From Catajapyx aquilonaris (taxonomy: Eukaryota), in the NCBI GenBank assembly GCA_000934665.2, contig JYFJ02003359.1, positions 1 through 43,201 of the forward strand: 43,201 nt of DNA, written 5' to 3'. This document shows, one piece after another, positions 1 through 43,201 of the stretch. How positions within the stretch are numbered: position 1 is the first letter of the stretch; each line of letters opens with the position of its first letter. A model generated the notes under the pieces. It made no database searches and was not told the origin of the DNA. It was given only the letters and a program-made list of their open reading frames with translations. Made by a program: the position numbers and the translations under genes.

Positions 1-890
1 TTTCTTTGCACCATTGATAAGAGGACACAAAACTGCGTAACATATGTTTTTTTCATAAAATTCTCATTGAGTGACTCTAGCTTCATTTCCACCTTAAAAC
101 AGTAAGTTATACTGTATAGTAGAACTTGCATCCTTGGAATATCCAAAAGTTTATAGACGTCGCAAACACCTGCATCCCTTCATACGAGTGACCTTTGAGA
201 TAAAGCAACAGGCACTCCATCGGTAGATTATAGTTTGTTTCCCAATATCTTGGCGGAACGAATAAGATGCCGCCATTGGCTCAAGTGGTATTTGCACTGC
301 TTTATGACATTTAAACAATCCCATAAACAATGCAGAACTGAGTAAATTGGACCTGGTCTAGACCATGCACAAAGTTTGGTTTCTATAGGCACAGTATTGC
401 CAACACTAACGCCCACACACTGTCAGATTGCATATACCGACATGGATGAATATTGTTGGCACCAAACAACCCGACAGTACTGTACAAAAAAAAATCCACT
501 TTGACATGCAACCAGGTCATTTTGTGTCTCTGGTGTGGCAATGGACCGAGTCTAGATCGGATCCAGGTCTTTCTGTGGTGTAAAAGAACCATGCCAGAAA
601 AAAGCCAGCAACAATAACAACAACAAGGAAATCGTAGAGGTAACCTCGAGAGGTGTCCATAAGTGTACACGGAATTCAGAATTTGAGACGTTTGGTTGGA
701 AGTGAACACGAAATTTCCTAAAGTGTACAATCCATCGGGTAACATGGCTACCAAGACTACCTTGGCAATTTGCTAGCTTAGCATCAGAATCAACAGCAAT
801 TTACAACAAACTACCAAGACTTTGACCTAACGAATCTCTCTTCCTAGTATGACTTTTCTATTACCGTATACACATTTGAACATATTTCAG

Positions 891-3784
891 ACTGATGTTA
901 GTACCGGTGAACAGCTCCGCTATGCAGAAGTCGAGCCTCTGTCACGTCGAGTGGCTAGTGCTCTAGCCAAAAGAGGATTCAAAAACCAAGATACTATGAT
1001 CTATGTGACAACCAAGTGTGCTCGCATCTATGCTGTATTTATGGGTGTTTGGCGTCTCAATGGAATACTGCGCCCATCGTATCCTGAAGACACAGAAGGT
1101 CAGCCTGGTTTTTCATGAAGCCTTTATATTTTTTGACAATCTGTGTTCGTTGACCTATCAGTTGAAGTAACTATTATCGCTATTATCTGTCTTGAATGTT
1201 ACAGAGACGTTGTTGATGAGGCTGAGGGAGTCCGAAGCTCGTTTTATCCTGTGTGATGGCAACACGGCGACCAGCGTTTTGTCGGCTATTTCACACCTGT
1301 CGTGGCCAGTACATGTGTTCAGTTTTGATGGATTCGACAACTGTGGCCATGTTAATGACTTGTTCGACGACGACGGATCAGGTACTACCACTTGTTCACT
1401 TGACACAAAAAAAATGCAGATGCCTAAAATGACTTCTGAGGTCCCACAGCCATGCCGGAAGAGGTGCAAGTAAACGTGGAGGAAGACCTGGTAACCATTC
1501 TGTGCACTGGTGGAACAACAGGCCCATCTAAAGGAGCCGCTCTAACCCACAGCACCTTCGTGTCCTTTGTCAAATACTCCGAGTGGGTGTGAGTATACAC
1601 TGTACAGTGTACAGTCATGGTATAGACATGTTACATACCTCCAAGAGACTTGGTATGAAGCCATCCTTTCTCTATAGGTGGCCCAAAGTAACTAACGACA
1701 AGATGTTCCTTGCCATCAAAGTGTTTCATATGTCCGGTATGGTAGGTACTCCTACTCTTATCCCAAGAGGTGTCCATGTCATGCTCATGTCTGACAACAC
1801 TCCGGAATCATTTCTTCAAGGGATTCATGACTACAAGGTATGGAATCTTCCGGATGATTTAGCATATTATATTCGTGGGTCATTCAGTGTATTCTAAGCC
1901 TATATAGTGTACAGTAAATGGCGTGGACTTACAACAAAATGCTTTTATTAAATTATTGTAGTAGCATTTTTCAAAACTACCTCAAGTGTTGGAAAAGTAA
2001 AGCGTGCCAACCTGATATAGATATACCCTACCACTTTTTGCATGGAATCTAGAAGTTGGAGCACTAATGACAGGCACATTTTGAGTCAAGGAAAATATAT
2101 ATACTGTGCACATGTCACAATAAATTTGTGATCATGAAACATGTCCTTTAGTATCAGGCTCAGAATACATTGACATAATTATTTAAATCCAAGTTACAAA
2201 TCTAATTAGGTTCAGCATGATTTTGGACCGTTTTGATAACTCCATTACGGTAAAAATATCAATACATTATTTGCACTGTACATTTGGCCCTCAATATACA
2301 CTATAGATTATAGTACAGTGTCAGAACCGGTCAGAACAGCACATAAAAGTGTCATATATTGATTAGCTCATTGCTCTCACCCGTTCCAGCCAGGAAACGT
2401 AGGGGGCTTTCCCACTACATTGTTGTGGGCAGTGACCTATCCCAGGGCAAAAGCATTCGACCTCTCTTCAGTGACTACCGTCGTATCTGGTGGTATGCCC
2501 ATTACAGCCAGCATGGTGGACAAACTCTATGAAGCTTACCCCAATGCCAAGGTCGTTCACAGGGTAAGTTTTTCTACAGGACCGTCCGTTTGCATACAGA
2601 AAGTAAATGATGCAACACAGGTTTATCATTGTTATTACGTATAAATCTCGCTTTGAAATTTTTGTCATAAATGGAAGGTCTTTCACCTTCAATGGGACAG
2701 CCAAGCTCCAGAACTTTACCAGTCCATATTATAATATGAACACTCGTATATATATAATAGGTCCGTGCCAAAATCGGGGTGACTAATAATGTCTAGTTGT
2801 AATACCTTGTATTATGCCAATTATGGTAAAGTAAGCAATTCGTAACATTCGGTATTTAAATAAAATCCTCTTTTTTAGATCTACGGTTTGACAGAATTAT
2901 ACTTTGTTTCGTCCACCATTAATATTGAAGCCCAACCGGCACCAAATGAGGAAGTTCCAGAATGGAAAGGCAGGAGAACTTTGCATTCTAAACGGTAAGT
3001 TCCTGACCCAAGTAACAATAGGATCTTATTTTATCAGGTCAGCCAAGAGGAAGCTGCGGCCGTATCTTCCCTAGGATGAAAGCTAAGATTCTGGATCTAA
3101 CAACCGGAGAACCTCTGGGTCCAAATAAGGAAGGAGAACTCTGGGTCTCTACCCCCATACTAATGAAGGGATATTACAAGCAGCCAGATGTAATATTTAC
3201 GTTGTAACAATAGTAAAAAACATAATCATGAACGTCTTCAATTGTTAGGCAACAAAGGATGCGGTACGTGATGGATGGCTAAGAACTGGTGACCTGGCCT
3301 TTATTGACCCAGACGGATACTTATACTGTTTGGGTCGTGTAAAAGAAACCTTCAAGTACTGGAATTACCATGTAAGAACATGAGCATCACACTTGGATCA
3401 CATGTGACTAGGAATTCACTCTTTCAGATATCACCTGTTGAGCTTGAGAACGTGATAATGAAACATCCGGATGTGTTGGAAACCTGCGTGGTCGGCATCC
3501 CAGACCTTGAGGGCGGAGACTCCATTCCGAGAGCGTACGTGATCAAGAAGGGCTACAAATTGACTGAAAACGCCTTGAAAGAATTCGTGCATGGTAAGGT
3601 CAACACAATCCAAAATTTGATGCCACAACTTTGACCATCTTCTGGTTTCAAAGGTCAAGTGGCCCAGTACAAGCAGTTGCGAGGAGGTGTCGCCTTTGTG
3701 GATGATTTGCCTAAAACTGGCGCAGGTAAAGTGTCCAGGAAGGACGTACTGCAAATGTATAAGGCCAGTGTGGTTGAGGACTGA
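891..3784 (+). CDS. Luciferase-like / 4-coumarate-CoA ligase-like acyl-CoA synthetase (ANL adenylate-forming superfamily), multi-exon, 5' exon not located
   Basis: Hand-spliced GT-AG exons 891-1098, 1205-1381, 1450-1582 (or -1588), 1678-1837, 2390-2563, 2879-2994, 3048-3189, 3249-3371, 3428-3593, 3654-3784 give about 509 aa. Motifs: P-loop [71 protein letters not shown]. Stop TGA 3782-3784. The junction at 2994/3048 is uncertain. Confidence 0.93.
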
Positions 3785-3787
3785 TAT

Positions 3788-4822
3788 TCACGAGATTGTA
3801 ATTCTTGCATGGTATCTGGGTACAGTATAAATAACAGCTGGGTTACCGCACTGACTGCCTGCTGCAATACATGATCCTATCCTAACCCGAGGTAGCACAT
3901 GTCTGCAGGTCTCTCGGTATTTCTTGATCCTGAAATGGTACACAACAGGCAACAAGGCCGAATGCACGTAACAGCAACACTCCAGCCAGGTCAGGTTCCA
4001 GCCGACGAAGGTAGTTACAACGTACGGTCCACGACACACCAAGAAAATTCCAAATATCACAATCACAGTGGTCACACTTCGCATCTTGAACCGCATGTCC
4101 ACACCGCGACGTCGTCGGTCCTGACCATCCTGTATGTAATTGCACGACGGACGTGGAAGGACTTGGACTCGGGCTGCATTCAATCGAAGCGCATTGGCGG
4201 TGTAGAGGAAGGCCACCAGGCACACCAGGTCTGGTATGACCAGCATCGAAGCCAGGTCCAAGCCAGCGGATGGCCATCCCAACAGTGGCACACTGGCAAC
4301 CACAATGGCGTAAGTCCACAGAGAGAGGTCAAGCCACTGGGTGGTGGTGACACGGAGGGAATCCCGGCGACGGATGAGGACCAAGTAGCGATCCACAGAG
4401 ATGACGGACAGGACAAAGGCAGAGTGGACTAACAGGGCGGTCAGGAGGAAGTGGGTTATGTTCACGACAGAGGTGTGTGGAACTGGTGAGACGATGAGGA
4501 GGATCAGCTCTAGGGGAAGGCATACCAGGAGAAGCAGGGTCTCACCAAAAGACATGCTGAGAAGCAGGGTGTTTATGGCCGATCGCATGTGGCGCTTGTA
4601 GCAGACCATGTAGCACATCAGCAGGTTGCCTGGAACACCCAGGACGAAGCAGGTGACCAGGAGCAGGGATAGCAATACTTTCTGGTACGGCTCCAAACAG
4701 GTTGTCTCCATCACTAGAAGTGGCCCAACATATGCCTTCATGCAGTGTGAAAGACACAATCTTCTCTCGCATGGCAACCCCATCAGCAAATGCAGATAAT
4801 ATAAGCACACCATTGGATCCAT
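3788..4822 (-). CDS. Intronless class A GPCR of the GPR45/GPR63 (PSP24) family
   Basis: 344-aa ORF with seven hydrophobic segments; GN in TM1, family-typical MRSAIN (ICL1), ISVDRY, LRLNAARV, VDMRFKMR, SALLPVVYHFRIKK, C-terminal PAVIY, matching recalled GPR63/GPR45 motifs MRSAIN / DMxFKTR / SALNPLIYYWRIKK. The true start could be a downstream Met. Confidence 0.88.
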   Translation of the reverse strand: MDPMVCLYYLHLLMGLPCERRLCLSHCMKAYVGPLLVMETTCLEPYQKVLLSLLLVTCFVLGVPGNLLMCYMVCYKRHMRSAINTLLLSMSFGETLLLLVCLPLELILLIVSPVPHTSVVNITHFLLTALLVHSAFVLSVISVDRYLVLIRRRDSLRVTTTQWLDLSLWTYAIVVASVPLLGWPSAGLDLASMLVIPDLVCLVAFLYTANALRLNAARVQVLPRPSCNYIQDGQDRRRRGVDMRFKMRSVTTVIVIFGIFLVCRGPYVVTTFVGWNLTWLECCCYVHSALLPVVYHFRIKKYRETCRHVLPRVRIGSCIAAGSQCGNPAVIYTVPRYHARITIS

Positions 4823-4866
4823 CGATAATCTAATTCAGCTTCTGTGGCGTCAGCTCTTATAAATAT
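4820..4866 (-). promoter_or_regulatory. Candidate core promoter of the GPCR (TATA-like TATTTATAA plus DRE-like TATCGAT)
   Basis: Minus strand reads TATTTATAAG about 35-40 nt upstream of the first ATG, and TATCGAT overlaps that ATG. Motif match only. Confidence 0.3.
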
Positions 4867-7732
4867 GCAGGTCTCTAAGATAACAGGGTACTTGCTGAAC
4901 GACAGATGGAAATGCAGAGAACCGTCACATTTTCAACATGTTGAGTCGTGGGCAAACAGATGGTGAGATCTTGGTCAGGAGCTCCAACAAAGTCACTGGA
5001 AAGCTGGGATGTTCCTATAGTATACGATAGAGGACATCAAGATTATTTAGTCTACAACTGTATCTTCATGTTGGGGTAGGGATATTAACATTTTGCAGTA
5101 AATTTGTCGGACACTCGTTATATACTTTTCTGCTGACAGTCCACAAAATTCTTACCTTTGGTTGTAGTGTTGTTGTCTCGGTTGTTGTGTCACCTGAGCC
5201 TGTCATGGGGCCAACATGTGCAGATTGTACTAAAAGTCTGTCAATATTATTCGATAAGAATTGAACAACACAGATCTAATTTTCCAGTGAATACCGTTTT
5301 ATTGCATGAACCTTGTACATTGAAAGAGAAACTAATCATACAATCATGAATGGATTGATATCAACCTCACTGTTAAATAGTTACCAGATAGAAACTGCAG
5401 CTCGTTTGCAATTCGTTTTTATTCATCTCATTAACATTCTACACATTAATTACCTACCCGACTAAACTTGTGACAATGTTGCTATTTACACGAACCAAAC
5501 TTCTAGTAATATAAATGATTAACGCAAGATGAATGCTTGTTGGTGACTGCCATGTACTTGACAGGTCCATAATTTCTTCATTTGTCTTAAAACTAGCTGT
5601 CACATGACATGTTCCCAAAGCTTTAAAAGCAAATTTGCAGAATTTGTGATAATCTGTCCACCTGGACAGCAATGCAGTAACACAAAAACAGGAAGGCACG
5701 GGGAGTTTACGAAGAAAATACATTAACATATTACCAGTGTATCAAACAATCTTGTAATCAACAAGTTTCAACATTAATAACATAGTTTTCATGTATCATT
5801 TGTATGAGTTGTAACATGTTGGAAAGGGAGGGTGGAGGGAGGGAGGATATGATTGTTTACAACACTTTTCACTAAAGATAAAATCGTGCAACAAGTTATT
5901 ATTACAAATGTTCACATGAAGTGGATTCAATCCTCTTTTCATTTCACCGGAATACTAACCCACAATTTGATTTGTATAAAGCAAATGCATGCAAATGCAC
6001 AGGGGGATCATCACATGTCAATTCCACATGTTGCAAGAGTCAAACCAGGATCATTCTGCACACCAATTGTTTAAAAAATTAAAAGATTAATGTGGTTTTA
6101 TATAGCCCGCGCCACACACCTTCAATGTTTTACCTGTCGTTCTGTCACGTCTTTAAGATTTACAACAATCTGGAGGTTAAAACTGTTCTGAAACACAAGT
6201 GCTGTCAGTTGCATCCTCACCATGAATCAGACCCGGAACCTCCAGCTTGAAGAGGTTCTGCCAACTTGATCTATGACAGCACATAAATGGCACCACCCTA
6301 TATCCAGTCCAGCTGACTTTGCACACTAGCTCACACAATTCCTTATGAGGAACAGACATACCATAACTGTTTACTCCTACATTCCCTTTGGCATATTCTA
6401 CAAGGACATGCTGCAGGCAATACTTTGCATTATAGTGCCATAAGTTACTGCAACACAGCCTTTTTTAGTGCCAGCTTGCTTCAATATACATACACAGGAG
6501 TAACAGGCAAATTTACAAAATCGTACTCTGCACACAATTGATGGAAGAACATACAAGGGCGGCTGAATAGTGGGCATTAGACATTTGTTGGTGTCGGCAC
6601 TATGTTTCCTTGAAATATGGAAACTATGCACAGTTGTACTTTGGAGGCTTTCGTAGTGTCAATATCATACTATTCAACACCAAAGCAGCTGGGTTTAAAT
6701 GCCACTTACAGTGACATTGAAGCAGCATGTGGCTGCATGCCAACAGCACTGCCTTGCTTAGCAAAAAAGCCACATCTGCAATATTCATGTCAAGCATGCT
6801 CTTCTAACTCCACAAAACTTCTGCAGCTGGACTGAACTCCAGCCACTACAATCTAATAGAGTGAAATAAGCAACACTCGACCTTATCGCACACCTTCTTT
6901 GCTAAGCACGGCAGAGCAATCCCAATACACTGAAGGTCATGTCTAGTGGCGCATAACGCATTTCACCAAAAGACCCAAAGCAGTGATTAATATCATTAGC
7001 CACACACTTCTCCAATGGTCACAGCAGAGTAATTAACTGTGTCCTTGTCATCTACCACATTCCCATCTGTCCATACAGCTTGGTAGTGCATTACTGACAC
7101 TTAGATTAAGACTACAATGTCCAAGCTGGTGTTACCTGATAACTGCATGGAAACATAGTGCCGAGAATAAATTTAGACCAAATAATTCCAACCTGTTATA
7201 GAACGTGTTACATATCATGCCCATGAGTGACATCTGATGCATTACGTCACATGTGGTACACAGGAAATAACACATTCCAACACCATGGAATTCTGTTAAA
7301 AAGAAGACAGAGATAGGTAATACCTGGAAAGATTGCATATGATACAAGACACACTAAATGCATGAAAATATACCAAGAGGGCCTGCATAACATTGGCATA
7401 AGTACTAAGGTGGAAAGAAACACACTGCTCCACAACAAGATTTTGGAAAGTGCTCCAGCTTTGACAACCTGACAGTATGTCTACTGTTTACTAATTTGAG
7501 TTGATCATAAAACAATACTAGAGCAGCATGTAGTGTGCCAGTGCTCATTGGTCGCTCTTCAGCGAACTCCTTGAGCCCACAAACCACTTTAAAAGGCAGC
7601 ATACGAGAAACAAATATTAGTGTAATGAAAAGAAAGTCCCTCTTCAAAACTTGAAGTGGTGCAGGTGCACACATTTTTTAAAAATGCCAAGAGTGTTCAA
7701 CATTTCAATAAAAGTCTCTTATACTTTTCAAA

Positions 7733-7981
7733 AAGGACGACACAGTGGCGCAGTGGTTAGCGCAGCAGTCTTCCACCTCTGACTGAGGTCCCAAGTTCGA
7801 TCCCCGGATCGGACGGAGGATACTTATATGGATAGAGTTTCCATGGGTTCTCTCCGTGTTCACGTGGGTTTTCTCAGGGTTCTCCCATTTCCTCCCACAA
7901 TCAATATTCATCACAGCGCAGGCAATGATTAAAGACTGTTCACGAAAAGATGATCCCCTAAGAGGCCCATCACGGGGTATC

Positions 7982-8021
<40 letters not shown>

Positions 8022-8050
8022 AATAATAATAACAATAATAATAATAATAA
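7733..8050 (+). mobile_element. tRNA-derived SINE family A (V-domain-like body), copy 1
   Basis: A box TGGCGCAGTGG, B box GTTCGATCC, V-SINE-like core (GAGTTT..GTTCTCTCCGTG..CGTGGGTTTTCTC.GGG..CTCC..TTTCCTCCCACA), 3' stem-loop, (ATT)n tail; TSD TATACTTTTCAAA at 7720-7732 and 8051-8063. Confidence 0.9.
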
Positions 8051-9240
8051 TATACTTTTCAAATGAATTTTGTGTCCAACACCAACGTCACACATTCTGA
8101 TATATCTTGTACCTTGAAATATATTTTTCAAGTAATTAACCCATCTCTGCAATACATAATGATGTAAATCTGAAACCCATCACTAAAATTCATACTGGTT
8201 ACAATAAATAAAAGTAAAGAGTAACTACTCCTTTGTACCATTATTGAAAATACCCCATTCAAAATGTAGTAGAATGTCAAACACAATCGAGTGCAAGGTC
8301 AAAAGCGACATCCCTGTTTGACAGACAGGTCAAAATTATATTGTCAGTCTCCTAAGAGTATGGAATTTACTTGCAGTTGAGGCAAGGCAGATATAGTCAA
8401 GCTACTCCGCCTTCTGGAGAACAAAAATATCGCCTGTTAGACATAAAAATCATGCTATTGCAACCTGACACTAAGCAGCTACTGTAATTGCGTACAACTG
8501 TTACACAATGAGGAAGACTCTACAGCAGCTCTCCTTCACACCTTTTTGTTTATTTGTTTATACCGCTCTCACTTGTACTGTACTTGGTAACCCATTACCA
8601 ACTCCTACCATATCACAGGTGGCTTGCACGTCAGACAAGCCTGTTTAAAACCATATCCTGATAACCAAAGATTCCTTCCAACCTTTAAGCTCATTCACAG
8701 TAAAGGACAAGTTGAATAACATCACTTCCACTTCCAGAAAATTAACTACCATGATGGATGATTACATTTCTACATACAAAGTACCAAACAGGAGCACATT
8801 ATCTTAAAATTCAAACAAAAGTGAAGCTGAAGTGTACAGAGTTCCTTTCTTCAATGGGGGGGAAATGACCATGTTGTTTTGACTGGGACGGTTCAACCTT
8901 AAATGTCACACACAAATAAAGAGCTTCTTTCTAAAAATGAGTCGTTTCGTCCACAAGTCAGTCCACAAGTCGAGCTTACATGAAAGTTTCACTCTGTTCA
9001 CTACATACGTACTTAGAAAGAAGCTCTCTAAATCTCTTCCAGCATCATTTGAATCTCCCCCATATTATGCCACAAGTTCATAACTGGATTCCATGTCTGG
9101 AGGGTTGTACTTTGCTAAAAACCCAATGGAGGCATTTTCGTTCTGTGAAAAGCATTGTCATTGTCAAAATGCGGAGCAAGGGGCTCATAGGTTGTATGCC
9201 TGGGTCATGACATTACAATAATCCGGCTCGTGGGTGATTA

Positions 9241-9410
9241 CTGTATTTACTCGAATATAAGTTGCCCCCAAATCTAAGTCACACCCCTAGTTTTAAGTAG
9301 TCAAATGTTAGCTATGGAAGAATGCTTCGTGTCTCATTCTAAGAAGCACCCCATATCCCCCCACATTTTTAAAATACAAAAAAGGGCACCTTAGATTTGA
9401 GTAAATAGGG
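9241..9410. mobile_element. Tc1/mariner-superfamily (Tc2/pogo-like) MITE
   Basis: Imperfect TIRs CTGTATTTACTCGAATATAAG / CTTAGATTTGAGTAAATAGGG flanked by TA on both sides. Confidence 0.75.
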
Positions 9411-9757
9411 TATCCAAATGACATGCTATTTTCTCCTGTGCTGGCATTGAAGGTTTCCTTGAGGTATTGTATATTCAAACCATTATGAACTCAACTACAA
9501 TGGAAAAAGAAAGAAGGCCTCCAAAAGCTCAGTCCCGCATGTCTCGCAATTAAAAATCCAACAGTGATTGTAGCTGAGGGTGGGGTTGGCACACTGGGAG
9601 TTGTGAGAATATTACTGTCAAATGCAGATGGTTGTGAAATGTATTGTTGTAAGCTTGTTACTTGCCAAGTAACTGTTGCAGCCATGCTCATCACATAATC
9701 CACATCAACCCGCAGCAGCTGTTCTCCAAGTCAGTATGTGGCCTACTAATGGGCCCA

Positions 9758-10100
9758 GGCGAGGTGGAGAGGCGCTGCAGTAACGTTCGCGCCCACAGAT
9801 GCAAGGGTCATGGGTTCAATCCCAAGCCCAGGCTTTCCCCCTTCATCTCGTGCAGAGTTGGGTCGTCTCTGGCTTCGTTTCGGGTGGGACTCCTGAGACT
9901 AACCACCCAGGAAAGTTCTCAAAATGTACCATGTTATAGACATTGCATTGCCCTTTGCCCATCCCCTCCCACTCATCCCTGCCCATGGGCCCTGGCACTT
10001 CGCTCAAGGTTCCAATAGTACTGTATGTTATGTACATCGCATATTAATGATCAATCAAGGTCCGTGCGACATACCCGACAGGGTGAAAGCACTACCAACA

Positions 10101-10147
<47 letters not shown>

Positions 10148-10156
10148 ATTATATTA
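9758..10156 (+). mobile_element. tRNA-derived SINE family B, copy 1
   Basis: B box GGTTCAATCC, body shared with 12333-12680 and 33241-33560 (CCCCTTCATCTCGTG..GAGTT..GTCTCTGGCTTC), (ATT)n tail, TSD TACTAATGGG(T)CCCA at 9744-9757 and 10157-10171. Confidence 0.88.
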
Positions 10157-10381
10157 TACTAATGGGTCCCAAGAGCAGTCAACTGGTCCAAAATTCAAAT
10201 CTTTATTAAATTTTTATTGGCAAATGAAAGTGGGCTTATATGGATTAAGTTGCTAAGTGGCCTGCAGGGATTGCTCACCCTAGGTGGGATATGGTCAAGT
10301 CCAAAAAACCAGTTTTGAGATAATTGAAGGCAAGGATTTACCATTCACTTGTTTATATGCTAGTGAAGACACAAAATCCTG

Positions 10382-10488
10382 GGGTGGAATTTTCGTCATA
10401 CTACTAGTTACTTTTAAGTTAGCAGTACCAGTGTAATGCAATGGTACTGCTAAGTTAAAAGTAACTAGTAGTGACGAAAATTCCACCC
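10382..10488. mobile_element. Palindromic (foldback) MITE, probably PIF/Harbinger-type
   Basis: Near-perfect hairpin GGGTGGAATTTTCGTCA..TAGTTACTTTTAA.TTAGCAGTACCA / TGGTACTGCTAA.TTAAAAGTAACTA..TGACGAAAATTCCACCC, with CTG(G) on both flanks. Confidence 0.75.
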
Positions 10489-12044
10489 TGGCTTCCTGGC
10501 TCATTACTAATCTTAAAGACCACATGGACTTCAACAGATGATAGAGCAGATTTTTTTTTCTTTGTGGTATAAATAACTTTGGGGATTTCGCTTGTATGCC
10601 CACTATACATGGTAGTTCAGTATAGTTTTGATAATGTGCTACATGTCCTCATTGAGATGGAAAGCTGGAATTGAGGCAAGCAGCGATTGTACAGGAAATT
10701 GCAAATTTGATGGAGAAACAAGAATAAAAATCATTTGGTAAAAAGCTGAAAATTGGTGTGTGTGAAGACAACTTATGGTGAGGAAAATTCAAGTTCCCCA
10801 AAATTCCGAGTGGTAGGAGGGTTTTCCCGAAAATAAGTTTCCCTTCGCGATTATTTCCGCATTATTTACAGCAGTTAGAGGACATTATTCTGCAGGGGTG
10901 AGCCAAACTCCTCACATGCGCAGGAGTAAGCAAAAGAAAGCGACCGGTATGCTGAGCGTGCCCACTCCATAAGGACTTGAGTCAAAAGACGTGGATGAAA
11001 AATCAAGTGAGGGCATTTATCTGCTACTTCCATGTCATTGTCCGGACAACTATGACCAGTGACCCGCAGGTCAGAGAAACCATGCCATCCACACGTTCAA
11101 CGTTCACCTTAGTCGTCAAAATCGATGCCCGTCCAGGGCCGCTGCTCCTCTGCTGCACTGTCATGGCCATTTGCTGCAGGTTACTGTGGATACAGTTGTC
11201 TGGACGACGACATGGAACTCGCAGATAACCGCCAGCACTTCATCTTTCGTTCACGTCCTTTGTTTCATGCGCTTATGAAGCGGGCACACTCGGTGCAAAA
11301 GTCACTTTCTTTCTCTTACTCCTGTGCATGTGAGGAGTGCACAAGGAAGACCTGGCTCACCCATCAGAACAATGTCCTCTGGCTGCTGAAGGTAAAAATT
11401 TTCCCATATTATGTACAATACTTTTGGATATAATCGCGAAGCGAAACTTATTTTTGGAAAGATCCTCATATATCCACCAAGAGCTTGAAAAAATTGTGCC
11501 TGAAACACACTTCAGTAAAACATTTTTCATACGCACAAATAAGGCTCTGACACCTTTTAATGTTCAGTATAAATGTGTGTAACATGGATAGTGGATTATC
11601 TCAAGACCATGCTTGAGCACAAGGAGGTCACAGATCATTGTCTTAACAAACGCAATTATGTGCAGTGTCGACATGGACCATCCGTATATTTATGCATGGA
11701 GCATGTCGAGTATGAGCGCTACAAAAATTTGATCCAAATGACGAAGACGACGACGATTATTATGCATAATAATTTAACAGGCTACAACTTGATACCTTCA
11801 CAATTCCTGTATGTATGGCTCCTGGAGGTATGGGACTGACTGATGAGGGAGGGGGAGTTGGACTCTCTAATGAGGCAAAGGAGCTGACATTAGGCCCAAA
11901 CTTCCATTTTGTCACAGTGCTCACAGTGTTGGGCAGGGCCGGTGGTGGTAGGGCGAGCGGGGCGGTGGCTCTGGGCTCCGTGCCTGAGGGGACCCTCCCG
12001 TGTGGGGCCCCTACAAATTCATTATTGTCAAAGGAGCAACAGAT

Positions 12045-12045
<1 letters not shown>

Positions 12046-12086
<41 letters not shown>

Positions 12087-12110
12087 CCCCCCCCNCTCTC
12101 CCCCCCCCCC
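12046..12110. repeat. (CT)n microsatellite followed by poly-C with an N
   Basis: Directly visible; assembly gap character at 12095. Confidence 0.95.
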
Positions 12111-12332
12111 TCCAACTGCTGTTGGGATTTTAAAATATTTAATGAATAAGAATGAACAGCATTCTTGTCCCTCATCCAAACCAGCCTGAGAAGGGTGGAA
12201 CTCAAGTGATGTAATATGTGACACACCAATCCACTGATCAACCATCTGGAGCATGTGATATCTTTTTCCATCCCTGAGATGTAAATAACATGACCTAAAA
12301 ATGCTTCCAGTATACAGTTTATTGGTGGTTTT

Positions 12333-12642
12333 AGGGAGGCGGAGTGGTGCTGCGGTAACGTATGCGCCCACGGATGTTAAGGTCACGGGGGTTCAATCCC
12401 AGCCCGGGTACACCCCCTTCATCTCGTGCAGAGTTGAGCTGCCGTCTCTGGCTTCGTCTTGGGTGGCTCCTTAGACTAACCACCAGGGTGAATTCACAAA
12501 ACGACCACAGATAAGACATTGCACTGCACTTTGCACATCCCCTCCTGTGGGCCCGGGTGCTTCATTAAAGGTTCCGATGTACAATTTGTACTAAAAATAA
12601 TAAATAAAGGTTCGTGCAGATACCCTAAGCAGATACCCCCAC

Positions 12643-12680
<38 letters not shown>
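12333..12680 (+). mobile_element. tRNA-derived SINE family B, copy 2
   Basis: GGGAGGCGGAGTGG head, B box GGTTCAATCC, family B body, (ATT)n tail, TSD TATTGGTGGTTTT (3' copy expanded). Confidence 0.88.
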
Positions 12681-12684
<4 letters not shown>

Positions 12685-13473
12685 GGTGGTGGTGGTGGTT
12701 TTTGTGTACTAGTTGGCATTAGTATCGAATGTGAATGTTATGGCCTGCTGTCCGAGTACTCACATTTCAGTCACTGGGATAAGCCCATTTGGCTTCTGGA
12801 CAAAACAGTCCGGCAAGCAGAACTGATAAGTAGTGTGATCCCAATAAACCCAGTGTATTACTGTATAAGGGTGGTTCCCCCCCACACCCCCCTATCCCAA
12901 GTGTGCAGGTTGCTTTAGTTATATAATTTTCCACTTCTGTTACTGCTTTTGTAGCTTGTTGCATCCCAATCCAGGTGCCTGATTATACAGGGTGAAGGTA
13001 AACTCACGGACAATAGCCAGGTAGACTGATTGCACTTGCAAAACTAAAATAGGGATATGCAATTAGTTTTCGGTGCCGTTGCACAGTTAATACGTGCAGT
13101 GCCTTTGAAGTGTAGAGGGCCGAAGGGTACAATATGAGGCAAAAACGACAAAAGTGCATGAGTGTCACACCCGGATTATTACTCTGACAGGATTTGATCA
13201 CCTATTGCACATGGACGATGTTATACAGACACTAGGCCGGATTATTCGGAGGCCCTCAGGCTGGCTTTTGCTTCTTTGAAGCTGGCGGAACGGATGTGAC
13301 ATCACGAAACTTTGATGGAGCCATACACATTAACCACGCAATGGCGCCAAAACTAATTGCAGTTTAATAGGTACAATATTAGCACCAGAACAGGATGAAA
13401 CAGACAATTTTACTACAGCAGTTACTACTTTCAGCTGATACTCTTGTTTGTAACATACTAATGTAAACACTTG

Positions 13474-13821
13474 GGGGAGGTGTGGTGGCCGGGATGGTAA
13501 CGTCACGGCTTGCTGTGTGAAAGGCCCCAGGTTCGATCCCCGCCTGGGGAACTTTCCTTTCACCTGCGTCGGGAGGGTCTCTGACCTGCACCAAGGAGGT
13601 GTCTGGCAACCTAACCTCCTGGGGAACAGCACATGACCCGTTTTCTGACGTGCACCTTGCACCCATGTTCCCTCCCCAAAAACCCCCTATCCCTTCCCCA
13701 TGTCCTTTCATCCTTGCACCGGAGTGAAGAAGAAAAAAATAAAAAATTGAAGAAAATGGTGGTATCCCACCCCCCTATAAGGACCCATGGCCCTAGCACG
13801 GGGTAACGAAAAAAAAAAAAA
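13474..13821 (+). mobile_element. tRNA-derived SINE family C, copy 1
   Basis: A box TGGCCGGGATGG, B box GGTTCGATCC, body shared with 22190-22540, poly-A tail, perfect TSD AATGTAAACACTTG at 13460-13473 and 13822-13835. Confidence 0.92.
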
Positions 13822-15694
13822 AATGTAAACACTTGCTTCACTACCAAATCAGTTCCTTCATGCCATTTGTGTTCTGACTTAATGTTACCTCATGACATCA
13901 TTATGCAAGCACATTCTGTCACCTTGCCCATAGAGGCTTCAAATTCCAAGTTATCTGATTCTAGAAATCCAAGGTTAAAATGTTTGGTTAAATCCTGCAC
14001 AAGAAAATATTGCTATTACATCAGTGCAGTGAATCTTGACCTGAAATTCCCAATATTATATAAATATTGTTTTAAAAGTAGCTTAAACCACAACAATAAA
14101 AACTACTTCCCAATGTCCAACTTGCATTCTCTTGTTGGATAAAACCGCAGCATCCAAGCAAGTTTCACTTGCTTATGTGCAGAGGGTTTTCTTTAAGGTG
14201 GATATACATACTTCTGCCCCATTCATTTACCTCATGTTATACCAATTTCCCGGAAACACGACCCAGATACCAGAATATACTTTGCATATACTACTCTGTA
14301 TATATTGCTTATGCAATATTTGGCACCATTAAAAGACCAACCTCAAGTGACATGTAAATCAAGTGACATTGATTACCTTTCTTCGTTATGAATTCAGTAA
14401 CATCTTGGACGTGAAAAATGCAAATTCAAATGACTAAAAAGTACTTTTTCACTGGAAAAACTTCTTCTTGTTTACAGAAGGAATCCAATAGCATCTGAAT
14501 GGCAGATGCATCACTGCACTTCATGTGGCTCCTTTTTAGGCCTAGTTGTCTGCATAATGAAGTAATTTTCACTCACCAGATTGGTCACAGCAGAGACTTT
14601 AGAGACACAAAATACAAGACAAAATATCAATCACCAAACATGAGTTCACTCAAGTTCAAACTATAAATCCACCTCTAATGGAGACCATTATGTGCGGTCC
14701 ACAAATCATTTCAACACCACCTTGGAAATAGCTGTAGGAAAGGTGGAAAGATTAAAACACTCAATAATTTGGCATTGTCATTTAGATTCAGACAGCTTGA
14801 TGGGATGAAAGCCCACATTTATTTTGCATGATTTTCCACACACACAATAAAGATAAAGGAAAGTTAATGAGAATAATTTCATGACATGATGCATTTGTGT
14901 AAGATAAAAACTACGTCATCATTACCATTCTGGCTTGCTCTAAACATATAAGCATGACGAATTACTAAAAAGTCACTATGGTATCCCTCAACAAGCCATG
15001 TGTTCACTTGCTCTCTGTTGGATTTTACAATTGCGAGACGAACGTCCAACAAACTGAAGTATTTTCCCTTCAGCACCATTATGCCGACATACATGACAAG
15101 TGATGTGCATTAGTACACAAACGCAAAATATTTGTATAAAAATAAACATCACAACATTTGTCAGACCCAGTGTACTGGCAGGCAGTTTGATGTAGACTGA
15201 CAGCCACTTAGTGGATGACATAACCATTATCCACTTGACTCCTGCCCACACCCAACGACTTGCATTACAGTATGCCATACAAACTAGTAAAATGAGTCTA
15301 AACCTTCCATACAAAGTTCAGCTTCACTACGCATATTAGGAACTAGAAGTGATATTTTATGACAGAATCTGCTTCTCCCAACCACCAGAAACACCGTTGA
15401 GAGCAATTGCGGTATCGAAAACTAGAATATACCAACGAGAAAAATATTGCCCATGGGGTAAGGAGGGGAGGGAATATTCTAAAGGTGGGCACAAACAGGC
15501 TTTTGTTTTCATTATTCACACCAAACTATAAATGAAAATAGGCTTTCTCAGATCACACAATTGTTAACGTAAACAGGATTTTTTTACACTTGAGAGACCA
15601 AGTAAAAATCTAACAAGCTCACTGTCCCGCACCTCAATTTGAGCACTTGCACTACAGTCAGTCCAGTACCTTGTCTGCCGAATGCTGGTTTCTT

Positions 15695-18600
15695 TTAGCA
15701 GGTCTCAGACCGTTGGCGCTGAAGCGCCAGATCTTCTGTATCCAGAAAGTTACGAACGCACCGCTGGCATTCGGATGAGTTCCAGTGCTGCGCAAGCAGT
15801 TGGCACTCGTTGTTGAGGGTGGCATCCAGCTTGGCACACAGCTGGTGACGCAGCAGTGCTTTGGTAGCTTCCATCGCCTGTGAAAAAGCAGGCATGGCAA
15901 GTGTGAACCAGCATGGAAATATACTTACACAGCTGTCATGTTTTTCATGCTATATTAAGGACTGGCATACTAATCCTGGCCAATTGCCCAACTTGGCAAA
16001 AATAGAGACAAAACTGGCCTAATGCCCAGTCAAATCCAGGCGATAAATCACCAACGCTATCAAGTCAGATGCAACTTGGCTGCGTAGCTTTCAACCATGC
16101 AGCAACACTACAAGCACCTCCTGTTGCTGGTCAGCTTGACAGTCATTGAAACCGCATCACGTCAACAGCAATTCAGCGATGATCATGTTATATTTCCAAC
16201 TGGGGTAAGTAAGAGTATGCCACTGCATGTACAAATAGATTTGCATTGCAAAACTTAGCATTTACTCTGTACCAATAAATTTATGCAACAGATAATCACT
16301 CCCTCTTTGGATATTGTGTTATGATGATACTTGAGTGAATAATCTGGAGATACTTTATTCGGCAACTATTATTTAATATGCTACACATTATCAGGTGACT
16401 ATTACATTTTGATTGATGCAATTCTAAATGGCCACTAGAAAATCACATCTTCATTTCCCATAATCTTCCTAACACACCATCGTAACTGTTAAGCAATACA
16501 CTGCATGACAATTAAGAATGAAGTCGAAGTCGCCCCCCCCCTACAGGAGTCTACAATTGATTCTTAGTTTCAAGTAAACGGCCACTTGATGCAGCAACAG
16601 ACTTTGTAAACCTAAGCAGTTAGCAAGTACCCTACAAAATTGCGAGCCATGACATTATTTTACAATACTGATTTTTTTCTAGATCCATGTGGAGCGTGAC
16701 ATGCCCGAATGTACCTCTAGAACATCCATCTGCAACATACTTCACCGACGGTTTTGGTACCCAAAGCAAGTCATACGACAATGCATGTGCCCAAATAGAC
16801 TGGAATGTCCTACAGAATGGGCATCATCACAGCAATCCAACACTATTCATCTTGACAATCGCTCACAAATGAAGGTTAGTTCTGACATGTTCACAATGAT
16901 GTTCTTCTGAATATAGGACACACAATATATGCTTCCACACAGCCATTGGTGCATCCTCAGGTACTACATGACCTTTTACTTAATTAATAATTTTTCACAA
17001 TATTAGGTCAGCTCATTCTCATACATACTACTGAACATAAATGAGATCTAGGTATAGGCAATGGACCAAGCAGGGCTTTTCACTGACCAACACAGCTTAC
17101 ATTTACCAGTCAACTGTTGACAATGGCACCTCCCAAATGGATGCAACTTTCTCAGCACAAATTCAATCATCACAGGTGCATCTTCATATACAGGGTAGTG
17201 AAAATTTGCACATTCCCACCCAGCCACAGGACCCTTGTGATTTTCGACGACAAATTACCCTCTTTAATTTGCATCCTTTTGACTCCAGTATGGAAATAAT
17301 TACATGCTAATTCTTTCGATATCACCCATACTTGCATTAACTCCATTATGGAGCCAATAGCACATAAACCAAAGGGTAATTTCATCTGCGCGAAATTGCA
17401 ACAAACCCATGGCTAACAGGAAGTGCACGTCTCTTGCGCCAGCCTGTATATTTTAATAAAAAGAAGATGAAATGGGCATATCACAATATCATTGCCGATG
17501 GGGTATGGTGACAGATATAACTCATAAATAAATGTGGAAAAATTACCGAAATTACTCGAGATTGCAACACAATATAATATGCAATGGAGATGGAATACTT
17601 CCATGAGCATGGGGCAGCTGTATGACTGCCACATGAGTAAGACCTTGTGCTGCTTGGAATCTGACAAATCGATCCCAATGGGCCATTGTAGGTTGCAAAA
17701 TTTGAACGTTGCGAAACGTTTTGATTAGGGGCCTTACAAATTTCCATGTGGCGATAAATCCACCTTAAATTTTCACAACTATACTTCTAGTGCATTTCTA
17801 GTCCCGTCCAATAATACATCATTCACCAATTGCCTCCTTCTAGTAAATGAAGAGTAATTTTTAAAACCATTTACTATTTTTTGCAACACTGCAAACATTG
17901 CTACCAATTTGTCATATTCTCACAGTGGTGACTGGTCACTGACATAGAAGTCATACAATGGTCCCAAGCTCACACAAGTATTCCACCTCCATTGCTTATT
18001 ATACTTGTACTGTATTGCAATGAGGAGTGATTTCGTAATTTTGCTACATTTATTCATGGGTTATCTCTGACACCTACCCCAATGACAAGACATTAAAATC
18101 ACATTCAGATGAAAAATAAAATCAACATGCTGAATATGCCCCAGAGCTGCCCCAGAGGCCATTTTAAAACCACATTTCTGGTGAACACTGTTGCAAAATT
18201 CTGGAACTTGTCTTGAAATCACCTCTTGGGTATGTCATGACATTGTTTCTTTCATAAAATTCACTGGAGGTTAAGCCCCACGCTTGACGTACTTGGCGTA
18301 GAATGACTCATAATTATTGGGGGCCATGGCAAAACAGGAAATCCTAAAAAAGATCCCTTCTAAATGATGTAAGCATAGCAGCAGTTTATTTTCCATGCCC
18401 CCAATATGATTCGTGGTTTACGTAATGAAATAAAAGGCAAACTGCCAGCTGCTTCGAGTAAAAACTATATCTGATCTTCAAGAGGGGAGGGGGGCACAGT
18501 AGTCTAGTGGCTATGCTGCTGGCCAGCCAAAGGTCCAGGAGGTCCAGGACTCAAATGCCATCCCTGTCACTTTTGCATGGCAGTCATTTTCTGCTTTTCA

Positions 18601-21600
18601 CCTGACATGTCCAGGTAGATTTGCACTCCCTCCTTTGCCTCGGACCCCCCCCNCCCCCAAAAAAAAAAAAACAAAAAAAAAAAAATCTGGCATATCTGAT
18701 GGCCCGAAATGAACTTGAAAACTATTTAAGGAACCTCCCCTCCCTCCGCCTGCAGACCCAGGCGCTTCATTGAAGAAGGCTTCTTGACGTATTGACTTGT
18801 AAGCATAAATAAAGGTCCATGCAATACCTCCCCGGAGGTCCGCACTGCCTCAAATATCTGCTGTTCAGAAAGTAGAAAGGCTAAATTTCTGTCTACAAAA
18901 GTGGTCTCCTTTTTTGGACCTACTAGGTGTACCAAAACTAAGGTAACTTGTTAGTATATTGGTATGTAACACTTAATGAAGAATTCAACTCTGGCCATGC
19001 AAAATAATTAACGAGAAATACAGTATTATTCCCCTGAGGAGCAGATAAGTGGATTTGCCACAGGACAGTAACACTACTAGAAATAAGCAAAACAGCCAAA
19101 AGTAATATATTTCTGTTATAATCCTGTGGATAACCATGTGGCAAGCAATTCGCCAATCAAAAATCATTTTTCCTCACACACTTGCAATTATTGAANCATA
19201 AATAAAGGTCCATGCAATACCTCCCCGGAGGTCCGCACTGCCTCAAATATCTGATGTTCAGAAAGTAGAGAGGCTAAATTTCTGTCTACAAAAGTGGTCT
19301 CCTTTTTTGGACCTACTAGGTGTACCAAAACTAAGGTAACTTGTTAGTATATTGGTATGTAACACTTAATGAAGAATTCAACTCTGGCCATGCAAAATAA
19401 TTAACGAGAAATACAGTATTATTCCCCTGAGGAGCAGATAAGTGGATTTGCCACAGGACAGTAACACTACTAGAAATAAGCAAAACAGCCAAAAGTAATA
19501 TATTTCTGTTATAATCCTGTGGATAACCATGTGGCAAGCAATTCGCCAATCAAAAATCATTTTTCCTCACACACTTGCAATTATTGAAAATTTTAAAATC
19601 TTACACGGAGTAAGAATGACAAGCTCTCCCCATCATGGCTATTGATAATCTCATGTGAATTGCATCTTATGCAACACCAGTTTTAAAACTATCAGGCATG
19701 TTTGTTATGCATGCACAAGACTGTCAAGACCTGATTCCAATGCAAACAGCACAGCCTGCACCTGGACTCAGACTGACTGGCTAGCCTGATGTAGGCATCT
19801 GCGCTGGGGAAGATTGGACAGTACGATCATTTGATGTCAGTACTAGTGTACTTCACATAAGTCAGTGAACTGACAAGCTTCTTTCCAAGCAATTCAATCC
19901 TCGATTGTGGGAGAAACCAGGGTTAGTACAATTGGAGATCGCAGGATTGGATCAAGCAAGTTGGCCAGATGGCCATGTGTGCCTTCTGCATTGATCTTCC
20001 TCTAGGTGGTGTTCAAATTCAAATTCTCCATTGAGCCAGTCAGAACATAAACACCACCCTACAATCGAGAGTAAAATCATCCTGAGAGAAGCTTCATGTT
20101 TCACAGATTCATATGGGGTACAGTATAGAATGGTCAGACAATTATTCTTCCACACAAATACCCCACTTATGTGAGTAAACACTTTCTGCTTTGGCAAGAA
20201 TGCCGATAACTCATCAAGAAAGGTCTCAAGCTGATTAGCCATCCTGGAACTGCGCCCAATTTTAGCAAACATTCGATCCCATTATCTGAATCAAAATAAC
20301 ATTGCTCCAGCATGTCAATAAAAACTCGAAAACCCTCGCGGGCCTAGCCCCAGTAAGAGAGAAAGGTAATCTTAGTGCCAAAGACTTTCAAGAAAGTTTT
20401 AAACCTCTTAGCAGATCACCCAGAATCCTGTTTCCACATCTGCAATATCATGCAGCTGTCCCTAATTTGAAACTACTAACTTCCAGAATAAAATTGCATA
20501 ATAATTATTTTGGAAATGCACTGAAATGGGCACTATATGTGTGATGCTGTTCAAAAACTTTTCTTTCAATGTCAGTAGTAGCCAATGTTGTAATTTATAT
20601 CCAAGTTGTTTTCTTATGCTGCAGTTTTGTGATGAGATCACACACTTGGAAACCTGCAAGGCAGGTGCCCCAGCCCTGACATTTGTGAGTCGCAAGGATC
20701 AGAGGAAGGGTCAAGTCTTGCATGAGACACACCGAGTCAATGAAACCAAGGTGCACTGCCACTGCCCATCACCATTCTATTGGAAACTGGCCAGAGTGAA
20801 TCACACCTCAAGTGATGAATTCACAGAAATTTATCATTGTGAAGAGGTATGAGTTATAGCCCCAAACTTTCATGCAAAAATTTTCTACCAATTCATTTCC
20901 TTCCAGCTGAACAATTGCCGCAGTGGCGAATTCTGCGGGCACATTAGAGCGGATCAGTATTCCACTTATTACCAGTGTACGTGTCCACCTAACCATATGT
21001 GCTTGATTAAGGACTACAAAACAATGACAGCTAAGGAGTTGCACTTTGAAGGTCCTGCATATAAAGGAGTTTGTGTCAGTCGAAATGACATGTAATAAAC
21101 CAATTCTGCTATAATTTTTTTGCTTTCCCCCACATAAACCGACACACACACACCCTACATTCCGTTGCCCATACGACGGCATTTGCCCTACTTGTCACAA
21201 AGGAGTGAACCTACTAATGGAATTAGCCACACTCACATCATCTGATGCAGGACTTGGGCCTTCATGAAGATGCATTGCAGCCAAAAACAGCCACATCTAC
21301 CTCTACTGTGACCTCTACTGTCTTGTAAACAAGATGGGCAAATCCCACGAGCATGATTCAAGTACTCTTTCTCATTAATTATGGGCAGCGGGAAATGAAG
21401 CTGACAACATTCTATGCCGTTGTTGCCAGACTTGAATCCCACTGCATTGTACTGGTCACAGGGGTGCATCAATATATCATGCAAGGTCAAGCTGGGCAGT
21501 GGATATCGTAACCTAGGCAGCTTATCGATTCCAGGATCAGCCTGGGTGATAATATCATGGTGGCCAAGCTCACACATTGCAATCCGGACCTCAGGAATTA

Positions 21601-24600
21601 ATTCCACAGCCCCTGCGCCAGATCGCCAAGCAAACCCAAGGAACCCATGAAAACTAATTTCTAAATAGATAGAATGAACTGAAAACCCGAAGTTAACTAT
21701 GAAATCTATTTTGAGCACACCGAATCCGAATCCAAAACCTGTTTGCCACTATCTCATGCAGTGAAGGGCCTGATACATATCCACGGACAGATGGACGGAG
21801 CCATTCTATAAACCTTCTTTTTAAAAAAGAGAAAGCCTAAAATGTACCAAACAAGTTGGATGGCTGCCAGCAATTAGCATCCATCAGGTATGACTGGTCA
21901 CATAATTTTGAACACAAATTATTAAAACAAAAACAACATAAGGTGACCCTAGTGAATTAATCCTCAGGTATATCAATAAGGTAATTTCAATCACTGTTCA
22001 GTGATGACAAATTTCTCATTATTCCTAAATCCATGTGATGCAAGCTTGGTTGTAAGGATATTGCATGTACTCTATAAAACTGGTACGAGTAGTTGCCATA
22101 CTAGTTTCGGACTAGCTGGCCTGCAGATGCATTGTTGTTGTGAGCAATGCATTGAATACTAGATGAAGATGCCATGGTATCACATTGGAGGGGAGGTGCG
22201 GTGGCCGAGATGGAAACGTCTCGGGTTGCTGAGTGAAAGGTCCCAGGTTCAATCCCTGCCTGGGAGTTCCCTTTCGCCTGCGTCAGGAGGGTCTCTGACC
22301 CGCGCCTTGGAGGTGTCTGGCAACCTAACTTCCTGGGGAACAGCACATGACCCAATTTGAGACAATGCACTTGCACCCATGTTCCCTCCCCAAAAAATCC
22401 CAATCCTTACCCAATGTCCTTGATTCCCTGCACCAGAGTGAAGTTAACCCAGAAATTGAAAGAAAAATGGTGGTGTACCACCCCCCTATAGAACACGTAA
22501 GGTCATCACGAAGTACAATAAATAATTTTTTTTTTTAAAGTTATCACACTAGATTCCACCAGGCATCTTCTCAGATTCCAAATGGATGTCATTGTGAGCG
22601 TACAATGGATACTTTGGCTGTTTCAGTCCCACTTCAAGATGGCTACTATGCACAGCGTTATATTTCTCAAGCCACTATTAATTGACTTCTGGATGGATGG
22701 CACTTATTGTGTGGTAGCAGCCTCTACTGCAAAGCAATCACTCTTCTGCTTGTCAAGCATTATCCAATTGTGTAGTCTTAGCGGGCTTTCCCCCCCTCCC
22801 TTGTTTGTACCCTGCTGTACTCTGCACCCCCTCCTATGCAGTATCATAAACATTTCTATTGTATTCTATGATAAAGGCGTATTTAAATTTGCAGCAACTT
22901 GTTCATTGCATGGCTACATTTTTGTCGAGCTTGTCTGGACATCTCAATGTAACTGCAGTCCTGCATATCCTCTTTTCAGTCTTGTATATCTATAATAAAA
23001 ATCTACCTTATGCATCTCAGCTGGGCTACTTTTACTTCCTGACTTGCACAGGGTATTAGCCCGAGATAACACAATGTTAATTATGATACGTGTACCCCAT
23101 ACAAGTCATGTCAGTCCAACTGCAACACTAAAGGCCCATTCACACAGGCCGTCGCCAGTTTTGGTTTTTGGTCGCGTTGATGCCGCGGACCAATCAGAGC
23201 GGGCCCTCACGGTCGACGGTTTCGGTCACCGGTCTCGTCGACCAGATCTGTTGATGTCTGCTTTTGGTTTTGGTCTTGGTCGATCTCAAACTGCGACCGG
23301 CCAATAGAAGTCCGTGGTTGGGCAGCGCGCATGCGCACTGCCCAAGCGGGTCATGTAAACATTCAACCGACAAAAGAAGAGCAGCTTGCGCAAATTGGAA
23401 TCTGAGAAAAAGATGGCCCCCATGGTAGATGACGGTCGGGACAAGGCCTTTATCGACGAGGGGGAGAGATGCAGCCTGCTCTACGAGGTGGGGAGGGCCG
23501 AGTATCGAACATGGGGAAGCGGGAGGAGGCATGGTAAAAGGTGGGCAAAAGACCTGGGAAGACCAAGTAAGTTTTAATCAAATGCATTGTGAACCACGTC
23601 CTGCACATGTTCCGAGGGCCGTTCCGAGCGAATTTATGTACAAACTGCGCTTGAAATAATGGCATGGTAGCTCACGTTGCTTCCTCTTCCTCCGAAGGAC
23701 GATAAGGGCGTGGAATAAAACCAGCTGGTACGTGTATGCTAGTATGCAGCTGTAATGACATCCACGTCCATCATGTTGCCTGCGCGCATGCGGCAGTGGC
23801 ACTAGCGGCAAAGACCAAAACTACAACCGGCGATGGCCTGTGTGAAACTGACCAGCGGAAAATGCTCGACCAGCACTTCGACGCGACCAAAGACCAAAAC
23901 CGTCGACGGCCTGTGTGAATGGGCCTTAATGCTCATTAATTGAAGAGTGGACATGCACAAGGCTCTAACAAGTGCCAAAATACAAGATTTGAGATTTTTT
24001 CCAATGAATAATAATCTGAGTTAAAAATGGACAGTTTTTGCTTACTCTTCATACTAGTCCAAGTATTCATAAATTACAGGGTGTTTCAGAGTCACGAGTC
24101 AAGCGTGCGCGAGGGGGTGGGGAAAAATCGTAGGTGGCGACAACCCCTGGTCGGTTTGATAAAACAATTAGACATACAGCAGGATACTGAACACACTACT
24201 GTACAGTAGTACACTACTCTGTACAGTACCCTGCCGGTGTAGCATGAGAGCGCCTTTTTCAGTGCAACCCGCAAAGCTAAAAAGCCGCTCAACCAGGTTC
24301 AACCCACTGAATCTGCCAGTCCACGCCAGTCAATTCGAATACAGAAAGGATGTGACGTCACGCCGTACGGCCGTAATAAATAAATTTATTGCTGCCGTAT
24401 TTCTAATTGTTTTATAAAACCGACCGGGGTTGTCGCCACCTACGATTTTTCCCCACCCCCTCGCACACTGAAACACCCTGTATACAATTACATCACTTTT
24501 CAGCTACTGCAAATCGCCAAGCTCCTCACATAACAAAAACACAGTGTCTTTAGGCAGGCGATAGTTCTTGAGAAACAGTCATCGGGCAACCCTAAAAGCC

Positions 24601-25208
24601 TATCGCCTGTCATGCATTATCTGGTCCCTTCAGGAATGGGCCTTCACCAGTTCCTCCATGGTCAGGGCTTGAACAGCTGCTATCCCTGCAGCCGCTAAGT
24701 CAGCCATGTTGAGCTCACTAGCATTATTTTTGCCACTTCCTGTCCTTATAAAATTGAAACATTTGCCCCTACTTCTCTTGGTCCACCATAATTTGTTTTG
24801 GCTCCTGTATATTAGAGCACTTCAACGGGTTTTTAAATTCTGACATAAGATGATAGTCACAACAAAACACTTTGCCCTCAATAATACTTGGCCATATAAG
24901 TAAGCTTATGTAATACATTTATGTAAAACCACCAGGGCGGTACAGTGGCGGAGTGGTTAGCGCCACAGTCTTCCATCTCTAAGGTCCCGAGTTGGATCCC
25001 CGGGTCGAACAGAGGATACTTATGTGGATAGAGTTTCGATGGGTTCTCTCAGTGTTCGCGTGGGTTTTCTCGGGGTTCTCCCGTTTCGCCCCACTATCAA
25101 AATCCATCACAGCAAAGGCAATGATTAAAGTCGGTCAATTAAAAGATGATCCCCTAAAAAGCCCAAGGAGGCTTATCACGGGGTATCCATTATTATTAAT
25201 ATTATTAA

Positions 25209-25247
<39 letters not shown>

Positions 25248-28200
25248 GTTATTATGTAAAACCACCCCTTGAGTGGAATTTACACTTAAATTCATTTCTC
25301 ACTGACCACACACAACTATCCACGTGTGTGGGCACATTCAATCCTCCCAATCGCTAACATATTGCTAATCTTCACTCAAGCAGGACTTTAATATCCAACA
25401 CAGGCAAGATTGACATCCTCTCTGTACACACAAGACTGCAGCAGCGGCCTTTACCATACCTTCATCGTGGTGCATGCAACTGGTTTCTTCAGACCTCCAA
25501 CTTCACTAGATCAAGTCACCTTCACTTGTCAAATATTTTAACCCATCTTTGCAAGTCTGCATCAGGGTATGTTTTATGGACAGAAATATGTGCCTTTCTA
25601 TTTTCCTGACTACAGGTTCATTGAATACCACTTCTATGTATTTGTAACAGACATGTTAAAGAGAATGAAGGTGACACTAATTATTTGCAGTCTGATTTGC
25701 AATGCTACAACACAGCTAAAAAAAAGCTAGGGGGAGGCATAACCTCTGGAACAGAGATGTCAACTAACCTGGGCTGACTGTAAGGCCAATGTCTTGACCC
25801 GTGGGATCAGTTCTTCTTGGAACTTTGATGGCCACAGCACCTGAGTCACCAATCCACACTGCAGTGCCTCACTTGCAGTCAAGGTTTTGCACCCATACAG
25901 CAAATCACTGGTCTGCAATGAAGATGCCATTATAACATTTAATCCAAACTATAGCAAGCACTCACCATTTTGCCTCCAACAAGCTGTGGAAAGGTGAGAG
26001 TCGCAGCACCTTCTGGCACCTGCCCTAACTTGGCATATGGTGTATAGAAGGTGGCCTTATCACTTGCATAAACTATGTCAAAGAAAGGAAGCATTGTCAC
26101 TCCCAGTCCAATGGCAGCCCCATTGACAGCTGCCACCATCAGTTTGGGAAACCGGGCCAATGACTTCGTAAATTCCCTGAAAATGTATCAGATTACCACA
26201 AGTCCTACCCCACATTATCGTTCTCACGTACTTAACAGCATGGGCAAGCTCCTCTGCAGTCTTCTTGCGTTTGTCTGGCACTGGATTCAGCACGCTGTAC
26301 ACATCCAATCCTTGGCAAAACACATTTCCAGTGCTTGACACAAGCACAACTCTGACACTTTCGTCTCGCTTTAATGACTGCATCACTTCTGTAAACTCCT
26401 TCAGAACCTTTAAAAATAAAGAAGAGCAACTTAGGATTTGCATCGTATGCTTCACCGACATAGTCTCACCTGAATATTTAATCCATTGCGCAGTTTGGTT
26501 GACAATGGTGTCATGATAACTTGTGCTACATTGTCATACTTCCGTACCTGGATCTCTCTAAAATGAATGTAACTCTCACTCTGTCGCAAACTTGACCTCT
26601 GCTTAGTGCCATCTTTTGCGTCACCATCTTTTGCTTTACCATTTACACTTTCATTATCCAGGTACTTCAGAAACACATTGCAATCTGGTAGAAAATAAAT
26701 ATTATTATTATCATATTTTATTCCACAATGTAGTTTCATGATCCTAATAAATACATACCATCATCATCCTCCTCAGGAAGAACAATATCTTCCTTTCTGC
26801 AGCCATTACTTGACCCCATTGGTGAAACATCTGATCCTCTTGAACTTCGGCTAGCTGCAGTCAATGCTTGTGATTCCTTCTTCTTCTTCACACTTTTCTG
26901 ATCTGGGTCTATCGTCAGCAGTCCTTGATATTTCGATTTGCCCTTCTTTGGCATCGTAGCCAGTAAGGAGTGTGATCTGGATGATTTCACTGGTTTTTTC
27001 TTTGTATCTTTGGTAGGGGCTGAGGCAGGGGCATCAGCTGCAATTCCATTCTCAGTTACACCAGCTTCTTCGTCCTCAGCTGCACCCTCTTTAAACCTTT
27101 TTGACATGGCTACCTTGATCTTCATCTTCATAGTGTCATTAAGTTTCTTTGTACTGGGAGCACTTTTGGATATTTTTGCCACTTTCCCTGCCTCCATCTT
27201 CCCTATCTTCTTCTTGCCTTTGGCATCAGTCTTCTTAGGGAGTTTAGTGTCTCCAGGTTGCACCTTAAGTTTAGCAATCTTTCGCCTGGGGACCTTTTCA
27301 TCAACTCCTTTAGCAGTGCTTGGCCTCGAGGCTTCTTTATTAACTCCCTGTGAGCTTGGCCCTGCCTGGAACATCTCATCCCCAGGCGGCCTTTTCTGAC
27401 CCTGCCGGCGAAAAGTCACCACAGGGCTGGTGCTGCGGCTGGAATATGAGCTACTTGAAGAGTGGCGACGGATAATTCTTGACGCATCAGCTGGCAATGT
27501 TGAGGTCTGTCGGGGGCTCCCAGGATAATCCAAGGCACTCCCAGTGCTGGAATCACTGGGCCGACGCAAGGATGAGGATGTCTTCACTGTCTTCCTAGGG
27601 GGAAGTTGTTTGGGCGGACTCAAATTACTTGATTTGCGGCTACGAGTAGCTACTGATTCTAGAGGAGAACCTGTAGTAGAGGTAAGTCTCAAGATTGCAT
27701 TCTTTACAATCTTTTCTTTCACTTTTAAAATTTGTTTCCCACGCCCAAGAGCTCGACGAGACCGTTTGGCAGCAGGAGCTTCCTTCTGGCTGTTTATGTC
27801 TTCCTGCTCTGCTTCATATATCATGTTCACGGCACCTTCATCCATCAGAAGGCGGTCAAGTTCATTTCTTTTCCTTTTCTTCCCAACAGACGCTGTTGCA
27901 TCAGCCGGCATTGGCACAGCAGATGTACTTTGTCGACTTGGTGATGGCGAGTCTTTCCTCAACCTCTTAGACTTGGTCTCTTCAACTGTTTGATTTCCTG
28001 ATTCTTCTGTGGCAGAACCCACTGATGCATTTGATGCTTTGTTTGCTCCCTTTGCAGGCTCTTCAGTCAATCCAGAAAAATCAGTTTCAGCAAGCATTCC
28101 CTCTACTTCAGCACCTACTGACAGTTGATCCAAAAATACCACACCATCAAGAACGGATTTGTTTGGTGCAGGAGTTTCATTTGTTGTATCCGTTGTAGCA

Positions 28201-29393
28201 GCTGTATCGGTTGTAGCAGTTACATCAGTTGTATTGGTTGTTACATTAGTAAGTTGCTCTGGGACATCATCTACAGGGCGTTCCTCAAATAGCAACTTCA
28301 ACTCCTCCTCAATGGCATCTCCATTTATCTGTGATTCATCCTCCCCTGATGGTTGGGGCCCTTCCTGTGCCTGTCCTTGTCCAAGTGACTGAAGTTGCCC
28401 TTGAGGTAGTACCTGGGGCTGCTGGGGTTGCAATGGTTTTACTTGTGCATGGGACTGTGACTCCTCTTGAGATGGTGCACCAGGCAATAGAAAATGTTCC
28501 TCGTCTCCAGATTCACTCTTTACTGGTGAAGTTTTTTCTGACTGCTTGGCAGGGATGTTGCTTGGAGATATTTTGCGAGTCCTCTTTCCAATCCTGTCTT
28601 TCTTCGGTTTGTTTTCCAAAGGCAGTTCCCTCAGCTGTTTCAGTGCAAGTGCTTTCGCTTCCTCTGGATCCAGCCTGCCAAACACATCAGCTTGAAGCTG
28701 TGGCTTGACAGACTGGGGTGCTGTCAACGCAGTTGCTAGGGCCCCTAACGTTGCCTGTTGGTTGGTATTATTTACCTCCTCCTGTGCATCTGGAATGAAG
28801 AAACTAGAATCTGTCACTTCAGGAGCAGATTCCTCTTTCTGCACAATTCCAATTCCCCCAGCAGCAATGCGATTGCTCAGCTGTTGTGACAATTTGGTTG
28901 TGAAAGCTTCCTGTGTTTCATATGGAGAAGACACCTGAGGTGAAGCAATTGGCTTGTTCTTCTGAGAACGTTGAAACAGTTCATGCGCAATTTCTTCGTG
29001 GGTGACTATCTGGCTCGTAAGATTCCGATATGGAATGCGTACACCAAGACGGGGTTTTTGAGGACGTCGACCCATCCGGATTAAATCTTCTGAGGGATCT
29101 TCAACATTGCGTCCCATTAGGTGTGGGGGGATCTGAAACATGGGTGTGTCCTTTCCACTCCTTTCATCGTCATTCTCTCCTTCCCCTGACAATGTACTAG
29201 CTCCAGAGGCACATGTCTCCATCGTAGCATATTCTCTTGCTGCATCAGCCCTGGCAAGAGCTTCAGCAGTGGAAGCTTTTCCTTCAGGTGTTCCTGACAC
29301 TGCCACAATTTCATAAATAAATTTTCCAACTCGCTTTTTTGATAAAAGTGTCTCCCCAGGGTTATCCGGAGCCGCAGGTGGTGAGGATGCCAT
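15695..29393 (-). CDS. HIPP1: CDYL-related crotonase-fold chromatin protein lacking a chromodomain (HIPP1-like)
   Basis: Exons 29393-26759, 26684-26470, 26407-26232, 26176-25966, 25912-25769, 15877-15695 splice in phase (3564 nt, 1187 aa). C-terminal enoyl-CoA hydratase/CDY-type domain: FCQGLD, VAAVNGAAIGLG, DIVYASDKATFYTPY, GQVPEG, LTASEALQCGLV, TKALLR. About 880-aa low-complexity N-terminus with an in-frame TAA just upstream of the ATG. Gene symbol inferred from architecture. Confidence 0.85.
17499..18080. repeat. Diverged inverted repeat pair (about 17499-17645 vs 17932-18080)
   Basis: Reverse complement of the right arm aligns by eye with the left arm (e.g. AATAAATGT..AAAAATTAC.GAAAT.ACTC, GCAATGGAG.TGGAATACTT). 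Confidence 0.7.
18491..18790 (+). mobile_element. Degenerate tRNA-headed SINE sharing a 3' module with family B
   Basis: A-box-like TAGTCTAGTGG; 3' CCCCTCCC..CCTGCAGACCCAGGCGCTTCATTGAAG resembles family B CCCCTCC..GGGCCCGGGTGCTTCATTAAAG; interrupted by C/A runs and an N. Confidence 0.45.
18804..19588. repeat. 392-bp tandem duplication split by an N (probable haplotype/assembly artefact)
   Basis: 18804-19195 and 19197-19588 are near-identical (two substitutions seen), joined exactly at the N at 19196. Confidence 0.85.
19750..21620 (-). pseudogene. Decayed non-LTR retrotransposon (LINE) reverse transcriptase fragment
   Basis: Frameshifted peptides in RT-like order: EVRIAM...DPGIDKLP (cf. KAPGPDG), LLHVIS..NSFICR (cf. 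VISxxQxxFxxGR), MKVWGYNSYLFTMI (cf. LxxFGFxxxFI). Heavily degraded; boundaries approximate. Confidence 0.45.
22190..22540 (+). mobile_element. tRNA-derived SINE family C, copy 2
   Basis: High similarity to 13474-13821; degenerate TSD TATCACATTGGA (22178-22189) / TATCACACTAGA (22542-22553). Confidence 0.88.
23132..23926. mobile_element. PIF/Harbinger non-autonomous element (internal deletion derivative)
   Basis: Perfect 23-bp TIR AGGCCCATTCACACAGGCCGTCG, TSD TAA (23129-23131, 23927-23929); internal MADF-like peptide start (FIDEGERCSLLYE...EYR) on +. Confidence 0.9.
24077..24480. mobile_element. Tc1/mariner-type MITE
   Basis: TIR CAGGGTGTTTCAG plus extended subterminal inverted repeat (GAGGGGGTGGGGAAAAATCGTAGGTGGCGACAACCCC); TA TSD at 24075-24076 and 24481-24482. 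Confidence 0.9.
24934..25251 (+). mobile_element. tRNA-derived SINE family A (V-domain-like), copy 2
   Basis: Similar to 7733-8050; perfect 15-bp TSD TTATGTAAAACCACC at 24919-24933 and 25252-25266; (ATT)n tail. Confidence 0.9.
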
Positions 29394-30353
29394 TCTTCTG
29401 AATATTTATGATTGACTGTTACAGCTGATGGGCGTGACCTAGGTGGAAGGAACAGTCCAAATGAGACAATACCCCATGTACCAGATCTAAAATCATCATC
29501 ACAACAGTCAAGCCTACTTGAGAAAACCTAGATACAGTGTGTCAAGTATTGGGATCCTTTTAGTTGTCACAAATTTGGCTTTATGTTGCTATTTTTGTAC
29601 AGTAATATTGTAAAATCTCAATATAACACTCTTCAAGGGACCACCCAAAAGTCGCTTTATAAGCAGCAATTTAATTCACGCTTTTCTCAGGAAATGAATG
29701 CCTTCACTGTTGCTATGTACATGGATGCTTATAATATTATAAACCATGTTAACCTGAACTGACCTGCCCAGGTACCACGTAGACCCCGAAAATATCCCCT
29801 GAAGCACCCAAAACAATAGTGACTAACCCGAGTCATAGTTCACATAAGCTGCCTATCTGCAACGTCGACATGTTTAGCACTTGGTGACAAGCCCACCACC
29901 TTACACCATCTCATAATGGCCTTCATACATTCTAAGTACATCAAAAGTGTACTCCCTCTCATTCATAGTTTGTTGCAGGGTTCAGTACCCCAAGTCAAGC
30001 AAGTCAGGGGCGAACTCTGGGTCTAATTGGACCCCCAAAAGTTTTTAAAAAATAAGCAAAAAAGCGGGGTTCCTCAACTCCGGCACATATCTCCCTTCTT
30101 CCAAGAAAAAATGGCATCACATACCTACATGGGATGTCCTATCCCTCAGACTCATCCCTAAAAGGTTGTACCATACATGACAACCCAACCTGGACCTCGT
30201 CTAGTAGAGCTCCAAATTGCATTTTGCAACTCACTCTGCCCTCCACTTTGGAACTCACTTAACCCTGGCAGGCAGAGTCAATGCTGCTCCTCAACCAGTG
30301 TTGACTCTGAGTCCAAATCAACCCCATGATTGAAGGTTGAACCGTCGTTATTA

Positions 30354-30922
30354 TGAGGGTTGTTCAATAACTTTTGCCTCCTGGTCTGTAACTTACTTAT
30401 TAATTGATGACCATGAAAGATGTCACATTCAAAATAAAGTTTGAAATGCCCACTTTCCGAGGAGCAATTTATTTTTCGACATAGTCCCCACCGACGGCGA
30501 TGCACGTCCGCCATCGACGCACTAGTCGACGCATGCCGTCAGAGAAGAATGAGGCTGGCCGTTTACGACACCAACAACGCACTGCATTGGCGACCTCTTC
30601 GTCGGACACAAAACGCTTGCTCTTCAGATGTTCTTTCATCTTCGGGAATAGCCAGAAGTGACAGAGGGCTAGGTCTGGACTGTAGGGTGGGTGAGACGAA
30701 ACATCGCGGAACTGCATCGTCTCCAAGGCGGCGGTTGTGTCCCGACTTTTGTGAGGTCGAGCGTTGTCATGTTGATTGAAAGCATTTCCCCCCGGACGAA
30801 CTCTACGGAGACGTGCACGCAAGTGCTTCAGTGTCTGCATGTAGCGTGCTGAGTTGACACTTGTGCCACGCGTAGAGTTCGTCCGGGGGAAAATTCCGTC
30901 ATTCAACATGACAACGCTCGAC
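30354..30922 (-). mobile_element. 5'-truncated mariner (DD34D-type) element with transposase C-terminal half
   Basis: HDNARPH, HPPYSPDLA, FWLF..MKEHL, GGDYVEK; 3' TIR TGAGGGTTGTTCAATAAC next to TA at 30352-30353; coding similarity ends near 30870. Confidence 0.92.
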
Positions 30923-31273
30923 ACATTAGCCTCTTGTTCATATCATGGTCATAGAATATTAAGGTCTGGACACTCCCACCCACCCACCGGCGACCATGTT
31001 GGGTCCCCCAATGTAGCGCTTCCCTTTTGTACCTATAAAGGTCAGCGTAGTCTGGTAGGGTCACCACACGATTGCTCCGGGAATGTCTCATGGCGCTCTC
31101 AGGTGAGCACCCCATGCAAAACGCCCTGGCAGGCGATAAGATCAGAAGGTAGAGGTAGTGTCCAGGGGCTGCTCTTGTTACAGATTTCAGTTACCTTCCT
31201 AGTGGCAATTTCCCACCAGCCTATCCTCTCCATGCTGTTACATGAACAAGCCTTTTCACATTATGATGATGAC

Positions 31274-32272
31274 CAAAGAACGGATTTTTAGGTTTTTACC
31301 TACTTTTCATTTTGTAGGCTGAACACTGGAACCAAAATATCTATCTGTTTCATAACACAAGGACCTCAAAAATCATAGTTTTATAAAACCTAAAATTTGC
31401 CTATTTCGGACGTTGGTACCTAAATGGCCTATTAGCGCCTATTTTCACCTATTTGACGCCTTTTCGCAATATTTTCGGCAGTTTTTATGTGTTTTCCTTT
31501 TATGTCATCCCTCCTGCTTCAACCTGTAAATAGCGAAGAAGCTGTAGCCTGTAGACATGTCGGATGAACTGGCTGTACAAGACATTTAACTTTTCAAGAA
31601 TGATCCAGTTCCTTTGTGTGACATTGAAAGGTCATTTTCAGCATATAAAGTTGCACTGTCAGTGCATCACACAGGCATCGCCAACAAATAATAAATATAA
31701 ACACTAAAATATGGAACAACTGCTAATTTGTTACTGTGTTGCAAAATTACATGGCCAAGAGTAGGCTGTAATTTTGCATGGGACCAGCCCCAGGTCACTC
31801 ATATACCTTATACCTTCCTCCCCCTGTGCACCTTAGCTGATCTCCCCCACTGAAGGGGTTTGCCACACCAGCGCTGCAGTCTCGAAGTCTGAGATGGTGG
31901 CGCCTTACCTACCGGGCAAGTCTGAACAATTTCGATCGACTCCGATTGGCTGGAGTAATACATGCCTCCTGTACTGCTCCACAGGAGGCCTGAACTACTC
32001 CAGCCAATCAGAGTCGAGCAAAATGGTTCACCATCTTGGCCACCATCTTGGAGTCCGAGACAGCAGCGCCAGCGTGGCAAACCCCCTCCGTGGGGGAGAT
32101 CAGCTAAAGTGCACGCAAAAAGGGGGATAGTGGCTGCCACCTGCATGGGACTGAAAATAAATTAGGCCCTGCTTGATTTTTAATGCATATTTAAGAGCCT
32201 ATTTTAACTGTTTTCAGGACCTAAATGCCTACCTATTTGAGGGTTTTTTAGAACCTAGAAATCAGTTCTTTA
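31274..32272 (+). mobile_element. hAT-type non-autonomous element retaining a transposase C-terminal dimerisation motif
   Basis: TIRs CAAAGAACGGATTTTTAGGTT / AACCTAGAAATCAGTTCTTTA, 8-bp TSD ATGATGAC (31266-31273, 32273-32280); remnant peptide FKNDPVPLCDIERSFSAYK...NMEQLLICYC at about 31590-31740. Confidence 0.82.
31785..32143. mobile_element. Foldback MITE nested inside the hAT element
   Basis: CAG...CTG ends, 8-bp TSD CATGGGAC (31777-31784, 32144-32151), long internal inverted arms (GTGCACCTTAGCTGATCTCCCCCAC / GTGGGGGAGATCAGCTAAAGTGCAC; ATTGGCTGGAGTA / TACTCCAGCCAAT). Confidence 0.8.
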
Positions 32273-32329
32273 ATGATGACACTATCAGCCCCTCATTCAA
32301 TAGCATTATTATGGTGTTTGAAGTTATGT

Positions 32330-32370
32330 TTAACCCTTTAAGGCCTATGGACATCATATGATGTCCTGCT
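32330..32370. mobile_element. Possible piggyBac-like left end
   Basis: TTAA followed by CCCTTT and an internal palindrome GGACATCATATGATGTCC; no convincing right end found. Confidence 0.3.
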
Positions 32371-32563
32371 GGTTTTTGAACTGGGTGCACTCGAGTTTAG
32401 ACAGAAATGGCACAGTTTGAGGCTCAAACTGCTGCTACCCCCTCGTGGAAGGGGGCTCAATTACCATGGCGTATGCTAAACAGGTTTTCCACCTCCTAGC
32501 ATGAGCTAAACATACCCCCTCCAGCGGCGTCAGATCAGGATGTCTAGGAAGTCTGGACTCTTA

Positions 32564-32783
32564 GGCGTGTATCTTTGACGTCTCGCGCAAACCTGTGGGA
32601 GGAGCCATAATCTTCTAGGGAAACTTTCCAATGGCGTTAATCCATGACGGAGAAAGAACCCCAGTAGTAGTTAACTTCGTTACTAAAAAATCTGATGATT
32701 TTTACTCTCGCTGGCAGAACCCTGTTAACTCCCCTCTGCAACTGCCTCCCGTAGGTTTGCGCGAGACGTCGAAGATTTGGGCC
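32564..32783. mobile_element. PIF/Harbinger-type MITE
   Basis: About 39-bp imperfect TIR (ATCTTTGACGTCTCGCGCAAACCT..GGGAGG / CCTCCC..AGGTTTGCGCGAGACGTCGAAGAT), TSD TTA at 32561-32563 and 32784-32786. Confidence 0.82.
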
Positions 32784-33240
32784 TTAGGAATTTCTCATAG
32801 TACAGTGTTTTAGTATTATTTTGTAACTATAGTAACAATTTTATACTAGTGACTTTAAAAATTTCAATAAATTTAATTACATTTCAAGTTAATTGCACTT
32901 TAACATTTTTTCTGGAACACCCTGTAGATGAATTGTTTTGGAATTTTACATTCAAAAGGACCACCACAAGTTAAAATGATAAATATTGGAGCATATTGTT
33001 TTCATTAATATCACCCCTACTCTGCTACTACTACAAATTTTCGGCAGCAAGGAAAAAACAGCCAAAAAAGACCCGCCATAAAAGGGTTCAAGTAGTTTCT
33101 TGTAAGACCCCTCCCTCTGACTGTTTTAAAAGCTCCCTTCCAGAAATCTTTTTCCCCTCTAACTACAGCAATTTTTAGTTGTTTGTAATAATGTACAACG
33201 AAAAAATTAAACTCAGGTTTGCTCTATTTCATATTTCATA

Positions 33241-33560
33241 GGGGAGGCGGAGTGGCGCTGCGGTAACATATGCGCCCACAAATGCGAGGGTCCCGGGTTC
33301 GATCCCAACCACAGGCATTCCCCCCTTCATCTCGTGTGGAGTTAGGTCGTCTCTGGCTTCATCTCAGGTGGAATCTCCAATAGACTAATTCACCAGGGAG
33401 TTCACAAAATGTATCGTTATACATATTGCATTTGCACGTTGTACATCCCCTCCCAGTTACCCTGCCTGTGGGCCCGGACGTTTCGCTATCAGGTCCTGAT
33501 GTATACTAATGTATATGAGTAGGAAATATCCGTGCCTATACCTGGATAGATATCCGTTCA
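33241..33560 (+). mobile_element. tRNA-derived SINE family B, copy 3
   Basis: GGGGAGGCGGAGTGGCGCTGCGG head, B box GGTTCGATCC, family B body; tail degenerate. Confidence 0.85.
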
Positions 33561-34450
33561 AAAATCTGCATTTCAAATTCTCAGGTTGCTATTTCTCCAC
33601 CATAAAATTGCAACAGGAGGTGCTAGAAATGCACCCTTGCCCAAATAAGTTGCCTGCCTGTCCAGGAGCCAAGGTAATTCAGTATAAGATCGGCCAAATT
33701 GATTCAGACCAGTCAACTATGCACAGGCCTCACTGTGAATACATCAACGGAGAAAAAATTCTAAGGCTTCCGTCGCATCTAATCATAAACCATTTGACAC
33801 ACAATACTGCCCACACCCTCTGTCTCATGTGAGTGTCACACGGCACTAATCCTTCCAATGCCTACTCACTGGAAACTCCTCATTGCTCTACCTGCTGTTT
33901 CCATGGTAGACCCATTTCTACTCTGAAGTGTTCATATTTGCTCGGTTGATGAGGCATTGGCTATAATGTCAACTCTACTTTTTTGATGTGCAAAAAAGAT
34001 ACCTAGACAAATCACCATGATACCTCCATGTTATCAGGACCTTGGCAGCACACACATGACTGGTACACTTTCATTTCACTGATCCTTACTTACATCTGCT
34101 CAAAAAAGAGCTATTTTATTTGAGCATGTGCAAATTCCTCACAGCAATAGCCTGGGGGTTAAGACACAAAAATCACTAATAGTAATGGACACTTCAGTTG
34201 GAACATGCTGTATAATCTATTAGATTTTCAGTGTATGTCTGACACATGTAATATGAACGGAAAACTTTCAGAGAATGGCTAGATTACAGCATAAACAAGT
34301 TTCAGTGTATTAGGTTCTGACTACAAGTTTAGATTTTGATCAATTAGGTAGCATTTTCAGGTCCTGAAGGTACAACACAGGCTTTACTGTGGGTTTCTAC
34401 GCAAAATTTTAAGTGGAAAACATGTGAAAATCACTTAGAAAGGTCTGTAC

Positions 34451-34754
34451 TAGCCCCCGCAACTCCCTCTCTTTTCGCGTGCGCTTAACGAGTCCCCTAT
34501 CCCTGCCGGATGTGGATCCCGAAAACCCGGATGTGGAGCCCTGAATCAAATAGCCTTTGGGCCGACGTCTACTGAACCGTCCTGAACCTACCTACACCAT
34601 CAATTCCCAGCCCCAGTTTGCAGATCCTCTGCATCAGCCACCCGAATGTGATTTGGACCGCGGCCCAAAGACAATTTGATACAGTGATCCGGGATAGCGG
34701 ACTGGCTAAGTGCACGGCCTTCCCCGTATGGCTAGATAGGGAGTTGCGGGGCTG
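34451..34754. mobile_element. hAT-like MITE
   Basis: TIRs TAGCCCCCGCAACTCCCT / AGGGAGTTGCGGGGCTG; 8-bp TSD GTCTGTAC (34443-34450) / GTCTGTGC (34755-34762). Confidence 0.78.
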
Positions 34755-34783
34755 GTCTGTGCCAAGATGTGGACTGTATGGAC

Positions 34784-35071
34784 CAAGGGGGTAGCCACTT
34801 TGGAGAGCCAGTGTACACCCTCACTGGTGAGCCGCAGAGAGCCGATGGAAAACTACGTCATATTGACGTCATATCATCAATCTTGCGGGTTGTGACGTAG
34901 TTGGCTCTCCCGAGGCTCTCCGCGGCTCTTTGCGACTCTCCGAGGCATTGGCGAGCCCATAAGACCGTGGGTGAGCCTGCTGGTGAGCCGGGGGAGAGCC
35001 GTGGAGAACCGAGGAGAGCCGCAACTCAAAAGAGCCGGTGTACACTTTTTTGAGGGGTAACTACACCCTTG
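34784..35071. mobile_element. hAT- or P-like MITE with internal GAGAGCC repeats
   Basis: TIRs CAAGGGGGTAG / CTACACCCTTG; perfect 8-bp TSD GTATGGAC (34776-34783, 35072-35079); repeated GAGAGCC/GGCTCTC motifs. Confidence 0.8.
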
Positions 35072-35343
35072 GTATGGACAACAGTCAAATATGCCCTCTA
35101 GATTTGTTCAAGATTTTGTGAGCAATTTCCATGTAGTGACATGTGCACTTGCGCATTACCACGTGTCGGCCTTTAGGCGCTCAAGTAGGAAATCTTTGAA
35201 CACCCTCCAAACAATCAAGATCATGTATTTTCATCTCTAATAACATTTCAGTCCCACAATGGTTCTGCACGGCAGTAGTATCAAGCAACACCCCTGAAGT
35301 GCCTATTAAGCAGGCACTCAGATCCAGAAAGTACAATCTAACA

Positions 35344-35657
35344 CCGAACCAGTAGTGGTGTAGTGGTATGGTGTCCGACTGCTAATCGGGAGGTCCTGGG
35401 TTCGAATTTCGGAGGCCGGCGACCCTGATCATGGTTTTCTGTGGTTTCCCATGGTCACCAAAGGATAATTCCGGGGTCGTTACCGTAATTATAGGCCACT
35501 GCCGCTTCCTTCCTTACCTATCCTTGCCTCAATTCCGATGAAAAGTATAGTAAAAATGGAAAGAGTTCCAGAAAAAAAAATTGGGAGAAATCCCCCCCCT
35601 AATAAAGCCTAAAGGGCTGATAATGGGGTATCAATTATTATTATTATTATTATTATT
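35344..35657 (+). mobile_element. tRNA-derived SINE family D (central domain resembling Lm1/Talua-type insect SINEs)
   Basis: A box TGGTGTAGTGG, B box GGTTCGAAT, core GGTTTTCTGTGGTTTCCC...AGGCCACTGCCGCTTCCTTCC, (ATT)n tail, perfect 18-bp TSD AGAAAGTACAATCTAACA (35326-35343, 35658-35675). Confidence 0.9.
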
Positions 35658-36316
35658 AGAAAGTACAATCTAACAGAAGCTACATACACAAACAGGCACC
35701 AAAAAGATGCACGGCAGAAGTTGGTTTACCCTCACTGTATTTTACCAGCATACAAGTGGTATGCACTACACATATTCGCACCCATTTATAAATACCCATC
35801 CCCAACCAAAGCATTTCACTGCAGCACAATTAGGCTTCCGAATCCATCCTGCACAAATTGAAACTGATATTTGTAACTGTTTATAAAACAGTGAACACCA
35901 CAAACTGACCTAAAACCAAAACTGAATCACGCAAGCACTGTCACAACACCCCTTCCTCAATGTATGTCACCTCTGACTCCAACCCTGACACATGAAACTG
36001 CTGGCAGTTGACTCACACCCAAAGTATTACACCACTACTGTCCTCCAAAACATAAGTTCTTTCCACACTAGGCCTAGGCCGAACACCGATGCAATTTCCC
36101 CTTACACACGTCCCACACATTTCGCCTACCGTCCTCGAGCCTACCACAACCATGTTAATTCAACAGTACCCATACTTCCGATACTCTTTATTACAGCCGC
36201 AGATCTCCATGTAAAACGAGGGGAGTGACTGTCGGGGTGGGGGAGGCCCAGAGGGAGGCGGAGTGGGAGGGTGTAGCGGGGTACTGGCTGCAAAAATCAA
36301 GCCAGTCTGTACGTAC

Positions 36317-36500
36317 CTGATTTGGTCCTGTTCTTCGTAGGGTCGCACTCACATGTACATTGGTATACTAGTCCAGTACAGTTGAAAAAGATGTAATGTT
36401 TCCCACAAAGCCAGCAACCTGTTTCACTACGGCGACTTTCTGGGGAAATGTGGCGGCATGCCCATTGCGCATGCGCTACACGATGGACCCTAACTGCTTA
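36317..36500 (-). promoter_or_regulatory. Probable promoter and non-coding first exon of the HIPP1/CDYL-like gene
   Basis: Donor CAG|GTACGT at 36317/36316, local CpG enrichment, NRF1/EWG-type TGCGCATGCG at about 36466-36475; matching 5'UTR acceptor at 29439/29438, 45 nt before the ATG. Confidence 0.5.
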
Positions 36501-36852
36501 TAGCTATTAGTGCTGACTGTCATTTTATGTCAACTCCAAACACAGTAGCGGGCACATTCAACCCGGATTACTCATACACTGCAGGAAAAGTCTCGGAAAC
36601 GAACCAGAAAGAGCAGGATGGCCCTTAAAATAAGGATGCTACGAGCGGATTAATGGTAATAATAAGCTGAATGCGATCGCGATATGATGGCATATTGTAG
36701 CTGTGATGCTACTGAAGTATTAACCAATTGCGCTCTCCAAAAGTGATGATCATAGAGAATGGAAGGTCCATGACTAGATGCGTGTATGGCTCTTCTGATT
36801 TGATGCATGTTGGCCATGTTCAGCAGCCCGCCTGATTCAAAAGAGGCAGTAG

Positions 36853-36978
36853 GGGCCGGTTTCACCAAGTCCGGTTTTGATAAAACCCCGGTTCTTTCGG
36901 AAAATCCCTGCAAATAGAATAGCGATTTTCCAAAAGAACCGGGGTTTTAACAAAAACCGGGCTTGGTGAAACCGGCCC
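36853..36978. mobile_element. Palindromic Harbinger-like MITE, copy 1
   Basis: Whole element is a hairpin (GGGCCGGTTTCACCAAG...CTTGGTGAAACCGGCCC); 3-bp TSD TAG. Confidence 0.88.
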
Positions 36979-37110
36979 TAGGTCTTTGAATGTCTTTGAT
37001 TTATTTTATGGTGCCGGCAAGGTACCAGTAAATCTTTGTCCTATCAAGAGCTAATGGTCCTATTTACATGAATAAGGCACAAAATCGCTTTCTTGATATA
37101 ATCTGTAATG

Positions 37111-37111
<1 letters not shown>

Positions 37112-37167
<56 letters not shown>
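37112..37167. repeat. (AAT)n microsatellite
   Basis: Directly visible. Confidence 0.95.
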
Positions 37168-37168
<1 letters not shown>

Positions 37169-37849
37169 GAAAACTAGTTGTAATTTGGACACTATTTTCC
37201 TGCTTCAGATAGACTGTTCAGCTCACAAAATATTAAATATGATGTAAATTTTCACTTGTAATATATTATCAATTTACCTCACACACAGAAAGCATATAGG
37301 GATGTCCATATACGATATACCACCAGCCTACGTTTATGGCAATATCAAGCAACTGTTACTCCTATCATGGCCGCCATGCGTAAGCTTTCTGTGCTTCACT
37401 TCAACTAGCAACCTCCATTGACATTTCATGCTCTATATGTGACACTCAACTCTTTGTAAACGATGCGGCAGCGCTCGAATTAAATTTACGGAGGGGATAG
37501 ATGGCAGCACAAAAGGTCACAATTATCGCGCCAAGTTTGACTGCTGTCAAGCTGTAGTTCTGAAAATGTTGTAATAAGGGTGATAATTCGGTTTTCACGT
37601 AACTTTCATACCCAGTCTTCCATTTAGTTTACCCATCGATGAATTCAGTTCAGTCTATGCGGGATGAACTAACGGGATCTGGCAAGGTCACCTCATTCTC
37701 AGCTAGTGGTCAATATTGGAATCATAATAATTATCTTGCCACCATGGCCATCACTGCATGAGCTAGAATCAATCTGTTTGCTGCCCTACAGAAAGCATAG
37801 GTGGTAGTGTTGGTCTGAGGGAACCCAAATCTCCATTTTTGTTTACATA

Positions 37850-37963
37850 TGGCCAGTTTCACCAAGCCCGGTTTTCATCTTTCGGAAAATCCTTGCAAAT
37901 ATAATATGGATTTTCCGAAAGAACCGGGGTTTTTATGAAAACCGGGCTTGGTGAAACCGGCCA
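37850..37963. mobile_element. Palindromic Harbinger-like MITE, copy 2
   Basis: Same family as 36853-36978 with a small deletion in the left arm; 3-bp TSD ATA. Confidence 0.85.
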
Positions 37964-39251
37964 ATAGTCAACGATTGCTCCCTGGACATTTCTCCCTGTA
38001 CATTTTTGACCTGTTTTAGGTCGAAGAATAAACTGCTGACTGGACACATACTGGTAAACAACCTGTAATTATGACAGGAATTATTACTTACCCCCTGCAT
38101 CCTCCCTAACAATATATTTCATGCAAAATTACTCTTTAATTTCTTCTTGATTCAGGATCAGGTGGCTAGCCCAATTCCATTTCCATCACTTTTCAGTGAT
38201 GACAGGCCTCTGTTATCTGCAGTGTTAATGATTACTATCTTATTTTGCTGTGATGTTAAAACTCGGGAACCAACAAATAATATGAAGTTGGACAAAAGGA
38301 AAAAATGGCACAAGGAAATCTGGGGATAAATTGATTAGTCCTAAACAGCAGTAGAGATGATTTTTATGACCTTCCTGAAAATATGCCCACCTTCCAACAT
38401 GGTTACCTTACCTTCAAAGCCAAATGTGTCATCATTATAATGTAGTGTGCCATCCAATAATTGCTTTCAGATGTTTTCCAGTCAATATGTGATTGCAAAA
38501 AATATATATATATTTCATTGCATATAGTCCTTCACGCCATTATAATTATATCCCATTGACACCGCCTGCAAAGAGCCTGCTGACTGACTAACCAATGTTG
38601 TGAAAGGGGAAGTTAATAACACAATAATCACTGTAGAAAGACCTAAGTACTTAACACAAGCTCAACTTTATATATTTCGCAGTATTTACAAAAATAGTGA
38701 AATCATAATATACAGATTTTAAAAACTATTTTATCAATATAATTTAGGGAAATGCAGCATCGTGTGAGAAGTAACTCAAGTACCCATTATGCATAAAGAT
38801 CATCACAATATAAGGCCTTTGGTGCTTTTTCAGATCTAAGCAGGAATATGTACTTAACAAAACAGGCACCATTTGTACAAAGCAACGGCCCTTGCACGCA
38901 TCTACGTGCTAAATACCACAACCAAGACAGAAGATGTGATGTAAAAAACATGCACTGCATGCGTAAAAATCGCCCACCACCACTGGATGTATCTACCATG
39001 ATATTATGCATTCTACAAGGTACATTATTGGACACAAAATGTCATAAAACAACTTTTTATCCATAGCTGGACACATCCATCAGCAAATGAATGGACAAGC
39101 ACACACATGGTGCCACTAATGTTGCAACTACAAATGTCAGAAGTGCAAAATGGCTTGGAATGCGGTAACATGTTTCAGCTACATACTTTTAAATACAGTT
39201 TTAAAAATATGAGATAAAATGTCTGGAATACTCAGTAATGATTTTGGGGTG

Positions 39252-41720
39252 TCACTTCTTTTTAAACAGGGCAGGTAAGTTTGTGGCTGGCTTGGACTGA
39301 AACAGCCTTGACACACGATTTTTGACATCTTCCACACCCTGGCCAGCAGCTGCTGCAGCCAAGCTTAGACTTCCAGATCTTTCAACACGTGGTACCTCCA
39401 GTCGTGCCTCCAATTCACGCACCATCCCCCGAACAAATTCTTCCTGGCCTGGCAACACCTCTTCCACATCAGTCTGCAGACATCTGCCAAAGAGAAATCC
39501 CATATCCCATTTATAAATTTGATCTAATCACTAGGGTTATACAAATTTTCCATATATGAGTTAGGTAAGTTTCAGTTACATTCAGGATTCACTTTCGACA
39601 ACTCTTGCTGTATAATGACCTTGTAATGTGCAAGGAATTAATCAATGGTGATTAAAGTGTGTACACAGATGTCTAAAATCTTGGGTATTCCAGGTTGTAA
39701 TAGGTGCAGAAATTTACATTAGAGTTGACAGCTGGATAGTCGACTCCTGATATAACAGACTTCAAGGGACAGCAGAAATCAGTCTGTCATAACCGAACCA
39801 TTGCTAATATTACATTGCACATACTTCAATGCTGGAAGAACACATTCCAATATGTGTTGCTTGTTGAGTGGTGTGTACATCAAAGCACTATATACATCTA
39901 ATAGTGCCAATGCAACATCACTGCGCCGAGTGCGACTTGCACAGTTGTTATTGCTTGCAGCCATGGTGGCCAGACGCAGAAGGATGACTGAAAGATGGAA
40001 TGATGTCACATCCTCAACGTCTACATTGTATAACTTCCTACCTCCAAACTGACAAGACCAGATCCCCAAGATATGCAGTGTGGTTCAAGTATTCAGTTTC
40101 TTATAGTTTTCAGAACTGTCACCCGAAGCTATTATTTTTGTGCCACTTTTTGCACCTTGAGAGAAGTATACCCAATTATTCCTAAGTGTGGTCGAAAATA
40201 GCAGCTTGTGATATAATGGAAATAATTGGGCACCTGGACAGGGGTGCAAAATGCTACACAAAAATAACAGCTTCTGGTTCAAGTGCTGATAAGTAAAATG
40301 AACTCAATTCTTGGAACACCTCCCACCCACACCTTATCTGAATCCCACCCCTCTAGATCACTCACCAGATAACTTAAGGCGTGATGTCATGTGTTACTGA
40401 TGTGATAATTTCAGACATACAACTGTGTAAAAATACTACCCTGTTAGAGTCAATATTCATTAATGACAATTACAGTCCCTTAGATAAATTTTTGCAAAAG
40501 ATAGATCCAATTAGAGCCAAGACAATGTTCAAACTTCACACCCTCATATCTCAAAATCAGTTGAGTGTCACTCTGATCATTTTGCATTTCAAGTCTTTAA
40601 TTCTTTTTGAATATTGCAGTACATATCAAATCTAACATGACTCCATTATTAAAATCAAGAATCAATTAAACACTGCTTTTCAGCCTTTCTTGATACCCAT
40701 TATACAACAGGAAAGTCTAGCCTGGAACAAAAGGTGCGTCCAGGGTGCATATGAGTTGTATACCAGCAGTTATGTTCACTTCTGGGACACCAAAAAAAGT
40801 TGATAGCTTCAACTACCCAATAACTAAGACATTCAAAAACCAGACACATTGGAAGTGAAACTCCTCCATTACATTTGTGGAAGTCAACTTACTTTCAGTA
40901 CTGGAGTACTGAAAGGTGCAAACCATAGTTTGACCAAGTATTCTACATCAACTGGCAAGTGTATCCCAATCTACCCCTCTCATTTGGGTTTATGCCTCTA
41001 TAGTAGAAAATATCAACCACACTAAAGATTTAAAAAATTCCTAACTTATCACTTCCAAGCTACTTACAGTCATCACAAAACCTTGGGTCACCAATGGCTA
41101 GTCTTCCTAGGGTGTGGATCAATGCCAGCTGCATTCCATACTGATCTTTGTAAATCGGATCATCCACAAACATCTGAAGTTGCAGGTATGCCTTGTCCCG
41201 AACCTAAGAATTAAAAAAAGTCAACAGTCATAATTGTCTATTAAATGAATACTTGCCTCTTTCCGGGTGCACTTCCATGAAATGAGACCAAAAGTGGACA
41301 CTGTAGAAACTCGAACAGATCTGAAAAGAACAACAATGGTTACATTCCATTCAGCATAGGCATAGTTTTGGTACATACATGTCAGGATCATTGGCGAGAG
41401 TAACAAGTGCTGGAAGAACCTTCAAGGCAAGATAGTCCTCTGACACATGCTGACTGGCTATACCAAGCATTTCAGCCACTGATTCACGCACCTGGACTGA
41501 AGTGTGTACAACACCTGGAAAAAATGTATGTCAGCTACTCCTACAGCAGTGCATTTTCACACATACCTTCCCATAGCATAGTCAACAGTGGTTCTTGATA
41601 ACTGACATCAGCAATTAATTCTTGAATACAGAATCCAACACTATCCAGTGGAAGTCGGTACAATGATAGTGTCCAAAGAATTTTCTTCAGGGTCTGAACA
41701 GCTTCTTGGATATTTTCAGG
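39252..41720 (-). CDS. RELCH: RAB11-binding LisH/coiled-coil/HEAT-repeat protein RELCH (KIAA1468), last six exons; 5' part not identified in this window
   Basis: Exons 41720-41567, 41514-41379, 41320-41257, 41203-41068, 39987-39825, 39483-39252 splice in phase (885 nt). Peptides LLTMLWEGVVHTS..VR, PALVTLANDP..SVR, FVDDPIYKDQ, PRF, YSAL, LPAL.CLQTD and C-terminal LFKKK match the recalled KIAA1468 C-terminus. Confidence 0.9.
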
Positions 41721-41753
41721 CTGAAGAGAAATACATTGCAAAACAAGTGTGAC

Positions 41754-41809
41754 CAGGGATGGAAAAAGAACCGCTTCTTTGGGAGGAAGCGGTTCTTTTT
41801 CCATCCCTG
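41754..41809. mobile_element. 56-bp minimal hAT-like MITE (perfect hairpin)
   Basis: Perfect 24-bp TIRs CAGGGATGGAAAAAGAACCGCTTC with an 8-nt spacer; perfect 8-bp TSD AGTGTGAC at 41746-41753 and 41810-41817. Confidence 0.88.
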
Positions 41810-43201
41810 AGTGTGACAATGTTACCAACAACAAGTGAACCATGTCATCAGAAGCAAACTGATGACATTTTACAGCTCAGGTCACTTGGGTGAATATTAG
41901 TTGAAACCTGTCACAAAGAAATTCGCCACCCCTCCACTTGCATTCCTAGCACAAACTGTGGCGGCCAAGTGTGATACAATGTAAATTCTATTTCACAAAC
42001 ATCCAAGTCTAAAAATTGCATATAAAATTTCCCTATAATGAATAAAAATTCCCTGTCTGCTGCATATAATGAATGTATTTGAGCTCAAAGAAGGCTAAGT
42101 AGTGTGTGTGGTGGAGGGTTGGCAGGGGGCAAGTCTATATGCTCAAGGCCAACCAATTATTATTGATGCAAAATGGAACAGTCTTTCCCCCCTCATTCCC
42201 TTGGTTTGTATGTGTGATTGCCCTTACATACATGCAGTTTTCAACAGGATGGCCAGGATCAAAGGGGAGTTTGGCATAGCCTGTTGGGAAACATATGGAA
42301 GCTTACAAATACAACATATTTCTGACTAGCATCCCTCTCCTCTGCTGGAATCCCAGCAATTCTTGGAACCATTCAACACATGCAGCATGAATCCTTGGAA
42401 GGAAGCCAAGTTTCCAAGAAGTGAGGGATGGTATGTGACTGATGTGGCAGGATGAAAGGAGTTTCTGCTGCATTCAAGCGAATCAGGAGTGTTCCCCCCA
42501 CTCACCTCAGAACCCTTGCACTGGTCAAAGCAAATGGTTACAGGTACAGCGTACTGCTGGAAAATAAAACTACCTTAGGGGGTACAGGCAGCACCAAATG
42601 CCGACATGGGTGGACACAGGTTGTTGGTTTGATTAATGCATGTTTCCACCTGTGCCCGGACGTTTTTTTTTCCAACAGTGTACCAAGCAGTGACAGTGAA
42701 GTGATATAGACCAAATTCCCATTATCAGGATTGGCTTAGCAGACACTACTGCCATTCAATGTGGGAAGGATCCCATGAACCATGTGATCCTGCCACTTCA
42801 GTTCAGCCCTGCTAGAAAAACAGTAGCAATGGTGCTGCTCTATCATTGTCATCTGCTCTCATAGAAGTGGCTAGCATGCTGTCAGGATTGGTGGCACTGG
42901 ATTTCTGCCAAGTAAGTGCAGGCTAATGGCCACACCCGTTCTGATATAGGCCAGCATAGTGATTAGAGCTAACCATGTTGATCAGCACACTCCTCCCCAG
43001 GTCTCATTTCCCTACTTCTCAGCCTCCTCCTGTCCCATCCTACTTCTACCAACTATAAAGCTGATACTATGATGAGGTCTAATTCATCTGTGCTTACTTC
43101 CAAAAATGGGGAAGTAGCCTTCATTTTGGAAACTACATAATAAATTCGCCCATATTTTTTGGATTTTTTTGGCATATTCCATTTTAAGATATCAGTTTCC
43201 G

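What the first reader, a model, noticed from the sequence alone, without database searches (positions are those of the whole stretch)
3947..4465. A 'lidless' GPR45/63-family receptor: extracellular face eroded, intracellular face conserved
Seen: counting from R145 (3.50), position 3.25 is Val120, not the near-universal Cys. P4.60 (P179) and P5.50 (P197) are only 18 residues apart, leaving essentially no ECL2 and no ECL2 Cys. P6.50 to P7.50 is only 26 residues (very short ECL3), and the ECL1 WxFG motif is gone. Activation switches are altered: D2.50>E, CWxP>CRGP, NPxxY>LPVVY. Yet the ORF is intact and keeps MRSAIN, DRY, DMRFK and RIKK. Known: the TM3-ECL2 disulfide is a class A hallmark, and vertebrate GPR45/63 are orphans that retain it. 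Inference: coordinated loss of both disulfide partners and both loops suggests a ligand-independent or membrane-accessed receptor, or a G-protein scaffold, rather than random decay.
Basis: partly seen in the sequence, partly recalled or inferred. Interest (0 to 1): 0.7.

Follow-up and report, generated by a model that had tools for sequence, protein, structure and literature searches.

The report
Lid-less arthropod GPR45/63 orphan receptor
An arthropod copy of an orphan cell-surface receptor (GPR45/GPR63 family) has lost the loop and disulfide bond that cap such receptors, yet the gene still looks intact and membrane-ready, so it could show whether this family needs its lid; nothing yet shows that it is expressed or signals.

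Summary
The ORF at 3788-4822 (-) is the only GPR45/GPR63-family gene found in this genome (probably a hexapod). It has Val at 3.25, no ECL2 cysteine, 18 residues from 4.60 to 5.50 (43 relatives: 36-46) and 26 from 6.50 to 7.50 (40 measurable relatives: 31-39). Re-assembled contigs of the same sample show no difference. The gene looks maintained: open frame on a branch of about 2.3-2.6 changes per site, host-like codon use, seven hydrophobic helices, strict positive-inside topology.

The interpretation needs trimming. Substitutions are no more skewed to the outer face than in relatives (z -0.56), and the inner face is eroded too (37 of 53 conserved columns kept). The CWxP change is an arthropod trait. 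Arthropod-specific residues of the outer half (E2.61, R6.48, W7.37) are kept, which fits an open-pocket receptor better than a ligand-free scaffold. Lid-less class A receptors are known (melanocortin, MrgD) and bind ligands. Expression, dN/dS and hexapod orthologues could not be tested, so a recently dying gene is not excluded. The scan had not noted this on other DNA. New variant of a known kind; interest 0.4.

The parts
3788..4822 (-). Longest ORF, 344 aa, GPR45/GPR63-family class A GPCR, no intron in the coding stretch
   Evidence: Pfam 7tm_1 64.1 bits over cut-off 30.5; top phmmer hits named GPR45, GPR63 or 'high-affinity lysophosphatidic acid receptor'
4712..4822 (-). Codons 1-37: probably untranslated (leader or intron); the likely start is M38
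   Evidence: synonymous codon score -0.67, like non-coding DNA, against +0.27 for codons 38-312; block pLDDT 46-55; a pyrimidine run and AG end at 4714, two bases before M38. Inference, no RNA
4709..4711 (-). M38, likely start; gives a 7-residue outer N-terminus with no N-glycosylation sequon
   Evidence: 40 of 43 relatives have an N-terminal sequon, the query has none; there is no Asn before N66 even from M1
4571..4588 (-). MRSAIN family motif (ICL1/TM2), kept
4541..4543 (-). E94 at 2.50 (relatives D 31, N 8, H 4 of 43)
4508..4510 (-). E105 at 2.61: acidic residue at the outer end of TM2, specific to the arthropod clade, kept
   Evidence: D/E in 12 of 12 arthropod-clade rows, 1 of 31 others
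4463..4483 (-). ECL1 and top of TM3: ECL1 Trp replaced (V114), Cys 3.25 replaced (V120), one residue shorter than the median
4385..4393 (-). DRY motif, kept
4232..4288 (-). P4.60 to P5.50 in 18 residues: about 23 residues missing, with the ECL2 Cys and the conserved aromatic at 5.38; modelled as a 4-residue turn (182-185)
4085..4099 (-). DMRFK family motif at the inner end of TM6, kept; the Arg is an arthropod-clade state
4025..4036 (-). CRGP: Arg at 6.48, shared with decapods
   Evidence: R in 6 of 6 decapod rows of A4, basic in 11 of 12 arthropod-clade rows
3947..4027 (-). P6.50 to P7.50 in 26 residues: about 10 missing; ECL3 modelled as 4 residues; keeps W7.37 and Y7.43; ends in L7.49-P
3887..3931 (-). 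RIKK motif and helix 8, kept
3791..3886 (-). C-terminal tail: keeps the family's Pro and Tyr (P328, Y332), lacks the double Arg before them; A+T-rich codons; last 20 codons lie antisense to the neighbour's 3' untranslated end
   Evidence: GC3 0.28; spliced contig of run X5 reaches 3850
3428..3784 (+). Last two exons of a convergent acyl-CoA ligase (AMP-binding enzyme); its stop (3782-3784) is 3 bases from the receptor's stop (3790-3788)
   Evidence: Pfam AMP-binding_C 41.2 bits; stop by translation; 60-base GT-AG joint in X5

Best explanation
This is the genome's single GPR45/GPR63 orthologue, fast-evolving but still kept as a membrane protein. It has shed the whole disulfide-tethered lid (ECL1 Trp, Cys 3.25, ECL2 with its Cys, the outer turn of TM5) and most of ECL3 through at least three frame-preserving losses, leaving four-residue turns between seven helices. 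It most likely works as an open, shallow-pocket receptor in the manner of melanocortin receptors or MrgD: a ligand reaches the retained polar residues (E2.61, R6.48, Y7.43) directly from outside or from the membrane edge, and DRY, the TM6 basic patch and helix 8 still engage a G protein, probably with a non-canonical switch and some tonic activity. Shown: sequence, losses, family, single copy as far as searched, coding-like composition. Predicted: seven-helix fold. Inferred: expression, ligand binding, coupling.
For: Open frame despite a branch of 2.33-2.57 changes per site, where a neutral copy would be disabled after a median 0.004-0.023 substitutions per site. Cys to Val (GTG) and Trp to Val (GTT) each need at least two base changes (codons), so the frame stayed open long after the lid residues went. 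Codons 38-312 use host-like synonymous codons: 0.27 bits per codon, null -0.54 +/- 0.08, eight paralogous receptor exons 0.09-0.68; GC3 0.68 against flanks 0.40-0.42. All seven helices fall within the family's hydrophobicity range; 24 Lys/Arg in the four inner segments, 0 in the four outer ones. AlphaFold2 with 32 rows: seven helices plus helix 8, mean pLDDT 80.5; Z 28.4 to class A receptors. Of 7 columns diagnostic for the arthropod clade the query keeps the class at 4, three of them in the outer half (E105, R264, W279). No second family copy in three searches of the genome. A scorpion orthologue on an equally long branch (2.42) keeps the lid, so speed alone does not remove it.
Against: No dN/dS and no close relative (best hits about 30-37% identical). 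The open frame and codon use cannot exclude loss of function within the last few hundredths of a substitution per site. The inner face is eroded as well (37 of 53), E2.50 and L7.49 occur in no relative, and TM2, TM4 and TM5 each carry one more charged residue than any relative. Other arthropod pocket states are lost (T/S2.64, aromatic 5.38, ECL2 His; His 3.28 is shifted or lost). The model leans on the family alignment; without it pLDDT is 44.9. No N-terminal sequon and no disulfide could impair folding and export. The family has no confirmed ligand (PMC13494238), so the pocket reading is inference.
Confidence: 0.45

Rival explanations
1. A gene in late decline: constraint has been weakening for a long time in this lineage, deletions accumulated where they were tolerated, and the gene may have lost function recently without yet picking up a stop.
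For: Among the longest branches in the family; inner face eroded like the fastest relatives; extra charges in three helices; no named insect orthologue among the names returned, which fits a family being lost in hexapods, though those look-ups covered only 30 representatives and one regional search; mouse Gpr63 is dispensable for survival (PMC6881074).
Against: At least three separate length changes all keep the frame; new loops are short Gly/Pro/Ser turns with no basic residue; tail motif and stop position kept; under neutrality 99% of copies are disabled by 0.03-0.16 substitutions per site.
Confidence: 0.25
2. A ligand-free G-protein scaffold or carrier: the outer face no longer senses anything and the protein is kept to hold or traffic a G protein, as mouse GPR45 carries G-alpha-s into cilia.
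For: GPR45 enhances ciliary transport of G-alpha-s (PMC13270161, review passage) and is reported to couple constitutively (PMC13494238); every outer segment is minimal, N-terminus included; DRY, TM6 basic patch and helix 8 are kept; the 2.50/7.49 pair is altered.
Against: Outer-half polar residues specific to arthropods are kept; no excess outer erosion by substitution; the tail's double Arg is lost, and a tail Arg matters for ciliary entry of mouse GPR63 (PMC6881074; I could not map R407 onto the alignment); lid-less receptors with ligands exist.
Confidence: 0.22
3. The short-loop form is simply what this family looks like across a hexapod lineage that the databases barely sample, so it is old and not special to this genome. 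This is compatible with the best explanation and would strengthen it.
For: Multi-step codon changes at lid residues imply age; no hexapod-labelled orthologue was found to compare.
Against: All 12 arthropod-clade rows, two of them unnamed and placed by tree alone, have full loops; no short-loop cluster surfaced among 1.84 billion representatives.
Confidence: 0.35
4. Assembly error or wrong gene model: the loops were collapsed in assembly or lie in missed exons.
For: The N-terminus of the ORF is probably mis-called; the contigs that confirm the sequence come from one sample.
Against: Three separately assembled contig sets match without gaps; the frame runs through both junctions with normal codon use, leaving no intron into which an exon could fit; the point changes at 3.25 and ECL1 fit the deletions; mouse Gpr45 has one coding exon (PMC12205348).
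Confidence: 0.03

Closest known systems
Decapod GPR45/GPR63-like receptors (Panulirus XP_071526766, Penaeus, Macrobrachium, Homarus, Palaemon; P0010, P0190-P0194)
   Same: 26-28% identity in alignment A4; share Arg 6.48, acid 2.61, Trp 7.37, Tyr 7.43, mostly Phe 5.58, and the tail Pro...Tyr motif
   Different: They keep Cys 3.25, ECL1 Trp, an ECL2 with Cys (46 residues 4.60-5.50), 36 residues 6.50-7.50, Asp 2.50 and NPxxY
Vertebrate GPR45 and GPR63 (PSP24 family, annotated 'high-affinity lysophosphatidic acid receptor')
   Same: Same family by sequence, motifs and tree; single coding exon (PMC12205348 for mouse Gpr45); orphans, with lipid ligands proposed and not replicated (PMC13494238)
   Different: Fish members keep the disulfide pair, Trp 6.48 (most) and NPxxY; ciliary localisation and G-alpha-s transport are shown in mouse only (PMC13270161, PMC6881074)
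Melanocortin receptors (MC1R-MC5R)
   Same: Works-like precedent: no Cys 3.25 and an ECL2 of about three residues (PMC3172247)
   Different: Another family; they have a long Cys/Pro-rich ECL3 with its own disulfide and known peptide ligands; the query's ECL3 is shortened as well
MrgD / MRGPR family
   Same: Lacks Cys 3.25 and the ECL2 Cys, short ECL2, no Trp 6.48, shallow solvent-exposed pocket, high basal activity (PMC9287403)
   Different: Has a replacement TM4-TM5 disulfide needed for surface expression; the query has no Cys between 4.60 and 5.50
GPR88
   Same: Orphan class A receptor without loop cysteines or Trp 6.48 that still couples to Gi (PMC9061749); first feature-based hit in the ESM Atlas at 0.96, tied with unrelated receptors
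   Different: Another family; keeps a disordered ECL2 and lacks Pro 5.50, which the query keeps

Membership tests
Class A (rhodopsin-like) GPCR | Pfam 7tm_1 above the curated cut-off | tested here: met
   64.1 bits against 30.5
Class A (rhodopsin-like) GPCR | Seven membrane helices plus helix 8, N-terminus outside | tested here: met
   Predicted, not solved: model pLDDT 80.5, Z 28.4, hydrophobicity and positive-inside
Class A (rhodopsin-like) GPCR | Anchor residues N1.50, R3.50, W4.50, P5.50, P6.50, P7.50, Y7.53 | tested here: met
   All seven present; 2.50 is Glu
Class A (rhodopsin-like) GPCR | TM3-ECL2 disulfide (a hallmark of about 90% of members per PMC3172247 and PMC9287403, not a condition of membership) | tested here: not met
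   V120 at 3.25, no Cys between 4.60 and 5.50
Class A (rhodopsin-like) GPCR | Couples to a G protein or arrestin | not testable with these tools
   Needs a cell assay; a predicted complex would pass by likeness to solved structures
GPR45/GPR63 (PSP24) family | Closest relatives by sequence are family members | tested here: met
   Top phmmer hits (E to 3.6e-27); of the ten best looked up, 5 clusters carry a family name and none another receptor's name; 204 bits on a family profile built without the query
GPR45/GPR63 (PSP24) family | Family motifs MRSAIN, D-x-x-FK-x-R, RIKK, tail Pro...Tyr | tested here: met
   the double Arg of the tail is lost
GPR45/GPR63 (PSP24) family | Placement inside the family tree | tested here: met
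   Inside the 47-row family group (SH-aLRT 97) and an 8-row arthropod group (92); on the arthropod side of a branch with 89. Quick trees, long branch
GPR45/GPR63 (PSP24) family | Full-length ECL2 with Cys, paired with Cys 3.25 (near-universal in the family; 3 of 43 members also lack Cys 3.25, so treated as conserved, not defining) | tested here: not met
GPR45/GPR63 (PSP24) family | Ciliary localisation and G-alpha-s transport as in mouse | not testable with these tools
   PMC13270161, PMC6881074
Melanocortin / MRGPR lid-less receptors | No Cys 3.25 and very short ECL2 (works-like feature) | tested here: met
   against PMC3172247, PMC9287403
Melanocortin / MRGPR lid-less receptors | Descent from these families | tested here: inconclusive
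   No such sequence was put in a tree; the protein groups with GPR45/63, so the likeness is taken as convergent
Pseudogene | Stop codon or frameshift | tested here: not met
Pseudogene | Composition decayed towards non-coding DNA | tested here: not met
   (slow to decay, so blind to recent loss)
Pseudogene | dN/dS near 1; no transcript | not testable with these tools
   No close relative; no run on record as RNA

The most novel reading that the evidence does not exclude
A minimal class A receptor: about 275 core residues with N-terminus, ECL2 and ECL3 all cut to turns, kept by selection across a hexapod lineage purely for a ligand-independent job on its inner face (holding or trafficking a G protein). 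It would be a natural experiment showing that the GPR45/63 family's conserved role needs no extracellular ligand.
Probability: 0.2. Interest if true: 0.72.

Novelty: new variant of a known kind. Interest (0 to 1): 0.4.

Why it matters
GPR45 controls food intake in mice and has no accepted ligand; it is reported to carry G-alpha-s into cilia (PMC13270161) and to couple constitutively (PMC13494238). Whether the family needs an extracellular ligand is open. A natural orthologue without the lid gives a direct design: test this protein, and mouse GPR45 with the matching loop removed, for surface delivery, basal coupling and G-protein transport. It also points to two charged positions (2.61, 6.48) shared by arthropod members as candidate ligand contacts. 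If the gene proves to be dying, it is only a snapshot of how a receptor erodes before loss.

Tried and rejected
Word-based homologue searches: none at E <= 0.001 among 8000 candidates for the query; 11 mostly unrelated receptors for alignment A2; five more decapods and five fish-like rows for the decapod region. Metagenome scans: 0 of 96 stretches for the query alone; 20 loci of 191 stretches for alignment A3, none with short loops or the acidic 2.61. No run is on record as RNA; run X5 holds a spliced contig of the neighbour and none on the receptor beyond 3850; this blank is not used as evidence. Single-sequence fold was uninformative (pLDDT 44.9). Fold and sequence searches of the PDB list peptide and amine receptors generally and no GPR45/63 entry or melanocortin receptor among the rows shown; no inference drawn. 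ESM Atlas gave generic class A clusters for the query and GPR45 for the decapod protein. A possible intact paralogue at G000:C300 (63 bits with P0027) lacks the family motifs and reads like an amine receptor (label from recall): rejected. Antisense and shifted ORFs over the gene (3899-4432 +, 3882-4277 -) were taken as shadows of codon bias: all five other frames hold stops over the span and score lower. The claim of excess outer-face substitution was tested and rejected (P0017, P0019, P0028 dropped as truncated or gapped models). In one search the L006 row was read in a wrong frame and ignored, and L003 and L011 are one locus. No Pfam match in 102 of 105 frames between 5031 and 26533 other than enoyl-CoA hydratase exons in 2 of them and one empty overlap. 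No complex prediction was run. The primary GPR45 paper (PMC12704111) is not held; its result is cited through a review. Literature searches for GPR45/GPR63 in invertebrates, insects or crustaceans found no description of an arthropod or lid-less member; the library lacks most subscription papers and no supplements were read.

Full report
What is there. The finding lies in an ORF at 3788-4822 on the minus strand, 344 codons without a stop, that scores 64.1 bits on Pfam 7tm_1 (cut-off 30.5). Contigs of three DNA runs cover 3300-5300 in one piece with no other letters or gaps. They come from one sample that may be the window's source, so they argue against an assembly slip but add no second individual.

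Family and lineage. A phmmer search of 1.84 billion representatives gave 41 hits at E <= 1e-10, none at 1e-30; the best are about 30-37% identical. Of the ten best looked up, five clusters are named GPR45, GPR63 or 'high-affinity lysophosphatidic acid receptor', two are named only hypothetical or unnamed, three have no name. A quick tree puts the protein inside the family (SH-aLRT 97) and in an eight-row group with spider, scorpion and decapod members (92), on a branch of 2.33 against a median of 0.95; a second tree gives 2.57, with the scorpion member at 2.42. Three searches of the genome found no second family copy; the one hit that outscored it for one query lacks the family motifs. These searches score only the best candidates, and the assembly may be incomplete. 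The genome holds an odorant-binding-protein exon and a gustatory receptor; such binding proteins are reported only in hexapods, with OBP-like exceptions in a spider (PMC5850775, passages), so it is probably a hexapod. No hexapod-labelled orthologue turned up in any search.

How unusual the losses are. In 43 relatives the 4.60-5.50 span is 36-46 (median 41) and, in the 40 that reach TM7, the 6.50-7.50 span is 31-39 (median 36); Cys 3.25 is present in 39 by count, 40 by column; all 43 have a Cys in the ECL2 interval, one displaced; 36 have the ECL1 Trp. Twenty further loci (18 distinct proteins) gave 37-45 in the 17 measurable. So about 23 and 10 residues are missing and no relative comes close. 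Loss of Cys 3.25 alone is not unique: P0034, P0037 and P0102 lack it with normal loops.

What is ordinary. Trp 6.48 is present in 20 of 43 relatives and in none of 12 arthropod-clade rows; six decapods have the same Arg. Position 2.50 varies (D 31, N 8, H 4), 7.49 varies in 7 of 40, and Phe 5.58 is common (15 of 43). Only E2.50 and L7.49 are unique. The inner-outer asymmetry is a family property: 53 conserved inner columns against about 9 outer. Scored against a leave-one-out profile, the query's outer half is what its inner half predicts (z -0.56), and it keeps 37 of 53 inner columns, like the fastest arthropod members (33-35 of 54-55) and below the 44-51 of most others (three truncated or gapped rows dropped). 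What is special is the loss of one physical module: ECL1 Trp, both cysteines, the loop and the aromatic at 5.38. That these residues pack together is textbook class A knowledge, recalled.

Alive or dying. For alive: simulated neutral mutation disables the core after a median 0.004-0.023 substitutions per site, 99% by 0.03-0.16, a tiny part of the branch; the codons at 3.25 (GTG) and at the ECL1 Trp (GTT) are at least two changes from Cys and Trp, so the frame outlived the lid. Codons 38-312 have GC3 0.68 (flanks 0.40-0.42; paralogous receptor exons 0.61-0.85) and a synonymous score of 0.27 bits against a null of -0.54 +/- 0.08, within the 0.09-0.68 of eight paralogous exons. All seven helices fall in the family's hydrophobicity range and the four inner segments hold 24 Lys/Arg, the four outer none. 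AlphaFold2 with the family alignment gives seven helices with four-residue turns at 182-185 and 274-277, mean pLDDT 80.5, matching class A structures at Z up to 28.4. Against: the model leans on the alignment (44.9 without); TM2, TM4 and TM5 each carry one more charge than any relative and TM4 is near the low end; none of these tests sees a loss of function in the last few hundredths of a substitution per site; dN/dS and expression could not be tested.

Start and tail. Codons 1-37 score as non-coding (-0.67), model poorly and end at a possible splice acceptor two bases before M38, so the protein probably starts at M38 with a seven-residue outer end and no glycosylation sequon (40 of 43 relatives have one). 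An upstream coding exon cannot be excluded. The tail keeps the family's Pro and Tyr and ends where decapod tails end but has lost the double Arg. Its codons are A+T-rich; its stop lies three bases from the stop of a convergent acyl-CoA ligase, whose spliced contig in run X5 reaches 3850, which may explain the composition.

How it most likely works. Of seven columns that mark the arthropod clade, the query keeps four, three in the outer half of the bundle: E105 (2.61; acidic in 12 of 12 clade rows, 1 of 31 others), R264 (6.48) and W279 (7.37); Tyr 7.43 is kept too. It has lost or shifted His 3.28 and lost T/S2.64 and the ECL2 His. Two of the twelve clade rows are unnamed and placed by tree alone. 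Buried charges kept over such a branch suggest a pocket still in use, or an internal network that holds the bundle. My best reading (0.45) is an open, shallow-pocket receptor with intact G-protein-facing motifs. Precedents: melanocortin receptors lack Cys 3.25 and have a three-residue ECL2 (PMC3172247, passages); MrgD lacks both cysteines and the toggle Trp, binds beta-alanine in a shallow pocket and has high basal activity (PMC9287403, passages); GPR88 lacks loop cysteines and Trp 6.48 and couples to Gi (PMC9061749, passages). Loss of ECL2 does not itself imply activity without ligand: in GPR21 the loop is the built-in agonist and its deletion stops G-protein complex formation (PMC9839698, passages). 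The scaffold reading (0.22) rests on mouse GPR45, which enhances ciliary transport of G-alpha-s (PMC13270161, review passages; the primary paper was not held) and is reported to couple constitutively, while lipid ligands for GPR63 were not replicated (PMC13494238, passages). Late decline gets 0.25, artefact 0.03. Separately, there is a fair chance (0.35) that the short form is shared across an unsampled hexapod lineage.

Novelty. Six searches of the held papers found no account of an arthropod or lid-less GPR45/63 (listings only); the library lacks most subscription papers and no supplements were read. The scan's own notes hold no look-alike sequence and no mention of GPR45 or GPR63; notes on other receptor arrays in this genome describe variable pockets with fixed inner faces (not checked here), a reminder that this pattern is common. 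Verdict: a real, sharply defined variant of a known family, with an architecture known from other class A families, in one genome and without functional data. New variant of a known kind; interest 0.4.

Noticed in passing
window 3782-3790: The stop codons of the receptor (-) and of a convergent acyl-CoA ligase (+) are three bases apart, so each gene's 3' untranslated end must run antisense over the other's coding end; a spliced contig of the ligase reaches 3850.
   Followed up: partly
window 5156-5300 (-): A 74-base stretch (5229-5156) between a good splice acceptor and donor may be an upstream exon of the receptor; a contig of run X5 ends at 5260, about 40 bases below a minus-strand AATAAA, which suggests another transcript's 3' end only about 440 bases upstream of the ORF.
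   Followed up: no
window 25942-29393 (-): An 885-residue low-complexity exon followed by enoyl-CoA hydratase-like exons, the layout of a chromodomain-Y-like gene (label from recall).
   Followed up: no
window 30469-30909 (-): Transposase fragment, weak DDE_3 match below the cut-off; reads like a mariner element (label from recall).
   Followed up: no
proteins P0034, P0037, P0102 and locus L029: Other GPR45/63-family members that lack Cys 3.25 but keep a full ECL2 with cysteine, so the disulfide has been lost more than once in this family.
   Followed up: partly
alignment A4, positions 2.61 and 6.48: Arthropod-clade members share an acidic 2.61 (12 of 12) and a basic 6.48 (11 of 12) that other animals' members lack: a possible change of ligand chemistry at the base of the clade.
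   Followed up: partly
L013:351-677 (-) and L014:1-1642 (+): An odorant-binding-protein exon and a gustatory-receptor gene elsewhere in the genome, used only to place the lineage.
   Followed up: partly
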